IMG/VR virus record: IMGVR_UViG_3300032322_002907
DNA: 64,000 nt
Source: an uncultured virus (IMG/VR IMGVR_UViG_3300032322_002907)
Lineage: Duplodnaviria; Heunggongvirae; Uroviricota; Caudoviricetes
Reading direction: 5' to 3' (one strand)
Every line of letters starts with the position of its first letter. Position 1 is the first letter of the stretch. Below are positions 1 through 64,000 of this stretch, one piece after another. A program made the position numbers and the translations under genes. Below the pieces are notes generated by a model. It had not been told where the DNA came from. It searched no databases and worked only from the letters and a program-made list of their open reading frames with translations.

Positions 1-3000
1 ATTTACAACAAAATCCCCGGTTGCATCTATTGATGCTCCTGCAAGCAAACTGCCATTTACATACAATCCTGCGTTATTAGCTCTGAGGCGTGAACATGTC
101 CCTGCGTTTATTATCACTTCGAAGCTGACTGCAGTATTACCTCCATCAGCACCTGTTCCAATGAAGGTATTATTACATCCATTATTACTCCATCCGGCAC
201 ATCTTCCTAGGAAAGTATTATTGTTGCCAGTATTGCATTGGCCAGCCCTAAACCCTAAGAAAGTATTGTAACATCCAGCATGTGAGGCTCCGCTACCTGC
301 GTAAGCCCCCACAATTGTATTTTGTGTATTATTAGTACCTCGTCTACCCGCATTTTGTCCTATATGAACATTGTTAGAGCCATTTACATATTCACCTGCA
401 GAGTTTCCAATATTAACAGTGTATGCGCCTGTAGATGCCCTGCCTGCATAAAATCCCAAGAAGATATTACATTGAGATGCATTATTTCTACCTGCATGAG
501 AGCCTATAAAAATATTGCAACCAAGCCCTGTAGTTATACAACATCCTGCATATGCACCTAAAACAATATTATCGCTAGATCTAAGACCAAAGCCTGCACA
601 TCTGCCTATTGCAATATTATTCAATCCTTGAATATTGGTAAATCCTGCACACATCCCAGCAAAGAAATTATAATCACCTGTTGATGTACAACGCCCCGCA
701 CCTGATCCTATAAAAGTATTATGACATGCACCTGCTCCTAGTGCACAAGCATCTACAACGACAAAGTTCTTTTGAGCAGTTAATGATGCTCCTCCAGCAA
801 ATAGAGCTCCGTTTACATATAATCCTGTGCTATTAACACGTAGACGCTCAGAAGTTCCTGCAGCAATTAAGACCGTATTAGTCATTGCAGAAGAAGTTCC
901 GAAAACAGAACCTATAATAGTATTATTACCTCCAGTTGTTAAACAACACCCGGCGTATCTTCCGATGAAAATATTGTCTGTACCGGTTGTGTTACAAAAC
1001 CCTGCACGTGTTCCAATAAAGGTATTAAAACATATATCAGAAGCACAGAAGCCCGCCTGGGTACCAATGAATACATTACATGACCCTCCGTTTATACAGT
1101 AGCCTGCACATGTTCCAGCGATAATATTTCTATTCCCAGAAAAAGTACGAAAAGCTGCACGACGACCAATCAGAATATTATCTGTTGATAGCGCAAAGGA
1201 ACATCCAACTTCATAACCTATTAGAATATTACAACAACCTGCAGCGTTTCTGGCAGCGAATGCCCCTATACTAATTGACGCTTCGTTTTGACCATAACAA
1301 CCTGCAAATTGCCCAACCGAAACAGAATAATTTCCTGTACTGCGCTGGCCCGCGTATCTACCTATAAAAACTTGTCCACATGCACCCCCTGCACACAAGC
1401 CTGCCCCAAATCCCAGGTGTGTATTATAACAACCTGATGTAATACCGAATCCTGCGGACTGTCCAATAGAAGTATTTCTGCTACCAAAGGTTGTTGACCG
1501 GCCCGCACCTCTACCAACATATACATTGTTTATTCCTGTTGTTAATCTGCATCCGGCAAAACACCCTATTGCAACATGGCCCTCTCCGGTTGTGATACAC
1601 ATCCCTGCATAATATCCTAAAAATGTATTGTAACTACCTGTTGTATTAAATCTTCCTGCCCATCTACCTAAATATATGTTATGACTTGCTGTTGTGGCAC
1701 AAAAACCCGCACATTGTCCTGCATAAAAATTATACTTACCAAAAGTGGTATAACGTCCCGCTAGACATCCAATAAACGTATTGTGACAACCAGTTGCAGT
1801 TAATGCACAAGTGCCCCCATTGATTACTAAATCTCCAGTTGCATCTATTGATGCGCCCCCTGCAAATAATGAACCATTAACATATAATCCAGCATTGTTA
1901 ACTTTAATTCTTTCACATGAACCTGCACCAATCATAACCGTATGAGTAACTGTTGCATTAGCACCTAAAACTGATCCGATAATAGTATTATCAGTGCCAA
2001 AAGTTATATTACATCCTGCATTGCATCCAATGAAGATGTTATTAATACCTGTTGTATTGCAAACCCCTGCACATTGTCCAGCAAATATATTAAAGCATCC
2101 TGTTGTGTTGCGTAATCCACTAAATCTTCCGAAGAAAATATTATTAGAGGCTGTGCTTGAGGTACATCCACTTGATTCACCCATGTAAATGTTGTTGCAA
2201 CCTGTAGTGGTTCCTCGACCCGCAGCGTATCCTAAAGATACATTATATGCACCAAACGTAGTTAGCCTATTTGCTTCGAAGCCAATTGCTACATTATGGT
2301 TTCCTGTTGTAAGATAACCCCCCGCATCCTGCCCAAGAGAGATATTATAACAACCTCTAGCTCCTGTTGAGGCTTTCCCTGCGTAATGACCTATAGAAAT
2401 ATTTTTGCATCCAAATGTAAACCTACAACCAGCGCCGCAACCAATGGCTATGTTAAAACAACCTGTTGTGTTGTAAAATCCTGCAAAAGACCCAATGTAA
2501 ACATTTTTGCTTCCCCCGGTATTGCTTCTACCTGCACAAAATCCGAAGAAGTTATTTTCAGTCCCGGTTGTGTTTAAAAATCCTGCTGCCAATCCAAAAA
2601 AGTTATTAATACCGCCAGTTGTGGTATAACGTCCTGCCCATCTACCTATAAAATGATTATAACATGCGGTTGTGGCACAAAAACCCGCACATTGCCCCAC
2701 AAGGAAATTATACTTACCAAAAGTGGTATATCTTCCCGCTAAACATCCAATAAATGTATTATGACAACCTGTTGCTGTTAATGCACAAGTGCCTCCATTG
2801 ATTACTAAATCTCCAGTTGCGTCTAATGAAGCACCGCTTGCAAATAATGAACCATTAACATACAATCCAGAGTTATTAACTTTAAGCCTTTGGTCAGTTC
2901 CTGCATTAATAATGACGGTGTTAGAAATGCTTGCACTATCAACAAAACATCCAATGATAACATTACAATTGCCTGCAGTGCACTGCCCAGCGTTATATCC

Positions 3001-4761
3001 AATGTAAGTATTAAAATATCCGTCTGTATTACTACAGCTACCTGCCCCAACACCTAGAAATGTGTTATATCTTCCCGATGTTATATTAAACCCTGCACGC
3101 CACCCCAATGCAATATTATTGATTCCTCCGTTAATATTAACTAAAACACATTCCCCTAATCCTATGTTATTTGAGGGGTATGCATAAGAACCTTTTCCCA
3201 AAGGCAAAGTAGTAAAGCATAATCCTGCCAAACGCCCAATTAAAATATTATTGCATCCTTCTACATTGTTAAATCCTGCACACAATCCAGCAAAGAAATT
3301 ATCAGTGCCTGTGGTATTGCAATTTCCTGTTGATGGACCGAAGAAAATATTACAAGAGCCGGTAGTATTTTTATGTCCAGATAACCTACCGATAAAGATA
3401 TTACAATCTCCGGTGGTATTATAGAATCCAGCAAAACAACCAATGAATGTATTATGACTGCCAGTGGTATTAAAACGTCCTGCATATGCTCCAAAGAAGT
3501 TATTATGACTGCCAGTGGTATTAGCAATTCCTGCATATGCTCCAAAGATGTTATTACTGTTGCCGGTGGTATTGGAACATCCTGAATATCTACCAAAAAA
3601 GTTATTACAACTTCCGGTGGTATTTAAACGTCCTGCACATGATCCAATGAAGTTATTATTCTTACCGAATGTTGTACATCTTCCTGCATTTTGTCCAATA
3701 AATGTATTAAAGCAACCAGTAGCAGTTAATGAACAAGCATCAACAACCAAAAAGTTCTTTTGTGCGGTTAATGTAGCACCAGTTAAATTAGCCAATGAAC
3801 CATTAACATACAATCCAGAGTTATTAACTTTAATTCTTTCACAAGATCCTGCACCAATAAAAACAGTGTCTGTTAAATTATAGGTTCCGCTTAAGGAACC
3901 TATAATTGTGTTGTTAGTTCCTGTTGTAACATATTGACCTGCGCGAAACCCAAAGAAAAGGTTGTAACTTCCTGTGGAATTACAAATACCCGAACATTCT
4001 CCCATGAAAATGTTTTGACTTCCTGCAGTATTATTAAGGCCCGCGCGCCACCCAAAGAAATTATTGCTATTCCCAGTAGTATTTGAGTAACCTCCCCCGC
4101 ACCCAAAAAAGTTGTTATTTTGGCCAGTATTACTCCTTCCAGCCGCTCTTCCCATAAAGTTATTATTTTCACCTTGATTAAACAACCCCGCAGAATCACC
4201 GAAGAAGTTGTTGTGAAAACTAGTATTACTAAGTCCTGTTAAAAGCCCAAAGAAATTATTATTACAACCTGATGAAAGCGCTCCTGCTCCATATCCTATA
4301 AAGTTGTTGAACCCACAACCTTGAGCGCACCATCCTGCTAAATTTCCTAAAAATACATTATTGCTAGTGTTACTGACAGCACAAGAACCTGCTTCATTTC
4401 CTGCAATTATATTATTTCCACCATCAGTAATATTTGTGCCTGCTTTTAGCCCGATAAAAATATTATGGTTACCGTAAGTTGTACAAAGACCTGCTCCCTG
4501 CCCGATAAGGACATTATGACAACCTGTGCTGGTTAAGGAACAAGCATCAACAACCAAAAAGTTCTTTTGTGAATCAAGACCTGCGCCAACGGGACACCCA
4601 CCCTTGGTGAGCATGTTGAAGTCAACTGTACCTGCAAATGTTAAAACATTGCTTCCATTTACCATAGAAGCAATTAATGTGTTTGCATTATTGGGTGAAT
4701 GAAATTCTATATTTTGAGCACAAAGACCATTCTTTACTATAAATTTCTTATCGTTAGCCAC
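1..4761 (-). CDS. Giant Cys-rich modular tail fibre/adhesin-like protein (partial, >=1587 aa, runs off the left edge)
   Basis: Read by hand: GTG at 4761 gives MANDKKFIVKNGLCAQNIEF..., followed by N-x-F-x-G-x-x-A-G beta-roll repeats. Positions 1-60 in the same frame read VNGSLLAGASIDATGDFVVN, a copy of the internal module junction. Probably absent from the ORF track because there is no stop in the window. Confidence 0.88.
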   Translation of the reverse strand, partial: MANDKKFIVKNGLCAQNIEFHSPNNANTLIASMVNGSNVLTFAGTVDFNMLTKGGCPVGAGLDSQKNFLVVDACSLTSTGCHNVLIGQGAGLCTTYGNHNIFIGLKAGTNITDGGNNIIAGNEAGSCAVSNTSNNVFLGNLAGWCAQGCGFNNFIGYGAGALSSGCNNNFFGLLTGLSNTSFHNNFFGDSAGLFNQGENNNFMGRAAGRSNTGQNNNFFGCGGGYSNTTGNSNNFFGWRAGLNNTAGSQNIFMGECSGICNSTGSYNLFFGFRAGQYVTTGTNNTIIGSLSGTYNLTDTVFIGAGSCERIKVNNSGLYVNGSLANLTGATLTAQKNFLVVDACSLTATGCFNTFIGQNAGRCTTFGKNNNFIGSCAGRLNTTGSCNNFFGRYSGCSNTTGNSNNIFGAYAGIANTTGSHNNFFGAYAGRFNTTGSHNTFIGCFAGFYNTTGDCNIFIGRLSGHKNTTGSCNIFFGPSTGNCNTTGTDNFFAGLCAGFNNVEGCNNILIGRLAGLCFTTLPLGKGSYAYPSNNIGLGECVLVNINGGINNIALGWRAGFNITSGRYNTFLGVGAGSCSNTDGYFNTYIGYNAGQCTAGNCNVIIGCFVDSASISNTVIINAGTDQRLKVNNSGLYVNGSLFASGASLDATGDLVINGGTCALTATGCHNTFIGCLAGRYTTFGKYNFLVGQCAGFCATTACYNHFIGRWAGRYTTTGGINNFFGLAAGFLNTTGTENNFFGFCAGRSNTGGSKNVYIGSFAGFYNTTGCFNIAIGCGAGCRFTFGCKNISIGHYAGKASTGARGCYNISLGQDAGGYLTTGNHNVAIGFEANRLTTFGAYNVSLGYAAGRGTTTGCNNIYMGESSGCTSSTASNNIFFGRFSGLRNTTGCFNIFAGQCAGVCNTTGINNIFIGCNAGCNITFGTDNTIIGSVLGANATVTHTVMIGAGSCERIKVNNAGLYVNGSLFAGGASIDATGDLVINGGTCALTATGCHNTFIGCLAGRYTTFGKYNFYAGQCAGFCATTASHNIYLGRWAGRFNTTGSYNTFLGYYAGMCITTGEGHVAIGCFAGCRLTTGINNVYVGRGAGRSTTFGSRNTSIGQSAGFGITSGCYNTHLGFGAGLCAGGACGQVFIGRYAGQRSTGNYSVSVGQFAGCYGQNEASISIGAFAARNAAGCCNILIGYEVGCSFALSTDNILIGRRAAFRTFSGNRNIIAGTCAGYCINGGSCNVFIGTQAGFCASDICFNTFIGTRAGFCNTTGTDNIFIGRYAGCCLTTGGNNTIIGSVFGTSSAMTNTVLIAAGTSERLRVNSTGLYVNGALFAGGASLTAQKNFVVVDACALGAGACHNTFIGSGAGRCTSTGDYNFFAGMCAGFTNIQGLNNIAIGRCAGFGLRSSDNIVLGAYAGCCITTGLGCNIFIGSHAGRNNASQCNIFLGFYAGRASTGAYTVNIGNSAGEYVNGSNNVHIGQNAGRRGTNNTQNTIVGAYAGSGASHAGCYNTFLGFRAGQCNTGNNNTFLGRCAGWSNNGCNNTFIGTGADGGNTAVSFEVIINAGTCSRLRANNAGLYVNGSLLAGASIDATGDFVVN

Positions 4762-4794
4762 GGTTCCCTATCCCCTTAGCGTTATTTTTCTTAT

Positions 4795-6375
4795 TTATGT
4801 GCGAAGTAAAGTTCCTGACCAAGTATACTTAGTTGAATCTGCTGTTGCACCCGAAACAAGTACACGAAAATTTCCTGAATTTATATCAACGTTAGCAGTA
4901 AATACAGTTTGATTTGTTTTTACAACACCATATTCTGTGGCAGACGCTGTTGCACCATTGTGTACAACAAGCAGTTCACTGATTTGAACATTTGAACCTT
5001 CTTTTCCTGTGATTACAAACTTACCTGATGTGTAAGTTGATGTTGAAAACCCGCCTAAGGAAGTTTCTGATGTTGTTGTTAACGTGCTGTTACCGGTAAC
5101 CAGATCGCTATCTGATTTTAATACTACGGTATTTAAAGTAACAATATTTGCTGCGAAATTCGCAAGTCTAAACGATGCATTTGCTGTGTCGATATTAACA
5201 TTTGTTGTTGGTTCGATTGCATATTGATCAAATATTTTCCAGGTGCCATTGTCAGAAGCGTCTCTAAAGAAACCTGCGTGAACATTTGCCCCATTATTAT
5301 AATGCCCAACAATTCCAAAATCTATATCGTCTGTAGTATTATCCCTTGCAATTTGAATAATGTTATCTTCGACAATTAAATTATTGGCGCTAACCGTTAT
5401 CACATTACCAGTAAATATAACGTTACCTTGAAAATCAATTGGGCCTGTTACAAATTGTGTTGATGCACCCGAAAGTCTTAAGAATCTTGAATCAAGGTCT
5501 ACAGTCGCTACAGTTGCTGAAGTAGTATGTCCGAATGTATCAAAATTTAGTGTAATGTCTTGAATTACAGTACCGTTCGAATTGTCCGATGAAACATTAA
5601 CTACAGAGCTTGTATCAGCGTGCGAAACAGTTACTACATTGCCTTCGTCACCAGTTCCGGAAACTGTTAACCCAGATCCTACTGTGATATTTGAAACATA
5701 AGGTCCTGTCGTATCTGTACCAAGTTCAACTGAATTTGACCCTATTGTAGTGGAAATAGTAATTGTGTTAGATGTTACATTTTCTAATGTAGCAGACGCG
5801 GTTCCTGAAACGTCACCCGTAAGGGTGACGGTAATAACCGGATCGGGTTTATTAGTTGTATTAGTCCAATCAAGGTAATATGTACCTTGCTGACCATCTA
5901 AAAGATCAGCATCTAGTGTTGATCCGCTGCCATCTACTTGTAAAATACTTGAAAGTAAGTTGGTATTTGAAACATCCCCAACAAAGGAACCTACAGATGT
6001 GACATTAGCAGCAACAGTAGGAGTAGAACTTTCACCGGTACCTGAGGTAATTGTAATTCCAGAACCTTGAATTAGGTTAGCAACATAATCACCTACTGTG
6101 TCTGTACCTAAAACAACTGAATCGGGTCCAACTGATGCAATACTTAATGGGACCCATGCATTACTGCTAGTAACCCATGTCAAAACTTGAGCATTTGAGG
6201 GAGATGCGTTTGAAACGTCTCTCCCTTGAATACCCGAAACGTTTGGGTAGTAAATATTACCCGAAAGGTCTCTACCAATCTCTACTTTCGCAAGATTGAT
6301 ATTTGAGAAGTTGTTATCAACCTCTTGATTAGTAAGTGGAGTTCCCTTAACTAACCTTAGGGTAATATTTGCCAT
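4795..6375 (-). CDS. Tail fibre / virion structural protein (526 aa)
   Basis: N-terminal LRLVKGTPLTNQEVDNNF anchor motif, LDADLLDG motif, DSVxLGTDTxGxYV repeats shared with 8942-14245, C-terminal ...ELLVVHNG...EYG domain typical of T4-like fibres. Confidence 0.75.
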   Translation of the reverse strand: MANITLRLVKGTPLTNQEVDNNFSNINLAKVEIGRDLSGNIYYPNVSGIQGRDVSNASPSNAQVLTWVTSSNAWVPLSIASVGPDSVVLGTDTVGDYVANLIQGSGITITSGTGESSTPTVAANVTSVGSFVGDVSNTNLLSSILQVDGSGSTLDADLLDGQQGTYYLDWTNTTNKPDPVITVTLTGDVSGTASATLENVTSNTITISTTIGSNSVELGTDTTGPYVSNITVGSGLTVSGTGDEGNVVTVSHADTSSVVNVSSDNSNGTVIQDITLNFDTFGHTTSATVATVDLDSRFLRLSGASTQFVTGPIDFQGNVIFTGNVITVSANNLIVEDNIIQIARDNTTDDIDFGIVGHYNNGANVHAGFFRDASDNGTWKIFDQYAIEPTTNVNIDTANASFRLANFAANIVTLNTVVLKSDSDLVTGNSTLTTTSETSLGGFSTSTYTSGKFVITGKEGSNVQISELLVVHNGATASATEYGVVKTNQTVFTANVDINSGNFRVLVSGATADSTKYTWSGTLLRT

Positions 6376-6391
6376 TTAAATTATTCAATAA

Positions 6392-6838
6392 TTAACTATT
6401 GCTAACAGTCCAAGTGATACTTAATGTATCCAGGGTTCCTTTGTTAACTACATCAAATACTGTGCGGCAAAGAAGTTCACCCCCTGAGCTGGCGTTGAAA
6501 ATGCCTGCTTCAACAACTGCATTTGCGGCTGAAGGTGTACCCGGATTGAATGTTGCAACGTAAGTCACTACGTTTGCTGCTGTTGTAGCGCTTGTCAATG
6601 CCACACGTGCGCTTTCAGTACCAAGTGTTGTATTATTAAGTGCTGCAGCAGTGTTATTCGTTCCGATTGCCATGTGTGACATGACGGCGTTGCCTGTACC
6701 AGTCATACGATGGGCAATATAGTTTCTGCCAGTTTGAACGACAAGGTTAGGTACAGTAAATTGTTGTTTTACTTCACCTAGTTCATTTGTCAATACAACG
6801 TCAAGTTTACCAATTGTTTTTAGAGTTTCTTTGATCAT
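6392..6838 (-). CDS. Virion structural protein, tail-fibre associated (148 aa)
   Basis: NLVVxxG...MAIGT...EAGIFNA.SGG.L..R..F.V.NK...LSITW pattern common in phage tail modules. Confidence 0.65.
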   Translation of the reverse strand: MIKETLKTIGKLDVVLTNELGEVKQQFTVPNLVVQTGRNYIAHRMTGTGNAVMSHMAIGTNNTAAALNNTTLGTESARVALTSATTAANVVTYVATFNPGTPSAANAVVEAGIFNASSGGELLCRTVFDVVNKGTLDTLSITWTVSNS

Positions 6839-6849
6839 TTTTATTTTCC

Positions 6850-8607
6850 TTAGGTTATTGTAGAGATTACTCCCACATATTGATCTGCGAAGTATGATAT
6901 GTCGTCTGTATAGTCATACAGGAAAATACTTCCTGGGGCCGCTGAATTAACTTCATCACTTAAAGAGTTAGTTTTCGAAATATTTATAGTGTCAAATAGT
7001 TGAACAATTTGATTCTCTAGAATAGCACTTAAATAAAGTGCTAATGATTCTTGAACCGACACATCATCTGAAAGGTTACGAATAAGGTTAGCTACTACTG
7101 TAACAGCATCTTCATATGATACAGAATCAGAAACAAGTACACTTAATATGATTTGAGCGATTAGACTATCTGTACTTGAAGTTGTATCAGTAAAACTTGT
7201 ATCAAATTCAAGCGATACAGTCTCTTGTAAAGAATTAGAATCAAGAAGAATTTTGATTGCAGCAAGAGTAGTTAATGAAAGTGGTTGATTTTCATCTACA
7301 AGTAGCTTATTCGTTGAAAAGTTTAACTGATCTATTGATAGGTTTGAATCTAAAATACTTTTTATAGTTTGTAGTATTTGTGAATCAGCTTGTGTAAATG
7401 TATCGACTTGTTCCTTTGTAAAGGCAAGTGTCGACTGATCCGCAAATTGTGTTGAAATCTCAGAAAGTGTTTTATCTACTTGTTTTGTTAACTGTTCAAG
7501 AGGATTATTTGCATCTTGTAATAATTTAATAACTGAAAAGGTCGTAGTTTCAGGAAATGTAACTATTTCTGCAACACCTTTTGTAAATGCTCTGACAATA
7601 TCATCAGCTGAGGCAATCGAATCAGTAAGTGCACGCTCTTTAATTAATGTTGCAACAACACTATCAAGTGTTGAGAAGAAATCTTCTGTTATCTTAGTTA
7701 AAGATTTTTGTGGAGTATCTGCCTTTAAAGAATCATCACTTAGAATCTTGATGGCATCAAAAAACAAAGATTCAAAGTTTGCAGAAACGTCTGCAATGCC
7801 TTTTATAATGTTATTGATTGCACTATCTGTTAAAGATACCAAATCACTTTGAAATTTAGTTGTACTTAAACTAGATGTATCTGATTGTTCAAATTGACTT
7901 TGTGCGATCTTACTAACACTTTTTGCTGGTGTATCTACTAAACTGTTTTGATCTGCTAATGTCTTAGAGAAGTTAAAGATAGTTTGTTCGATGTGTTGCG
8001 ATATATCATTTAGTGATTTTGCAAAGGTAACGGTGCTTGAATCTGCAGATGTTTTTACATCGGATAAAGGTTTTGTTGTTTGTAAAGCTATAAATTCAGA
8101 TGTACTTCTTGTATCTGCATTTACTTTTGTAATAAGTTTGCTTAACGTTTCAGAAATTGCTGAGGCATCGCTTACTGTTTTGCTTAAAGACAAGGTGAAT
8201 CGCTCAACAGCTATACCTTCATCGCTCAATCTCTTTGTAATTGATTTTGAGAATATTTCACCTGTGATAATACTATCAACTAGACCTTTGCCTTGCGATC
8301 TGATGATACTATCAGTGAAAGTCGTAGAGTCAGAGAGGGGCTTATTGAATGTAAGATTGACAACATCAAGTTCATCAATTGAATCACCAACAATACTACG
8401 ATTGTAAAATAGTATTGTAGTGAATGCATCGTTTGATGTTGTAATATCTTGAAATAAAGGATTTAAGTTAGATATTAACTCATTTTCAGAAAGCATTAAA
8501 CCTTTTTGTTTTACGGGATTCAATACCCCGTAAACACCTTCAGAAGATAATACAGACCCCTTTGTTTTATTTGTTAAAACAAGAAGTACCGCCTTTTTTA
8601 TCTTCAC
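6850..8607 (-). CDS. Repeat-rich virion structural protein with 18-aa K-x3-D-x5-[DE] periodicity (585 aa)
   Basis: KPLSDSTTFTDSIIRSQG / KGLVDSIITGEIFSKSIT / KRLSDEGIAVERFTLSLS etc.; lies in the fibre cluster. Confidence 0.6.
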   Translation of the reverse strand: MKIKKAVLLVLTNKTKGSVLSSEGVYGVLNPVKQKGLMLSENELISNLNPLFQDITTSNDAFTTILFYNRSIVGDSIDELDVVNLTFNKPLSDSTTFTDSIIRSQGKGLVDSIITGEIFSKSITKRLSDEGIAVERFTLSLSKTVSDASAISETLSKLITKVNADTRSTSEFIALQTTKPLSDVKTSADSSTVTFAKSLNDISQHIEQTIFNFSKTLADQNSLVDTPAKSVSKIAQSQFEQSDTSSLSTTKFQSDLVSLTDSAINNIIKGIADVSANFESLFFDAIKILSDDSLKADTPQKSLTKITEDFFSTLDSVVATLIKERALTDSIASADDIVRAFTKGVAEIVTFPETTTFSVIKLLQDANNPLEQLTKQVDKTLSEISTQFADQSTLAFTKEQVDTFTQADSQILQTIKSILDSNLSIDQLNFSTNKLLVDENQPLSLTTLAAIKILLDSNSLQETVSLEFDTSFTDTTSSTDSLIAQIILSVLVSDSVSYEDAVTVVANLIRNLSDDVSVQESLALYLSAILENQIVQLFDTINISKTNSLSDEVNSAAPGSIFLYDYTDDISYFADQYVGVISTIT

Positions 8608-8609
8608 AC

Positions 8610-8942
8610 TTACCTCGTAACTTGAGGATAAACAACGACTATGCCTTCAATAGGTCTTAAAATGTTGGTATTACTAGTGATCTCAACATCATAAACATAT
8701 CTACCATATTTAAGATTCGCTGTTTGTGATGGAGTCAAAGATAATGATATTGTGCCGTTTGAAACAGAAAGAACGTTTGCAGTGAACTCAGCTGATACAG
8801 TTGAAGCTGCATAATTCTTTCGAATTTGTGCGTTTGCTCTATATCCTGTCAAATTAAAAGGATTGTCATCATCATCAAAGACCTGTACAATCGCATTGTA
8901 CGTTGTACCTTGGTCGATGTAGAGATTCGTTACGGTTCCCAT
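8610..8942 (-). CDS. Small fibre/baseplate adaptor protein (BppU-N-like, 110 aa)
   Basis: NLYIDQG...LTGY...AQIRK...GTI.LSL...T..L..GRYVYDVEI...R..EG...V.P.VT signature. Confidence 0.7.
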   Translation of the reverse strand: MGTVTNLYIDQGTTYNAIVQVFDDDDNPFNLTGYRANAQIRKNYAASTVSAEFTANVLSVSNGTISLSLTPSQTANLKYGRYVYDVEITSNTNILRPIEGIVVVYPQVTR

Positions 8943-11900
8943 TATACTCTCTTTTTAAGTTCTGCTATTTCGGCTCTTAGTTCTTCAACATCCTGTGTAA
9001 GTTCCTTCACGGCATTTACAAGGATAGGTATAATATATTCATGTGTCAATCCTAACTTATCAGGCGTATCTGATCCAACAATAATCGGATTGTCGCCCTC
9101 TGCAGCTAAAACTTCCTGTGCACTAAATCCATAACGTTTCTTTGTTTCAGTGAGTTCATTTGTTTCACGATTTTTAAAGGAGTATGTTATTGGATTGATG
9201 GCATTAAGGAAATTTTTACCATGAGGAACAGGTCCGAATATGCATTTGTCACGAATGTCAGAGGCTACTGTCCACGCAATTTGAATACATGCACAATTAT
9301 GTGAAGAATTTCCTAAAAGAATTCTATTAGATGTTCCTGTTAGTTTTCCTAATCCACCGGTGCTAGAACCTGTACAACATCCAATGAAAATATTATTATT
9401 TCCTGTTGTTAAGAATGCTCCAGCTCTATGACCCATAGCTATATTTTCACATCCGCTCAAACCAAAGGGAGGGTTACAACCGAAAACGGTTTGGTCAACA
9501 TCATAAAGCCCAATTCCATGAAAAGTTCCGCTGCCTAACCCGATGTTATTATTTGGTGCAGGTGATATACAAGCATAGACACCCGTAGATTCACCTATCA
9601 TGATATTTTTACAACCTTCAGTATACCTACCCGCGTAAGTGCCTATACTGATATTATCACCCGCTGACTGTGAGTATTGTGCGGTGAAATAACCTAATGC
9701 AACATTCCTAGATCCGATGAGATTATCAGCACCTGCACCCATGCCAATAAATGTATTATTAACCCCTGTTGTCATGCTAGTACCTGCAGCATGTCCGAAC
9801 AAAGTATTGTTGCTGCCCGTTGTAATACGTTGGCCTGCACATGTCCCGAATAACATGTTACATGTTCCGGTTGTAATACATTGACCCGCTAAATACCCAA
9901 ATGCTGTATTATAACATGAAGTAGTTTGTACTCCAAGAGCACAAAAACCCGCAGCGATGTTGTGACAACCTCTTGCTAGACTACCTGCACATGTTCCGGC
10001 AAATATATTATTACAGTTTGAATCTATTTCAAATCTTTGAATACCCCCAGTGGCTATAATAATGACGTTACTTGTAGAATCAGTTAATCCTGCGTTAGAG
10101 GTTAGATTTCCAAACATAATGTTATCATTACCGGTTGTCACATTCCCCCCAGAGCGCCAACCTAAGTATATATTTTTACAACCTGAAAGATTACAAGTTC
10201 CCGCTCCACAACCTATACTAATATTATCGGATCCTATGGTATTAAAAAAGAAAGCAGATAGACCTAAAGCCGTATTATTACAACCAGTTGTATTACAGGT
10301 GCCCGCACTAACACCTCCAAAAAAGTTATTACATCCTGAGGTGTTGTACCGACCTGCAAATCTTCCAAAGAAATTGTTGCCTATTCCCGTAGTATTACAA
10401 AGACCTGCAAATCTTCCAATAAAAGTGTTATATCTGCCATTAGTAGTACTAAATCCTGTACATTGTCCTGCAAAGAAGTTATGATCTGCTGATGCTCCAC
10501 CAAGACACGCTCCAGCATATTGCCCTAGTATAATATTTCTTTTAGCAGAGTCAAGTTTAAGTTGCTGCACACCACCAGTAGCCATAATAATGACGTTACT
10601 GGTAGCATCAGTTAATCCCACGCAAGAAGTTAAACACCCAAAGATAATATTATCATTACCTGTTGTTACATTACCTCCTGCACACACTCCTAAATAAAGA
10701 TTTCTACATCCCGGACGATTACAGCGCCCCGCATAACAACCTAAAAATACATTTTCGCTACCCGTTGTGTTATTGTATCCCGCATATGTTCCTAAGAAAA
10801 CATTATTATTGCCTGTTGTATTCAAAAACCCAACGCGATGCCCAAAGAAGTTATTGCAACTACCTGTAGAATTACTACGACCTGCTGCTCCCCCAAAGAA
10901 GTTATTACAACTACCTGCAGAGTTACAAAGACCTGCATAACGACCAAAGAAGTTATTGCAACAACCTGTAGAATTACACGCTCCGGCGTTTTCCCCCATA
11001 AAAATATTTACAGCGCCTATAGTATTACATATCCCAGCTAGATGGCCTATAAAGATGTTACATGCACCTGTTGTATTAAAAAATCCTGCACATGTCCCTG
11101 CAAATATATTGTTACGGGTTGAATCTATTTCAAGTCTCGGTACTCCCCCCGTAGCCATAATAATAACGTTACTAGTAGAAGCAGTTAATCCCACATTTCC
11201 TGTGACACATCCAAAGATAATATTATCATTACCTGTTGCAATGTTTCCTCCTGCACATGTTCCGACAAGGAAATTTCTACTGCCAGAGGTAATTAAATTG
11301 CCTGCACAAGCACCAAGGATTGTGTTAAATCCCCCTGATGTTATGGCAAATCCTGAACCAGGACCAACAATAAAGTTTGGATTTGAGGTACTTAAACTTC
11401 CGACTGAGGTTTGTGTACAGGAGAAAATTGTTTCGTTAGTTTTGCCAAATTGTTGAGTTACTGTGGGAAATGTAATTGCTGTATTACTTGCATTTGTTAA
11501 TCTACCTGTTTTATCAACGGTGAATGTACCGACACATGTGCCATTACCATATGTTCCTGGAGAAACTGCAGTTGCAACTAAATCAACTGTTGCATCACCA
11601 CCCTCCATACTACCATTTTGTACAACAATATTGGCACTACTACTTGCACCTGCAATAGATTTTACGTAGTTACCCGTTGTATCTGTACCTAGTGCAACTG
11701 AGTCAGCAGCAACAGTTAATGTTACATCTAATAAATTGGTGTTTTGATTAGAAAGGTTTAGATTAGCTGTTCCTGTTACATCACCTGTAAATTTCAAGTT
11801 TACTGATGGTTTGTTTGCAGTTAACCCATAATTTCTATCAATTAATAGGTTACTTGCATTTACTAATCTACCATCTCTAGTTACAGTTATTTGTGGAACA

Positions 11901-14245
11901 GCATTGGCGTTACCATAGACACCGGGATCAACATTGGTCATCGTTAAATCAACGTTTGCGAGTAATCCTTGACCCGATCCGTTGGTCACAACTATGTTAG
12001 CACTTCCGCCAACTTCTTTTACATAGTTTCCTAATTGAGGTGCTATAGATATAGTAGCTTCTGAAATAGTTTCTATTCTACCTGAAGGGTCAATTTTTAT
12101 TGATATGGCCTTTGTATCTGACCCATATGTCTGCCCTGGGGTACCCGTGAATACATTATTCAGATTAGCAGAAATCTGAAAGTTATTTGTATTTTCATTT
12201 GACAATGTTAAATTGGCATTGCCTATAATGTTACCTACGAATCTAACGTTAATTGCTGGTTTGTTGGTTATTAACCCATAATTGCGATCAATTAATAGGT
12301 TGCTTGCACTTGTTACTCTACCTGTTGAGTCAACAGTTACCTGTGATACTGCATTAGCATTCCCATATGTTCCTGTTGTCAAGCCTGCAACAGTTGCTAA
12401 GCCAACAGTTATAACATTGCCTTCATTAATTGAACCTGTAGCAGTAATACCTGTACCACCAACAACCCTATCAGTATAATTACCTGTTGTATCAGTTCCT
12501 AGTGCAATTGAATCTGCAGCAATAGTCATTGTCACATCTAATGCATTAGTATTTTCATTTGCTAAATTTATATTAGCTGTACCAGTAACATCACCTGTAA
12601 ATTTCAAGTTAACTGATGGTTTGTTTGCAGTTAACCCATAATTTCTATCAATTAACAAGTTAGCTGCTGATGTTACTCTACCTGTGGAGTCAACAGTTAC
12701 CTGTGATACTGCATTAGCATTCCCATATGTTCCAACAGTTAGTCCTGCAACAGTTGCTAATCCTACTGTTATAACATTACCTTCATCAGCTGTACCTGTA
12801 GCTGTTAAACCTGTACCACCAACAACTCGATTAGTATAATTTCCTGTTGTGTCTGTTCCTAGTGCAATTGAGTCGGCTGCAATTGTTAACGTAACATCTA
12901 ATGCATTAGTGTTTTCATTGCTTAAGTTGACGTTCGCTTTTCCAGTTACGTCTCCAATAAAGTTTAAGTTTACAGAAGGCTTGTTTGCAGTTAACCCATA
13001 AGTCCTATTAATTAATAAATTACCTGCATTTACTAGTCTACCGTCTTTTGTTACTATTATTTCAGGTACAGCATTAGCGTTTCCATAAACACCAGGAGAA
13101 ACATTAGTCATTGCAAGATCGATTGTTGGTGTTGATCCTTCACCTGTCCCACTAGTAACAGTAATATTTCCAGAAGTCCCTGTAACAGTTTTTACATAAT
13201 CACCAACAGTGTGTGTACCTAATGTAACTGAATCGACACCAACATTCCCATCTGTCACCGTTAGAATATTTGTACCTTCATTTGATAATGTTAGATTTGC
13301 ATTTGCGACTATATTACCCGTGAACCGTATATTAATTGATGGTTTGTTAGTTGTTAACCCATAATTGCGATCAATTAATAGGTTACCTGCATTTGTTAAT
13401 CTGCCATCTTTAGTTACAGTTATTCTAGGAACAGCATTGGCGTTACCATAGACACCGGGATCAACATTGGTCATTATAAGATCAACAATAGGAACAGAGC
13501 CTTCACCTGTGCCTGTACCAACAGTAATATTCCCTGCACTTCCGCTAATAGTTTTTACATAATCGCCTACAGTGTGTGTGCCTAATGTAACTGAATCAGC
13601 CGCTACATTTGCAGAAACATCAATAATGTTTGTATTTTCATTACTTAACGCCAAATTAGCTACGCCGAGAATATTTCCTTTGAAAATTACATTAATAGAG
13701 GGTTTGTTTGCAACATATGTTTTATAGTTGATTGTTGCATTAATATTTGCAGCGGCTACGTTACCCGTAATAAATCCATTACCTGAAACTACTAAATCTT
13801 TTGATGCAATTAAATTTGATGTTGTAAATATGTTTCCTGTTACACGCGCTTCGTTTGTTACAACAACATTACCACTTGTAGAAACATTACCAGTAACAAT
13901 AGCATCTCTTGCTACTACAACATTAGAACTTGTTACAATATTACCAGTAACAATAGCGTCACGTGAAACAATAACATTGGAAGCTGTTGAAATATTACCC
14001 GTAACCGAACTATAACCGGCAATAACCAGATTACTGGAACCCGAAATGTTACCTCCAACGGATGCATTTCCAGAAACAACAAGATTGCCTCCGGATGTAA
14101 GATTTCCACTAACGGTTATATTACCTGAAGCAATGACGTTGATAGTAAAGAGGTTGTTGTCAAGATCAGCAATCTTGACTCCCATCTCATTTGTTTTTAC
14201 ACGCCATTCTTCAATGGTATCAACGATATTTACTTGAATTGTCAT
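8942..14245 (-). CDS. Long tail fibre with C-terminal intramolecular chaperone (peptidase S74-type), 1767 aa
   Basis: N-terminal DTIEEWRVKTN anchor, ~120-aa tandem repeats, Cys-rich beta-roll modules, C-terminal SDIRDK...GFSAQEV...LVNAVKEL plus coiled coil. Confidence 0.88.
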   Translation of the reverse strand: MTIQVNIVDTIEEWRVKTNEMGVKIADLDNNLFTINVIASGNITVSGNLTSGGNLVVSGNASVGGNISGSSNLVIAGYSSVTGNISTASNVIVSRDAIVTGNIVTSSNVVVARDAIVTGNVSTSGNVVVTNEARVTGNIFTTSNLIASKDLVVSGNGFITGNVAAANINATINYKTYVANKPSINVIFKGNILGVANLALSNENTNIIDVSANVAADSVTLGTHTVGDYVKTISGSAGNITVGTGTGEGSVPIVDLIMTNVDPGVYGNANAVPRITVTKDGRLTNAGNLLIDRNYGLTTNKPSINIRFTGNIVANANLTLSNEGTNILTVTDGNVGVDSVTLGTHTVGDYVKTVTGTSGNITVTSGTGEGSTPTIDLAMTNVSPGVYGNANAVPEIIVTKDGRLVNAGNLLINRTYGLTANKPSVNLNFIGDVTGKANVNLSNENTNALDVTLTIAADSIALGTDTTGNYTNRVVGGTGLTATGTADEGNVITVGLATVAGLTVGTYGNANAVSQVTVDSTGRVTSAANLLIDRNYGLTANKPSVNLKFTGDVTGTANINLANENTNALDVTMTIAADSIALGTDTTGNYTDRVVGGTGITATGSINEGNVITVGLATVAGLTTGTYGNANAVSQVTVDSTGRVTSASNLLIDRNYGLITNKPAINVRFVGNIIGNANLTLSNENTNNFQISANLNNVFTGTPGQTYGSDTKAISIKIDPSGRIETISEATISIAPQLGNYVKEVGGSANIVVTNGSGQGLLANVDLTMTNVDPGVYGNANAVPQITVTRDGRLVNASNLLIDRNYGLTANKPSVNLKFTGDVTGTANLNLSNQNTNLLDVTLTVAADSVALGTDTTGNYVKSIAGASSSANIVVQNGSMEGGDATVDLVATAVSPGTYGNGTCVGTFTVDKTGRLTNASNTAITFPTVTQQFGKTNETIFSCTQTSVGSLSTSNPNFIVGPGSGFAITSGGFNTILGACAGNLITSGSRNFLVGTCAGGNIATGNDNIIFGCVTGNVGLTASTSNVIIMATGGVPRLEIDSTRNNIFAGTCAGFFNTTGACNIFIGHLAGICNTIGAVNIFMGENAGACNSTGCCNNFFGRYAGLCNSAGSCNNFFGGAAGRSNSTGSCNNFFGHRVGFLNTTGNNNVFLGTYAGYNNTTGSENVFLGCYAGRCNRPGCRNLYLGVCAGGNVTTGNDNIIFGCLTSCVGLTDATSNVIIMATGGVQQLKLDSAKRNIILGQYAGACLGGASADHNFFAGQCTGFSTTNGRYNTFIGRFAGLCNTTGIGNNFFGRFAGRYNTSGCNNFFGGVSAGTCNTTGCNNTALGLSAFFFNTIGSDNISIGCGAGTCNLSGCKNIYLGWRSGGNVTTGNDNIMFGNLTSNAGLTDSTSNVIIIATGGIQRFEIDSNCNNIFAGTCAGSLARGCHNIAAGFCALGVQTTSCYNTAFGYLAGQCITTGTCNMLFGTCAGQRITTGSNNTLFGHAAGTSMTTGVNNTFIGMGAGADNLIGSRNVALGYFTAQYSQSAGDNISIGTYAGRYTEGCKNIMIGESTGVYACISPAPNNNIGLGSGTFHGIGLYDVDQTVFGCNPPFGLSGCENIAMGHRAGAFLTTGNNNIFIGCCTGSSTGGLGKLTGTSNRILLGNSSHNCACIQIAWTVASDIRDKCIFGPVPHGKNFLNAINPITYSFKNRETNELTETKKRYGFSAQEVLAAEGDNPIIVGSDTPDKLGLTHEYIIPILVNAVKELTQDVEELRAEIAELKKRV

Positions 14246-14478
14246 TTCGTTTCCTGTAATCGATTAGCTATTACTTGTAACAAATCCTTAATCTCAGAAA
14301 CATCTTTCTTGAGATTTTCAATTTCTTTACTATTATTTAACATTGCTTGTTCTTGACTTTTCATTCTATCTCTATTAGCAATATAGTCTTGATAACCCCT
14401 TACGTCTCGATTCACGATAGCATTCGAATGTGCATCTCGAAACAGATTGGGGTTATCTTTTACTTTTTTTAAGGGCAT
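14242..14478 (-). CDS. Conserved small coiled-coil protein of T4-like phages (78 aa)
   Basis: KVKDNPNLFRD..SNAIVN...Y..Y...EIENLKKDVSEIK pattern; follows the VrlC-like gene. Confidence 0.65.
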   Translation of the reverse strand: MPLKKVKDNPNLFRDAHSNAIVNRDVRGYQDYIANRDRMKSQEQAMLNNSKEIENLKKDVSEIKDLLQVIANRLQETK

Positions 14479-17108
14479 GCTATTATTCTTAGATCTTTGA
14501 TCGATGGAACTTGAGCATTATTTGAAGACCTAAATACAATTTTAACTGTAACTGCAGTAAACAAAGGCAAGTCGTCAATCTCATAATTCACATCATAAAA
14601 TGTTCTGGGATTCTCGCTCTTTTGTATTGGGAATAAAGGTTGTGCTAGAATATAATTTTCTTGTCCCAAAGGTCTTTGTGATCCTTGAGGTAAAATCTTA
14701 TAATAAACATCAATTTCACCTTCACGAGGTACATTTGAACTAAACAGAATTTTTAAGAACTTCGAAGGATATTCTAAAGTCACTTGCTTAGTAACATATT
14801 TTGCTGCCGCTGAGCCGCCCAAATAAGCTCTTTCGTCAACAAACGAATCTCTTTGAACTAAAGTAACGACATTCGATGACACAGGTTGTGTTGCGAATGT
14901 GTAATATACTTCTACATTTGCGTTACCTCTTTCGTCATTTGTAACACGCGAAATAATTACATTAGCGTTAACACCCGCATTTGAGCTGATCTGTAATGAT
15001 TTGCCTACATGTAGAGTTCCAAGAATATTTGCTACTACCGGATTATTTGTTGTTATCAAATTACCTGAAAGAGCAATATTCGAATTAGCAGTTAAAACAT
15101 TTGAAGTGTCATGAACAAACAACACATTAGCTTGTGTAACATTGTCTATTCTGTTTGATACAACAATAGCAGATGTTCTGTTTATATCAATGACAGGAGA
15201 TAAATTTTCAAGAGTAGAAGAAAGTGTAGCAGTGATTTCTAGAGACTTTCTTGCCGCTCCAGAAGGTGCGTTTTCGTTTAATGTTGACTTAACTGCTTTA
15301 GGCGCAGCAAAATAATTATTTTCATTTGCCAGAACAGGTATTGAAAGTTCTTTAGCTGCGGTAGCTACATTTCCGGGAGTGACATTTGCTCTAAAGGAAA
15401 CGTCGGTACCTGTGAAATTTCTAAATTCAATAACAGGTTGTAATACGCTAAATACTAAATCACGTGTTGCTCTTATATTACTTGAAGTGTGAGATATAGA
15501 TCTATCAGCAATATTACCTACTGTAATTGTATATGAATCGATTAAAACATTCCCAACGGTGTGAGTTGCGTTAACGTTACCTGCTGGGATATTGTAAGCC
15601 CCATCAAATCCTGTTATTTGAACTGATGACCCATTTGTAAATCCGTGAGATGGATGAATTACAGTAACGACGTTTGAATTTCCTTTAAATTTCAAGGCAT
15701 TTACAGGCAATCTTTGGAAAGGCAATGATTCATTGACAACTGTAAATCTTCCAGTCGTTGACGTATCAAACTCAGCTCTATACAAAGTGAATTTCAAATC
15801 CTGAAGTTGATCCGCTGTCCATGTAGAAGCGTTTTGTGATTTGAATAAAACACCTGCATAAGGCTGTTGAGAAATTCTTCTGTCTGTACCCAATTCATTT
15901 TGACCCAATTCAGAAATCCAAACTTTATAATTAATTGAATCAGTATATAGAACAATACAATATTCTCCGTTTTCCTCTACATAAACAGGACTCTTAAATG
16001 TAAAGGTTGTTGCAGTTGAAGCATTTGTAGACGTTGTAACTTCTTCTGGGTTCAAGGTTACTTTTGAGAAAGGGAGAACACGTTTACCTGGATATCCGTT
16101 TACAGTGTTACGAATTTCTAAGGAGACAGGTAATGATGAATCTTTCGATTGAAAGAAAATATCAACCTTAGTTAAAAAGCAACCGTTTTTAACATCAATC
16201 AAGAATGTTTGTGCAAGCGGATCATACCAACCCGTATCTGCAATAATTCTATCTGCAGTGTCAGTAACAGTATCTGTTTCTCTTACAACTTCACGAACAA
16301 CTTCGGCGTTTCTAACAGCTGCTATAGTTGATTGTCTTGTTTGTAAAGTGCCGACCGCACTGTAATTAACACGACCTTGAGTTTCTGCAAGAATCTTGTT
16401 ATTGTTAGGATCATCAGAGAAAACTAATTCTCTAACACCTGTTCTAAACTTTAAAAAGCTAGTGTTAGGAATAAGAAAAGTGCCAGCAATATCACCTGTA
16501 GCATTTGTTAAAATGTTTGTTCCCATTTGAGGCGCAGTAACAGTTGCACTTAGAGTCGCCGATGCTCCTGAAATTGATCCAGTAACAATATCACCTTGCA
16601 ATAATGTACCTTTTATATTGGTAAGATACATTACATTTCCTGCTCCATAATACGTCAAAACACCACTGCCGGGAGTATTAGTTAATGTATTAGCAGTGGG
16701 ATATCCTGTTCTTTGTGAAACAAAAACAATATCACCTTTATTAAATGCGCTTTGGTGATTATTTTCAACACGTCTTGCACCCAAAGCGTTTTCTTCTGCA
16801 TATTGTTCGGCTGAAGATTCAAAGTCAAACTTTCCAGACACACTAGATACACCAACATTGGAGGCAGGTGTTATATACGAATTCACAGGTATTTCATCAA
16901 AGAAAGCATATAATCGTGTATTGGGTTTAAAATTTCTGCCAACAAAGGCAATAAATCGCGAACGAATAAAAGGAATTGTAGCAGTTGAAACTATTCTATC
17001 ATCAACTGTTCTTCTATCAATACGAGAAACAACTGACGTTCGAACACCTTCACGTGCTATTCCTCTCTGAGTAGCAGTTTGTTGACGGAGAACTTGTCTT
17101 AAGGCCAT
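14469..17108 (-). CDS. C-terminal half of DUF4815/VrlC-like baseplate structural protein (879 aa)
   Basis: IPFIRSR, FRTG.R, WYDPLAQTF, LFKSQNASTWTADQ.QDLKF, P.IKDLR.IA motifs. Confidence 0.8.
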   Translation of the reverse strand: MALRQVLRQQTATQRGIAREGVRTSVVSRIDRRTVDDRIVSTATIPFIRSRFIAFVGRNFKPNTRLYAFFDEIPVNSYITPASNVGVSSVSGKFDFESSAEQYAEENALGARRVENNHQSAFNKGDIVFVSQRTGYPTANTLTNTPGSGVLTYYGAGNVMYLTNIKGTLLQGDIVTGSISGASATLSATVTAPQMGTNILTNATGDIAGTFLIPNTSFLKFRTGVRELVFSDDPNNNKILAETQGRVNYSAVGTLQTRQSTIAAVRNAEVVREVVRETDTVTDTADRIIADTGWYDPLAQTFLIDVKNGCFLTKVDIFFQSKDSSLPVSLEIRNTVNGYPGKRVLPFSKVTLNPEEVTTSTNASTATTFTFKSPVYVEENGEYCIVLYTDSINYKVWISELGQNELGTDRRISQQPYAGVLFKSQNASTWTADQLQDLKFTLYRAEFDTSTTGRFTVVNESLPFQRLPVNALKFKGNSNVVTVIHPSHGFTNGSSVQITGFDGAYNIPAGNVNATHTVGNVLIDSYTITVGNIADRSISHTSSNIRATRDLVFSVLQPVIEFRNFTGTDVSFRANVTPGNVATAAKELSIPVLANENNYFAAPKAVKSTLNENAPSGAARKSLEITATLSSTLENLSPVIDINRTSAIVVSNRIDNVTQANVLFVHDTSNVLTANSNIALSGNLITTNNPVVANILGTLHVGKSLQISSNAGVNANVIISRVTNDERGNANVEVYYTFATQPVSSNVVTLVQRDSFVDERAYLGGSAAAKYVTKQVTLEYPSKFLKILFSSNVPREGEIDVYYKILPQGSQRPLGQENYILAQPLFPIQKSENPRTFYDVNYEIDDLPLFTAVTVKIVFRSSNNAQVPSIKDLRIIACP

Positions 17109-17131
17109 TTTTTATTCTTTCCTTTTCGTAT

Positions 17132-20100
17132 TTACCATGTTGAGCCTGAATTGTCAATGGCTGGTGTGGCATCCCATGCTGTTCTTATTCTGGCTTGAGT
17201 TGCTGAATCTGACATAGCAAATATTGTATCTGACCACAATCCTCCGCTACCATTTATTGTAGCGAATTCCTCAGCAGTAAATGTTCCAAAGCCATAACTA
17301 TCAACAGTCAAACCTGTAGTGATTGTTGAACCTGTCCATTGTGTTTGCCATGCATTCCAAACAGTTCCTAAAGATCCTGTGGCTTGGAGTGATGCAACGG
17401 TTGCATCAAAATCACCCTCTTGGTTTACAATAATGTCAGGCCTTTGCTCAACTTCGAACCATTCATCGCCAGGAGGATTTAATGTTATTGACCCATTAAA
17501 TGATGCAATTGCAAAAGGATTGATGTTTTCTGTTTTTGATGCAAATGCCTGACGCGCTAAAACTTTATGCGTATATTTAAGAGTGATCAAATCACCCGTG
17601 ACTTGATATCCAGATGTGGTTCGCGTCGAAGGAGACTTTTCAATTAAGTTAACGTTTTGCATTGTATGGGTTGGACGTAATTCGTTATTTTCCATATCAA
17701 CTGCACAACGATAATCTAGAGAAGTTACCTCTCCTACACCATGACCTTCAAAATTATCAACAATAAATCCGTTCTTATATCTTTCTAAACCTAAAGAGTC
17801 ACGAATTGATAATGACGCCGTATCTTGTTCTAATAGGGAAAGGGCTGTGTAATACTCTACATTTTGTATTCTTTTTTCAAGCTCACCAATATCTCTCATC
17901 GTGTAACGCTTATTATCGATATAAGAAATATTGACAGCAGGAGGCGAGGGTATTGGTGTATAAGGTGCTAAATTTAACTTATACAATGTCATGCCTGTAG
18001 CTGGATTTTCAGGATCTGCAGGCACTACAGAAGGTGCCCCCGCTGTGGTAAATATGTTACCACGTAGGTCCATGCTAATTTTGTCTATTCGAGGTAAATA
18101 GTGTTCATAATTTACAGTTAAAGGATAATTTCTGTGAGGTAAGAAAGATGATTGGAACCCCGAACTTCCTTCTTCTATACCTGTAACTCCTGTAATTGTT
18201 GATTCAAGAACAGGCCTGAAATCCAAAACATCAGATAATTTAATATATCCTCCGACTATAGGTATATCCTCATAATTAATATTATTGTAAGAGCTTGCAT
18301 CAAAGTATCCATCTAATCCACCACCATGAAGAAAATAACGAAAATCAATTCTTACATTTCCGCCAGGCGCAGGAAATCCTGTTTTTCGTGTTAATCGCGA
18401 TCTTTCATAATGTGTTGGTCTTTGCCCGCTATCAAACGTAAACCAATGAGTTATATCTACATTCCCTGCTAAATTGTTTGCAAAGGTTCCGATTTGTTTT
18501 ACTGCATCAATTTTATAAACATCGAAGTTTTCAATTAAAAGAACAGTTCCTTTAGCAGCATCATTTGTAAGAAGTTGTGATTTAATTGTGGAAGTCTTAG
18601 TGCGTGCAGCAGCGGCTGATTTAATTGGTGCTAAAATTGTATAATCATTAGTTCCTGTCAACCCGCTTAAAGTAAACCCTGCACCCCCCGTACCAACCGT
18701 TAAAGACGTTGCTAATTGTGTATTACCATTATCGGTTCTATTGAATACAACCACATCATCAAGAGTCATGTTTGAAGGCACAACATTACCCGAATCAATA
18801 GTTACAACACCAGCCGCAGCGGTTCTTTCAAGAGCTTTTAAATTATAAAACACTGCACTCGATGTAGATTTTATAGCATCAAACGGTAAAGAAAACAATG
18901 CAGGTGTATGCTCTGGTTCACGCAATACCATTTCTGCACGATAGTATCGTGAATTTGTTGCAGATATCGCTGAGGTTGAGACTGTAAGAGAGTAGTCGCT
19001 TGTAATTGAGCTAACTTTTAATAACTGTTTTGTTGAATCAATGTAAATATAGTCGCCAGCTTTAAAGTCATTGAAAAATGATGTTCCTTGACCGGTAACA
19101 GCTGTACCCGAAACAGAAACTGTTTGCGGTAATTCTACATAATCTGTGTTAAGCCCGGGATTTAACTCATACAATGCAATATTAGCACTAAAAGTTGTTG
19201 TAGCTCCAGAAACAGCTTTTATTCTCTTAACATCGCGCTTAAAGCTAAAGTTTTCATTAACGTTTATGTTAAATAGTGACAGTTTAAATACTGCATTAGC
19301 TAGAGATGCATTTCCTGTATGGTAATAAACTCCGCGAAGTTTAGCGCTTCCAATCTCAGTTGTTGCTTCTAAATCTGAATATAACTTAACATTAGGAAAC
19401 TTTGAAAAATCAAATGTAGTTGCAGCTACACCCATATTTACATCTGTTATTAAAGCGTAGTTTCCTATAGTTACATCTATTTCTTCTGAACTGACTGCGC
19501 GCGTGTCACGTGCCTTTGATACAGTTAAGTATTGTGTGGCTATTTTTTCAATTTCATATCCATTAATATACGCCTTTCCTGGCTCAATACCTACAGATAA
19601 ATTTGTCTCCGACCCAGTCAATGAAAATCCTCGATTATATGGAGGATTTTCTGTATATAACCATTTAACTGTGCCATCACTAACTGCACCAAGGGTGTGT
19701 ACGGGTGCTGTTCCGCCTGCAGTACCCGAATCAATAGCGACATATATATTCCCGTTATTGATAACAACATCTTTTCTCAAATAAGCTGCACCTTGTGCCC
19801 ATTGTCCTCTATCATTGTTTCGATGTTCACGAATCTGAATTCTAAAAGGATTGACTGTATAGTTCCCAGATTCTTCGAATGTTCTCCTTGCAAGAGTTTT
19901 TTCAAGAATATTATACTGTGTTCTGTTTACTGTTCTTAAAATAACTCCATTTTCAATTCGGGCAAGTTCAAAGAAGTCTTGATCAAATTCAGATGTAAGA
20001 GAAAGTTTTGATAGTACAAGCTCCATCTTATAACGATCTGCTCCAGGAGCTGACTCATTAGTTGTGCCTATAGAATTATCATACAATGTTTCATCGTCTA

Positions 20101-20740
20101 TTTCTGTTACGATTGTTTCTGATAATGTTAATCCGACACGATAAGATGGTGTATTTGTATATTTTTCAAGAGGTATAGTTTGTGCTAAAACTTTAATAAA
20201 GTTATTGTTAGCAAAATAAACACCCTCTTGTATAGCGGCTATAGAACTTGAAAATACAGCTTGAGTTGCATTCGTAACAAAAACTGTGCTTGTACCTTGA
20301 ATCGTGATTGTTTCAGATGTTCCAAATTCGTTTGTTACAAAATTAGTGCCTGTTTTTGTAAAACGAACAATAAGTGTTGGGGGATCATCTCCCTCAGCAT
20401 TAAGTCCTAAAAGTACAAGAGCCTCGACTCCTGTGCTATTCCCGACAATAATTTTATTCTCGCCATTAAAAAGTGTTGATAGATTTGTTGATCCAACACT
20501 GGCAGTAGTTAATTTGACTGCTTTTACATTTTTGTCAATTGATATTTGACCGGGAATGACCATGGCACCTTCTTCGAAAAAGTGCTTTCCCATTCTTTCA
20601 ACCTGCTTTTGCATAATAGTTTGCAATTGCGTAAGTTCACGCGCTTGCACTGCCACGCCAGGTTTGAATAGAATTCTATGGAATCCCTTATCCTCGTCAT
20701 AATCATCATAATATGGATTAACATTAAAATTAATTGCCAT
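17132..20740 (-). CDS. N-terminal half of DUF4815/VrlC-like baseplate structural protein (1202 aa)
   Basis: NVNPYYDDYD...RILFKPG.AVQARELTQLQ, APGADR, LARRT.EESG.Y, KRYTMRDIG.LE.RI...EYY..LSLLE, KNGF.VDNF motifs. Confidence 0.85.
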   Translation of the reverse strand: MAINFNVNPYYDDYDEDKGFHRILFKPGVAVQARELTQLQTIMQKQVERMGKHFFEEGAMVIPGQISIDKNVKAVKLTTASVGSTNLSTLFNGENKIIVGNSTGVEALVLLGLNAEGDDPPTLIVRFTKTGTNFVTNEFGTSETITIQGTSTVFVTNATQAVFSSSIAAIQEGVYFANNNFIKVLAQTIPLEKYTNTPSYRVGLTLSETIVTEIDDETLYDNSIGTTNESAPGADRYKMELVLSKLSLTSEFDQDFFELARIENGVILRTVNRTQYNILEKTLARRTFEESGNYTVNPFRIQIREHRNNDRGQWAQGAAYLRKDVVINNGNIYVAIDSGTAGGTAPVHTLGAVSDGTVKWLYTENPPYNRGFSLTGSETNLSVGIEPGKAYINGYEIEKIATQYLTVSKARDTRAVSSEEIDVTIGNYALITDVNMGVAATTFDFSKFPNVKLYSDLEATTEIGSAKLRGVYYHTGNASLANAVFKLSLFNINVNENFSFKRDVKRIKAVSGATTTFSANIALYELNPGLNTDYVELPQTVSVSGTAVTGQGTSFFNDFKAGDYIYIDSTKQLLKVSSITSDYSLTVSTSAISATNSRYYRAEMVLREPEHTPALFSLPFDAIKSTSSAVFYNLKALERTAAAGVVTIDSGNVVPSNMTLDDVVVFNRTDNGNTQLATSLTVGTGGAGFTLSGLTGTNDYTILAPIKSAAAARTKTSTIKSQLLTNDAAKGTVLLIENFDVYKIDAVKQIGTFANNLAGNVDITHWFTFDSGQRPTHYERSRLTRKTGFPAPGGNVRIDFRYFLHGGGLDGYFDASSYNNINYEDIPIVGGYIKLSDVLDFRPVLESTITGVTGIEEGSSGFQSSFLPHRNYPLTVNYEHYLPRIDKISMDLRGNIFTTAGAPSVVPADPENPATGMTLYKLNLAPYTPIPSPPAVNISYIDNKRYTMRDIGELEKRIQNVEYYTALSLLEQDTASLSIRDSLGLERYKNGFIVDNFEGHGVGEVTSLDYRCAVDMENNELRPTHTMQNVNLIEKSPSTRTTSGYQVTGDLITLKYTHKVLARQAFASKTENINPFAIASFNGSITLNPPGDEWFEVEQRPDIIVNQEGDFDATVASLQATGSLGTVWNAWQTQWTGSTITTGLTVDSYGFGTFTAEEFATINGSGGLWSDTIFAMSDSATQARIRTAWDATPAIDNSGSTW

Positions 20741-20749
20741 GGCTTCTCT

Positions 20750-22135
20750 TTAAAATTCTATAACTACGAAAACGTCTTCTACTTGGTCAGTAGCTCTTGT
20801 AATTACATTTCTATTATCTATATAGATAATTTCGCCCGATCTAGGATTAACAGCAGCATTACCTAATTCAAGAATTTGTCCAACACCGATGCTATCTACA
20901 TATAAATTTTCACTTAAAACAAAACGTTTAAAGTTTGCTTCAACGTTTGCAGACGATGTTTCTGTTTGCACATAATTAATGACATTACCAACAAACCCTA
21001 CAACGGTTGCATTAGCTCCAGAAGTCAATCCTTTTAGCGTTGCACCTGAAGTCAATTTGTATGAATTCGTGATAACACCGTCAATAGTTACATTCGAATA
21101 GGCTCTTAGCAGTGTATTTGCACCCGTAAGAGTAGGAACATTTGTTGTACCAAAGAGAGTAGGATCTTTTAAAACCCCGATTTGCCTAAATTTAAAATTT
21201 TCAGTCGGAATAGTAGGTGCATCAGATTGTTCAAATCTTACGTTCACCATAGCGTAAATTGCACCAAGTTCGTCAATTGTATCTGATCCATGACCGCCAG
21301 GAGGTGAAAGAATAGGTTCAATAACAACATTACCCAAGCCGTAATTTGTTCCTGTTGCCGGGTCGATTAGACCTGTAATTTTTGCTTGTATATAGCTGTT
21401 TCCATACACTCTCGTAGTAACACTACTCACATTACCCGCACTGTTAATACGAATATATGCATTTGCAGTTCCATCGCCGGCACCTACAATTTTTGCAAAA
21501 TATAATCCTGGGGTGGGTGTTGGACCCCCTACGTTTGCACTTAAAATATTATATCCGTAAATACCTGTGACATTAGAAGCTAATGTGCTAACTGAAGAAT
21601 TTACATTAAGTACAGGAATAAAGCTAGTTGTGCCAAATTTGACCCAAGTACCCACAGGAATGGTATACATGAATTTCCAAACATAACTATCTTGTGTTGC
21701 ATTTTTGTTTTCAACCAACCCTGTATGCACTGCACCAGTTCCTAGGGGTTCATTAATAGTTACATTACCTAACCCATTGCTTAGGCACTTATAAACGTTG
21801 TATTGCGAATTGATAACAAAATATCTAAAATCAAACAAATTCCCTGATGCGATTCTATCATTATATTGTGCGTATACATTGCCTGCTGCCCAATTATATC
21901 GCGGGATAGCATGAATTATGTCATTGGTTGTGACTAATTTCATTGCCTCCATATTATCCCAAATATCTCTTTGAGTGGCGTAATCATCTGCAGCCTGGGG
22001 TGGCGCATTTTCTGTAGGCCAAGTAGTGGGTTTTCCGAGGAAAACATAATATACTGTATTTTCTGACTCAGATACCGACTCGACGAATGCTTTGGCATTT
22101 AAAAGTCGTGTATCTTTTGTAATGATAGCTGCCAT
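20750..22135 (-). CDS. gp8: Baseplate wedge protein gp8
   Basis: R.NW..G..Y, VYKCL.N, YVWKFMYTI, P.GGHG, SGEI.YIDNR..ITR...Q.ED motifs; synteny. Confidence 0.85.
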   Translation of the reverse strand: MAAIITKDTRLLNAKAFVESVSESENTVYYVFLGKPTTWPTENAPPQAADDYATQRDIWDNMEAMKLVTTNDIIHAIPRYNWAAGNVYAQYNDRIASGNLFDFRYFVINSQYNVYKCLSNGLGNVTINEPLGTGAVHTGLVENKNATQDSYVWKFMYTIPVGTWVKFGTTSFIPVLNVNSSVSTLASNVTGIYGYNILSANVGGPTPTPGLYFAKIVGAGDGTANAYIRINSAGNVSSVTTRVYGNSYIQAKITGLIDPATGTNYGLGNVVIEPILSPPGGHGSDTIDELGAIYAMVNVRFEQSDAPTIPTENFKFRQIGVLKDPTLFGTTNVPTLTGANTLLRAYSNVTIDGVITNSYKLTSGATLKGLTSGANATVVGFVGNVINYVQTETSSANVEANFKRFVLSENLYVDSIGVGQILELGNAAVNPRSGEIIYIDNRNVITRATDQVEDVFVVIEF

Positions 22136-22159
22136 TCAGGGTCTCCGAAATATTTCTAA

Positions 22160-22167
22160 TATTTATA
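22160..22167 (-). promoter_or_regulatory. T4-type late promoter TATAAATA
   Basis: Exact consensus ~25 nt upstream of the gp8 start; gp33 is encoded in the window. Confidence 0.8.
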
Positions 22168-22172
22168 GGAAT

Positions 22173-24284
22173 TTATCCTAATCGTCTTATTAACTTTTTA
22201 ACATGTACATTACTAACATTGCCCGTAAATCCTGTTGCTGAAACGATTACGTTTGCGATTGGAGTATCAATCCAAAAAATTTCACTATAAGATCCAGGTG
22301 ATGATCTGGATGTGCCGACAAACGTATTTGATGCTAAAGCAACTGAACCCGCTGAACTAGAAATAATTTCATATGTCGCCATATACTTATTGTTTGCATC
22401 AGCAGTGTATTGTTGCACTGTGTTTGAGGTCGCTGCAGTAATATCTAAATTACCCAATGAAATCGATTGGCCTGCACCTACAGCCCAGTTAGATGAAGAT
22501 GTAAAGCGACTATTCAATATCACATTAGATAAGCCTTGATATATATCCGTCGATAAAGCTATTTGAGGATCTGTGAGTTTGTCATAATTATTAGTTACTC
22601 TCTCAGGCGTCCAATCTTGAATATCATAAATCCTTAAACTTGAATTATAAAATTTCCATCTATCAAAATCTCTATAGAATATGCCTGAACTTCTGTATTT
22701 GTAAATGTCTCGAGATACACGCCCAACTGATTCAATAATGATCTGATTAATACCTCGAGAAGGAACATCTGCTCCAATAGGGTTCGCGATTTGAAGGCGC
22801 ATTAAAGAGGTTGTGTATGCACCTCCTGGTTCAACTTTAGTGGCAGAAAATGCATTTGCAAAAACCAAGAATACGCGCGTGAATAATTTGTATCCCACTG
22901 GATGGATACTTTTCTTAATTATATCCTTCCAAAGATATGACGACTGGTCGGCAGTTATTTGATAAGAATAATCTTGATAAAAGTCACCATCTTGTAGCTT
23001 TTTTTCATCTGAAATTTGACTGTTTTTGTTTAAAAACTCTGCAGGATAGCTTGCAATCGCACCAAATCGAGGAACTAAATTTGCACTTCTTGCATCTAAT
23101 GTCAAATTACCTGTAATTACTCCCGCATTGCCGCGAATAAGGGTATTTGCTACATTAAATTTTTTGCTTGTTAAAACAGAATTGACAGTATAAGTATTTG
23201 ATCCTCGAGTAACACCTGAAGTAAATGTCAGGTTAATCGTGTCGTTATATGATAACCCGTGAAATAACGCATTCCCTGAGGAGAACAATGTAATGTCTGC
23301 GATGTTACCTTTAAGAGAAAACGCGCCATTATAATTTACTAGCGGTGTGGGGAAAAATAAATTTAAAACAGTTGAACTATTATATTCATTATCTGTATCA
23401 ACATGATTAACTAAATCGATTTGTTTGATTTGTCCAGTGGGTCCAACACGACCGATTGTTCCTAAAAAGGTAGAAACAGATATAGTATCATCATACAGCT
23501 CAGAATCTTCAACATGCCCTGTTCCAGGATCGATAATATCAATAGAAGAAATAGCATTATAAAACTTAATATTTCCTACTATATCCAAATTACCTGTTGT
23601 CAGATTTCCATAATTTAATGTCACTATCTCACCGGGAATAAAGTCACCGGTTAGCGAATCGTTTTCAATTTTCATTTCATAAAGAGGAATCGTACCATCT
23701 TCAAGAAACTTTAATGAAAACAATGAGTCAATGACTACTGATGCACCTGATTGTTGACCTCGAATAACACCTGCACCGTATTCTGAAACAACAACATTAG
23801 CTAAAGGATCATATAAGAATATTGTTTTGATTGTTTTCCATTCGGAGTCTGATGGGCGAAATATATCAACCTTCGGATAATAAACACTTATTTCAGCATC
23901 AAACAACAAACGAAACAGCAAACGTATCGCTTTTTCAGATCCTTTAGATCCATGATAATCAGTTAATCTTTTTGCAAGTAATCTTTTACTTTCTGTTGAA
24001 CTGACAAGCCCGCTATCAACTAAAGAAAGCTGATCTTTAAAAACACTCTTAGGTAAATTGTAAGCATATTGACTAATAAAATAGTCAACGAAAGCATTTG
24101 CTGTTTCATCTATATCAGCAAATGAGCGGGCCTTTTGTATATTATATTGAACTTGCCCATTCTGTTCATTGTATTCGTAATATTTTTCAAGAAAAGTTTG
24201 AAAAATAGGATATGTTTCCCGAACGAAATCGGGTAACTGATCCTCAACTAGTTGAGATAATTTTTCGTCGATAGAAGTAGTCAT
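22173..24284 (-). CDS. Baseplate wedge protein (gp7-like), 703 aa
   Basis: QLPDFVR..YP.F..FL..YYE, SKGSE..I.LLFR.LF, LQD..FYQDYSY, HP.G motifs; between gp6 and gp8. Confidence 0.75.
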   Translation of the reverse strand: MTTSIDEKLSQLVEDQLPDFVRETYPIFQTFLEKYYEYNEQNGQVQYNIQKARSFADIDETANAFVDYFISQYAYNLPKSVFKDQLSLVDSGLVSSTESKRLLAKRLTDYHGSKGSEKAIRLLFRLLFDAEISVYYPKVDIFRPSDSEWKTIKTIFLYDPLANVVVSEYGAGVIRGQQSGASVVIDSLFSLKFLEDGTIPLYEMKIENDSLTGDFIPGEIVTLNYGNLTTGNLDIVGNIKFYNAISSIDIIDPGTGHVEDSELYDDTISVSTFLGTIGRVGPTGQIKQIDLVNHVDTDNEYNSSTVLNLFFPTPLVNYNGAFSLKGNIADITLFSSGNALFHGLSYNDTINLTFTSGVTRGSNTYTVNSVLTSKKFNVANTLIRGNAGVITGNLTLDARSANLVPRFGAIASYPAEFLNKNSQISDEKKLQDGDFYQDYSYQITADQSSYLWKDIIKKSIHPVGYKLFTRVFLVFANAFSATKVEPGGAYTTSLMRLQIANPIGADVPSRGINQIIIESVGRVSRDIYKYRSSGIFYRDFDRWKFYNSSLRIYDIQDWTPERVTNNYDKLTDPQIALSTDIYQGLSNVILNSRFTSSSNWAVGAGQSISLGNLDITAATSNTVQQYTADANNKYMATYEIISSSAGSVALASNTFVGTSRSSPGSYSEIFWIDTPIANVIVSATGFTGNVSNVHVKKLIRRLG

Positions 24285-24286
24285 TA

Positions 24287-26341
24287 TTATTTAGGTACCG
24301 CAAGTGTGCTAATCGAAGTTCCTGCCAATCTATTAACAGCTTCGTTAGCAGAGTCTGTGTCAAGACGTAAAATTTGATTTTTCGAAACAAATATATCTTC
24401 TGAATCTCGTGTTAAGCGCAAATATAAGCGTAAATCTGTTTGGTCAATCAAAAATCCATAAACGTTAAGACTGTTAATCACCACAACACCTGAATCGTAT
24501 TGTATTTTTCCTACGTTATTATTCAAGACACGATTATCTCTTGTTGTTACAACCTTGATTGTTCCTGTTTGTGATTCTGTAATAGTAATTGAACCATAAT
24601 CAACACCAGATTCTTGTGTAATTAATGTAAGAGTTCGTGGTGTTGGAACAGAATCAACAGTATATATCCCGTCTAAAGCAGACCCTGTGAAGTTAACTGT
24701 TATTTTTTCTCCAGCGACCAACCCATGAGGCGCAAGTGGCGTATTAACAGAGACAATTTGACCTGTTCTGCGATAGCTTCCTGTGACAATTTTTGAGCTT
24801 TCATCCTTAATATCAATTAACTTACTTTCAATAACCTCGCCTAATAAATTATAGAAGAAGAACGTAGATGAAAGTACTTCATGTTCTATCTTATTTTCCA
24901 ACTTAAAACTTTGTGAGAACGCTACTCCAGGATCAGGATTTAATCGTCTTTCAAGAATAGGAATCATACTATTACTTAAAATAGATTGCTTTGCACCATC
25001 AATAGCTGCGATAAGTTTTGAAGCTGAGAAGTCATCGCCGAATTTAGTAATATTTTCATTAAAGTAGTTTTCTATCGCAATACGAATAGCATTTTCTACA
25101 TCTGTTGAACTATCATTTGTAACATTAGGATTATACTTTGCGATATCTTGAATAACGATATAAAAGATTTCAGGATCAACAAACTCGGTTTGCATTCCCA
25201 ACATTCGACGTTTATCTATTTCTGTCAGGATTTGTGACTTTCTTGTCGTAGTCAAAATCTGATTAGGTTTCGTTTGAATTGAAACAAAAACTTTTCCATA
25301 TTTTGGTGGATCATTATCTTCTCCACCCCATACAATTACTTGTTCAATGTAAGGATATGTTCCTCTTAAAAAATTCTCATAATCTGTAGTTGTAACTAAT
25401 CTATTTTGTGCAGTTGAGTTTCGAACTGCATTAAATCGAATTTCATCGATTGTTTCTTCAGGTGAGGCGCCAGATGATTTTTGTGTAACTGCTATGCTAA
25501 CATCAGTATAACCTTGAATAGATGTTGCAACGCTGAATGTTTGAGGAATTTTTTCTGAAACATTTGCTACTTCCCCTGCTGTCACCAAATATTCTAATGT
25601 AACCTGATTTCCTACAGAAAGAGCTTTACCTAAAATGCCGTCGCCAAAATATACCTCATATAAACCAAATGCATTTTGTTCAAGAAAGTATACTTCCGCA
25701 GCACCTGTTAATTCAGTAATATCTTTTGTAAATCGTGCATAAGCTGCAGTTTCTGTAGATGTTGAGCTTGGTTGAACAGAAACCTTAAGGGTGTCAGTAT
25801 CGATATTTCTATTTTGTATGACATATTTTTGAGCAGGACCTGGCGTAGGTTTCACTTCAAATTTGTTTACTACAAAGGTTCCTTCGTAAATAGAAAGACC
25901 TTCATATGAATAAACACCTGCTGATGGAATAATTGTTGCAGGTTCAATATTATAAAATGTGTATGTTTTTGAATCAATAACAGATGTAAACGCAGTGTAA
26001 CGATCTATGATTAGAGATGGCGGATTTCCTTGCACATTATTAACTGTTACATTAATTTTTGCTACAGCTCCCTTTGCACTTCTTGGAGTGTAATTTAACA
26101 TTTTAGCAAGGGAAACAACTGACTCTCTTTTAACAGCACTGTCGATGAATACCTCATTCACCGCCATATTTAGATAAAAAGAATTATAGTGAGTATTGTA
26201 TGCAAGCGTATCAATCAGAACAGATAGACCTGAACCTTCGAAGTCATAATCGGTAAATTCGGATTGCTGTTTAAAGAAATCCTTTAAATTTTTCTTGATT
26301 TCATCAAAATCAAGTTCAGATACTTTTAAACTGGTAGCCAT
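24287..26341 (-). CDS. gp6: Baseplate wedge protein gp6
   Basis: ELDFD.IK..L..F...Q.EF.DYDFEGS.L..LID.LAYNTHY, QNR.VT..DY, WGGE.N.PP.YGKVF. Confidence 0.93.
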   Translation of the reverse strand: MATSLKVSELDFDEIKKNLKDFFKQQSEFTDYDFEGSGLSVLIDTLAYNTHYNSFYLNMAVNEVFIDSAVKRESVVSLAKMLNYTPRSAKGAVAKINVTVNNVQGNPPSLIIDRYTAFTSVIDSKTYTFYNIEPATIIPSAGVYSYEGLSIYEGTFVVNKFEVKPTPGPAQKYVIQNRNIDTDTLKVSVQPSSTSTETAAYARFTKDITELTGAAEVYFLEQNAFGLYEVYFGDGILGKALSVGNQVTLEYLVTAGEVANVSEKIPQTFSVATSIQGYTDVSIAVTQKSSGASPEETIDEIRFNAVRNSTAQNRLVTTTDYENFLRGTYPYIEQVIVWGGEDNDPPKYGKVFVSIQTKPNQILTTTRKSQILTEIDKRRMLGMQTEFVDPEIFYIVIQDIAKYNPNVTNDSSTDVENAIRIAIENYFNENITKFGDDFSASKLIAAIDGAKQSILSNSMIPILERRLNPDPGVAFSQSFKLENKIEHEVLSSTFFFYNLLGEVIESKLIDIKDESSKIVTGSYRRTGQIVSVNTPLAPHGLVAGEKITVNFTGSALDGIYTVDSVPTPRTLTLITQESGVDYGSITITESQTGTIKVVTTRDNRVLNNNVGKIQYDSGVVVINSLNVYGFLIDQTDLRLYLRLTRDSEDIFVSKNQILRLDTDSANEAVNRLAGTSISTLAVPK

Positions 26342-26733
26342 TACCTATTCCTATTAATAAGTGTTGTTACTTTTATTGGCTTATCACTATTAACAATTTT
26401 AAATATAACCGTAATCGTCAATTCATTTTGATCTTCTGTATTACTCACGATTATATCTATAATGTCTGCTCGAGGTTCATATGCCCTTAAAATATCTTCA
26501 ACCGCTTTTCTTGCCAGCTGTAACGTCAATGGTGTAAAGTTTTCAAACAATAATTGATGAATACCACATCCGATTTCAGGATGAAAGGGTCGATCAAAAT
26601 TTTTAGTCGAAATGAGATTACGGATCGCACTCTTCACTGCTTCTTCATCTTCTACTTTAACAACATCAGCAGTTGCAGGGTGCGATCTGAAATTTAAATT
26701 AATATCTGAGAATAAGCGTGTATTGTTTGCCAT
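26341..26733 (-). CDS. gp25: Baseplate wedge subunit gp25
   Basis: D..L.F..HP...D, AVK.AIRNL..T...RPF.P.IG, YEPR motifs. Confidence 0.92.
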   Translation of the reverse strand: MANNTRLFSDINLNFRSHPATADVVKVEDEEAVKSAIRNLISTKNFDRPFHPEIGCGIHQLLFENFTPLTLQLARKAVEDILRAYEPRADIIDIIVSNTEDQNELTITVIFKIVNSDKPIKVTTLINRNR

Positions 26734-26756
26734 AAAAGTATTTATTACCTTTTGTT

Positions 26757-27080
26757 TTAACCAGCAAAAACTTTTGTGCTACCTGATGTAATAATGTTAT
26801 CACCATAATTATCACCGATTCTTGCAATAGGTTTTCCGTTTACAAAAACTTTTGATGAAAAGGTTGATAAAACTTGTGTATCAGGTATACACCCTGTTCT
26901 ATTGTGTACAGCAGGTAAATCACCTTGAACAACGGGGGGGATGCCTTCTACAAACACATTTGTGACGGTTGCTGCACCCGTGTTTGTATTCAACGGTAAT
27001 CGACAATTGGGTTTACCTGGGCCTGCCCCATCAGGAGAAAATACAGTGTCTGTTCCATTAGCTCGTGCAACTGCTGGCAT
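26757..27080 (-). CDS. PAAR spike-tip protein (gp5.4-like)
   Basis: MPAVAR, VFVNGKPIARIGD, GSTKVFAG. Confidence 0.9.
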   Translation of the reverse strand: MPAVARANGTDTVFSPDGAGPGKPNCRLPLNTNTGAATVTNVFVEGIPPVVQGDLPAVHNRTGCIPDTQVLSTFSSKVFVNGKPIARIGDNYGDNIITSGSTKVFAG

Positions 27081-27649
27081 TATATATCACTCTGACTTAA
27101 AAGGTTACGAAAAGTTGCTGTTGCAAGGTCTGATCTCCAATAAGCAGTTTGTAGCAAAAGGTTTGAATTGTTTTCAAATGAGGAATCATCTAGATTAGTA
27201 ACTGTTACTGTGACGTTTTGCGTGAATTGTTTTGTTCGTGTTGTAGGTATAGCCCATTGAACAATCGTTAAAAAATCTTCTCCCGAATCACTCTGAAGTT
27301 TTTTCAACGTTTTTTTATCTCTTAATAAGACATTATAATATCCATCAGTAAAAATATCTGTCGGTGTACCGGAAACGCGGATAACCTGGTCAGATACTTT
27401 AATTGCAGAGAGACCTGATACATTAGCAGTATAAGAAACTAAATCCACTTTAGTTGATACATTCGTTTCAGGATCACCCGGCATAGGCCCAGGAGTAACC
27501 AATTGATATCTTAAATCAAAAGAGATGGGGTTGTTTTCATAAATGTCTTTTAAAAGTGGTTCGGGGTCTGAAAAGCCTAATGGGGGGTCGGGAAACCCCT
27601 GAACGTTTCCAACTAATAATTTTATTTGAACACCCGGAGTAAGAGGCAT
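27080..27649 (-). CDS. Hypothetical protein between gp5 and PAAR (189 aa)
   Basis: Tightly coupled ORF in the baseplate operon. Confidence 0.6.
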   Translation of the reverse strand: MPLTPGVQIKLLVGNVQGFPDPPLGFSDPEPLLKDIYENNPISFDLRYQLVTPGPMPGDPETNVSTKVDLVSYTANVSGLSAIKVSDQVIRVSGTPTDIFTDGYYNVLLRDKKTLKKLQSDSGEDFLTIVQWAIPTTRTKQFTQNVTVTVTNLDDSSFENNSNLLLQTAYWRSDLATATFRNLLSQSDI

Positions 27650-27650
27650 A

Positions 27651-30140
27651 TTAAGCTAGATTAATAAATTTGTTTCTTGCGTAAACTTGGTGATCTTTAA
27701 ATGTTGCAATGGGTACCGCAGCCCTTTGACCCCCTTTATCAAAAGCAATATGAATCCATGGATTTCTTGCTCCTCCGCCATATTCCAGAAGTAATTGCTT
27801 ATACGGCACATTTTCCGCGATCCAATTAACTATTTCGAAATATTGTGAAGGTTGTACTGTCGGAAACTGAATATCTGCTGCCATACCCATACCGTGGTCA
27901 GAAACGTTTGTTCTTCCTGCTACATCAAGTCGGAATGCATTCGTGACTATCATATCAGGATACTTTTCTTTTATCTTGTCTAAGCAATTTACTGCAAGAT
28001 TTTTAAGATTACAAACGATTTGACCTGTTGTTAACCCTCTTTGACTGACCACTTTTTCTTTAATAACAACTGCTCGAGACGACAATTGACCTAAATTAAA
28101 GTAACGTGACAATTGAATATTATCTGAGAAGAATGTGATTCCCACAAATTCATTACAATTACAATCGATTGGAGGAACAGCATTTTGTTGTGGTTCAGAT
28201 GAAGCACCCTCAGTTGGGCTAGTTTCAACTACATCACCATTGGCAACTTGTCGTTGATGAATTTCTTCTGCCCCTGGTTCACCTGCATCTAAATCAAATG
28301 CATCTTGATTGCAATCAGGTCTTTGTAATGGATTAACATCAGTTTCTTCGAATGAAAGCGTACCTGGTGCTACCCCCAATCCATTTGAAGAAACGCTTGA
28401 AGCCGTACCAGATGCAAGGTTTAATAACCCACTTGGATCAAAATTTATATCCGCTGCAACAGTATCGAAATTGCCTGCGGCAGTAAATCTTACATCACCC
28501 CCAACATAAGCGTCAAAGTTTTGTTCTGTATCAATATTGAATGCCTTCGCTTTGATATTTAAATCACCCCCCGCGATGATATTCATATCTTCTGCAACAT
28601 TTAAATTAAGTTTATTATTAACCGTTAAATTAGTTTCACCATAGATTTGAATATCTGCTTTATTCTTAACTAATATTTGTGTAGCACCCTCAACGGTTAA
28701 TTTGTATGCGCCGCGAGTATACAGGTAATTATTATGTTCAACTAATTCAAAGTTATCACCCACAGTTTTTCTGACCATCGATCCATTTACATCAATTTCA
28801 ATAAATGTTCCTGCCTTGTGGTATACATGTATTCTTTCTTGACCTTTTGTATTATCAAACTCAACAATGTGTCCCGCTTCAGTTTCGAACGTTTGATTAT
28901 AGGGATATTTTGCACAAAAGGCGGGAAAGGGTTCATCCCAAGGTTCACCAGTGACTACAGGAATATCTTCTCTTCTTGTTGTTCTTCTTTTTTCGATTAC
29001 TGTCTTTTCTATCGAACCTGCTGCTAATTTATTTGTGTCAGGTTGATTTGCATAATCACACTTAGGATATTCATTATTTGGATCAGCAAATGGGCGAGGC
29101 TCCAAATTGCTCATGTTGTTCAAAGGATCTGCAGGATTTACGCTTGCGGGAATATCTCCTGGGGGTTCATTGGGTAATGGTATTGAAGGCCCAACAGCAA
29201 GAGCACCCAAGTCATAATATGTTTTTCCTGTTACACCGTTACCGTCTTTACTATCTTTTCCAGAAGCAAAGGCAATAGCACCACCCGCACCCAATAAGTG
29301 AGAAACACTTAAAAGACCTGCAACCTTTCCCGGATCATCATTTGTTGTTATAATGTTCTTTCTTTTTAACACATTATAATTAAATGTTAAATTCTCAAAC
29401 ATTATTCTTTCTTGTTTGGATCCTTGATTAATATAATCTTGCTTTGACTTTAATCCGTTTTTATTTGTCCAAGACTCGGGATCATCAAGAACAGAGTTTG
29501 ACAACTTTTGATTATTTCCTACCTTCACATACCCTAATGTCGCTAAAGCAGGAGCCCCAAATTGATACTTACCAATATAACCAAATCTGTTTTGGGCCCC
29601 ATAATTTTGTGTGCCGCCAGGAATAGAACTAGATTCTTTTCTTCCTACCTCGTCCATCAATCTTTGCACCTGTAATTCTGTTAGAGGAGGTAAAGTGCCT
29701 ATTTCAGGTGAAATCGATACAGCCCCCGATAGAATAGGATTACCTGATCCGTCAACAACTGGTGCACCATCAGCTGATCTAACTACATTCGGAGGATTGT
29801 TTGTTTGTTGTTGTGTTGATTCAACGCATCGTGGTAATGGTGAAGGTAATCCTCCTAACGAACCCATAATGATGGGTTGTTGCATATCATCGCCATCTAA
29901 GAAGAATCCTACTACCCAACTGCCTGTCATCAATCCGACGGGTGCAGAACCAATGCCTGAGATCGCAGCAGACGTCGATGGCTGCATTATTAATGCCCAA
30001 GGTAGGTCTTCTGTGGGTAGAATTGAACGATTATCGGTATGATAGCCAATAATTCGCACACGCACGCGACCTAATTTTTCTGGATCGTTTCTATCTTCAA
30101 CGACTCCTACCCACCAATTAAATGCTTGTTTTAATATCAT
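27651..30140 (-). CDS. gp5: Baseplate hub/spike gp5 with internal lysozyme-like domain and C-terminal peptidase M15-like domain
   Basis: WWVGVVEDR.DP...GRVRVR OB-fold; ESS...YIGKYQFG lytic domain; YPYN...ETE.GH..E.D.T.G.ERI...H..GT beta-helix start; SDH..G.AADI...WIH C-terminus. Confidence 0.9.
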   Translation of the reverse strand: MILKQAFNWWVGVVEDRNDPEKLGRVRVRIIGYHTDNRSILPTEDLPWALIMQPSTSAAISGIGSAPVGLMTGSWVVGFFLDGDDMQQPIIMGSLGGLPSPLPRCVESTQQQTNNPPNVVRSADGAPVVDGSGNPILSGAVSISPEIGTLPPLTELQVQRLMDEVGRKESSSIPGGTQNYGAQNRFGYIGKYQFGAPALATLGYVKVGNNQKLSNSVLDDPESWTNKNGLKSKQDYINQGSKQERIMFENLTFNYNVLKRKNIITTNDDPGKVAGLLSVSHLLGAGGAIAFASGKDSKDGNGVTGKTYYDLGALAVGPSIPLPNEPPGDIPASVNPADPLNNMSNLEPRPFADPNNEYPKCDYANQPDTNKLAAGSIEKTVIEKRRTTRREDIPVVTGEPWDEPFPAFCAKYPYNQTFETEAGHIVEFDNTKGQERIHVYHKAGTFIEIDVNGSMVRKTVGDNFELVEHNNYLYTRGAYKLTVEGATQILVKNKADIQIYGETNLTVNNKLNLNVAEDMNIIAGGDLNIKAKAFNIDTEQNFDAYVGGDVRFTAAGNFDTVAADINFDPSGLLNLASGTASSVSSNGLGVAPGTLSFEETDVNPLQRPDCNQDAFDLDAGEPGAEEIHQRQVANGDVVETSPTEGASSEPQQNAVPPIDCNCNEFVGITFFSDNIQLSRYFNLGQLSSRAVVIKEKVVSQRGLTTGQIVCNLKNLAVNCLDKIKEKYPDMIVTNAFRLDVAGRTNVSDHGMGMAADIQFPTVQPSQYFEIVNWIAENVPYKQLLLEYGGGARNPWIHIAFDKGGQRAAVPIATFKDHQVYARNKFINLA

Positions 30141-31462
30141 GATTTCTTCGCAAATGAATCTTTGATTAGTTCTAGAATCATTACATGATTCCGGAAATTG
30201 ATTTTGTGACGAATAGTTGAAACTATATAATTTCCTGAGTATAACATATCAGTTCCCGGGTCATTCGCATTTGCATGACTGACTGTATCAGGATAATTAA
30301 ATCGAATGACTGCACCGGCATATAAATCTGATCTGCCGTGAACGGTAATATTTACTTTAAAGTTGTTCAGCTCATTTAATTTCGTATTTCTATTGCCGAA
30401 AATATCCTTCATTCGATCTGTATAATTTTGAGTTATACCGCTAAAAAGTTTAGAGTTTGTTGGATATACTTTCACAAAAGATTCTGAGTTTCGAAATATT
30501 TCTTGTGTAAATGTCGGAACACTCAACTTACCCTCAGTATGTGTGAATGAATCAAATTCAGTGGGATAATCAAATTCCTGCACTTCATACTTTTTAGTAA
30601 GAGGATCGTAAGTAATAATCTTATTTGCATAGAATCCGTTAGTGAAGTTTTTTAAATTATCAACAAAACTTACCACTTCGAAGCTCTGCGCCAAGAAAAG
30701 TTTTGCGACAGTATCGCCTGATTCAAGGGTTCCTGGGGGGATATAAAAATATTCCCCTGCTATTTTGTTTGTCTTATCGGCTTCAATCAGAAGGTCTTCT
30801 ATACTTGAAAAGAAAAATCCTGCAGTGCTTTCCCAAAAAAGAAAATCACATGCCTTTCCGTCTCGAGGAATTGCCTTTGAACTTAACCAGTTTAAACACT
30901 TTGCAGGCGACCATCCCGGGCTGACAAATTTTAAAGTATTTTGTGTTTCGCTGAATAAGAATTGTGTTTGCACTTCCTCATTCGCTTCGATACTACTTTC
31001 AATAAACTTGACATACCTGGGGTTTTTCAAAAAAGTATCATATATTTCAAACGCAACATCAGAAACGTTTCCTGAAAACGCTTTATACACAGCCAGATTA
31101 GCATCAAATGTTGCCTCGAGTGAACAAAAATGTAGAATATATGTTTGTGTGTTATTATCTGTAACTGTTTTTTGATCTGTTACAGAATAAACGTGAAAAT
31201 ACTTCTTGAAATAAGCATTTAGAGACGGAGTTCCGTAACTGACAACAAGTATTTCATCTCCTACGATAGGTAATCGTGAAAGAATATTATTCGAATCAGT
31301 TATTAATATTTGCCCATGCAGAAAGTTTGAAAAAATATCCTCGACCAGATTGAACTCAATCAAGTAATCATTTAAATCAACTACAATTCCATTTGAAGAT
31401 ATTAGCTTTAGAAATTGAAAGTCAATTTGCCCTGGATAACTTAACTCAGTTGTACTAGCCAT
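30137..31462 (-). CDS. Baseplate hub protein (gp27-like), 441 aa
   Basis: EDIF...L.G...I.DS, FLFWE...GF.F.SIE.L, SGNY.V..IRH motifs; adjacent to gp5. Confidence 0.7.
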   Translation of the reverse strand: MASTTELSYPGQIDFQFLKLISSNGIVVDLNDYLIEFNLVEDIFSNFLHGQILITDSNNILSRLPIVGDEILVVSYGTPSLNAYFKKYFHVYSVTDQKTVTDNNTQTYILHFCSLEATFDANLAVYKAFSGNVSDVAFEIYDTFLKNPRYVKFIESSIEANEEVQTQFLFSETQNTLKFVSPGWSPAKCLNWLSSKAIPRDGKACDFLFWESTAGFFFSSIEDLLIEADKTNKIAGEYFYIPPGTLESGDTVAKLFLAQSFEVVSFVDNLKNFTNGFYANKIITYDPLTKKYEVQEFDYPTEFDSFTHTEGKLSVPTFTQEIFRNSESFVKVYPTNSKLFSGITQNYTDRMKDIFGNRNTKLNELNNFKVNITVHGRSDLYAGAVIRFNYPDTVSHANANDPGTDMLYSGNYIVSTIRHKINFRNHVMILELIKDSFAKKS

Positions 31463-32024
31463 TTATCACGGCCTCATATTCAGATAGAAATGCTGCAAGG
31501 AACTTCGGACGCAAAACACGAATGTTTCTTTTTTCTTCGTTAACCTTCGCTTCATGATCAAGATTCGTCACCGGATATGCATCAGCGTAAGGAAAAACAG
31601 GACCTCCGTCTGATCCAACTGACTGGCCCGCATCAATATCTTTTAATCTATAACTTTGTGTGGGGTCAACTACCGTGGTATCAGTGTTTGATATGGTATA
31701 GTAACGAACAGCAGATATGTTGGCGCCATATTTTACGCTTGAGTAATTATACAGTTGTTTTTCAGTCAAAGGCCAATCAAATCGCGGATCAATTATGTCA
31801 TTGATAAGAAGAATAACCCAATGATATTGAGTGTCATTGTAAAATTTAAATGAAACGATCTCGGGTGTTTCGCCGTCTTTAACTGTGTATTCTTCATAGA
31901 GGCTATAATTTTCCTTTGTATCTTGACTTACAGAAATTCTTCTTAAAATATCTGCAACTACAGAAAATGTCGCCCCCGAATCAAGAGTATATGCAACATA
32001 AGGAAATCTTGAGAAATACGACAT
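31455..32024 (-). CDS. gp53: Baseplate wedge gp53
   Basis: YF..FP, Y.V.DGE.PE.V...FY....HWVILL.N.I.DP..DWP, N..HE...NE.KR.I. Confidence 0.9.
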   Translation of the reverse strand: MSYFSRFPYVAYTLDSGATFSVVADILRRISVSQDTKENYSLYEEYTVKDGETPEIVSFKFYNDTQYHWVILLINDIIDPRFDWPLTEKQLYNYSSVKYGANISAVRYYTISNTDTTVVDPTQSYRLKDIDAGQSVGSDGGPVFPYADAYPVTNLDHEAKVNEEKRNIRVLRPKFLAAFLSEYEAVING

Positions 32025-32025
32025 A

Positions 32026-33198
32026 TTAATAACCCTTTACGATTCTTTCTTTAGTCATTAATTCGACTTCTTGGAATGTTAAAGACATTCTGATTTCTGT
32101 GGGTTCACCATCTCTAAACGATGAAAAATATTCATTTCCATATGTAACTTGCATGTCTGTCAAAACACATGTGCTGATTTTATGGAGAAACTCGTTTTCT
32201 TCCCCCTTAAAATAATATTGCATTTCAAATTCTGATGGGTAAACATAAAATAATCCATCTTTTGATAGTTCGGGATGCATGTGAAACTTAAACAGATCAA
32301 TGATTCGACGAACATTTAATACTTCGGCTACACTTTTTGGAAGAAAACTATATGAAAATGAAAACGTTCTATAGTTTACAGCTTCAAATAAAACTTCTTT
32401 AAAAGGATTAGTTGTTACTTTCGCGGCTAATTTTCCTGCTTGAACTGCAGCTCCCGCCACACCTTCTAATCCAGGAACTCCTTTTGCCAGATTTCCAATA
32501 GATGCGATTGCAGCTGCCACACCTTCTCCTGCTCGTCCTGCAAGAGTTGAATCAATCGCTGATGATCCGCCTAAAATCCCTCCAAGCATACCGAAATCAA
32601 AGTCTTTATACTTCATCGAATACTTTACAGAAGGTATTGTTTCAATGGGAAGCATTATTGCATCTGATGTTCTTTCAGGTTCTTTAACCGAAAATGTGTC
32701 AGATAATTGTTGTAAAGCAGCAGTTGTTCCTCCCGCAACAGCACCTGCAACCAATGCTCCCGCTGCACCTTTTCCTTTTTGTGTCGCTAATCTAAGTAAC
32801 GCACCTGCTTTTCCTCGTACAGAACTTTTAACTGCATTTCCGATTAATTGTCCTGTAGCAGCAGCGCCTGTAGCAGCAATCGCAGCACCTACTTGTGCAG
32901 TATTTTGTAAACCTGCTTGGCTGATTCTGTTTTGCCCTCGTGAACTCACATCAACATCAACAACTTTTGCAGGTTTAAATTTAGTTTTTCCTCGCACATT
33001 AATGTAAAATACTATATAATGTTGTAAATCTGCTCTATTTGCAATATCCTCAGGATATACTAATTGATTAATGTTATAAGGACCTGAAATAGATTGTGAA
33101 ATTGAAGTTGGGTTTCGTTGTTCACGCCCCTCAAATCCCTTTCCCAAGATCTGATCAGTATTGAACTTATCTAGAATTCTATTGCGGTCGATTGCCAT
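32026..33198 (-). CDS. gp48: Baseplate tail tube cap gp48
   Basis: YPED, NP..E.LF..V..R.F.F...F.PKS..E...V..II..FK..MHP, CVLT...V.Y, L.F.E. Confidence 0.85.
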   Translation of the reverse strand: MAIDRNRILDKFNTDQILGKGFEGREQRNPTSISQSISGPYNINQLVYPEDIANRADLQHYIVFYINVRGKTKFKPAKVVDVDVSSRGQNRISQAGLQNTAQVGAAIAATGAAATGQLIGNAVKSSVRGKAGALLRLATQKGKGAAGALVAGAVAGGTTAALQQLSDTFSVKEPERTSDAIMLPIETIPSVKYSMKYKDFDFGMLGGILGGSSAIDSTLAGRAGEGVAAAIASIGNLAKGVPGLEGVAGAAVQAGKLAAKVTTNPFKEVLFEAVNYRTFSFSYSFLPKSVAEVLNVRRIIDLFKFHMHPELSKDGLFYVYPSEFEMQYYFKGEENEFLHKISTCVLTDMQVTYGNEYFSSFRDGEPTEIRMSLTFQEVELMTKERIVKGY

Positions 33199-33202
33199 GG
33201 CT

Positions 33203-33235
33203 GATAAATATTTGAGTGTAGATTAATTATTTATG
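33203..33235. promoter_or_regulatory. Pair of late-type promoters serving the divergent gp48 and gp4 genes (GATAAATA on +, CATAAATA on -)
   Basis: One-mismatch TATAAATA copies in the 39-bp gap between the two start codons. Confidence 0.6.
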
Positions 33236-33237
33236 GT

Positions 33238-33705
33238 ATGTATAAAGAAACTTATAAAGGTCGTTATAAAGTAAAGAACCCAGACAAGTATCGAGGCAAT
33301 ATTAACGATATTATCTATCGAAGCAGCTGGGAACTAAAGTTTATGAATTGGTGTGATACGACACCCGCTATACTTGAGTGGGGATCTGAAGTGGCTGTCA
33401 TACCATATGTTTCTCCCGTGGATAAAAGAATTCATCGGTATTTTGTTGACTTCTATATGAAAGTGCAAGATAGAGATGGTCAAATAGAAAAATACTTGAT
33501 TGAGATTAAGCCGAAAAAGTTTACTCAAGAACCCGTGAAACCTAAAAGAGTAACAAAACAATTTCTAGAAGAAGTGTTTACTTATGGTGTCAATCAAGCA
33601 AAATGGAAAGCAGCAAGAGAGTTTTGCGAAGATCGAAAATGGAAATTTCTTGTTTTAACTGAGGACGAATTAAAAATAAATGGCGACTACAAAAAATCCT
33701 TTTGA
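33238..33705 (+). CDS. gp4: Head completion nuclease gp4 (TnsA-like)
   Basis: YKG.Y...NP.KY.G....I.YRSSWE..FM.WCD, W.SE...IPY, RYF.DF, EIKP, NQAKW.AA. Confidence 0.93.
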   Translation: MYKETYKGRYKVKNPDKYRGNINDIIYRSSWELKFMNWCDTTPAILEWGSEVAVIPYVSPVDKRIHRYFVDFYMKVQDRDGQIEKYLIEIKPKKFTQEPVKPKRVTKQFLEEVFTYGVNQAKWKAAREFCEDRKWKFLVLTEDELKINGDYKKSF

Positions 33706-34258
33706 AAACCTTCGATTTACAGGAAAAGACCAGGAAGCATCAGTCGACTGGTATAAAGAACGTATTGCAGATCTGGGTCGTCAAAAATTTAGGCCCGGCA
33801 ATCTAATGTCAAACAATGACCTTCTGGTTCGTCGGCTGGTGCCCGGACAACTATATTTGTATTATTATGATCCCAAAACAAAGGATAGCCTTCCGTACTA
33901 CGACACCTTCCCTCTTGTGTATCCTTACAAGCGTGTTGAAGGTGGATTTATGGGGTATAATCTTCATTACTTGCCGCCTGTTCTTCGATTCAAAGTTATG
34001 GCGACTCTATTAAATATACAGATCAGCGGAACACGTGAAGAAAAGAGGATCGCATACTCATATGGTGTTTTAAACGCTAATGAAGTAAGTAAATATTATG
34101 AGCCATGTATTCGTCGTTATTTGAATTCGCAAGTGGTATCAAACTTTCTAAAGATACCTTATGAAGATTGGTTAGCAGCATCGTTATTGCCCACAGATAG
34201 ATTTGTTAAGGCAAGTTCAGCAAAGGTCTGGAAAGAAACAATGGACAAAATCAAATGA
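33680..34258 (+). CDS. gp2: DNA end protector gp2
   Basis: Y.YDPK.K..LPYYD.FPLV, GF.G.NLHYLPP..R. Confidence 0.92.
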   Translation: MATTKNPFENLRFTGKDQEASVDWYKERIADLGRQKFRPGNLMSNNDLLVRRLVPGQLYLYYYDPKTKDSLPYYDTFPLVYPYKRVEGGFMGYNLHYLPPVLRFKVMATLLNIQISGTREEKRIAYSYGVLNANEVSKYYEPCIRRYLNSQVVSNFLKIPYEDWLAASLLPTDRFVKASSAKVWKETMDKIK

Positions 34259-34899
34259 CCACAATCTCCGAATTCGTTACACAAGTATCAACACGCGGCC
34301 TTGCAAGGCAAAATCGCTTCGAAGTAATTATTCCCAATCTTTTCGGCGATGAGAGGCTAATAAGTTTATTTTGTCAAAGTGCAAGTTTGCCGGGAGCCAC
34401 TCTTTCATTAAAAAAGCAAACTTTATTTGGGCCTGCTTATGTTAGACCTGGTTCGATTAATTATGGAGAGTCTATTAACTTATCATTCCTTTGTGATAAA
34501 GATATGTTAGTAAGGAAAGCATTTGATAATTGGATTCACTCGGTTATAAATCCTTCTAGCTTTACGTTAAACTACAAAGATGAATATGCACGAACAATAA
34601 CAATATATCAACTTGACGAAAAAGAAAATTACACATACTCGATACAACTAATTGATGCATATCCTATTGCTATTGGATCGCTTTCAATGAACCAAGCCGC
34701 ATTAGATCGTTTCCATATCTTACCTGTAACGTTTTCATACCGTGTTTGGGAAACAGCTGATATTTCAAATACAGAAATTTATCAAGCAAGCATACTTGGT
34801 CCACAAGAATTATTAAAAACTACTAGAACAACTCAACCACAACCCTCGGTAGGAAGAACAAACACAGCAGAAGATTACATACCAGCACCTCCTTTATAA
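34255..34899 (+). CDS. Tail tube-fold protein (gp54-like baseplate tail tube initiator)
   Basis: GLAR.NRFEV, C..A.LPG, F..W, Y.DEY...I.I.QL, L..AYP, VTF.YR.W. Confidence 0.75.
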   Translation: MTTISEFVTQVSTRGLARQNRFEVIIPNLFGDERLISLFCQSASLPGATLSLKKQTLFGPAYVRPGSINYGESINLSFLCDKDMLVRKAFDNWIHSVINPSSFTLNYKDEYARTITIYQLDEKENYTYSIQLIDAYPIAIGSLSMNQAALDRFHILPVTFSYRVWETADISNTEIYQASILGPQELLKTTRTTQPQPSVGRTNTAEDYIPAPPL

Positions 34900-34913
34900 A
34901 ATAGGATTAAAAA

Positions 34914-35615
34914 ATGGCTATACCTAAACTTGAAGTCCCAACCTATGAATTGACTATTCCGTCCACAGGAAAAAAAGCTAAATATCGTCCCTTTCTCGTT
35001 AAGGAATATAAAGCGTTATTGATGGCGAGAGAATCAGATGATTCTGATATTTCGCGGGTTATGGAAGAAATCGTTGACATTTGTACCTTTAACAAGCTAA
35101 ATTTAAAAACATTAGCTAGTTTTGATATTGAGTACATCTTTCTTAAGATGCGAGCAAAGTCTGTCGGAGAAAAGATAGATCTTGTTTTAACTTGTCGTTC
35201 ATGTGAAAATAAAATTGACTTTAGTGTAAATATTGATAATGTAGAGTTACAAAAGGACAAGGATCATATTAGTAAATTTATGTTGACTGAGTCGGTGGGT
35301 GTTGAAATGAAATACCCAAGATTTAAACTTGATCTTCCTGACTTAATACAAACAGGGATTGATAATTATTTTGAAGAGATTGAGAGATGTATCAAAGGAA
35401 TTTATACCAGTGATGGGAAGTATTTTGATATAACTGTAGATGATAAGGAAGAACTAAAGGAGTTTGTTGCGTCGATGAATATCGAACAGTTTGGAAAAAT
35501 TGAAAAATTCTTCCAGACCATGCCGAAATTATCAAAGAGTGTAGAACTAGTGTGTACTAATTGTAATGCAATAAACAAGGCCAAAGTCGAGGGCCTTGCA
35601 AATTTTTTCGTATAA
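34914..35615 (+). CDS. gp26: Baseplate hub assembly protein gp26 (tail assembly chaperone-like)
   Basis: MAIPKL..PTYEL..PSTG....YRPFLVKE.K.LL, DIEY.FL..RAKSVGE, CxxC motifs, FF.TMPKL, GL..FF C-terminus. Confidence 0.9.
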   Translation: MAIPKLEVPTYELTIPSTGKKAKYRPFLVKEYKALLMARESDDSDISRVMEEIVDICTFNKLNLKTLASFDIEYIFLKMRAKSVGEKIDLVLTCRSCENKIDFSVNIDNVELQKDKDHISKFMLTESVGVEMKYPRFKLDLPDLIQTGIDNYFEEIERCIKGIYTSDGKYFDITVDDKEELKEFVASMNIEQFGKIEKFFQTMPKLSKSVELVCTNCNAINKAKVEGLANFFV

Positions 35616-35630
35616 GTCTCGGAAGAGACT
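35600..35630 (+). promoter_or_regulatory. -1 programmed ribosomal frameshift signal
   Basis: A_AAT_TTT_TTC (two overlapping XXXYYYZ heptamers), 5-nt spacer, hairpin AGTCTC-GGAA-GAGACT. Confidence 0.75.
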
Positions 35631-35812
35631 CACTAGCAGATTTTTACAAAACAAATTTTGGACTTATGCAATATCATAAGTATAGTTTAACAGAGATTGA
35701 GAACATGTTGCCGTGGGAGAGGGAAATATATTTGACATTATTAGTTGAACACATTCGAGAAGAAAACGAAAGAATGCGAGACCGAATCGCAGAAAGAAGG
35801 ATGAGAGGATGA
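35609..35812 (+). CDS. 'gp51'-like baseplate hub assembly frame, probably expressed as a -1 frameshift extension of gp26 (internal ATG at 35666 gives 48 aa)
   Basis: RISLGRDSLADFYKTNFGLMQYHKYSLTEIENMLPWEREIYLTLLVEHIREENERMRDRIAERRMRG*; the family-like segment extends upstream of the first ATG; not in the ORF track. Confidence 0.8.
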   Translation, partial: RISLGRDSLADFYKTNFGLMQYHKYSLTEIENMLPWEREIYLTLLVEHIREENERMRDRIAERRMRG

Positions 35813-37479
35813 GACAACAAAAAAGATTGCCTGCTTTACTAACAGGAAATAATCTTGCTTACACAAAGCAAAATGATCCTCCCACCTCTGTACCTTCTGA
35901 GGTGAAACAATTCTATAAAGATGTTAAAGAGATTTTAAAAGAAACAAAAAAAGAGTCAAGAGCTCTCATCAATATTGAAAAAATACTTAGAAAGTCTTCC
36001 GAAGAAAAACAGATATTTGAACAAAAGCCTTACGTAGAAAAGAAACCTTTACAGGGAGCACCTGGTGCATCATCTGAAAAGGCTCCTACCTCGAATAGGC
36101 AACCTGTATCTGAAGATGAAACACCTCAAAAAGAGGACCCAAAACAACTTAGTCTTGATTTTGGGGATATTCCCACTCCCAAAAAAGTTCCTGTGCCAAG
36201 TACAGTGCCTCCTGTGCCGCCCCCAGCGGCTGCAGCGGGTATTGCAGGTCCATTAGCAGCTGCGGCAACAATCGCGACTTTACCTTTTATTGGCGCCTCA
36301 ATTGAAAAAAGAAAGATAGATGCAAATCCAAACGCTCCTGGATTAGAATTCAATCCTTATGCTATGGAAAAACGTGGCGAGACAGATGCATCTGGAAGGC
36401 CTTTAACTGCAGGACGGGCAGGCAAGCTAAATGCAAGACGTGCTGCTGGGTCTGTACGATGGGGAGAGATAAATCAAGCTGTTGAGTCGGATTTAAGCGA
36501 TGAAGAATTGTTTACTCAATACGGCAGAAATAGAGAAGATTTAAAGAAGTGGTTAAGTGAAAATAAAGATGGTAAAAATTTTTATGACATAAACACGAAA
36601 GCACCTGCAGTAGCAGATCGTGAACCCATCAAAAATATTAAACCACCTGAGCCTGAAACGCCTGTCATTGAACAAAAACGAGGTGGATTCTTTAATAAAA
36701 TAAAGGACACCTACAATTATATCAAAGAAGAAACCAACAGAGATTTATCTGGTGGGACAGGAAAACCACAAGCCGAACAAATGATTAGTTCAAACATCGA
36801 ATCCCGCAAGAAACAAGAATCCTCAGGACCTATTCTTACACAACAAGATAAACTTGATGAAGGTATTGTGTCACAAAAATCTTTGTTTGGTAATAGTTTC
36901 TTAGGAAGTTTATTTTCAAAGAAAAATCAAAAAATTGGTCAGTTCATGGCCAGCGGCTCTGATAGCAATGTTATTGAGAATCCTGAGGGTAATGTTCAAT
37001 CATATAAAACAGGTAGATTGTTGGGTCAACGTGTGTCGGGGGGTCTATTTGGTCGTGACACATATAAAGTGTCATTGGAGGGTAAAGACGGTGAAGCTGA
37101 ATATGATACTCAGTTAACTAAAAAAGATTACATGCAAATACAAAATCTTGTAAAGCAAGGTAAGTATGATGAAGCAGAGGCAAAGTTTAAAGAGCTAAAA
37201 GCAGCACAACAAGAAAGAGATATTCAGGTTCGAGCACCTGCATCACCTGAGGAGATGATTACACCAACGACCGCAAGAAGAAACTTTTCTACTGAGCTAA
37301 TGTCTGAGAGTTCACAGAATAAGAATTTAACTGGCGAGATGCAAGTTGGGGGTCAAGTACAACCTATTGTGATTCAGAATAATAATAGCACAAACACACA
37401 AACAGCTATACCCATTAAAGCTGAACCACGTATGCAATCATCATTTACACGATATAGCGATTCAAGAGCATCATATTAA
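35809..37479 (+). CDS. Putative gp29/tape-measure-like hub protein (556 aa)
   Basis: Position after gp26/gp51; low-complexity, largely helical sequence; C-terminal N/T/Q-rich tail; identity inferred from synteny only. Confidence 0.5.
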   Translation: MRQQKRLPALLTGNNLAYTKQNDPPTSVPSEVKQFYKDVKEILKETKKESRALINIEKILRKSSEEKQIFEQKPYVEKKPLQGAPGASSEKAPTSNRQPVSEDETPQKEDPKQLSLDFGDIPTPKKVPVPSTVPPVPPPAAAAGIAGPLAAAATIATLPFIGASIEKRKIDANPNAPGLEFNPYAMEKRGETDASGRPLTAGRAGKLNARRAAGSVRWGEINQAVESDLSDEELFTQYGRNREDLKKWLSENKDGKNFYDINTKAPAVADREPIKNIKPPEPETPVIEQKRGGFFNKIKDTYNYIKEETNRDLSGGTGKPQAEQMISSNIESRKKQESSGPILTQQDKLDEGIVSQKSLFGNSFLGSLFSKKNQKIGQFMASGSDSNVIENPEGNVQSYKTGRLLGQRVSGGLFGRDTYKVSLEGKDGEAEYDTQLTKKDYMQIQNLVKQGKYDEAEAKFKELKAAQQERDIQVRAPASPEEMITPTTARRNFSTELMSESSQNKNLTGEMQVGGQVQPIVIQNNNSTNTQTAIPIKAEPRMQSSFTRYSDSRASY

Positions 37480-37501
37480 AAAAGGGGCTTGCGCCCCTTT
37501 T
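37480..37501. terminator. Bidirectional intrinsic terminator
   Basis: AAAAGGGGC-TTGC-GCCCCTTTT between convergent genes. Confidence 0.85.
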
Positions 37502-37503
37502 GT

Positions 37504-38412
37504 TTAGTCGTCGTTTGCTAGCTTAGCAAAGTAAGACAACGATTCATCATCATCATCAAAATTTACTTCTTCCTTCTTTACGACAGGTTTAGGTGCTGCT
37601 GATTTTACAGGTGCTGCACGTTGCACAGGTTCATCAACTTCAATTTCCTCAGCACGCTTAGGCGCTGCGGGTGCATTGAGAACAGCATTCAACTTTGCCT
37701 TCAGTTCATCGTATGACTTGAAACGTGAAGGATCGATAAACGTCTTGAGTGCATGTTGTTGATCCCAAATCGCTGCAATTTCTTCATCAGATTTTGCAAC
37801 AGGAGAAGGTTTGTCAAATTCTGACTTGTCATAGTTGCGATAACCTTCAACCTTACGAATCTTCAGTTTGAAGTTTGCACCATTCCAGAAGTCGAAAGGA
37901 TTGACCGACTCCTCATCTTGGAATTGAGGATCAGCAACGTCTTTGATCTTGTCAAAGATTTTTTTGCCAAACTTGTACAAGAATACTTTGCCTTCATTCT
38001 CAGGACGACCCGGATCAGTCACAACAAGAATGTTGCTGATATAAGTCAGCTTACGCTTTTGAGCGCGAGCAACATCTTTGTCTGCTTCATTGCCGCTGTT
38101 CCAAAGCTGATTGTTGAGTTCACTGACAGGATCAGGCAATCCAATAGTCGTCAATGAATCTTCGATATACCACTTGCCTGTTGGGCCTTGAAAGCCATGG
38201 TTCCAAATACGAACCCAGGGAAGGTCCTCGCCTTTACACGGGGGGAGGAATCGAATAACTGCATAACCATTGCCAACCTTATCGACTTCTGGTTGCCAAA
38301 AGCGATTATCTTCTTGATTGGTGGTGGGATTGGCGATCTTTTCTACTTCCTTCATCAGGTTTTCGAAACCGCCGCGGGACTTTTTAAGATCAGAAAGAGA
38401 TTGAATAACCAT
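37504..38412 (-). CDS. gp32: Single-stranded DNA-binding protein gp32
   Basis: D.RFW....DK.GNG.AVIRFLP, HGFQGP.G.WYIE, KFGKKIFDKI, NYD.SEF, acidic C-terminus. Confidence 0.96.
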   Translation of the reverse strand: MVIQSLSDLKKSRGGFENLMKEVEKIANPTTNQEDNRFWQPEVDKVGNGYAVIRFLPPCKGEDLPWVRIWNHGFQGPTGKWYIEDSLTTIGLPDPVSELNNQLWNSGNEADKDVARAQKRKLTYISNILVVTDPGRPENEGKVFLYKFGKKIFDKIKDVADPQFQDEESVNPFDFWNGANFKLKIRKVEGYRNYDKSEFDKPSPVAKSDEEIAAIWDQQHALKTFIDPSRFKSYDELKAKLNAVLNAPAAPKRAEEIEVDEPVQRAAPVKSAAPKPVVKKEEVNFDDDDESLSYFAKLANDD

Positions 38413-38446
38413 AGTTTACTCCGTATGAAAAGTGTGTTGCGATGTA

Positions 38447-38632
38447 TTAACGTATTTTCGTTTTGTTTTGTTTGTACTCATGATCTAAGTATTCATCAAA
38501 CGCATCATCATTAAACGAATCATAATTATGCACGACCTTGCGGTATTTGTCAACGATTCGTTTGTTCTTTTTTAACTTTTTGATTTTTTTACCATCACCG
38601 TAATCATCATTAAAACGTCTAGTATCGCCCAT
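38447..38632 (-). CDS. Small hypothetical protein
   Basis: ORF between gp59 and gp32. Confidence 0.55.
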   Translation of the reverse strand: MGDTRRFNDDYGDGKKIKKLKKNKRIVDKYRKVVHNYDSFNDDAFDEYLDHEYKQNKTKIR

Positions 38633-38643
38633 AGTAAAACCTA

Positions 38644-38874
38644 TTACTCCTTGTCCTTATTAAGTTTAGATGTTTTGCGATCTACTGCAATGTAGGGCCA
38701 ATGTGAAATTTGGTCTGCAATGATCGCTTGATGTTGTGCAATTTTAACCATGTACTTTTGCATTTCGCGAATGGTCTCCGCAACAGTCAAATATCTTTCA
38801 TGAATGTCAATAACTTCTTTTTCAAGAGTATCAATTTTGGTTTCTAGACGTTCAAAGTCTTCCAATGAGTTCAC
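38644..38874 (-). CDS. Small coiled-coil hypothetical protein
   Basis: ORF overlapping the gp59 end. Confidence 0.55.
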   Translation of the reverse strand: MNSLEDFERLETKIDTLEKEVIDIHERYLTVAETIREMQKYMVKIAQHQAIIADQISHWPYIAVDRKTSKLNKDKE

Positions 38875-39445
38875 TGAACCTATCCTTTTTCATTTTGACG
38901 AAAGGGCTGTACTTCCTTATAAGTCTTGAAATATCGGGCCATACAAATGTCTCATCTATTTCTTTATCAAATTTTTCACAGAAATTGTACATTTTGTTTA
39001 GAATTACAAGAGTCTCGATTGTAATATCCTTACTCAAGTAAGCTCTTATTATATATGGGTGTTGATTTTTTTGTACTTCAAAGATTACAGCTTCGTCGAA
39101 CGCAGATAGATTCAACTCTTGAAGGACTCTTTGCATATCATTTTTAAATGTGTATGCAAGTGACTCGGTTCGTTTTTTCCAATTGAGATATGTGTCGTGC
39201 GCGCGCGTATCAAAAATACCGCCCCATTGATCTCCCGAAACAAAGTTCGACACAAGAAAGTTGATATATTCTTCGTCTTGAAATTGATTTGCCAACTTCG
39301 TATACAAGTTCTTTTGGCGCATGAATTTGTCATTCGACACTTTAATACGACCTTTATGTTTCACAACATCATAACGATCTGTGGTAAAATGCATACGAAG
39401 GGCAAGATAATAACGATAGGCCTTAAAGGCGTCCATGTTCATCAT
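38852..39445 (-). CDS. gp59: Helicase loader gp59
   Basis: Y..YLAL..HFT...YD..K..G, F.V.NF, I..ET..IL, KY.PF; between gp33 and gp32 as in T4. Confidence 0.88.
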   Translation of the reverse strand: MMNMDAFKAYRYYLALRMHFTTDRYDVVKHKGRIKVSNDKFMRQKNLYTKLANQFQDEEYINFLVSNFVSGDQWGGIFDTRAHDTYLNWKKRTESLAYTFKNDMQRVLQELNLSAFDEAVIFEVQKNQHPYIIRAYLSKDITIETLVILNKMYNFCEKFDKEIDETFVWPDISRLIRKYSPFVKMKKDRFSELIGRL

Positions 39446-39696
39446 AACGGAAGTTTACCTGTTTTCCTTTTGAAATAGTTTAGTTCCTCTGCCTCACATT
39501 GAATCTTCTCTTTGAGAGACTTATTCACCAGCGACTTGATTGATTCTACATCAATATCAGCCTCTTCGCAATAGTTGATGACAGCTTCCATGTAGGAAAG
39601 TTTTTTTGCCGTGACTAAACTTTCTATGTATAACGAAAATTCATTAGCAGTTGTAAACTTCTTTGAAATAATGAATTGATCTGTAAGTGTGTTCAT
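39442..39696 (-). CDS. gp33: Late promoter transcription accessory protein gp33
   Basis: FS..IE..V.....Y.EA...YCE...ID......L....LKEKI..EA..LN.....LP. Confidence 0.9.
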   Translation of the reverse strand: MNTLTDQFIISKKFTTANEFSLYIESLVTAKKLSYMEAVINYCEEADIDVESIKSLVNKSLKEKIQCEAEELNYFKRKTGKLPL

Positions 39697-40008
39697 TTGA
39701 ATAGAATAAGTGCCATGAAAACAGCGTTAACGATAAATCCTGCACCAATCGTCAAAACGTTAACAGTATCTTTTAAAATTGCAGCGCGAACAAAGAAAGT
39801 GACCAAAGCTGCCCAGATGAAAAGAACCAGATCAACAGGAGGCATCTTATCAGTTACACCTGCCATGACTGCTAGGAATGTAGGAATGAGTGCGGCGTGC
39901 AGGAGAACAATGCCTACCCACCCAATTGATTCGGCGGTGCTTGGTTTTAGTTTATGTTCAAAGAAGTCGAAAAGCGAACCCCTCAAAAGTGTTAGCTTTT
40001 CGAGCCAA
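39693..40008 (-). CDS. Membrane protein, ~3 TM segments (true start uncertain)
   Basis: AESIGWVGIVLLHAALIPT...P.DLVLF.W..L..FF..A...KD....TI..GF; the N-terminal part of the track ORF overlaps the hydrolase and is probably not translated. Confidence 0.6.
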
Positions 40009-40539
40009 TTAACCTTTGTAGAAGATGTGTTTTCCGATTTTGGCGACTCGTTGTTTTTTCCATCGGGGGTTGACATAGTCTGCATGATAGTATAGTACGT
40101 CCTCTGTGATGATTGATAGGCGGTATCCTTCAAGTAATACCTTTTTAGCCACAGCCTCGGATTCTTTATAGGTTGCTGCATGGATAGGTCTCACTTTAGC
40201 TTTTGAATCGCAATACCAACTAAATTGACATATGACATTATTGTATACTAAATTTCTTTCATATACAACTGCACATATATCTTTTGGAAATTTTCCTGAT
40301 TTTGTTCGATTGATTGTAACTTGTGCAACTGCTACTTTACCTTCAAAAGATTCGATACCTGCCTCATAGTAAATGTTTTTTGCCAGACAATCTATCTCCT
40401 TTTCACGTTGTGCCATAGTTACATAAGGGGGATGTTTTTCCTCTTTTACTTCTTCGAATTTGTGATGCACTAGATAAGGAAAATACTCATAAAGAATGCT
40501 CCCCAAAAAGAAAATGAAAACTATTCTTAATATAAACAT
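40009..40539 (-). CDS. Cell wall hydrolase, SleB/Hydrolase_2 family, with N-terminal hydrophobic anchor
   Basis: CLAKNIYYEA..E...GK.AVA.VT.NR....FP..IC.VVY, CQFSW, YYHA.YV.P.W......IG.H.FY. Confidence 0.9.
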   Translation of the reverse strand: MFILRIVFIFFLGSILYEYFPYLVHHKFEEVKEEKHPPYVTMAQREKEIDCLAKNIYYEAGIESFEGKVAVAQVTINRTKSGKFPKDICAVVYERNLVYNNVICQFSWYCDSKAKVRPIHAATYKESEAVAKKVLLEGYRLSIITEDVLYYHADYVNPRWKKQRVAKIGKHIFYKG

Positions 40540-40545
40540 AATACC

Positions 40546-40887
40546 TCATTTTTTATCACTGCTCTGTTTGGTCTTATTGACCACATCAATAATATCATGA
40601 TTCTTTTTTTGTGCATTGATGAAAATTTGAGCGACTAATGAAAGAACCCCCCAAGCAAGAAAGCCAGTAATAAACCCAAACATTAGAATCATATCAAACG
40701 TTTGATTCATTCCAAACCACTCTAGAATAGGAGTAGAAAATATTATACCTGTTCCTGTTGAGATACCTCCGCGTAAAGCTGCATCTAAAATTGTCGTTGG
40801 CTTCATGAACACCATAAGTGTCAACCCACCAATCAACCCACCCAATCCGGACATAATTTTAGCTGTTAGAAATCCTGGTTCAGGCAT
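40546..40887 (-). CDS. Membrane protein, possible holin (3 hydrophobic segments, basic C-terminus)
   Basis: Hydrophobicity pattern; directly upstream of the cell wall hydrolase. Confidence 0.5.
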   Translation of the reverse strand: MPEPGFLTAKIMSGLGGLIGGLTLMVFMKPTTILDAALRGGISTGTGIIFSTPILEWFGMNQTFDMILMFGFITGFLAWGVLSLVAQIFINAQKKNHDIIDVVNKTKQSSDKK

Positions 40888-40898
40888 AACATTTTCCT

Positions 40899-40940
40899 TA
40901 AAAAAATAAAGCGGGTTATTCTGTTACGAGGAAACCCACC
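40899..40940 (-). terminator. Hairpin/terminator at the end of the tmRNA coding piece
   Basis: GTGGGTT...AACCCGC followed by TTTATTTTTTT on the minus strand. Confidence 0.6.
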
Positions 40941-41212
40941 GAAACCCTAGGCTGTGTTTAGGCAGCCAATGCTACGTCAAAGACGCTTTCGTTTGCATTT
41001 ACGTTTTTTTACTTTTAACGACTATCTGTGTCGAATCGTCCATCTTCTTACTTATTGCCCCGTCGAAACCAGGTCAGGCCCATCAGAAATATATTAGGAC
41101 ACAGTTTTCCCACTTCGACGTTAGAGTGTCTTATCGGGCTAATATACTTCTGGTGGACCTGGGCGGAATCGAACCGCCGTCCGAAACACCTTTCAGTCAA
41201 CTTCAAACGATC
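40911..41212 (-). ncRNA. ssrA: Circularly permuted (two-piece) tmRNA; tag ANESVFDVALAA* at 40996-40958
   Basis: Acceptor piece ends ...GGCGGTTCGATTCCGCCCAGGTCCACCA (3' end 41151) upstream of the 5' strand GGGCCTGACCTGGTTTCGAC (starts 41081); acceptor stem with G3.U70; resume context TAAAT-GCA; C-terminal ALAA. Confidence 0.92.
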
Positions 41213-41219
41213 ATTTTGT

Positions 41220-41227
41220 TATTTATA
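41220..41227 (-). promoter_or_regulatory. T4-type late promoter TATAAATA upstream of the tmRNA
   Basis: Exact consensus immediately 5' of the tmRNA acceptor piece. Confidence 0.75.
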
Positions 41228-41824
41228 TCAAACGTAATGTAGATAACTATGCGCGTACATCAAAGAACCGCCATCCCGGCATTTTACCTCATATGGATAA
41301 AGCCAATGCGGAGGAAAAACAAGAATAGAGCCTTTTTTCGGAATAATGTCTGTGATTCCTAAAGTTGGAAATCTAATATAACCATTTTCAGCATCAGTTA
41401 GGAATACAAAAACAGACAAAAATCTTTTCGCAGATTTATGGTCATTCACATCACTATGTAGATTATAGAAATCTTGATCTGTAAACTTTTTGATTTTTAT
41501 ATTCTCAAACCCTTGCAATTCAGGAACAAGAGGTAGTTGAGTGCCTTGAAAGTAATTTGAAGCGGCTGAGAAAAACAACTCAGAAAAAACATCTTGAAGA
41601 TGCAAAGGTGTAGTCGTTAAATCATTTTCTGTAACTTCAGGCAATTCCCAGTGGGAATGCTCTGTAACAATAGCTTGCTTAAATTTAAATTTTTCATTCG
41701 TAATATCTTCAAACGTTGCATTCTCAACCACAGACATAATATCTTGGCAAGTTTCTTCGTCTAAAATATTTTCATACAGTTTAACGTAATTGTGTAGGTT
41801 GCCCAAGACGTTTCCCCTTTTCAT
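41228..41824 (-). CDS. 2OG-Fe(II) oxygenase-like protein (distal His apparently replaced)
   Basis: LHSD, RFLS.F..L, FP....PKKG..LVFPP.W.YPY. Confidence 0.75.
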   Translation of the reverse strand: MKRGNVLGNLHNYVKLYENILDEETCQDIMSVVENATFEDITNEKFKFKQAIVTEHSHWELPEVTENDLTTTPLHLQDVFSELFFSAASNYFQGTQLPLVPELQGFENIKIKKFTDQDFYNLHSDVNDHKSAKRFLSVFVFLTDAENGYIRFPTLGITDIIPKKGSILVFPPHWLYPYEVKCRDGGSLMYAHSYLHYV

Positions 41825-42116
41825 CAACTAATTCAAAATCTGACCCTTCAAGTAAAATACAAGAAGTGTTTTTACCTTCTGCTGATATTGTAACACTGAA
41901 ATCGTTAGTTGTCAATGATTTCCAAAAGATTACTAAATACTTTTCTTTCGTTTGTGCTACAGCGATAGGTCTTTCCTTATGTGTTTTTCTTAACTCATTT
42001 ACAATGTAAGATGTTTCACTACACGCGGCTTGAAAATTTAAGAAAAGAACATTAGGTGTCTGTGCATACGTACCCATCGAGAACATCATCAAGGTAGCCA
42101 GGATTATTTTTTTCAT
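41781..42116 (-). CDS. Exported hypothetical protein (signal peptide)
   Basis: MKKIILATLMMFSMGTYA signal peptide; two Cys. Confidence 0.6.
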   Translation of the reverse strand: MKKIILATLMMFSMGTYAQTPNVLFLNFQAACSETSYIVNELRKTHKERPIAVAQTKEKYLVIFWKSLTTNDFSVTISAEGKNTSCILLEGSDFELVDEKGKRLGQPTQLR

Positions 42117-42774
42117 AAAGGTCCCTATAATAGATTAGTTGGTTAATGTAATTGTTTCGCTTCTCAACAAAAACTTGGACAGGATCATTTTCACAAGCAA
42201 TTATGATAACGATCTTAGTTACAGGTATTCCAGTCAGTTCTTCGTACATTACAGCGTACGCTGAACATTGCATAAAGTAATTTTCAATGTATTGTTTTTG
42301 TTTTCGTTTAGACGATGTCTTAAAATCTATTACGCTTAAACGACCATTATGCTCCGCTATACAATCAACGGTCCCTGCCAATCTCAAATGTTCTGAGTAT
42401 AACCGTTGTTCCTGTAGATGTATATTATCAATATCCTCCAAAGCAGGTTTTATACTGCGAAAAAGTTCTTTGTCAAATAAAGATATTTTAGGATTGCTAA
42501 ACGGATCTTCATTTTGCAAATACTTTTCACAGAGGCTGTGCAATCGTGTGCCGCGTGCCGCTGCTGTAGTAGCTATGTAACTCGCCCGATCTTTCCCGAC
42601 TTTCTTTCGCCAGGCATCCAATGACTCTTTACCATATTCCTGCAATACTGTTGTGACGGAAGGAAATTTATTCCCCGAAGGCGTTACATAAATTCTCTTG
42701 CCGGTTGCAGGATTTGTTAATTGTTTGAGCTTTGGAATTTCGGGCGGGTTACTTATAGCGTTGTACAATTTCAT
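42052..42774 (-). CDS. PD-(D/E)XK exonuclease (Cas4/Exo5-like phage exonuclease)
   Basis: PSVTTVL, RGT.LH...E.YL, AGTVDCIA, IDFKTS, Q..AYA. Confidence 0.88.
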   Translation of the reverse strand: MKLYNAISNPPEIPKLKQLTNPATGKRIYVTPSGNKFPSVTTVLQEYGKESLDAWRKKVGKDRASYIATTAAARGTRLHSLCEKYLQNEDPFSNPKISLFDKELFRSIKPALEDIDNIHLQEQRLYSEHLRLAGTVDCIAEHNGRLSVIDFKTSSKRKQKQYIENYFMQCSAYAVMYEELTGIPVTKIVIIIACENDPVQVFVEKRNNYINQLIYYRDLYEKNNPGYLDDVLDGYVCTDT

Positions 42775-42797
42775 TCAGATATTTTCCTCAAACCATG

Positions 42798-42825
42798 ATT
42801 ATAAACATTTTGCATAATGTGTCAA
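42798..42825 (-). promoter_or_regulatory. sigma70-type promoter TTGACA-N16-TATAAT
   Basis: Perfect hexamers upstream of the exonuclease. Confidence 0.75.
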
Positions 42826-42987
42826 TATCTGAACTATCAATAGTTGTTAAGTTTTATTTTTCTAATATGGTGTCTATGATGAACCTCTGAAATTTTTTTC
42901 AGAAATATTTCTGCCTTTTAGATTGAGATAAATCGAGACACCATACAGCTAATTTACACAATGTGCTAAGTAACAACCAATTGAATT

Positions 42988-43722
42988 CTATGCATTCTCC
43001 TCGTATTTTAGTCTTGCTAATATGTATTGCTTTACAATGTCACTTCTCACAATGTCATCAACTGAAAACTCGACCATCTTGAATGACGGCATCATCTTCG
43101 CGATTGCAATAAACTTTTTCAGTCCCGACATATCATGCTTTTTATTCAGATCGGTTTGTCTAAAGTCTCCGCAAAAGATGATTTTTGAATTGTGACCTAC
43201 GCGAGTCATGATTGTGTTGATCTCAGAATCCGAAAGATTTTGACACTCATCTACTATGACCACGCTGTTATCTAGTGTCACACCCCGCAAAAACGAAGTG
43301 ATCAGAAAGTGACATACGCCTTGTTCTTGTAGACGTTGAAAAGCATCGTTGCGATTGAATAGATTGCTACAGATTTCTACATAGGGCTCTTTGTATACGT
43401 CTGTCTTTTCTTTTTCATCTCCTGGTAGGTGACCAATCTCCCGTGAGGGGACTGCAGAACGAACTATGATGACTTTATCATATACAGACTCTCTATCAAG
43501 TGCTTCTTCTAGTGCTTTGTACAAGGCAATATACGTCTTTCCTGTACCTGCCACACCGTGTAGAAGAATAAACTCACGACCCTCTTTATAGTGTGTAAAG
43601 AAGGTTTGTTGATTGTCTGTGAGGGGAGATATAACGTCCATATCGTCTAGTCTCAGTTTTAAACGATTGGATGCCAATGTCAAATGTGGTTGGCGTTGTT
43701 CTTTTTCTTGTCTTTTTGCCAT
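42988..43722 (-). CDS. phoH: PhoH-family ATPase
   Basis: G.AGTGKTY, RSAVP..EIG.LPG...EK, FLRG.T.DN....VDE.QN, TRVG..SK..F.GD..Q.DL, DIVRS. Confidence 0.93.
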   Translation of the reverse strand: MAKRQEKEQRQPHLTLASNRLKLRLDDMDVISPLTDNQQTFFTHYKEGREFILLHGVAGTGKTYIALYKALEEALDRESVYDKVIIVRSAVPSREIGHLPGDEKEKTDVYKEPYVEICSNLFNRNDAFQRLQEQGVCHFLITSFLRGVTLDNSVVIVDECQNLSDSEINTIMTRVGHNSKIIFCGDFRQTDLNKKHDMSGLKKFIAIAKMMPSFKMVEFSVDDIVRSDIVKQYILARLKYEENA

Positions 43723-43737
43723 GGAGCCCTCTAAAAT

Positions 43738-43766
43738 GAAAAAAGACAGCGTTGCATTGCTGTCTC
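43738..43766 (-). terminator. Intrinsic terminator after the FmdB-like gene
   Basis: AGACAGC-N8-GCTGTCT followed by a T-run on the minus strand. Confidence 0.6.
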
Positions 43767-43793
43767 TTCTGGTTAGCGGAATTATTCTAGCAA

Positions 43794-44054
43794 TCATCTG
43801 GAAAGTTTATTGTTCAGATTGCTTTTTGGTTGAGATTCGTGAATTTTTGAAAGCACCTCCCTAAATCCGTTGTCTACTGTTCGAACACCCAAACGAACGG
43901 AATCGCCGACTCCTGGCGTCCCGATTAGAAGTTGAACTGAATTTTCGCCGCAAGAAGGACAAGGTTGCTCTTCGGGCGTTTTACGGTCTGCAATCATAAA
44001 CTTTTCTGTAAAAGTATGATCGCATTTTTGGCAGTTGTAATCGTATAGTGGCAT
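43794..44054 (-). CDS. FmdB-family zinc-ribbon protein
   Basis: MPLYDY.C..C.H.F...CP.CG. Confidence 0.8.
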   Translation of the reverse strand: MPLYDYNCQKCDHTFTEKFMIADRKTPEEQPCPSCGENSVQLLIGTPGVGDSVRLGVRTVDNGFREVLSKIHESQPKSNLNNKLSR

Positions 44055-44062
44055 AGACTTAT

Positions 44063-44626
44063 TTATGCATTTTGCTCGTTAAACCACATAGGAATAGTTC
44101 TCTTTTTCCAACTTGCAAGATGCTGTTTGCCTCCTTTATAGTAATTGCGATATGAGGTTAAAGAATCACCGGGCACTTTGTATATATCAGGCATGGCGGG
44201 TGTTGGGGAATAAAACACAGGAATAGTGGCAAGTTTTCTCCTACTAATATTATTAGGAGGATTCAAAATAGTGTCATCTAATCTACTACATGCATGGGTT
44301 TTACCATAACGAAACGTGTATTCTCTGCAAAGCCAAAACCAAAGAGAGTACAACCAAAAATAGTTATCTTCGTTTGCTCGACACCATACTGCCGAAGGAT
44401 GGTTAATGTGTGACGCCTTCATTAAAATATCTTCGCGCGAATCATTCAGGCGCCATCGCTTAATGCGGCGCCCATTCGCAGTCATCCCAAGATATTCTTC
44501 ACCGTCCAGCAATCGATGAGCAGTTGACATGAGCTGAGCATACTCAATGATCATCTTGACTACGTGCTTGTCATTGTGCATTTCTGCACAAGTTTTTGGA
44601 TCCTTATCCAAATAGAAGATATTCAA
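44063..44626 (-). CDS. Pyrimidine-dimer DNA glycosylase-like protein
   Basis: MNIF.LD.DP..CA..H.DKHVVKM..E.AQL.STAH, H.NHPS..W, EY..RY.K.H, AMP, YR.YY. Confidence 0.75.
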   Translation of the reverse strand: MNIFYLDKDPKTCAEMHNDKHVVKMIIEYAQLMSTAHRLLDGEEYLGMTANGRRIKRWRLNDSREDILMKASHINHPSAVWCRANEDNYFWLYSLWFWLCREYTFRYGKTHACSRLDDTILNPPNNISRRKLATIPVFYSPTPAMPDIYKVPGDSLTSYRNYYKGGKQHLASWKKRTIPMWFNEQNA

Positions 44627-45075
44627 ACCAAATCTCCATCCTTATTGATTCGAGTAATCATACCTTTCTTTTTATCTGCATCCCATTTTTTTAGATAGTC
44701 ATTGTCCTCATCGAAAACGTCGAAAAATTCTTTTTCATTAATCACACGATGGGAAACAATATGTTCACCCAGATGCTTTTGTGATAGTTCAACTGCCTCT
44801 TCGCAAGTCACAGTGTCAAGAGCCCATTCAGATTTTCCTTTGGGTACTTCGACAACATACCGCATACGAAACATTGACATAGATTCAACTAAAACAAGCT
44901 CAGTCTCAGTATTTTCAACCTTTTCCATGATAAAGCCACCATCGTCGTTTGGTTTGAAATTCAACACATCACCTTCTTTCCACCCAACTTCTTTCAACAG
45001 TTCATCGGGAATAGGAAGAATCAAATCCTCACCGCTTTCTAGGAGTTGAACTGTATATCGTTTTTCGTTGCTCAT
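44623..45075 (-). CDS. Protein with N-terminal AbrB/MazE-like swapped-hairpin domain
   Basis: DLILPIPDELL.E.GW.EGD.L motif. Confidence 0.65.
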   Translation of the reverse strand: MSNEKRYTVQLLESGEDLILPIPDELLKEVGWKEGDVLNFKPNDDGGFIMEKVENTETELVLVESMSMFRMRYVVEVPKGKSEWALDTVTCEEAVELSQKHLGEHIVSHRVINEKEFFDVFDEDNDYLKKWDADKKKGMITRINKDGDLV

Positions 45076-45183
45076 TTTTATCTCGCTTGTAATCTAAAAG
45101 CCAACAAACTTTTGTTTCATTGTTGGTGGGTTTTTCAAATTGCTTCGGCTTGTACTTGCCCAATAACCAAGTCATAGACCTCC

Positions 45184-45333
45184 TTACGAATATTTCACCT
45201 CAAAGTCACGTTGATTGCGGAAATTGCGCTTATAAAGTTTCTTTACAGAAACCTTGCGCGGCTTGTAGGTGCCGGAAACCAAAAGATCAAACGCGATGGG
45301 ATCACGGCGCTTTACAACTTTAGTATTGAACAT
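45184..45333 (-). CDS. Small basic hypothetical protein (~49 aa)
   Basis: MFNTKVVKRRDPIAFDLL...KPR.V..KK.Y.R; start inferred. Confidence 0.5.
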   Translation of the reverse strand: MFNTKVVKRRDPIAFDLLVSGTYKPRKVSVKKLYKRNFRNQRDFEVKYS

Positions 45334-45634
45334 AGTCACACCGACGGGTTGAAGAAACATACCGACCATATTGGTCATACAAAGGAACACGAAAACAATG
45401 TCTACGCACCATTGGCGCATGACCATAGTAATACTCACCTGTCTGGTGAGGGGGTGGATAATATACAGGAGGCGGGCCATAATAAGGAGGAACGGGTTCA
45501 GCGGTTGCTCGACCAATCAATGCACCACCAATAACGCCAATAAGAGCTGCTTGTTCGACAGGTCCCCAAGCATGAGCGGCAGGAGAAATGGCTAGAATGA
45601 CTGCAAGCAAAAGTTTACGCATTTTATTCCTCAC
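45320..45634 (-). CDS. Exported Pro/Tyr-rich glycine-zipper protein
   Basis: Signal peptide, GVIGGALIG, PPPVYYPPP, Cys pair. Confidence 0.6.
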   Translation of the reverse strand: MRNKMRKLLLAVILAISPAAHAWGPVEQAALIGVIGGALIGRATAEPVPPYYGPPPVYYPPPHQTGEYYYGHAPMVRRHCFRVPLYDQYGRYVSSTRRCDYVQY

Positions 45635-45785
45635 AATAACTGTAAGCGGATCGTAGATTTTCCATATAAGTTAGAAATTCATTGTAAGCAACATCATCAA
45701 GTTTGTCGATATAAGCAGACACTTCCCACTCTTTTAGCTCAGCAGAAATTGCCTGGAGTGTATTATTTATTTCATCAAGGGTCAT
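45624..45785 (-). CDS. Small hypothetical protein (53 aa)
   Basis: MTLDEINNTLQAISAELKEW...; ATGA-coupled to the upstream ORF; read by hand. Confidence 0.5.
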   Translation of the reverse strand: MTLDEINNTLQAISAELKEWEVSAYIDKLDDVAYNEFLTYMENLRSAYSYCEE

Positions 45786-45979
45786 GAATAGTCGCCGTTT
45801 ACTTGACCGAGAATGTAATTGGTGACCATTTCCTGACCCACCTCACCTTCATCCCACAGGTCGGCGGGGGCTTGCAATCCGAAAGCGTAGTTAGGACCCA
45901 CCCACCAGTTTTTTACCAGGTCCTCTCGACCCAAAAGAGAATGGAGGACCTGGTTCAATTGTTCTTTTGATGCATTCAT
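45782..45979 (-). CDS. Orphan MbcA/ParS/Xre antitoxin C-terminal-like domain
   Basis: LLG..DLV..WW..PN.AFG...P.DL....G...V..Y pattern. Confidence 0.6.
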   Translation of the reverse strand: MNASKEQLNQVLHSLLGREDLVKNWWVGPNYAFGLQAPADLWDEGEVGQEMVTNYILGQVNGDYS

Positions 45980-46086
45980 TTGAGTCCCCAAAGCAAGAAT
46001 GCGACCCCCGCAAGAGTCGCTACTAGATATCCCAGAGCTGCTGAACTCATGGACACTGAATAGAAAAGTTGTTTAAGACGTTCCAT
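45976..46086 (-). CDS. Small membrane peptide (36 aa)
   Basis: MERLKQLFYSVSMSSAALGYLVATLAGVAFLLWGLK*; read by hand. Confidence 0.45.
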   Translation of the reverse strand: MERLKQLFYSVSMSSAALGYLVATLAGVAFLLWGLK

Positions 46087-46314
46087 TTATTCGACCCAAA
46101 TGGAAGCGTTCAGAAGAAGGTCAACCTCAAGCAACTGCTCCTCGATGGGCATTTGACGCAGCAAACGAGTAACCATGCTGCCAAGGTAACCCGCAGCGTA
46201 AGCATGTCCATCATGCACTCGCACCGATTGTTGGGTGAAACGATCAACAACGGTTTGAATCTGTTCGAGAGTCATCGTAGTATCTTGAGCCATTTGGCGC
46301 TCCTGAAAAATCAT
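46087..46314 (-). CDS. Early hypothetical protein
   Basis: First ORF after a sigma70 promoter; GHAYAAGYLGSM motif. Confidence 0.6.
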   Translation of the reverse strand: MIFQERQMAQDTTMTLEQIQTVVDRFTQQSVRVHDGHAYAAGYLGSMVTRLLRQMPIEEQLLEVDLLLNASIWVE

Positions 46315-46326
46315 TCAACATTGATA

Positions 46327-46396
46327 ATTATACAGGACTTATAAGAAAGTGCAACCCGTTTTTTGTTGTATTTTTACAACGTTGTGAGAATACAAC
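46327..46396 (-). promoter_or_regulatory. Early promoter TTGCAC-N16-TATAAT with two upstream GTTG-N8-CAAC palindromes
   Basis: -10 at 46327-32, -35 at 46349-54, palindromes at 46365-80 and 46381-96. Confidence 0.7.
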
Positions 46397-46397
46397 A

Positions 46398-46898
46398 TCA
46401 CAGAACTTCGTTAGGATATTCTTCTGTGGGCCTAAAACGATATTGTGGCTTATCGGGTTTAACATATGGAAAGGTCACTGGCACACGTGATTCAGAACAA
46501 CTGAAGTAACTCTTGAACATTTTACCATCTTCATCTGATTTATACCACTCCCAGAATACGATTCCATCGATATCGTAGGCACCGTTTTCGTCTTTAAATA
46601 CTGAACTGCATCGTTTGTTCTGCCACAAAGGAGAGCCGTTTCTATCTTCAACATCGCTCCATTCCCACTCTTCACCCGTTAGTGGTGCAATAGGATTAAA
46701 CATTGCCAGTTTAGTGAAAAGATTAATTGTATATGGGGCAGATGAGCCAGAATGTCCTTCGTTTTCAAAAACTGCAAGAAGACCTAAAACATGCAGACAA
46801 ATATCTTTTTGCATCTCATCATGAAACTGATTATTCTCATCAACCCAACCTGCTGCACGAAACTCAGTCCATGCATGTCTTTCATAATTATTCATCAT
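46398..46898 (-). CDS. Conserved phage hypothetical protein
   Basis: F..EGHSG.SA, P..PLTG...EW, QNKR...VFK. Confidence 0.7.
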   Translation of the reverse strand: MMNNYERHAWTEFRAAGWVDENNQFHDEMQKDICLHVLGLLAVFENEGHSGSSAPYTINLFTKLAMFNPIAPLTGEEWEWSDVEDRNGSPLWQNKRCSSVFKDENGAYDIDGIVFWEWYKSDEDGKMFKSYFSCSESRVPVTFPYVKPDKPQYRFRPTEEYPNEVL

Positions 46899-47102
46899 TT
46901 ATCCTTTAAAAAGTAAACTGGCGACAGCGGCACCGTTCAATGCACTTAGAAATATAAACACCCATCCCTCTTTATTTTCTTCATCATTAAAACATTCGGC
47001 AGCTTTTTTCCAACAATATAATGCGAAAATTGTGTTTAAGAAAAGATAAAAGTCGTTCATATTATTTCCGTAAAATATCCTCTTCAAGACATTCTTCACC
47101 AT
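46899..47102 (-). CDS. Small membrane protein (start probably the internal Met near 47060)
   Basis: Two hydrophobic segments. Confidence 0.45.
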   Translation of the reverse strand: MVKNVLKRIFYGNNMNDFYLFLNTIFALYCWKKAAECFNDEENKEGWVFIFLSALNGAAVASLLFKG

Positions 47103-47409
47103 ATTGAATTTCGATAATTTTTAGTGGAATGCTTGCTTGATTTTCAAGTCGATGCCATGTTCCTTTGGGAATCGTCAATTTATCAAACTTTTTGTAAACA
47201 CCTTGCAAAATATTTACACCATCATAGTCATTAGATGTCCACACTGTTGCAAACCCCGAGGCGACAAACCATTCCTCTGCTCGCTTGAAATGTTTCTGCA
47301 TACTCAGGCTCTTTTCAGGTAGCACGTAAAGTTCTTTAACTTTAATGTTTTTCCCGTCATCATAAAACACTGAATAATGACCCCAAGGTTTTTCAACAAT
47401 TTGTAACAT
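47062..47409 (-). CDS. Cupin, mannose-6-phosphate isomerase type II C-terminal-like
   Basis: KPWG.Y, KVKEL.V.P...LS.Q.H..R.E.W.V..G, WH.L.N, IIEIQYG..C.E.DI.R. Confidence 0.85.
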   Translation of the reverse strand: MLQIVEKPWGHYSVFYDDGKNIKVKELYVLPEKSLSMQKHFKRAEEWFVASGFATVWTSNDYDGVNILQGVYKKFDKLTIPKGTWHRLENQASIPLKIIEIQYGEECLEEDILRK

Positions 47410-47417
47410 AAGAACTC

Positions 47418-47564
47418 CTATTTAGCCGCCAGAAGATAAAGTCCGACGTTTGAAAAGGCATAACCCCCAAAGGCTATTGCCATACCCAAGTTACCCTTTA
47501 GGCCTTGTTCTACAGCCACATAGAGGTAAATCATTCCTACAAAAAGTATAAGATTATCGCTCAT
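47418..47564 (-). CDS. Small membrane protein (48 aa)
   Basis: MSDNLILFVGMIYLYVAVEQGLKGNLGMAIAFGGYAFSNVGLYLLAAK*; read by hand. Confidence 0.6.
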   Translation of the reverse strand: MSDNLILFVGMIYLYVAVEQGLKGNLGMAIAFGGYAFSNVGLYLLAAK

Positions 47565-47636
47565 TTTTGTTGCATTGCATCATAAATAATAGGGAGACAA
47601 AATCTCCAAACTTTCAAACAACCCAAAAGGTCAAAC

Positions 47637-47792
47637 ATGATTACCAGCATCATACAGTACATCTCTCAAAAAATCAAGCAACATGATGAAAAATCCTTCA
47701 ATGAGAAATACTTTAAACATGCACAAGATATCGTTGACGTAGAGAGAATTCTTCGTCAGCTTGACCATAACAGAAAAGGATTTTACAGATGA
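47637..47792 (+). CDS. Small protein, DUF3563-like (51 aa)
   Basis: EKYFKHAQDIVDVERILRQLD; preceded by CATAAATA (47581) and AAAAGG; read by hand. Confidence 0.55.
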   Translation: MITSIIQYISQKIKQHDEKSFNEKYFKHAQDIVDVERILRQLDHNRKGFYR

Positions 47793-47893
47793 AAAAGTTC
47801 CTAAGCATTTTAACAATCATATTTTCTTCCATCGCTGAAGGTAGAGCAAAAGCATACGAAGCAAGATTACGTCACCGCGGAATTATGCTTTAA
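47789..47893 (+). CDS. Small peptide (34 aa)
   Basis: MKKFLSILTIIFSSIAEGRAKAYEARLRHRGIML*; ATGA overlap with the previous ORF. Confidence 0.5.
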   Translation: MKKFLSILTIIFSSIAEGRAKAYEARLRHRGIML

Positions 47894-48705
47894 ACTTCTA
47901 CTGGTAGTGGGAAGTATGGGTCAACATCTTGATATTGTCTTTCGTATCCCACGTAACCTCGAGGATTGCACACAACGCGGGTATTACCCACCATGTAATC
48001 GAATTCTGAGTGGGTGTGCCCGTGTACCCACAGTTTAATTTGAGGGCGACTCATAATAAATTCTTCTAGATTAGAACGATACGCTCCATTCATGTGGTAA
48101 TCTCTTTCATAGTTTGGCTTAACACTCTTATGAGAAGGTGCGTGGTGACCAACAACGACACACTTTTTATCGGCGTAAATTTTTGTTTGTTCATCGATAA
48201 ACGAAAGACTTTTCTTATGTTGTTCTAGAACATCTTGCGGTGTGAACTTACGATTCTGTACACGATTTCTGATGATTCGAAAATCATTCATGCATCCTTG
48301 TGCAGTAGCCATACTGATAGGATCTTCTTTATTAAAGTCTGTCCATAAAGTTTGTCCGATGAACACTATATCATCAATCTGTTTCGTTTCATTATCAAGA
48401 AAATAAACGTTTGGTCCGACACTTTCGCAAAACTCACGGAGAATCATAGGCGAATCGTTGAAGTCACCTCCATAGTGTTCATGGTTACCCATGATGTAAA
48501 TCACGTGAGGAAACTTCTCTGAGCAGGTACGGAAAAATTCTTTAAAGTCCTCAATATCTTTTTCACGATAATTTCCAGGTTCTTTACCTAAAGCCCTTGC
48601 AACAAGAATATCACCCGCAAGAATTAGAACATCGATGTTTTCTTTATTCTCGATAGGAAGATATCCAAACTCAAGATGAATGTCAGAACAGATACCTAGC
48701 TTCAT
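47890..48705 (-). CDS. Calcineurin-like metallophosphoesterase
   Basis: SDIHLE, LAGD, GNHE, HHAP, HGHTH, NPRGY. Confidence 0.9.
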   Translation of the reverse strand: MKLGICSDIHLEFGYLPIENKENIDVLILAGDILVARALGKEPGNYREKDIEDFKEFFRTCSEKFPHVIYIMGNHEHYGGDFNDSPMILREFCESVGPNVYFLDNETKQIDDIVFIGQTLWTDFNKEDPISMATAQGCMNDFRIIRNRVQNRKFTPQDVLEQHKKSLSFIDEQTKIYADKKCVVVGHHAPSHKSVKPNYERDYHMNGAYRSNLEEFIMSRPQIKLWVHGHTHSEFDYMVGNTRVVCNPRGYVGYERQYQDVDPYFPLPVEV

Positions 48706-48950
48706 TATGGTCCTTCGTATACGTGTACTTTAATTTCTACCCCACAACCAGGATATTTTTTTTCATTCAACGAACGAATTAGATCAAAGGGGATGGTTTG
48801 TTTTTCACCCCACACCCCCAAAATTTTTTTCTTCTTCGGCCTATTCATTGCATCAAGAATATGAACTTCAACGATATTCCGAATTTGATTAAACATTAGT
48901 TGATCCTTGCGGTACGGGTGCGGTTGTAATCGTTTCATACAACGATTCAA
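48705..48950 (-). CDS. Hypothetical protein (start uncertain)
   Basis: ORF filling the gap between DsbA and the phosphoesterase. Confidence 0.45.
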   Translation of the reverse strand: MNRCMKRLQPHPYRKDQLMFNQIRNIVEVHILDAMNRPKKKKILGVWGEKQTIPFDLIRSLNEKKYPGCGVEIKVHVYEGP

Positions 48951-49176
48951 ATTCTTCTTGCTCTTCTACCTCTTGTGTAAACGTTTGTGTATGGTATACC
49001 TTAATCATTTTGCGAAAGACACGTTTTGAGATCATCGGATACTTCGCTGTAATATCCTTAATCGTTTCGCTAATGTAACTGCGCTCACCCTCGATTCGAG
49101 TCATCGCGCCAGAAATTTCATGAAGTGCATCTCGAATGGTTTTTCGATCTGCGGGATTGCTAAAAATCATACTCAT
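48889..49176 (-). CDS. dsDNA-binding protein DsbA (T4-type)
   Basis: EIS..M.RIE.ER..I...I......ISK..F.KM...YH.Q.F..E..E.EEFE.LYE. Confidence 0.8.
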   Translation of the reverse strand: MSMIFSNPADRKTIRDALHEISGAMTRIEGERSYISETIKDITAKYPMISKRVFRKMIKVYHTQTFTQEVEEQEEFESLYETITTAPVPQGSTNV

Positions 49177-49184
49177 AATATCTC

Positions 49185-49586
49185 CTATCGTCTACGTTCA
49201 CTTGATCCAAGTGTAGTCGGATCTGTGTCATCTGTAATGTATTGAATACCACCTTTGTTGTAAGCAATTGCAACACGTTTACTTTTTGCAATGATCGCTT
49301 CCTGAACTTCTTCTGATTCCTTTTGCAAATTGAAAGGATCCATGATACTTTTTACACCCAGAACAGTTGCCTTACCTGAATCGACGCTGGGAATCGCAAG
49401 AGCCTCTTCATAACCTCGACGATATGGTTTATTTTGTGTCAGCTTTCCTGAGGGCTTTGAGGGTTTTTGCCCAGAAGGATTTACACTTTTTAACCAACGA
49501 TTGTATTCTTCCGCCTCTTGCCTCTTCGGTCGGTTGGGCTTTTTTGAACTGCGGGTGGTCGTATAGATCAGCATGCCATTCACCAT
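49185..49586 (-). CDS. Conserved hypothetical protein
   Basis: C-terminal R.A.AYNKG..QYI motif. Confidence 0.6.
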   Translation of the reverse strand: MVNGMLIYTTTRSSKKPNRPKRQEAEEYNRWLKSVNPSGQKPSKPSGKLTQNKPYRRGYEEALAIPSVDSGKATVLGVKSIMDPFNLQKESEEVQEAIIAKSKRVAIAYNKGGIQYITDDTDPTTLGSSERRR

Positions 49587-49597
49587 TCAAAAACATC

Positions 49598-49626
49598 ATT
49601 GTAACATCAGCTTCTACGCCTGTCAA
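49598..49626 (-). promoter_or_regulatory. sigma70 promoter TTGACA-N17-TACAAT (extended -10)
   Basis: Hexamers at 49621-26 and 49598-603. Confidence 0.65.
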
Positions 49627-50123
49627 GCGGCCTTCTTCGGCCTTCCTCGCTTTTTTGGTGCTGTTTCCTCCTGTTGTTGCGTTTCTACAACAGGTTGTTG
49701 CACAGGAAGCAAGTCGGGAAACGTTTGATTGACCAGGTCATATGTCATAGCAGAATACATGCGAGTCAATTCTTTATCTTTCACGGCACACAGAAGTTCA
49801 GCTTCTTTTTCATTGATGCTTTCTAGCAATTGAATGAAAAGAGTCTCACGTTTAATCTTGTGCAAGTTCGGCGGGGGATTGATCCACGTATACATCCGAC
49901 GCATTTCTTTATAAAGATTGGTGTCTGCCATTCCCATAGGTATACCTCTTCGTTTGAATGGGGGCATACCCTCAGGAAGTTGCATACGAACTTCAGGATG
50001 AAAGTTCATCTTTAATAGGTCGATGAGTACGGGAGAAGTATTTTTAAGCAGAATTTGTTTTCGTTCTTCAACGGTTTCTGCTTTTTGTACTTTATCAAAA
50101 ATTTCAGGAAGTAAAAGGCGCAT
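49623..50123 (-). CDS. Conserved T4-like hypothetical protein (downstream of rnh)
   Basis: LPEG.PP, L..E...MY, KRE.LFIQLLE.....EA..L...KDK.L. Confidence 0.7.
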   Translation of the reverse strand: MRLLLPEIFDKVQKAETVEERKQILLKNTSPVLIDLLKMNFHPEVRMQLPEGMPPFKRRGIPMGMADTNLYKEMRRMYTWINPPPNLHKIKRETLFIQLLESINEKEAELLCAVKDKELTRMYSAMTYDLVNQTFPDLLPVQQPVVETQQQEETAPKKRGRPKKAA

Positions 50124-50124
50124 T

Positions 50125-51006
50125 TTAAAACTCCGATATAACCTCAAGCATCATTTTCATTTTATTTTGCATGAAGTAGTTTAGTAGCTGACTACGATCT
50201 TTTTTGGGTTGACTAACGAAATTATTTATAATAGATTCCTTTACACTTCGAGGAATACAATCAAGATCTACCAAAACTTTATTACGGTCATAGTTCTTTT
50301 TAAACTCATTGTCGGATGGCATTTTTTGAGAATCCTTAATCCATTCCTCCAGCTTCTTGCTCATCACAGGTTTTTGTCTGCGACCTTCTACAAGACAATT
50401 ATCGTCTGACAGAACATTAGGAACACCATCACCCGTATCTCCGCGAATAATGTGCTCAATGACATAATGTTCAGGTTTACGGTCAGGTTTCACCATTTTC
50501 TTATGAATGGGACTATACTGTTTGACGTTTGGATACTTCTGCAACTGGATGAAGTCGTGGTCTCCTGACACAACCAGAAATGGTTTGGGTTCTTCGACGA
50601 TACCCACAGAAAGGTCGTTTGTTTGGGTCCACTCCGCAAGAGTCGCAATAACATCATCTGCCTCAGCGCCTTCAATGTTTAGAACAGGGTATGGAAAGAA
50701 AGTATTCAGTTCTTCGCGAATGGTAGATAACGCCTCAAAGATTGCTTTCCAATCATACCCCGAATCTTCTCTTTCTTTCTTACGATTGGCTTTGTAGTTC
50801 GGAAACACTGATCTGCGCCAGTAAGTGCGATTGTCGCAAGCGATTACAATGTCACCATATGTTGCACCAAATTTTTGCTTGTACCCGCGAATAGAATTTA
50901 GAATCATATGGCGAATGAGAGGGAGGTTAATCTCAATGTCTTTGCGACCTCCCAATTCAGCCATCAAGTTTGAGATGGCTGTCTGCGAATAATCAATTAC
51001 AATCAT
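50125..51006 (-). CDS. rnh: RNase H / 5'-3' exonuclease
   Basis: RHMILNSI, WR...FP.YKA.RK, EADD.IA, SGD.DF.QL, GD.GDGVPN.LS. Confidence 0.93.
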   Translation of the reverse strand: MIVIDYSQTAISNLMAELGGRKDIEINLPLIRHMILNSIRGYKQKFGATYGDIVIACDNRTYWRRSVFPNYKANRKKEREDSGYDWKAIFEALSTIREELNTFFPYPVLNIEGAEADDVIATLAEWTQTNDLSVGIVEEPKPFLVVSGDHDFIQLQKYPNVKQYSPIHKKMVKPDRKPEHYVIEHIIRGDTGDGVPNVLSDDNCLVEGRRQKPVMSKKLEEWIKDSQKMPSDNEFKKNYDRNKVLVDLDCIPRSVKESIINNFVSQPKKDRSQLLNYFMQNKMKMMLEVISEF

Positions 51007-52064
51007 TTAATAGTCCTAACGATTAGAGTGTCTGCATTAAGGCGACCGTTGACTTCTACTTGCACTGCTTTGATGTTGTCCATAAATTTACGAAGCTGAA
51101 TCTTGCCTGCACTTAGTAGATCCTTAAGTTGTTCAGCAGGTTTACGCAGAGTCTTTTGACAAGACATCTCAGGATCGTAGTTTTGCAAAGTTGTACCTTT
51201 GACTTGAATCCCCAAGGCGCTGTCAGTTCGATATACAGACAGCTTTCGTGTTTTTGTATTGAACAACCAAACCTGTTGGGCACCAACAATAGTTGTAGGT
51301 GACACTGAAGTGATCTTCAAATCATCATCTTTAGCTTTGTACTTTAGCGTTTTTACTTGTTGTGTCGGAGGCTTGACTTTCTTTTCGCGAGGTTTACGAT
51401 TAGCTTTTTTGTATGAAGAATACTTTTCAGCATCCTCAACAAACGTCGCTAGTTTCTTAATGAAAGCAAGAAGGTCCTTCTTTCGAATGTTTGAATAACC
51501 TTCAACAAGGTCTTTGTCTGTGCCTTCATAGGCGCTGATGAGTTCCTTCAGCTTTGTCTTTGTCCATTCTTCAATGTTAGGCCCGATAGTTTGAGGCATC
51601 TGATTTTTCTTCAGGTCCTCGAGCAAAGAGAATGATTCTTTGGGGTTCTTGAATAGTTGGTCAAAGACCCCTTCAAGTTCGCCAATGTAAGCATTAATTT
51701 TATTTTGCGTAGCTTCTTGAATAGAGACACGTGGAGTGTTTGTCGTAACAGGCACAGACTTCTTTGCACGATTCAATTGTGCCAGATATACGTTTAGTTT
51801 GTCAACGTGCTCCTCGGAGAGGTTTGCTCCTTTATTGCACAAATGTGCAATCCACCCCATCGTGGGAACAATATCAGAATCAGTCACACCTGAAATAGTA
51901 ATGCCTTGCTTCTTTGCATACTGTTCAATGTAATTCCGTGCATCCTTCTTATCCCGTTCGAAATTAAACCAATTCAAGGCACTGACTAGTTTTGCAGTGT
52001 AGTCATCTTTAGATACATCGATGGATACGAAGTTGGGTTCAGAGGATGCGACGGCTTTACTCAC
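51003..52064 (-). CDS. Conserved T4-like hypothetical protein (353 aa)
   Basis: S..P..IVGA...W.FNTK.RKL, VKGTT, S..KTLRKP, NGR.N motifs. Confidence 0.7.
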   Translation of the reverse strand: MSKAVASSEPNFVSIDVSKDDYTAKLVSALNWFNFERDKKDARNYIEQYAKKQGITISGVTDSDIVPTMGWIAHLCNKGANLSEEHVDKLNVYLAQLNRAKKSVPVTTNTPRVSIQEATQNKINAYIGELEGVFDQLFKNPKESFSLLEDLKKNQMPQTIGPNIEEWTKTKLKELISAYEGTDKDLVEGYSNIRKKDLLAFIKKLATFVEDAEKYSSYKKANRKPREKKVKPPTQQVKTLKYKAKDDDLKITSVSPTTIVGAQQVWLFNTKTRKLSVYRTDSALGIQVKGTTLQNYDPEMSCQKTLRKPAEQLKDLLSAGKIQLRKFMDNIKAVQVEVNGRLNADTLIVRTIK

Positions 52065-52345
52065 AGTGTGATCCTTACTTGTTTGATGGAATCATATCGT
52101 ACAGAACGCCACTCACCAATGTCAATATCAACAAGTGAAATAACTTCATCGTTGGGCACTTTAGTTCGACCCGTCTTGCTTTCATAAACAGGAATTTTAC
52201 TTTCCTCAAGCGATGCATTCATCACCCGCTCGCTTCCGTCAGTTTTCGTAAAGGTCAATTCGACGCCACCCATACGAAGCATGCTTTTCAACCAATCGCG
52301 AAAAGCTAGTTGGTTGTCCTCATCCCAATTAGTGTACTGGTTCAT
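52061..52345 (-). CDS. SH3/WYL_2-like beta-barrel protein
   Basis: FTK.DG.ER.M...L, D.D..EWRS.R.D. Confidence 0.75.
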   Translation of the reverse strand: MNQYTNWDEDNQLAFRDWLKSMLRMGGVELTFTKTDGSERVMNASLEESKIPVYESKTGRTKVPNDEVISLVDIDIGEWRSVRYDSIKQVRITL

Positions 52346-52572
52346 AATCCATACCTTTCTAAAATTTTGTTGTGAATACCTTCAACCAAATGACTGTCAA
52401 TATACTCAGCGCAATCTCGAATTAGAAGTTCAACGAATGCATTCATCTCCCTATCATATTGTGCTGCCCAATCAATCACTGCACCTTCAGGCTTCCAACC
52501 TTCATCTTCCCAAAAGCAAAATCCTGCTTCTTCAAGCAACTGCTTTATATTTTTGTGTTCAATAATTTGCAT
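52342..52572 (-). CDS. Hypothetical protein
   Basis: EAGF.FW..E.W.P....IDW, F.EL....C. Confidence 0.6.
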   Translation of the reverse strand: MQIIEHKNIKQLLEEAGFCFWEDEGWKPEGAVIDWAAQYDREMNAFVELLIRDCAEYIDSHLVEGIHNKILERYGL

Positions 52573-52749
52573 ATTATTCTACCGGGGAAAGCATTTCAAT
52601 GCCTTGAGAGATGAAAAGTTGATATTCCATTACGAGTTCAGAAGAATATTCGCCAAGATGCTCATGAATATATCGCAAAGCCCCACTTGCATCTAAACTA
52701 TACACTTCACGTAAACGTTCGACTTCACTTAAAAGACGAGAGAACATTT

Positions 52750-53043
52750 TTACCTCAAGTAAAGATACCCACCTGACCAGGTAATATTCGTAGGATAATT
52801 ATTTAGCAAGTTAAATCGCACATGCTTTGCAGGGGCATTCCAAGAGGCAGGCATGTAAACATCACCCGTTTTCATATCAACAAAAGCATGTACAGATCGG
52901 CTATTGTTATGAGTAACATTGATGATCTTTGCGTACTTTCTTCCGTATTCTACTTCTGCCCAAAATGAAAGCGTGCCAGTGTAAGACGCTTCAATATCAT
53001 TGACATAACGATTAATTGCAATGGTAAGATCAGGAGGCATCAT
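52750..53043 (-). CDS. Early hypothetical protein
   Basis: GRKY.KI, SVHAFVD..TGDVY.PASW.APAKHVRF, W.GGYLY. Confidence 0.7.
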   Translation of the reverse strand: MMPPDLTIAINRYVNDIEASYTGTLSFWAEVEYGRKYAKIINVTHNNSRSVHAFVDMKTGDVYMPASWNAPAKHVRFNLLNNYPTNITWSGGYLYLR

Positions 53044-53046
53044 GAT

Positions 53047-53292
53047 TTAAGCTCCGATTGTTTGATAGTAGCCATCCGCTGTCACGCGAAGAGCAGCATC
53101 TCCAGCAGTACCTCGCCGATACAGAGGACCACCAGTAAAGTAGACACAAGCCTCATTACAGACATCGAACATATTTGGATGAATCCAAGCATCGATGGGA
53201 AGTTTCCAGTGTTCTGGATTTTGAATGAGTTTAAAAGCGTCATTCAATTGCCCATGAGTGTAGCCAAGACGACTTACAATTTGGTCATTCAT
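53047..53292 (-). CDS. Early hypothetical protein
   Basis: HWK.PI...I, A...FTG, V.A.GYY..IGA. Confidence 0.65.
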   Translation of the reverse strand: MNDQIVSRLGYTHGQLNDAFKLIQNPEHWKLPIDAWIHPNMFDVCNEACVYFTGGPLYRRGTAGDAALRVTADGYYQTIGA

Positions 53293-53540
53293 TAGATTAG
53301 ATCCACTTGAACATCGACGGAAGTACGTTCCATGCGATCATTGTAGAAGGTACTGGTATAAGCAAACCCGTTGATTTTCTCGCGAGCGATATGCTCTAGA
53401 GCATTCCAAGCAGCAACCCGCTGTTCAGTAAAACTCATTTGAGTCATACCCTCAACAGTAGTGACAAAACCGACACCGTTGACAATCACACGGACAGGCT
53501 GGGAGTTTTTCAGACCACGAATCACTGAACGAGTACGCAT
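53292..53540 (-). CDS. Early hypothetical protein
   Basis: MRTRSVIRGLKNSQ..RVIV.GVGF; start reassigned to the ATG at 53540. Confidence 0.6.
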   Translation of the reverse strand: MRTRSVIRGLKNSQPVRVIVNGVGFVTTVEGMTQMSFTEQRVAAWNALEHIAREKINGFAYTSTFYNDRMERTSVDVQVDLI

Positions 53541-53571
53541 CTCTATCTCTCTCAATCAATCAACAAAATCA

Positions 53572-53620
53572 ATTATACATCTACTGGCGAAAAGTGCAAC
53601 CGGTGTTGCACAGAAACAAC
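53572..53620 (-). promoter_or_regulatory. Early promoter TTGCAC-N16-TATAAT with upstream GTTG-N8-CAAC palindrome
   Basis: -10 at 53572-77, -35 at 53594-99 (same GGTTGCACTTT context as 46346-56), palindrome at 53605-20. Confidence 0.7.
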
Positions 53621-53621
53621 A

Positions 53622-53816
53622 TTATTTCCAGGCAGAAGTAGTCCCGACCGAGACTAGGCATTCCAGTTCTTCACGAGCTTCTTTCTCAGTGTCAAACCCC
53701 GAAGAATCGTAGCTTCCATCATAGAGCTTAACGTAATAACCACCTACTCCGGGGCTGTGATCTAGATCCAGACCATACTCACCCTTACCTTCAACGATGA
53801 AAATCGCCTTGTCCAT
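53622..53816 (-). CDS. Small acidic early protein
   Basis: ORF with strong AAGGAG RBS. Confidence 0.6.
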   Translation of the reverse strand: MDKAIFIVEGKGEYGLDLDHSPGVGGYYVKLYDGSYDSSGFDTEKEAREELECLVSVGTTSAWK

Positions 53817-53831
53817 TTCCTGCTCCTTTTC

Positions 53832-54146
53832 TCAGAAACTGTTCAATGTAGGAGAAAGTTCAGTAATCAGTTGACGTTCTCGCTGATGGGCATTCTTACG
53901 TCCTCGCACAATCTCCAGCACCTGATAACGCCAAGACGTGTCTTGCTGGGCCCGTAGAGCCTTGCTGAAGGCCCAATCTTTGCCGTCGTTGAGGGCAGCA
54001 GAAACATGTTTCTGCCAACGAACCTTGACGGAACGCAGATAGGCTTGCCCTTGTGCAACTGTCAGACCCACGTAAGTATCGCCAGTAGATACGTTAGTGA
54101 TCTGATAGAGCACGTGATTTCTGTCGGAACGTCGTTTTCTCATCAT
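53832..54146 (-). CDS. Small GIY-YIG-like protein
   Basis: HVLYQITN..TG..YVGLT, R...H, E..LI....P.LN. Confidence 0.65.
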   Translation of the reverse strand: MMRKRRSDRNHVLYQITNVSTGDTYVGLTVAQGQAYLRSVKVRWQKHVSAALNDGKDWAFSKALRAQQDTSWRYQVLEIVRGRKNAHQRERQLITELSPTLNSF

Positions 54147-54152
54147 GCTTAC

Positions 54153-54215
54153 ATTATACAGAAGCTGGATAGAATGTCAAGCAGAAGTTATCCACAGGTG
54201 TTGCAACAAAACAAC
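54153..54215 (-). promoter_or_regulatory. Early promoter TTGACA-N16-TATAAT, DnaA box and GTTG-N8-CAAC palindrome
   Basis: -10 at 54153-58, -35 at 54175-80, TTATCCACA at 54188-96, palindrome at 54200-15. Confidence 0.7.
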
Positions 54216-54216
54216 A

Positions 54217-54621
54217 CTATTTTCTGAGGGTTTTTAGGTGAGATCCGTGGATTCTACAGTGGATTAAATTGTTGTACCACTCGGTCGGATATTCTAGAAC
54301 CCTTCGATCTATTTGTTCACGCAATTCAAGGTAGGAGAGCTCACCCTTCCCAAAGCACAAATGCACGATTTCACGCTTAAAATTTTCTTCACCGAGGTTT
54401 TTTACATCTTGTTTTAGTTCATCTGATGAGGACCAATAAGTTTTCCAATCTGATTCAACCTTAAATCGTTTCTTCTTACCTTTTACTTGTTTAGTCCTTG
54501 ACGACCAAAATAATTTCTTTCCTATATATCGTCGATTTGTTTTTAAACAGGTAATCAGATAAACAAAACCCACATACTTATCAATTGATTCTTCAAATTC
54601 TCTATTCTGATATAACCACAT
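54217..54621 (-). CDS. GIY-YIG-fold protein conserved in T4-like phages
   Basis: GFVY.IT.....R.YIGKK, ESDW..Y..S, F.REI, YN..I. Confidence 0.75.
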   Translation of the reverse strand: MWLYQNREFEESIDKYVGFVYLITCLKTNRRYIGKKLFWSSRTKQVKGKKKRFKVESDWKTYWSSSDELKQDVKNLGEENFKREIVHLCFGKGELSYLELREQIDRRVLEYPTEWYNNLIHCRIHGSHLKTLRK

Positions 54622-54633
54622 ATTGATCCCAAA

Positions 54634-54786
54634 TCAATATGTATCCTCCTCCTCATGGTCTTCTAATTCCTCTTCTAATATTTCACCACAAAACGGACAA
54701 AATTCAATTTGAAAAATCTGAGGTTCTAGTTTAAATGAGATTTTAAATTCAGCGTTACACGCCATACAAACAAACTGTTTTTGCAT
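54634..54786 (-). CDS. Small zinc-ribbon protein with acidic tail (50 aa)
   Basis: MQKQFVCMACNAEF...FCPFCGEILEEELEDHEEEDTY*; read by hand. Confidence 0.7.
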   Translation of the reverse strand: MQKQFVCMACNAEFKISFKLEPQIFQIEFCPFCGEILEEELEDHEEEDTY

Positions 54787-54794
54787 AAGGTCTC

Positions 54795-55262
54795 CTAGAT
54801 TTGTGCGACCTCAACACTACATTTTTTGAGAAATTCTAACCCCTGTGTACTTCGATATGTATTTCTATAAAACACACTTTTAATGCCCGAAGTAAAAATC
54901 ATTTTTGCACATTCAATACAAGGAGCATGAGTGATAAACATAGCGGCGTTCTCACCTGACTCAGATGATCTTGCAAGTTTTGCGATTGCATTTGCTTCCG
55001 CATGAATAACTTCAGGTTTAGTTTTAAGTGAAATTGTGGTGACGGGCATGCCGGGACCCCCTTGGTCAAGAAAACAAATTTCTGTTTCTGAAATTTCTGT
55101 TTCACAATTGTTATCCCAACCTGCAGGTGTTCCATTATACCCGATACTAATTATCCTATCATTCTTTACAATAATACAACCCACCTTCAATCGTCTTGCA
55201 TATGAAAGTTCTGCATATGTTTCAGCGACTTTCATATGTGCATCAACCATTTTTGTTTTCAT
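54795..55262 (-). CDS. cd: dCMP deaminase
   Basis: VG..IVK..RIIS.GYNG, HAEANAI, PC..CAK. Confidence 0.93.
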   Translation of the reverse strand: MKTKMVDAHMKVAETYAELSYARRLKVGCIIVKNDRIISIGYNGTPAGWDNNCETEISETEICFLDQGGPGMPVTTISLKTKPEVIHAEANAIAKLARSSESGENAAMFITHAPCIECAKMIFTSGIKSVFYRNTYRSTQGLEFLKKCSVEVAQI

Positions 55263-56248
55263 GCAGCCTTTCCCCAAACCTCATCCCATGTCCCGCTCAT
55301 CGCCCCCTTTGCATAATCAGTTGCACGATTCTCAAAGAAGTTAGTGTGTGTTGGAGCATTAATCATTTCCTCAACCCAAGGCAAAGGATTCTTCTTTACT
55401 TTCATTATACCCTTGAGACCAAGACTAATAAGGCGGCGATCAGTAATATAACGAATATAACGTTTAACGTCATCAGCAGATAGGTTATACATATCGCCCA
55501 TGCCAAATGATAAATCGATAAAACGATCTTCGAGGTCAACCATTCTTGTTGCAATAGTATAGATTTCAGATTTGAGAGTATCGTTCCAAATTTCACGATT
55601 TTCCTCGATATAAGTTCTAAACAATTTAATCATTGACTCAGCGTGCATTGTTTCATCAACGATTGACCACGTTACAATCTGACCCATGCCTTTCATCTTT
55701 CCATGTCTTGGAAAATTTAACAGCATGATGAATGAGCTAAACAATTGCATTCCTTCAGTAAATGCAGAGAATAGCGCGATATTCTTCGCAACAGATGCAG
55801 TGTTTACAAGCCCGTTAGACCCATTCAAGATATAATCGTGTTTATCACGCATTTCTTGATACTCAAGAAACTGATTGTATGTGGTTTCAGGTAAACCAAG
55901 CGTCTCAATGAGATGACTATACGCTGCAATGTGCAATGCTTCGCGCGCCGCGAAGCCAGACAACATCATACGAATTTCTGGCTGAGGAAAATGAGGAAGG
56001 TAATTACGAACGTAACCACCAGCAACGTCAATATCTCCTTGCGTAAAGAACCTGAATATGTGCGTGAGGAATTCTTTTTCATTTTGCGTAAGTTTGTTTT
56101 TCCAGTCTTTAACATCTTCAATCATCGGAACTTCGGTATGCAACCAATGTGCTTGTTCATGTTTTAGCCAAGCGTCATATGCCCACGGATAACTGAACGG
56201 TTTAAAATGTAATCTTTCGTCGGTAAGTCTAAGTTTCTTTTTAACCAT
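55259..56248 (-). CDS. nrdB: Ribonucleotide reductase class Ia beta subunit
   Basis: FFTQGD, EALH..AY, EG..LFSSF, DE..H, NFFE. Confidence 0.95.
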   Translation of the reverse strand: MVKKKLRLTDERLHFKPFSYPWAYDAWLKHEQAHWLHTEVPMIEDVKDWKNKLTQNEKEFLTHIFRFFTQGDIDVAGGYVRNYLPHFPQPEIRMMLSGFAAREALHIAAYSHLIETLGLPETTYNQFLEYQEMRDKHDYILNGSNGLVNTASVAKNIALFSAFTEGMQLFSSFIMLLNFPRHGKMKGMGQIVTWSIVDETMHAESMIKLFRTYIEENREIWNDTLKSEIYTIATRMVDLEDRFIDLSFGMGDMYNLSADDVKRYIRYITDRRLISLGLKGIMKVKKNPLPWVEEMINAPTHTNFFENRATDYAKGAMSGTWDEVWGKAA

Positions 56249-56483
56249 TTGCCCACTCTTTAATTTGATTTGGTGAATGAACGCCGACCAATCTTTTTTC
56301 AATCGACCCATCCTTTAACACCAATGTCGGCACTGAACGAATTGCGTATTCTACAGCCATGTCTTCAAATACGTCAATGTCGATAACTTCAACCGGAATA
56401 TCAAGATTTGCTTGTTCCAAGTTCATTGACAATGCCTTACACGGTTGACACCATGAGGCAGTAAAACGATAAATCTTTTTCAT
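56241..56483 (-). CDS. Thioredoxin
   Basis: WCQPCK, IRSVPT. Confidence 0.9.
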   Translation of the reverse strand: MKKIYRFTASWCQPCKALSMNLEQANLDIPVEVIDIDVFEDMAVEYAIRSVPTLVLKDGSIEKRLVGVHSPNQIKEWANG

Positions 56484-56492
56484 ATAAATCCT

Positions 56493-57131
56493 TTACTTGG
56501 TATACATTACATCTGTTGTATCACCTAAACGCCATTTCGGATTCGTTTCAACAACATATTTTTTTGTACACACTTTGAAGTCAGGAAACAACATTTGTTT
56601 AGGATTGCTTGCTGCATCAAAGAATATGCACCGATTATTTGGTTGTGCTGCGTATTGCCCATTATCAAGTTCAATAAAATTAAACGACTTGTGATCTTCA
56701 GGCCACTCGCTATAACTTGTATCAATAAGGTTTAGATCGGGACTTGCATTATCAACAGTAAACAAATAGTTTCCCGAGTATGTTTGTTTATCTTTTGCAT
56801 AGAATTGGCATGATAAGTTTCGAAGAAACGCTTTCTGCATGATTGCAATATTATAACTGAAACAGTCCCATATTTGCAATGTATCCAACGATAAAAAGTC
56901 ATCAGGACTTAAATCATCTTTTCTATGGACAAATGCATTTAGAGGCAACTTGTCATATAGTGCACCATACCGAGGAAGGTATGCTTCAATACGAAACGCT
57001 TGACTTCTTAAACTTTTTATTGACACCCAAATACACGGTTCATATTCGCCGTGACCTTTTTCAAAATCATAAAGGAATTCACGGCGAATGTAACAATGCA
57101 CAGGGGGTAGATTGGCAATTAGAAAAGACAT
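56493..57131 (-). CDS. Conserved hypothetical protein between nrdA and thioredoxin
   Basis: ANLPP....R.EFLYD...GHGE, GA...LP..AF, LQ.WDCF, HK..N....NG..A.QPNNR. Confidence 0.7.
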   Translation of the reverse strand: MSFLIANLPPVHCYIRREFLYDFEKGHGEYEPCIWVSIKSLRSQAFRIEAYLPRYGALYDKLPLNAFVHRKDDLSPDDFLSLDTLQIWDCFSYNIAIMQKAFLRNLSCQFYAKDKQTYSGNYLFTVDNASPDLNLIDTSYSEWPEDHKSFNFIELDNGQYAAQPNNRCIFFDAASNPKQMLFPDFKVCTKKYVVETNPKWRLGDTTDVMYTK

Positions 57132-57132
57132 A

Positions 57133-58932
57133 TCATCCCTCGCAAGCCAAACATTCTTCGCCCAGTGCAAGAGCCTTTAGATCGACTTCTTGAATCACTT
57201 GTCTTTCAATCTTGTTCGATACTTTATCTGCCTTGCTGATTTTTTCTGACCTACAATAGTAAAGTGTTTTGAGACCTTGTTTCCATGCTTGAAAATGAAC
57301 TGCATGAAGATATTTTACACCTACATCTGGACGGAAAAAGAGGTTAATGGATTGTGCTTGGTCAATGAAACTTTGTCGCTGACTTGCGTGCTCCACAACC
57401 CATCGCTGGTCAATCTCCATAGACGTTTTGAATACGTCCTTTTCCCAGTCAGACAATATGTCAAGGTGCTGTACTGATCCATCGTTTGCAATAATACTTG
57501 ACCAGATTTCTTGATAATCCAATCGCTTGTCAGCATCACACTTCTCCTTGATTATTTTGTCTAAGAACTTATTCTTGTTAAGATGAGCCCCTGATAGAGT
57601 ATCTTGGCGATAAGCATTAGCACGATAAGGCTCGACGGAAGGACTTGTGTTACCCATAATAATACTAGAGCTAGCGTTAGGGGCGATAGCCATCGTATGT
57701 GAGAATCTACGTCCGGTTCCTTTGGCATCAGGAGCTTCGCCACGCTCTGAACCCAACTCCAAATTTGCTGCATCTAATTTTACTTTTACATTATTAAAAA
57801 TCTTCTTGTTTACACTTACTGCGAGGGATGATTCCCAGGGGATGTTTTTCTTTTGTAGATATGCATGAAAACCGAGGGCACCAATACCAATAGAGCGTTC
57901 CATAGTAGCAGAATATCTTGCTCGTGATATGCTATCAGGAGCATTATCAATGAAATACTGTAGAACGTTATCAAGCATCTCCGCCACGTCCCGAAGAAAA
58001 AGTTCGTTATCTTTCCAATCATCATAATACTCCAAATTCAAAGAGGATAAACAACACACGGCTGTTCGATCCTTATCTGTGGGAAGAACAATTTCACTGC
58101 AAAGGTTTGATTGTTTTACACTTAGACCTAATTTCTTTTGAAAGTCAGGCAAGTGCCTGTTACTTGTATCGATAAAATGAATATAAGGTTCGCCCGTATG
58201 CATTCGCATCTCAAGAATGCGTTGCCAAAGTTCTTTTGCTGATACTACCTCGCGAACATCACCGTTATGAGGATCTTTCAATTCCCATGAATCATCGGCT
58301 GATGGGTCCAACATACACTTTTCAATGATTTGCATAAAGTCATCGGTGATGTTAATCCCATGATGCAAGTTTAACGCTCGCATATTAGGATCACCTGTTG
58401 CTTTTCGCATTTCAAGGAAGAGATGAATATCAGGGTGGGAAACATCAAGATATGCAGCATAAGAACCACGGCGAGTGCGACCTTGACGATATGCCAGCGA
58501 GGAGGCATCGTAAGTACGCAAGTGAGGCATAACGCCAACAGACTTGTCATCAGCAGAACGTATTCCAATACCAATTCCAATTCCGCCTCCTAACATTGAA
58601 AGCCAGTTTACCTCTGAAAGACATTCCACCAAACCTTCTGCGCTATCATGGAGATAGGGTAGAAAACATGAAATAGGCAAGCCACGGCGAGAACGCCCAA
58701 AAGACAAAATGGGAGTAGAATAACTGAGCCAATGCTGACTGCTGTACTCATATAACCTTTGAGCGTGTTCCGGCGAGGAAGAGAAAGTTTTTGAGACATA
58801 TGCGAACCTTTCTTGTGGTGATGTTTCATCCTCTCGCATATATGATTCTTTTAAACGCTTTAAACCCAATTCATCAAACAATGCATCTCGTGAATAGTCT
58901 AATACAATACCATGCAAAACATTTTTGCTCAT
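57133..58932 (-). CDS. nrdA: Ribonucleotide reductase class Ia alpha subunit (no ATP cone)
   Basis: PISCF, QG..RRG, SNLCSEI, APNASSS, KTLYY, C-terminal C..CEG. Confidence 0.95.
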   Translation of the reverse strand: MSKNVLHGIVLDYSRDALFDELGLKRLKESYMREDETSPQERFAYVSKTFSSSPEHAQRLYEYSSQHWLSYSTPILSFGRSRRGLPISCFLPYLHDSAEGLVECLSEVNWLSMLGGGIGIGIGIRSADDKSVGVMPHLRTYDASSLAYRQGRTRRGSYAAYLDVSHPDIHLFLEMRKATGDPNMRALNLHHGINITDDFMQIIEKCMLDPSADDSWELKDPHNGDVREVVSAKELWQRILEMRMHTGEPYIHFIDTSNRHLPDFQKKLGLSVKQSNLCSEIVLPTDKDRTAVCCLSSLNLEYYDDWKDNELFLRDVAEMLDNVLQYFIDNAPDSISRARYSATMERSIGIGALGFHAYLQKKNIPWESSLAVSVNKKIFNNVKVKLDAANLELGSERGEAPDAKGTGRRFSHTMAIAPNASSSIIMGNTSPSVEPYRANAYRQDTLSGAHLNKNKFLDKIIKEKCDADKRLDYQEIWSSIIANDGSVQHLDILSDWEKDVFKTSMEIDQRWVVEHASQRQSFIDQAQSINLFFRPDVGVKYLHAVHFQAWKQGLKTLYYCRSEKISKADKVSNKIERQVIQEVDLKALALGEECLACEG

Positions 58933-58949
58933 GTAGAATCCTGTTTTAA

Positions 58950-59318
58950 TTATTTTTCTAAAATTTGTTTTATGTTTGGAGGTGAATATGTATCAGGTTT
59001 CAAAACCTTGCCATCCTCGCGCTTTAGTAGAACACCATCTTTCATTTTTGAAAAGTTTGATCGTGCAACTTCGTCCCATACTTTTTGGATAGGAATACCC
59101 AACGAATGACAAAGACCTTCAATAACCCAAATCAAATCAGCACAAGCATCTGCAGTTTCAACAATATCAAAATGTTTAAATGCATATGAAAGTTCATAAA
59201 ATTCTTCACGAACTAAATCAAAGTACAACATTGATTGTTGATTAAATGGTTGTAAATCTTCATGTACATTTTGTTTTCCTGCTTGCATAAACTTTGCAAC
59301 ATCATCGCGTGTATTCAT
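58950..59318 (-). CDS. MazG-like / PRA-PH-type NTP pyrophosphohydrolase
   Basis: EE..EL, E.ADA..DL..V, EV..SN.SK, REDGKVLKP. Confidence 0.85.
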   Translation of the reverse strand: MNTRDDVAKFMQAGKQNVHEDLQPFNQQSMLYFDLVREEFYELSYAFKHFDIVETADACADLIWVIEGLCHSLGIPIQKVWDEVARSNFSKMKDGVLLKREDGKVLKPDTYSPPNIKQILEK

Positions 59319-59320
59319 TG

Positions 59321-60004
59321 TTACTCCTGAACAAATTCAGCAGCCATTGGAAAACATTTTGCAATAACATCAGCACACGCCTTTGCAATTTCAATATGTT
59401 CTTTTTGTGTTCCGTTTCCGGATCTGAGTTCAATATAATGCACCCATGATCTTAATGTACCGTTTATGTATAAGCGAGAAATTGTGTTACCTTCAGGAAG
59501 AACAGCTCGAGCAACTTCCTTTGCAATGCCCTTTGAAACCGCCCACTCATAAGCATTCTTTGCTTCAATGATAACACGTTGTTGCATCATTTCCCATTGA
59601 TAAGCAAGTTGACGATCTGTATCATCACGCAAATTTAATTCTACACTATTTTGTCGATTGTTGGTGTCTTGGTATCTTGCTTCTCGTAATACGAAAGCCA
59701 ATTCTTTGGTGGGGTCGGCGTATCTTTGACTAAATTCCTGAAAGCTAAAACTTCGATGGCGCAAAATTTGTCGAGCAATATCTCTTGTGGTTTCAACCTC
59801 GAGGCAGGCTGAGACCATTTCGAGAGGTGACCAGTGTTTGTGCTTTGTGAGGTATCTGATGAGCTTTTCAGATGTTTGAGTGTTGAATTGGTTCGCAGGA
59901 TTGGAGACACGGGCGCAATAGGCGATAAGTTCTTGAACATCATACATACCTTCCTTTTGCAGTTCAGTCGACGGTTTAGAATAACTAATTAAGTTTACTT
60001 TCAT
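59321..60004 (-). CDS. thyX: Flavin-dependent thymidylate synthase
   Basis: RQILRHRSFSFQEFSQRY, KE.AR.VLP, RSW.HY..LR, Q.EH. Confidence 0.96.
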   Translation of the reverse strand: MKVNLISYSKPSTELQKEGMYDVQELIAYCARVSNPANQFNTQTSEKLIRYLTKHKHWSPLEMVSACLEVETTRDIARQILRHRSFSFQEFSQRYADPTKELAFVLREARYQDTNNRQNSVELNLRDDTDRQLAYQWEMMQQRVIIEAKNAYEWAVSKGIAKEVARAVLPEGNTISRLYINGTLRSWVHYIELRSGNGTQKEHIEIAKACADVIAKCFPMAAEFVQE

Positions 60005-60261
60005 TTATATTCCCATTCACATGTTTGATCAAAACTTTTTTCTTGCATTGTCTTTTCACCCCAGACATGCCGTGGGTTATCACACATAATGCATTTTGGG
60101 TTACCACAATTTAGTACATGGTGTTTAGCAAATCTATGTGGTTGTTCAGTGTATTTTTCATCCATACCATATTGTTTTGCAATACGTACTTGTTTTTTAA
60201 TTGCGTTTTCCTCTTTAAGAATTCTACGTGATCTTTTAGATTTGGTTTCTTCGTCACTCAT
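60001..60261 (-). CDS. Conserved small Cys-containing hypothetical protein
   Basis: HR..K.H...CGNP.C.MC.NPR. Confidence 0.65.
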   Translation of the reverse strand: MSDEETKSKRSRRILKEENAIKKQVRIAKQYGMDEKYTEQPHRFAKHHVLNCGNPKCIMCDNPRHVWGEKTMQEKSFDQTCEWEYK

Positions 60262-61281
60262 TTAACACCTTTTCCAAGCGTAGAAGTTAGCACGCGCCTG
60301 CAATCCGCGAAAAGTATTCTTATCAATTAACGACTGTACATATGCAAGTGATTTCCCTGCTTTCACAATGTCATTAATATCTTTTTCCTTAAGAGATTGA
60401 GGCCAGATCACAACATTGTAGTCCTTTTCAACCAAATTCTCAATTACCTTACATACTTCTTTATTCCTCGGCTGATTGTCCACAATGACTGTCATATTAT
60501 CTTTTGAATATTCTAGAAGTTCCAACTTATTAAAACCTGTTCCAATCACGGCGATTGCATTAGGTAAAAACAAACTATCAATAGGACCTTCTGTGACATA
60601 TATATGCTTCTTTGAATTTACACTCTCACGACCAAAAACAAGTAACTCATCTTGCTTTATTTTTACAGTTATGTATCTAAGTTCTTCGTTTCCCAATGCT
60701 CGACAAGTTACACCTGCTAATTGTAAATTATTATCATATAAAGGCATAACCAAGCGAGGCTCTTCACCTTTTATACGATTCTTCATTGACTCAGATATTT
60801 GTTCGATCCTTTTGATATTATCAATAAAGTACAATGATTTAAACTTATCTGTGGGTATTTTTCTTTCGTGACAATACTTTGTTGCAAGGTGATCTTCAGG
60901 CAGCGTATCAAGGCGATCAAAAAGTTCATCGATTAAACTTTTTTTCTCCACAACAGGTTCGACAAATTTGAATTGTGGTGTTTTGTGTGCCTTATTCGGA
61001 GCAGCTCCGTCTGCATATCTTTCCAATGCGTATTGTGAGTATAACGTCTGATCTGTTTGTTTTAGAAATGTTCCAAAGTGTATCGATACAGAACAATTGT
61101 GACACTTCATAAACATATCGTTTTTAACTTTATAGAAGTAACCCCTTGCTTTTGACTTTTTTGATGATGAGTCGCCGCAAATGGTACAACGAAAGTTAAA
61201 AAGATAATCACCCTTTCTTTTAAAGAGAGGTAGACGACCTGAAAGGAAATTAATATATTTTAGATCAATGTATAACGACAT
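60262..61281 (-). CDS. gp61: DNA primase gp61
   Basis: FRC..CGDS...K.K.RG, CHNC, Y.T.K, EGPIDSLF..N, DN.PRN..I, KD.ND. Confidence 0.95.
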   Translation of the reverse strand: MSLYIDLKYINFLSGRLPLFKRKGDYLFNFRCTICGDSSSKKSKARGYFYKVKNDMFMKCHNCSVSIHFGTFLKQTDQTLYSQYALERYADGAAPNKAHKTPQFKFVEPVVEKKSLIDELFDRLDTLPEDHLATKYCHERKIPTDKFKSLYFIDNIKRIEQISESMKNRIKGEEPRLVMPLYDNNLQLAGVTCRALGNEELRYITVKIKQDELLVFGRESVNSKKHIYVTEGPIDSLFLPNAIAVIGTGFNKLELLEYSKDNMTVIVDNQPRNKEVCKVIENLVEKDYNVVIWPQSLKEKDINDIVKAGKSLAYVQSLIDKNTFRGLQARANFYAWKRC

Positions 61282-61301
61282 GATAGGCCTCCTTGAAACC
61301 T

Positions 61302-61330
61302 ATCATAGTACACTACAACCAATTTGTCAA
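61302..61330 (-). promoter_or_regulatory. sigma70 promoter TTGACA-N17-TATGAT upstream of primase
   Basis: Hexamers at 61325-30 and 61302-07; AGGAGG RBS follows. Confidence 0.6.
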
Positions 61331-61632
61331 TTTGATTTTTTCTTTGGTGTGCGCTTTTTAGCAGGAGCTTTTTTCTTTTCAGGTTTAGCTTCAACCGCAG
61401 GAGCAACTTCAACTGTCGATGTTGTTACTGTCAACGTCGCTTCGTGTTTTACTTCATCAAATTTTAACTCAAGCTGTTTGGGTTCTTCTTTTACAACCGG
61501 AACAGGTTCTTCTTTTACAACCGGAACAGGTTCTTCTTTTTTAACCTCAACAACAGGAGGCGGTGCGGGTGTATCCTCTTTAGGGAGGGGGACACCAAAG
61601 AAGTAATTTTTAAATTTTGCCCATGAATTCAT
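61327..61632 (-). CDS. Low-complexity Pro/Glu/Lys-rich protein with tandem KEEPVPVV repeat
   Basis: 24-bp direct repeat near 61481-61540; basic C-terminal tail. Confidence 0.6.
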   Translation of the reverse strand: MNSWAKFKNYFFGVPLPKEDTPAPPPVVEVKKEEPVPVVKEEPVPVVKEEPKQLELKFDEVKHEATLTVTTSTVEVAPAVEAKPEKKKAPAKKRTPKKKSN

Positions 61633-62164
61633 CTTTTTTCTTCCTTCTAAACATGTTAAGTTTATTCATCTTCGGTACAGGAGGTTCATCGGGAGGAAGG
61701 CCTGCTATCCCTCCAGATACCGCAGCATTATTGGCGGGTGCTCCGCCATCTTCTTCATCAAGATACTGTTTGAATGTCATTGAATATTTATTGTTGAAGA
61801 AATTCTCGACTAACGTTGTATCATGTTCTTGTTTAAGAGACTCTAAGAACATTCTTTCAAGATCAATAGGTTCTACACCTTTTTCATACTGTTCACGTAT
61901 GAGCGCGAAAGCGGCTGCGTAAGAGAGAAATTTTTTATTTTCGACAGGAACTTTTTCAATGATTCGCTTCAAACGAAACACAAGACGATGTAGAAGGCTG
62001 TATGCATCTCGTTCTTCAGTTGTTTTTAACTGAACTGCTTTTTTAAGGATCTTACCCTTTGCATCTATAATACCTAAACGAAAAGCATCTGTCTTGTCAA
62101 ATGGTGTGACAAGCATCTTTAAGATACGATAGACAATCGCGGCGTCGATAAAACGATTTGGCAT
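61610..62164 (-). CDS. Conserved T4-like hypothetical protein
   Basis: YR.LK.L.TPF....A..LGIID..G, HRLVF.LKR, N....G.IAG....PP. Confidence 0.7.
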   Translation of the reverse strand: MPNRFIDAAIVYRILKMLVTPFDKTDAFRLGIIDAKGKILKKAVQLKTTEERDAYSLLHRLVFRLKRIIEKVPVENKKFLSYAAAFALIREQYEKGVEPIDLERMFLESLKQEHDTTLVENFFNNKYSMTFKQYLDEEDGGAPANNAAVSGGIAGLPPDEPPVPKMNKLNMFRRKKKDEFMGKI

Positions 62165-62547
62165 TAAATGACTCTTAGTTTGTTAATTACTTCTGTATCC
62201 AAAGGTATATCAGATTCGTTTACTCCAGTATATAAAATGACATTTTCGGGCATAATGTTTAAAAATACTAGGAAGGTTTTCAAAGTAGGCCAGTGCTTTT
62301 TGTCAATTTTATAAAACAACATTTTAACAGATGCTTCAGGCCCAAACAAGTTACTAATTACAATAATATGATTCAAAAGTAATCTTTCTTTCAAACCCTT
62401 CCCTGCATGATAACGCCCCAACAGTCGTTTTACATACTTAAACTTTTTCATATCCTCATTGAATTCAGATAGTCCCTTACATGCGGGGTTATCGTAATTC
62501 TTTATAGCAAATATTAAAAAGTTATCTTCAGTCAAGTCAAAAATCAT
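62164..62547 (-). CDS. Conserved T4-like hypothetical protein
   Basis: NF..FA...Y.NP.C....EF..D...F.Y.KRL, ERL.LNH.I...N.FG, LK.FL..L. Confidence 0.75.
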   Translation of the reverse strand: MIFDLTEDNFLIFAIKNYDNPACKGLSEFNEDMKKFKYVKRLLGRYHAGKGLKERLLLNHIIVISNLFGPEASVKMLFYKIDKKHWPTLKTFLVFLNIMPENVILYTGVNESDIPLDTEVINKLRVI

Positions 62548-62548
62548 T

Positions 62549-62818
62549 TTACCAAGTGGTTAGTGCTACTCTCTTCCAAACGTTCGCAGAACCTGTATAG
62601 TCTGCTGTACAAATGTAAAGGTAGTTCGTATCAAATGCAATCATGCCTTTTTTGTCACCTGCGGCTCCTACAGTTGCTGCAGGTGCTGTTTTAACTTGTG
62701 TAAGAGCCGCAATTACATTGCCTGCACTGATTTTTCTGCTGTTTCCACCCGATACTACATAAAGTAGATCAGAGGAAACAACAGAGTTCGTTGCAGTTTG
62801 TTCAGAAAGTTTAGGCAT
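62549..62818 (-). CDS. Small virion fibre-like protein
   Basis: P....G..GD..G.IA.D..Y.Y.C.......W.R..L..W motif. Confidence 0.65.
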   Translation of the reverse strand: MPKLSEQTATNSVVSSDLLYVVSGGNSRKISAGNVIAALTQVKTAPAATVGAAGDKKGMIAFDTNYLYICTADYTGSANVWKRVALTTW

Positions 62819-63386
62819 TCCGATCTCTTAATACTGTATCATCATCAGCATCAACTAACAAGTTACCTGTTGTTGGTGACAATGATGCATTTGCTGTATC
62901 ATCACGGTTAAAGTTCTTCGACATTGCAACCAATGTTTCAGTCTTTACACGGCGAGCACCATAGCCGTCTGTCCAAACAATCTGATGAATCCAACCAGGT
63001 TGATTGATGTTGTTGGCTTTATTCATTGTGTTGCCCGCTTCATTAGAATCAACACCAAATACTTTTTGAATTGTATAAGCGTTGCCACGAACGTTTTCAA
63101 CAACATTAATATACTTAGGACCTTGTTGAACATTTGCTCTTACATTTGCAGTTGATCCACCATATGTAGTCGAAAGATTTAATGATGTATTTGAAAGAAC
63201 ATTGGCGACGTAGTATTTTACAGTTGAATTGCCTTGTACAGGACCAAAGGCAATGTAATCACCTGGTTTAACTTCGCTTAAAAATAATGTAGCGTTACCT
63301 AATGAATTAGAAACGGCAAAACTGCCGTTTGTTACTCTGACATTAGCTGTCAGTTGCTTGCTATCTAGTTTTCCCCAAGATGACAT
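62811..63386 (-). CDS. Virion structural protein
   Basis: MS.WG..D, .FGVD..E, .GW......D..G..R.K.E.LVAM. Confidence 0.65.
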   Translation of the reverse strand: MSSWGKLDSKQLTANVRVTNGSFAVSNSLGNATLFLSEVKPGDYIAFGPVQGNSTVKYYVANVLSNTSLNLSTTYGGSTANVRANVQQGPKYINVVENVRGNAYTIQKVFGVDSNEAGNTMNKANNINQPGWIHQIVWTDGYGARRVKTETLVAMSKNFNRDDTANASLSPTTGNLLVDADDDTVLRDRNA

Positions 63387-63397
63387 TTAATGTCTCC

Positions 63398-63931
63398 TTA
63401 ATCTTCTAATGGATTTGTTTCGTTAGGTTTTTGAGCTTGACCTAAACTTTGAACACGTCTTACGTTTCCCTGATATATGTATTTACGACGCATTCCAGAT
63501 TTATCTGTGACAACGTATGCAGCGTAAGGTTGCCCATTCATTGTTTTTCTTTCTATGCCTGTCACCTTATTTCCACCTTTTTGATGAGCATAGATTTTAT
63601 CTTGAAGTTCACTATATGTAAGTTCAGAAATAACGAATTCCTCTTGACCTTCGACAAACATTTGTTCAACAAAAGTTAAGAAAGGCATTAGAGTTTCATC
63701 GTCTAATTCCTTCAGGGATTCAATACCTTCAGCTTGCATGGCAGCTTTTAGGTAATGTTCGTATGTTAGTGTTTCAGGTAGGTCAATAGTAAATGCATTA
63801 CGTGATTCAACAATTTCTGATATTGAATCAACATCTAATTCTTCTTGTATTGAAGCCTTTGCGGCGCTTAGCGAAGGATATGATTTTCCTTTTTTATCAC
63901 CCATGTAAACAGTAAATTTGTCATTCGCCAT
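63398..63931 (-). CDS. Hypothetical protein
   Basis: 177-aa ORF in the late cluster. Confidence 0.55.
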   Translation of the reverse strand: MANDKFTVYMGDKKGKSYPSLSAAKASIQEELDVDSISEIVESRNAFTIDLPETLTYEHYLKAAMQAEGIESLKELDDETLMPFLTFVEQMFVEGQEEFVISELTYSELQDKIYAHQKGGNKVTGIERKTMNGQPYAAYVVTDKSGMRRKYIYQGNVRRVQSLGQAQKPNETNPLED

Positions 63932-64000
63932 TTTTTCAATTGTATGCCCATTGCCTTTCCAAACAACTGGACCATCAGATTCGGCGACAATAGATTCTTC

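Follow-up and report, generated by a model that had tools for sequence, protein, structure and literature searches.

Identity and organization of the tmRNA gene

The window analysed here, a 64,000-nt stretch of DNA from a freshwater T4-like myovirus, carries on its minus strand a gene for a circularly permuted, two-piece tmRNA, which is of the beta-proteobacterial type and, judged from its sequence, probably functional. The gene is situated in a variable slot with PhoH and a PD-(D/E)XK nuclease on one side and gp33-gp59-gp32 on the other. ARAGORN made a single gene call in the entire window, a permuted tmRNA (tmRNA*) at 40867-41243(-) with the tag ANESVFDVALAA*, and the locus matched both the Rfam model of permuted tmRNAs (RF04321, tmRNA_permuted; 137.4 bits, E 7.6e-27, cut-off 47), whose alignment to the window begins at 41212, and beta_tmRNA (RF01850; 115.7 bits, E 1.7e-34, cut-off 84), which was the best model in its clan. 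The first-pass annotation had proposed a phage-borne two-piece tmRNA at this site and had named ARAGORN and the Rfam covariance models as the way to check it; both bear the claim out, and a base-by-base check located every landmark it had listed, including the G3.U70 pair.

The gene is laid out in permuted order, the 3' acceptor half with its CCA lying upstream of the 5' acceptor half and a segment standing between them. The acceptor piece (41151..41214, minus strand) comprises the P2 5' strands, the T-arm, the acceptor 3' strand, the discriminator A and an encoded CCA; its T-arm reads GGCGG-UUCGAUU-CCGCC and is followed by CAGGUCC-A-CCA, the last base of which is 41151. The coding piece (40900..41081, minus strand) opens with GGGCCUG (41081-41075), which pairs with CAGGUCC to form a 7-bp acceptor stem with G3.U70, and continues through the P2 3' strands, a small hairpin (41033-41017), the tag ORF, a 3' hairpin and a U-run. 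Every feature of the tRNA-like domain that we looked for was present (7-bp acceptor stem, G3.U70, T-arm, discriminator A and CCA). The tag ORF (40996-40958) begins at the resume codon GCA (40996-40994), preceded by a UAAAU context that agrees with the Rfam consensus, and encodes ANESVFDVALAA, a tag of 12 residues with a hydrophobic ALAA end of the protease type, before a TAA stop (40960-40958).

The 3' hairpin (40939-40911, minus strand) has 7 bp and a 15-nt loop and is followed by UUUAUUUUUUU (40910-40900), the U-run. A terminal hairpin with a U-run had been annotated here previously and both are present as placed, but the hairpin goes uncalled by a simple terminator scan because its loop exceeds 8 nt. 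The U-run is peculiar to the window; its relatives have AACCCACC and, immediately after it, a ribosome-binding site.

Genomic context

T4-like genes in the window include gp32, gp59, gp33, gp61, NrdAB and those for the baseplate proteins gp5/6/7/8/25/53. The conserved left border of the tmRNA slot is formed by PhoH (42988-43797) and the PD-(D/E)XK nuclease (42052-42774), both on the minus strand, and this border is common to the window phage, to Melnitz, an aquatic T4-like myovirus of Methylophilales, and to many IMG/VR contigs. Immediately upstream of the tmRNA lies an ORF resembling 2OG-Fe(II) oxygenases (41228..41827, minus strand; phrog_61, 5.4e-18; Pfam PF13640 at 24.3 bits, under cut-off), a variable accessory gene of the slot that is present in the related loci L023/L030 and absent in L006. 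Downstream on the same strand are a 113-aa hydrophobic protein recognised from its translation (40546-40887), a Hydrolase_2 cell-wall hydrolase (40009-40539; PF07486, 85.6 bits; phrog_938 endolysin) and a 162-aa ORF whose translation is hydrophobic in its C-terminal half (39693-40181), and these three ORFs (39693..40887) may constitute a lysis module. They are followed by a gp33-like late-transcription coactivator (39442..39696, minus strand; PF16805, 84.2 bits, cut-off 25), and gp33 is a component of the apparatus by which late promoters of the T4 type are recognised.

Relatives in IMG/VR

A single narrow pattern, searched over the IMG/VR viral contigs, matched 54 contigs, in all of which ARAGORN called a permuted tmRNA, and 35 of the 54 had at least one flanking gene in common with the window. 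After 15 of the 54 had been omitted as apparent duplicates, 39 loci were compared with Rfam; RF04321 was passed by all 39, and for 38 the top-scoring model of the clan was beta_tmRNA, with a score over its cut-off. The tags of these relatives follow the pattern ANDE.FALAA. Blastn of the tmRNA gene against 50,697 phage records gave no match. Sampled words of the sequence were present at 37-81% in 14 public DNA runs labelled metagenome, freshwater or lake water and at 12-20% in six riverine RNA runs. Contigs from RNA libraries that span the acceptor piece, intervening segment and coding piece belong to relatives (with an L015-type flank) and bridge the two pieces, and therefore show neither transcription nor cleavage, nor any RNA ends; stretches that they leave uncovered carry no evidential weight.

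Predicted fold and covariation

The segment between the two pieces is 69 nt long (41082..41150, minus strand) and, from its sequence and predicted fold, is presumably removed in processing. The inverted repeat that the first-pass annotation saw closing it proved to be a 12-bp helix in which GAAGUAUAUUAG (41150-41139) pairs with CUAAUAUAUUUC (41097-41086), prolonging the acceptor stem, and a UGAU leader (41085-41082) lies between this helix and G1 (41081). The precursor has a minimum free energy of -95.2 kcal/mol (z = -3.15), none of 100 shuffled sequences being equally stable, and acceptor stem, T-arm and closing helix all form in the minimum free energy structure.

The alignment of 30 phage sequences gave a predicted consensus of 46 pairs, and compensatory changes were seen at 30 of these. 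The acceptor G.U pair is invariant in all 30 sequences and the T-arm covaries, and the closing helix is kept through compensatory changes (alignment columns 166-174/225-233), with a median of 10 contiguous pairs when its strands are matched with their own partners vs a median of 4 when they are crossed between sequences. In the leader, the 'GAT' before GGG is invariant (30/30) and is preceded by T in 28 sequences and by A in two (L028 and L013). The interior of the intervening segment is hypervariable, being 37-47% identical to those of L015, L011, L023 and L002. Segment lengths in phages and bacteria are not comparable here, because the two pattern searches from which they come used different gap ranges.

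That the locus might match by chance, or be the decayed remnant of a tmRNA that the phage acquired from a host, has a vanishingly small probability, and we found no point in support of it. Against it stand Rfam E-values of 1e-27 to 1e-36, the completeness of both pieces, the compensatory changes at 30 of 46 consensus pairs and the lack of a close copy in the bacterial genomes examined, where the best gene is ~69% identical over 173 nt of the coding piece. The ARAGORN call, the Rfam scores and the covariation in 30 sequences together refute this explanation.

Possible exchange of the gene among co-occurring phages

From 41212 to 40913 the window and its relative L006 differ by two 1-nt indels only, all 300 aligned positions carrying the same base. 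This stretch takes in the otherwise hypervariable intervening segment; outside it identity drops to 16-21%, and the flanking proteins are only 56-72% identical, a combination that points either to exchange of a cassette or to cross-assembly. It is rather unlikely, in our estimation, that the interval from about 41212 to 40913 is not the phage's own and reached the contig by cross-assembly with an abundant L006-type phage or by recent cassette recombination, although several observations lean that way besides the near-identity to L006 despite divergent flanks. A shared 62-nt acceptor piece and a shared 45-nt 3' region would provide the route for cross-assembly; the flanking proteins of L023/L030 are closer to those of the window (69-83%), yet their intervening segment is 37% and their two pieces 81-87% identical; and the promoter and leader of the window match L015 at 18/18 positions, not L006. 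In run X1 the depth is ~10-11 on the window flanks vs 42.7 on the L006-type interior, which makes cross-assembly of the interior possible, and among JGI metagenome_contigs, where the window's own record may be missing, no contig joins the window's promoter to this intervening segment, while elsewhere in IMG/VR the cassette occurs in the contig of L006 only. Against a foreign interior, the window and the L006 type differ by the two indels, and the nearest record, a separate IMG/VR entry (G001) that agrees with the window from 38800 to 40999 at 100% identity, ties the downstream flank to the tag ORF, reaching 42 nt past the 3' region in common and stopping right next to one of these indels. That G001 has no RF04321 match means nothing, because the record ends inside the gene. 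Whichever explanation applies, a tmRNA occupies the slot, as X1 contigs link both window flanks to the gene ends.

We tentatively suggest that the tmRNA gene might be a self-contained cassette, bounded by the RNA start and the 3' hairpin, which passes among co-occurring freshwater T4-like phages into one fixed slot. Such a cassette would fit the sharing of one 300-nt gene by two phages with only 56-72% identity in the neighbouring proteins, the variation of the promoter by lineage (late-type, sigma-70-type or both superposed) and the fact that the slot holds alpha-type RNAs in some lineages and beta-type RNAs in others. In that case phages would swap and re-time a ribosome-rescue RNA, which could follow host shifts or answer host defences that cut RNA. 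The near-identity also cautions that, in metagenome assembly, contigs of related phages can become crossed at their tmRNA genes.

Promoter and timing of expression

The T4 late motif normally lies a few bases ahead of the transcript start. In the window, TATAAATA (41220..41227, minus strand) is placed in this way, ~6 nt before the predicted 5' end of the RNA (motif at 41227-41220, Rfam model start at 41212), and it abuts the TGA stop (41230-41228) of the upstream oxygenase ORF with a gap of 0 nt. The T4-type late promoter motif is given as 5'-TATAAAT-3' in a study on Melnitz (PMC9004378). The bare motif is not enriched, with four occurrences of TATAAATA in the window vs 6.26 expected and at least four in 87 of 100 shuffles, so that support for a promoter comes from position and conservation. 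Of the 12 NATAAATA sites in the window, four lie 24-30 nt ahead of structural gene starts (4792(-), 22160(-), 33203(+) and 33228(-)), and NATAAATA recurs in six of 10 aligned close relatives, ahead of the tmRNA by an unchanged offset, although their upstream flanks are unrelated. Loci with NATAAATA at this offset include L006, L015, L023/L030, L002 and L049, with the core variants AATAAATA in L006, L023 and L002 and GATAAATA in L049. Four motifs at structural genes, conservation in six of 10 relatives and a gp33-like gene 1.2 kb downstream make the late promoter proposed by the first-pass annotation plausible, this support being comparative and not proof. Late expression is not a rule of the family, because only nine of 41 unique viral loci carry NATAAATA at that offset, the others having a sigma-70-type promoter or no recognisable one.

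Expression might instead extend beyond the late phase, either by read-through from upstream genes or with TATAAA serving as a sigma-70 -10 element, and in either event the match to the late consensus would say little about timing. We consider this the less probable course. In its favour, Melnitz has at the same position TTGACA-N17-TATAAATA, in which both promoter types are superposed, and its promoter is called early by the authors (PMC9004378); near-consensus sigma-70 promoters are found in at least six unique viral loci (L001, L003, L017, L019, L024 and L036), the tmRNA of Pelagibacter phage HTVC008M has no recognisable promoter, and in the window itself the upstream ORF ends 0 nt from the motif. 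On the other hand, a promoter scan upstream of the window's tmRNA found no sigma-70-like site and no passing -35-like hexamer, the closest relatives keep the core ATAAATA, not TATAAT, and the same motif precedes four structural genes.

Presumed dependence on the host

A Pfam scan of 62 ORFs in the window found no SmpB, in agreement with the first-pass annotation, and none was found in five related phage records (four of them at least 90% complete) or in G001, so host SmpB is presumably used. Three routes to the host were followed. The 12-residue tag, as a degenerate back-translation, had no match in 185,579 species genomes. A structure-pattern search of bacteria returned 50 loci, 48 of which ARAGORN called as permuted tmRNA, from Cupriavidus, Gallionellaceae, Oligella, Stenotrophomonas, Variovorax and Herbaspirillum among others, with identities of at most ~69%. 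BLAST against 401 genomes of one order (including one unpublished genome, G037, on which no claim rests) gave matches in 83, all within ~30-50 nt of the tRNA-like domain. These routes gave no close bacterial copy, and host inference by tag, structure pattern and BLAST was therefore dropped.

Proposed function

Host RNA polymerase, redirected by the late-transcription factors of the phage, would start at ~41214, ~6 nt past TATAAATA. As folding and covariation show, the ~310-nt precursor then adopts a structure in which the acceptor stem runs into the 12-bp helix closing the 69-nt segment. Caulobacter has a two-piece tmRNA that serves as a model for processing, and by analogy host RNase P may cut before G1 (41081) and 3' trimming may halt at the encoded CCA (41151), to yield an acceptor piece of ~64 nt and a coding piece of ~175 nt that would be held together by the P2 helices. 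Host AlaRS would charge the RNA via G3.U70, and host SmpB and EF-Tu would bring it to stalled ribosomes, where translation would resume at GCA and append ANESVFDVALAA, the ALAA end of which probably flags the product for host proteases.

The likely benefit is that ribosome rescue could be kept up late in infection, when host transcription is shut down and the demand for virion proteins is at its peak. The purposes put forward in the first-pass annotation, countering RNA-cleaving defences and aiding the translation of long structural genes, are speculation. It seems improbable that the tmRNA is instead turned against the host, by competing for host SmpB or by tagging host proteins so that their amino acids are recycled. 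The latter use is raised in the paper on Melnitz (PMC9004378), a tmRNA-like RNA of mycobacteriophage DS6A that lacks a CDS is reported to inhibit the endogenous tmRNA (PMC11915505), and the tag of the window occurs in none of the species genomes searched. Against such hostile use, every feature of a working tmRNA is retained, including the protease-type ALAA end, and no sequence feature separates hostile use from rescue. That phages carry tmRNAs at all suggests that their yield can be limited by ribosome rescue. We know of no study that shows at what stage, or for what reason, a phage requires a tmRNA of its own.

Comparison with known systems

Two-piece tmRNA of the bacterial beta type was reportedly described by Sharkady and Williams in 2004. 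The window gene has the same secondary-structure plan (RF01850, above the family cut-off), and ANDE.FALAA tags like those of its phage relatives occur in records of Cupriavidus, Azoarcus and Gallionellaceae. It differs in its promoter, the Rfam model including a sigma-70 promoter whereas the gene of this lytic phage has a putative late-phage promoter, and in its intervening segment, the 69 nt of which require a 52-nt insertion in the Rfam consensus. Its tag was also absent from the 185,579 species genomes, the nearest bacterial gene being the one with ~69% identity over the coding piece.

Among phages, the novelty implied by the first-pass annotation does not hold, because two-piece tmRNAs of aquatic T4-like phages have already been published and the slot is already known from Melnitz and HTVC008M; of the 133 unique phage tmRNAs reported in one study, 53 are two-piece forms, and within the Melnitz cluster a permuted tmRNA occurs in 17 of 47 contigs (PMC9004378). 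The ssrA gene of Melnitz (MZ577097.1 gene 86; Buchholz et al., 2022, PMC9004378) is likewise permuted (RF04321, 113.4 bits) and lies in the same slot as in the window, with PhoH, PD-(D/E)XK nuclease, small ORFs, tmRNA, gp33, gp59 and gp32. Both genes have a helix-closed intervening segment, a tag ending in ALAA and TATAAATA just upstream of the RNA. However, the Melnitz RNA is of the alpha type (RF01849, 106.7 bits) whereas that of the window is of the beta type (RF01850, 115.7 bits), and blastn could not align the Melnitz DNA to the window gene. Two further features of Melnitz are missing from the window, a -35 box with the consensus TTGACA and a glutamine riboswitch after the tmRNA (RF01739, 52.8 bits), for which a search of the window at 40500-41500 gave nothing at E up to 1. 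Downstream, the window has the U-run terminator and the candidate lysis module, whereas in Melnitz gp33 follows directly.

The tmRNA of HTVC008M (KC465899.1, 145161-145370) is also permuted and occupies the same slot, adjoining the end of the record next to gp59. It resembles the window gene in its closing helix, followed by UGAU before G1, and in the loop of its 3' hairpin, CCUCGUAACAGAA, but it is of the alpha type by Rfam (83.8 bits), its tag is ANFNEYALAA and the segment between its two pieces is shorter. Neither a late-promoter motif upstream of it nor a U-run after it was seen, whereas the window has both. A tmRNA is already known from Melnitz, from HTVC008M and from many phages in databases, so that the window locus adds little in kind. 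What it gives is a clean comparison set, in which one conserved slot holds alpha and beta types under at least three promoter arrangements, with a riboswitch following the tmRNA in some lineages and not in others, and with which the effect of timing (early or late) and of RNA type on phage fitness could be studied once a host is in culture.

A freshwater T4-like phage with a two-piece tmRNA gene

The freshwater T4-like phage of the window carries, on the minus strand, a real and complete gene for a two-piece tmRNA whose structure is well supported, and all the elements that the first-pass annotation had described within 40900-41227(-) were found at the positions it gave. The motif TATAAATA (41227-41220) lies directly 3' of the TGA that ends the upstream ORF, and is followed by a T-arm that reads GGCGG/UUCGAUU/CCGCC and by CAGGUCC-A-CCA, which ends at 41151. 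The ends of the 69-nt intervening segment (41150-41082) pair over 12 bp (41150-41139 with 41097-41086), after which come UGAU and then, from 41081, the GGGCCUG that completes a 7-bp acceptor stem containing G3.U70. The tag frame, ANESVFDVALAA, runs from the resume codon GCA at 40996 to the stop at 40960-40958. Beyond it lie a 3' hairpin at 40939-40911 and a U-run at 40910-40900. ARAGORN called a permuted tmRNA with the same tag as the sole RNA gene of the 64-kb window, in which it found no tRNA genes. The Rfam models tmRNA_permuted (137.4 bits, cut-off 47) and beta_tmRNA (115.7 bits, cut-off 84) also recognized it, the latter being the best tmRNA-clan model. The precursor folds at -95.2 kcal/mol (z = -3.15; none of 100 shuffles was equally stable), with the T-arm, acceptor stem and closing helix predicted to form a single unbroken stack.

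Among the ARAGORN-called viral loci the 12-residue tag is common to the window and the viral contig L006 only, and it had no match among 185,579 species genomes. The U-run after the 3' hairpin occurs in the window and is absent in its relatives, where a ribosome-binding site lies directly 3' of the hairpin; because of this adjacency, the relatives' tmRNA is probably the 5' portion of a longer late transcript. The hairpin loop CCUCGUAACAGAA is common to the window (beta-type; 40950-40911) and Pelagibacter phage HTVC008M (alpha-type; L117 1700-1745), and is thus kept between these two phage tmRNAs of different type while the stem covaries. The loop may take part in a pseudoknot or bind a protein.

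Conservation among viral loci

Our search pattern for IMG/VR (T-loop, CCA, a gap of 55-85 nt and UGGUUUCGAC), which is narrow, matched 54 contigs, all 54 of which were called as permuted tmRNAs by ARAGORN, and 35 of which have at least one flanking gene in common with the window. Rfam was run on 39 of these loci, the other 15 being omitted as apparent duplicates; all 39 passed RF04321, and beta_tmRNA was the best clan model above cut-off in 38 (the exception being L042). In an RNAalifold alignment of 30 sequences, 30 of the 46 predicted pairs were kept via two-sided changes, including pairs of the P2 helices, the T-arm, the closing helix of the intervening segment and two pairs of the acceptor stem, and the G.U pair was invariant (30/30). 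The intervening segment has a hypervariable interior (the window is 37-47% identical to L015, L011, L023 and L002), while its closing helix is maintained, with a median of 10 contiguous pairs between a sequence's own ends vs 4 between ends from different sequences. A conserved helix around a hypervariable interior is the signature of a putative processing substrate under selection. Two of the viral contigs carry tRNA genes within 1.5 kb of the tmRNA (L026, 1212-1284; L036, 157-228 and 628-699).

Possible exchange or cross-assembly of the cassette

Between 41212 and 40913 the window and L006 agree at 300/300 aligned bases, bar two 1-nt indels (window 41003 and 41116), whereas outside this interval identity collapses and the flanking proteins are 56-72% identical. 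The window's promoter and leader match those of L015 (18/18), in which the intervening segment and tag differ, and the contigs with the most similar neighbouring genes, L023 and L030, yet have a clearly different RNA. These relationships fit a scenario in which phages recently exchanged the RNA cassette. They also fit cross-assembly via shared identical stretches of 62 nt and 45 nt, for which the read depth of sequencing run X1 argues (~10-11 at the window flanks vs 42.7 for the L006-type interior), but against which stands G001, the nearest IMG/VR record and a separate one. Its identity with the window is 100% over 38800-40999, which links the downstream flank to the tag ORF, and it stops next to one of the indels. 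No further independent contig for the window cassette was found. The end of G001 (window 40999) falls inside the tmRNA, next to the indel in an A-run by which the window and L006 types differ, and run X1 contains several related tmRNA variants at differing depths. Where related phages co-occur, tmRNA genes can act as points at which assemblies break or cross over, and under either reading a tmRNA gene occupies the slot in the window phage. A near-identical cassette in divergent phages is worth specialist attention and needs long-read confirmation.

Promoter

The first-pass annotation had placed the gene under a T4 late promoter. The bare count of TATAAATA is not above chance in the window (4 vs 6.26 expected), and four other observations make the case for such a promoter. 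Four of the 12 NATAAATA sites in this ~92% coding genome lie 24-30 nt before structural-gene start codons. Among the ten closest aligned sequences NATAAATA is at the same offset in six, the variant at the tmRNA being TATAAATA in the window and L015, AATAAATA in L006, L023 and L002, and GATAAATA in L049, while the sequence upstream of the motif is unrelated (16-32% identity). No sigma-70-like site was called upstream of the window tmRNA, and the gene of the late-transcription coactivator gp33 lies nearby. On these four grounds a late promoter probably drives the window tmRNA, and it looks late-only. For cyanomyophages, the text of PMC3037559 takes 5'-TATAAAT-3' to be the T4 late motif.

Promoter class varies within the family, since no more than 9 of the 41 unique viral loci have the motif at that offset, near-consensus sigma-70 promoters are present in at least six, and both types are superposed in L003, L017 and Methylophilales phage Melnitz. 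The ssrA promoter of Melnitz reads TTGACA-N17-TATAAATA (L105 6224-6252; MZ577097.1 ~45979-46007), thus a sigma-70 promoter with a superposed T4 late motif; the text of PMC9004378 treats it as early only. Elsewhere in the window, two outward-facing NATAAATA motifs (33203+ and 33228-) share a 39-nt intergenic gap (33199-33237), each 27-29 nt before a virion gene start, and are likely divergent late promoters.

The phage, its neighbourhood and host factors

The window is from a T4-like myovirus, with gp32, gp59, gp33, baseplate proteins (gp5, 6, 7, 8, 25 and 53 types), PhoH, NrdA/B, RNase H, ThyX and a gp61-type primase (PHROGs and Pfam). Its gp32 is ~55% identical to those of cyanomyophages, HTVC008M and Melnitz, its G+C content is 35-41%, and near-identical DNA is contained in runs labelled freshwater or lake-water metagenome. 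PhoH, a PD-(D/E)XK nuclease, a 111-aa ORF and a 2OG-Fe(II) oxygenase-like ORF lie left of the tmRNA, which is followed by a 113-aa hydrophobic protein, a Hydrolase_2 cell-wall hydrolase, a 162-aa ORF, gp33, gp59, two small ORFs and gp32. The three ORFs directly after the tmRNA (39693-40887, minus strand) make up a candidate lysis module. The last of them, with 162 aa and a putative start, has three hydrophobic stretches in its C-terminal half and overlaps the hydrolase ORF by 173 nt, both frames being kept in L015, L023 and L002. A 166-aa ORF (46398-46898, minus strand) matches Pfam PF25185, the type I Thoeris inhibitor Tad3 (112.6 bits, cut-off 27), and is a candidate anti-defence gene, and a SegE-like GIY-YIG homing endonuclease (54217-54621, minus strand; PF19835, 133.4 bits) lies among nucleotide-metabolism genes.

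tmRNA depends on SmpB, AlaRS, RNase P and proteases. As the annotation had noted, SmpB was not found among the 62 ORFs of the window scanned with Pfam (15 + 47); neither was it found in G001 or in five related phage records, four of them at least 90% complete. The window tmRNA probably relies on host SmpB and, by analogy with established tmRNA biology, would rely on host AlaRS, RNase P and proteases. Assigning a host through bacterial permuted tmRNAs from a pattern search was rejected (best ~69% identity over the coding piece), and among 401 genomes of one order the 83 that matched did so in the tRNA-like domain only; one of the 401 is unpublished, and no conclusion draws on it. Some Stenotrophomonas records carry permuted tmRNAs whose tags are long and unusual, e.g., ANADYYDQNEQDTLLAA (loci L060, L061, L066, L067, L071, L080, L085, L091 and L099).

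Comparison with known phage tmRNAs

Two-piece tmRNAs in T4-like aquatic phages are already known, and the window adds a further case. The text of PMC9004378 describes the two-piece tmRNA of Melnitz and reports tmRNAs in 402 of 18,146 phage genomes. Their unique structures number 133, of which ARAGORN classes 53 as two-piece, 50 of these 53 being from marine or aquatic phages; among 47 related contigs, 17 have a permuted tmRNA. According to the legend of its Figure 5, the three permuted lineages are shared with their phages. The text of PMC11915505 counts 79 unique tmRNAs of bacteriophages, and permuted sequences number 11,946. Supplements aside, nothing published on a freshwater T4-like phage tmRNA under a late promoter came closer than PMC9004378, PMC11915505 and PMC3037559.

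The annotated order in Melnitz is PhoH, PDDEXK nuclease, two small ORFs, tmRNA SsrA, gp33, gp59 and gp32; in HTVC008M the permuted tmRNA (145161-145370) adjoins the record end that borders gp59, and cyanophage S-CREM1 has no tmRNA there, its nuclease gene lying directly against gp33. The nuclease-gp33 junction is thus a variable slot, often occupied by a tmRNA. A glutamine riboswitch directly follows the tmRNA gene in Melnitz (52.8 bits), whereas none was found after that of the window at E up to 1. The best tmRNA model is alpha_tmRNA in Melnitz (106.7 bits) and HTVC008M (83.8 bits) but beta_tmRNA in the window, and that both RNA type and promoter class differ within one conserved slot is worth specialist attention.
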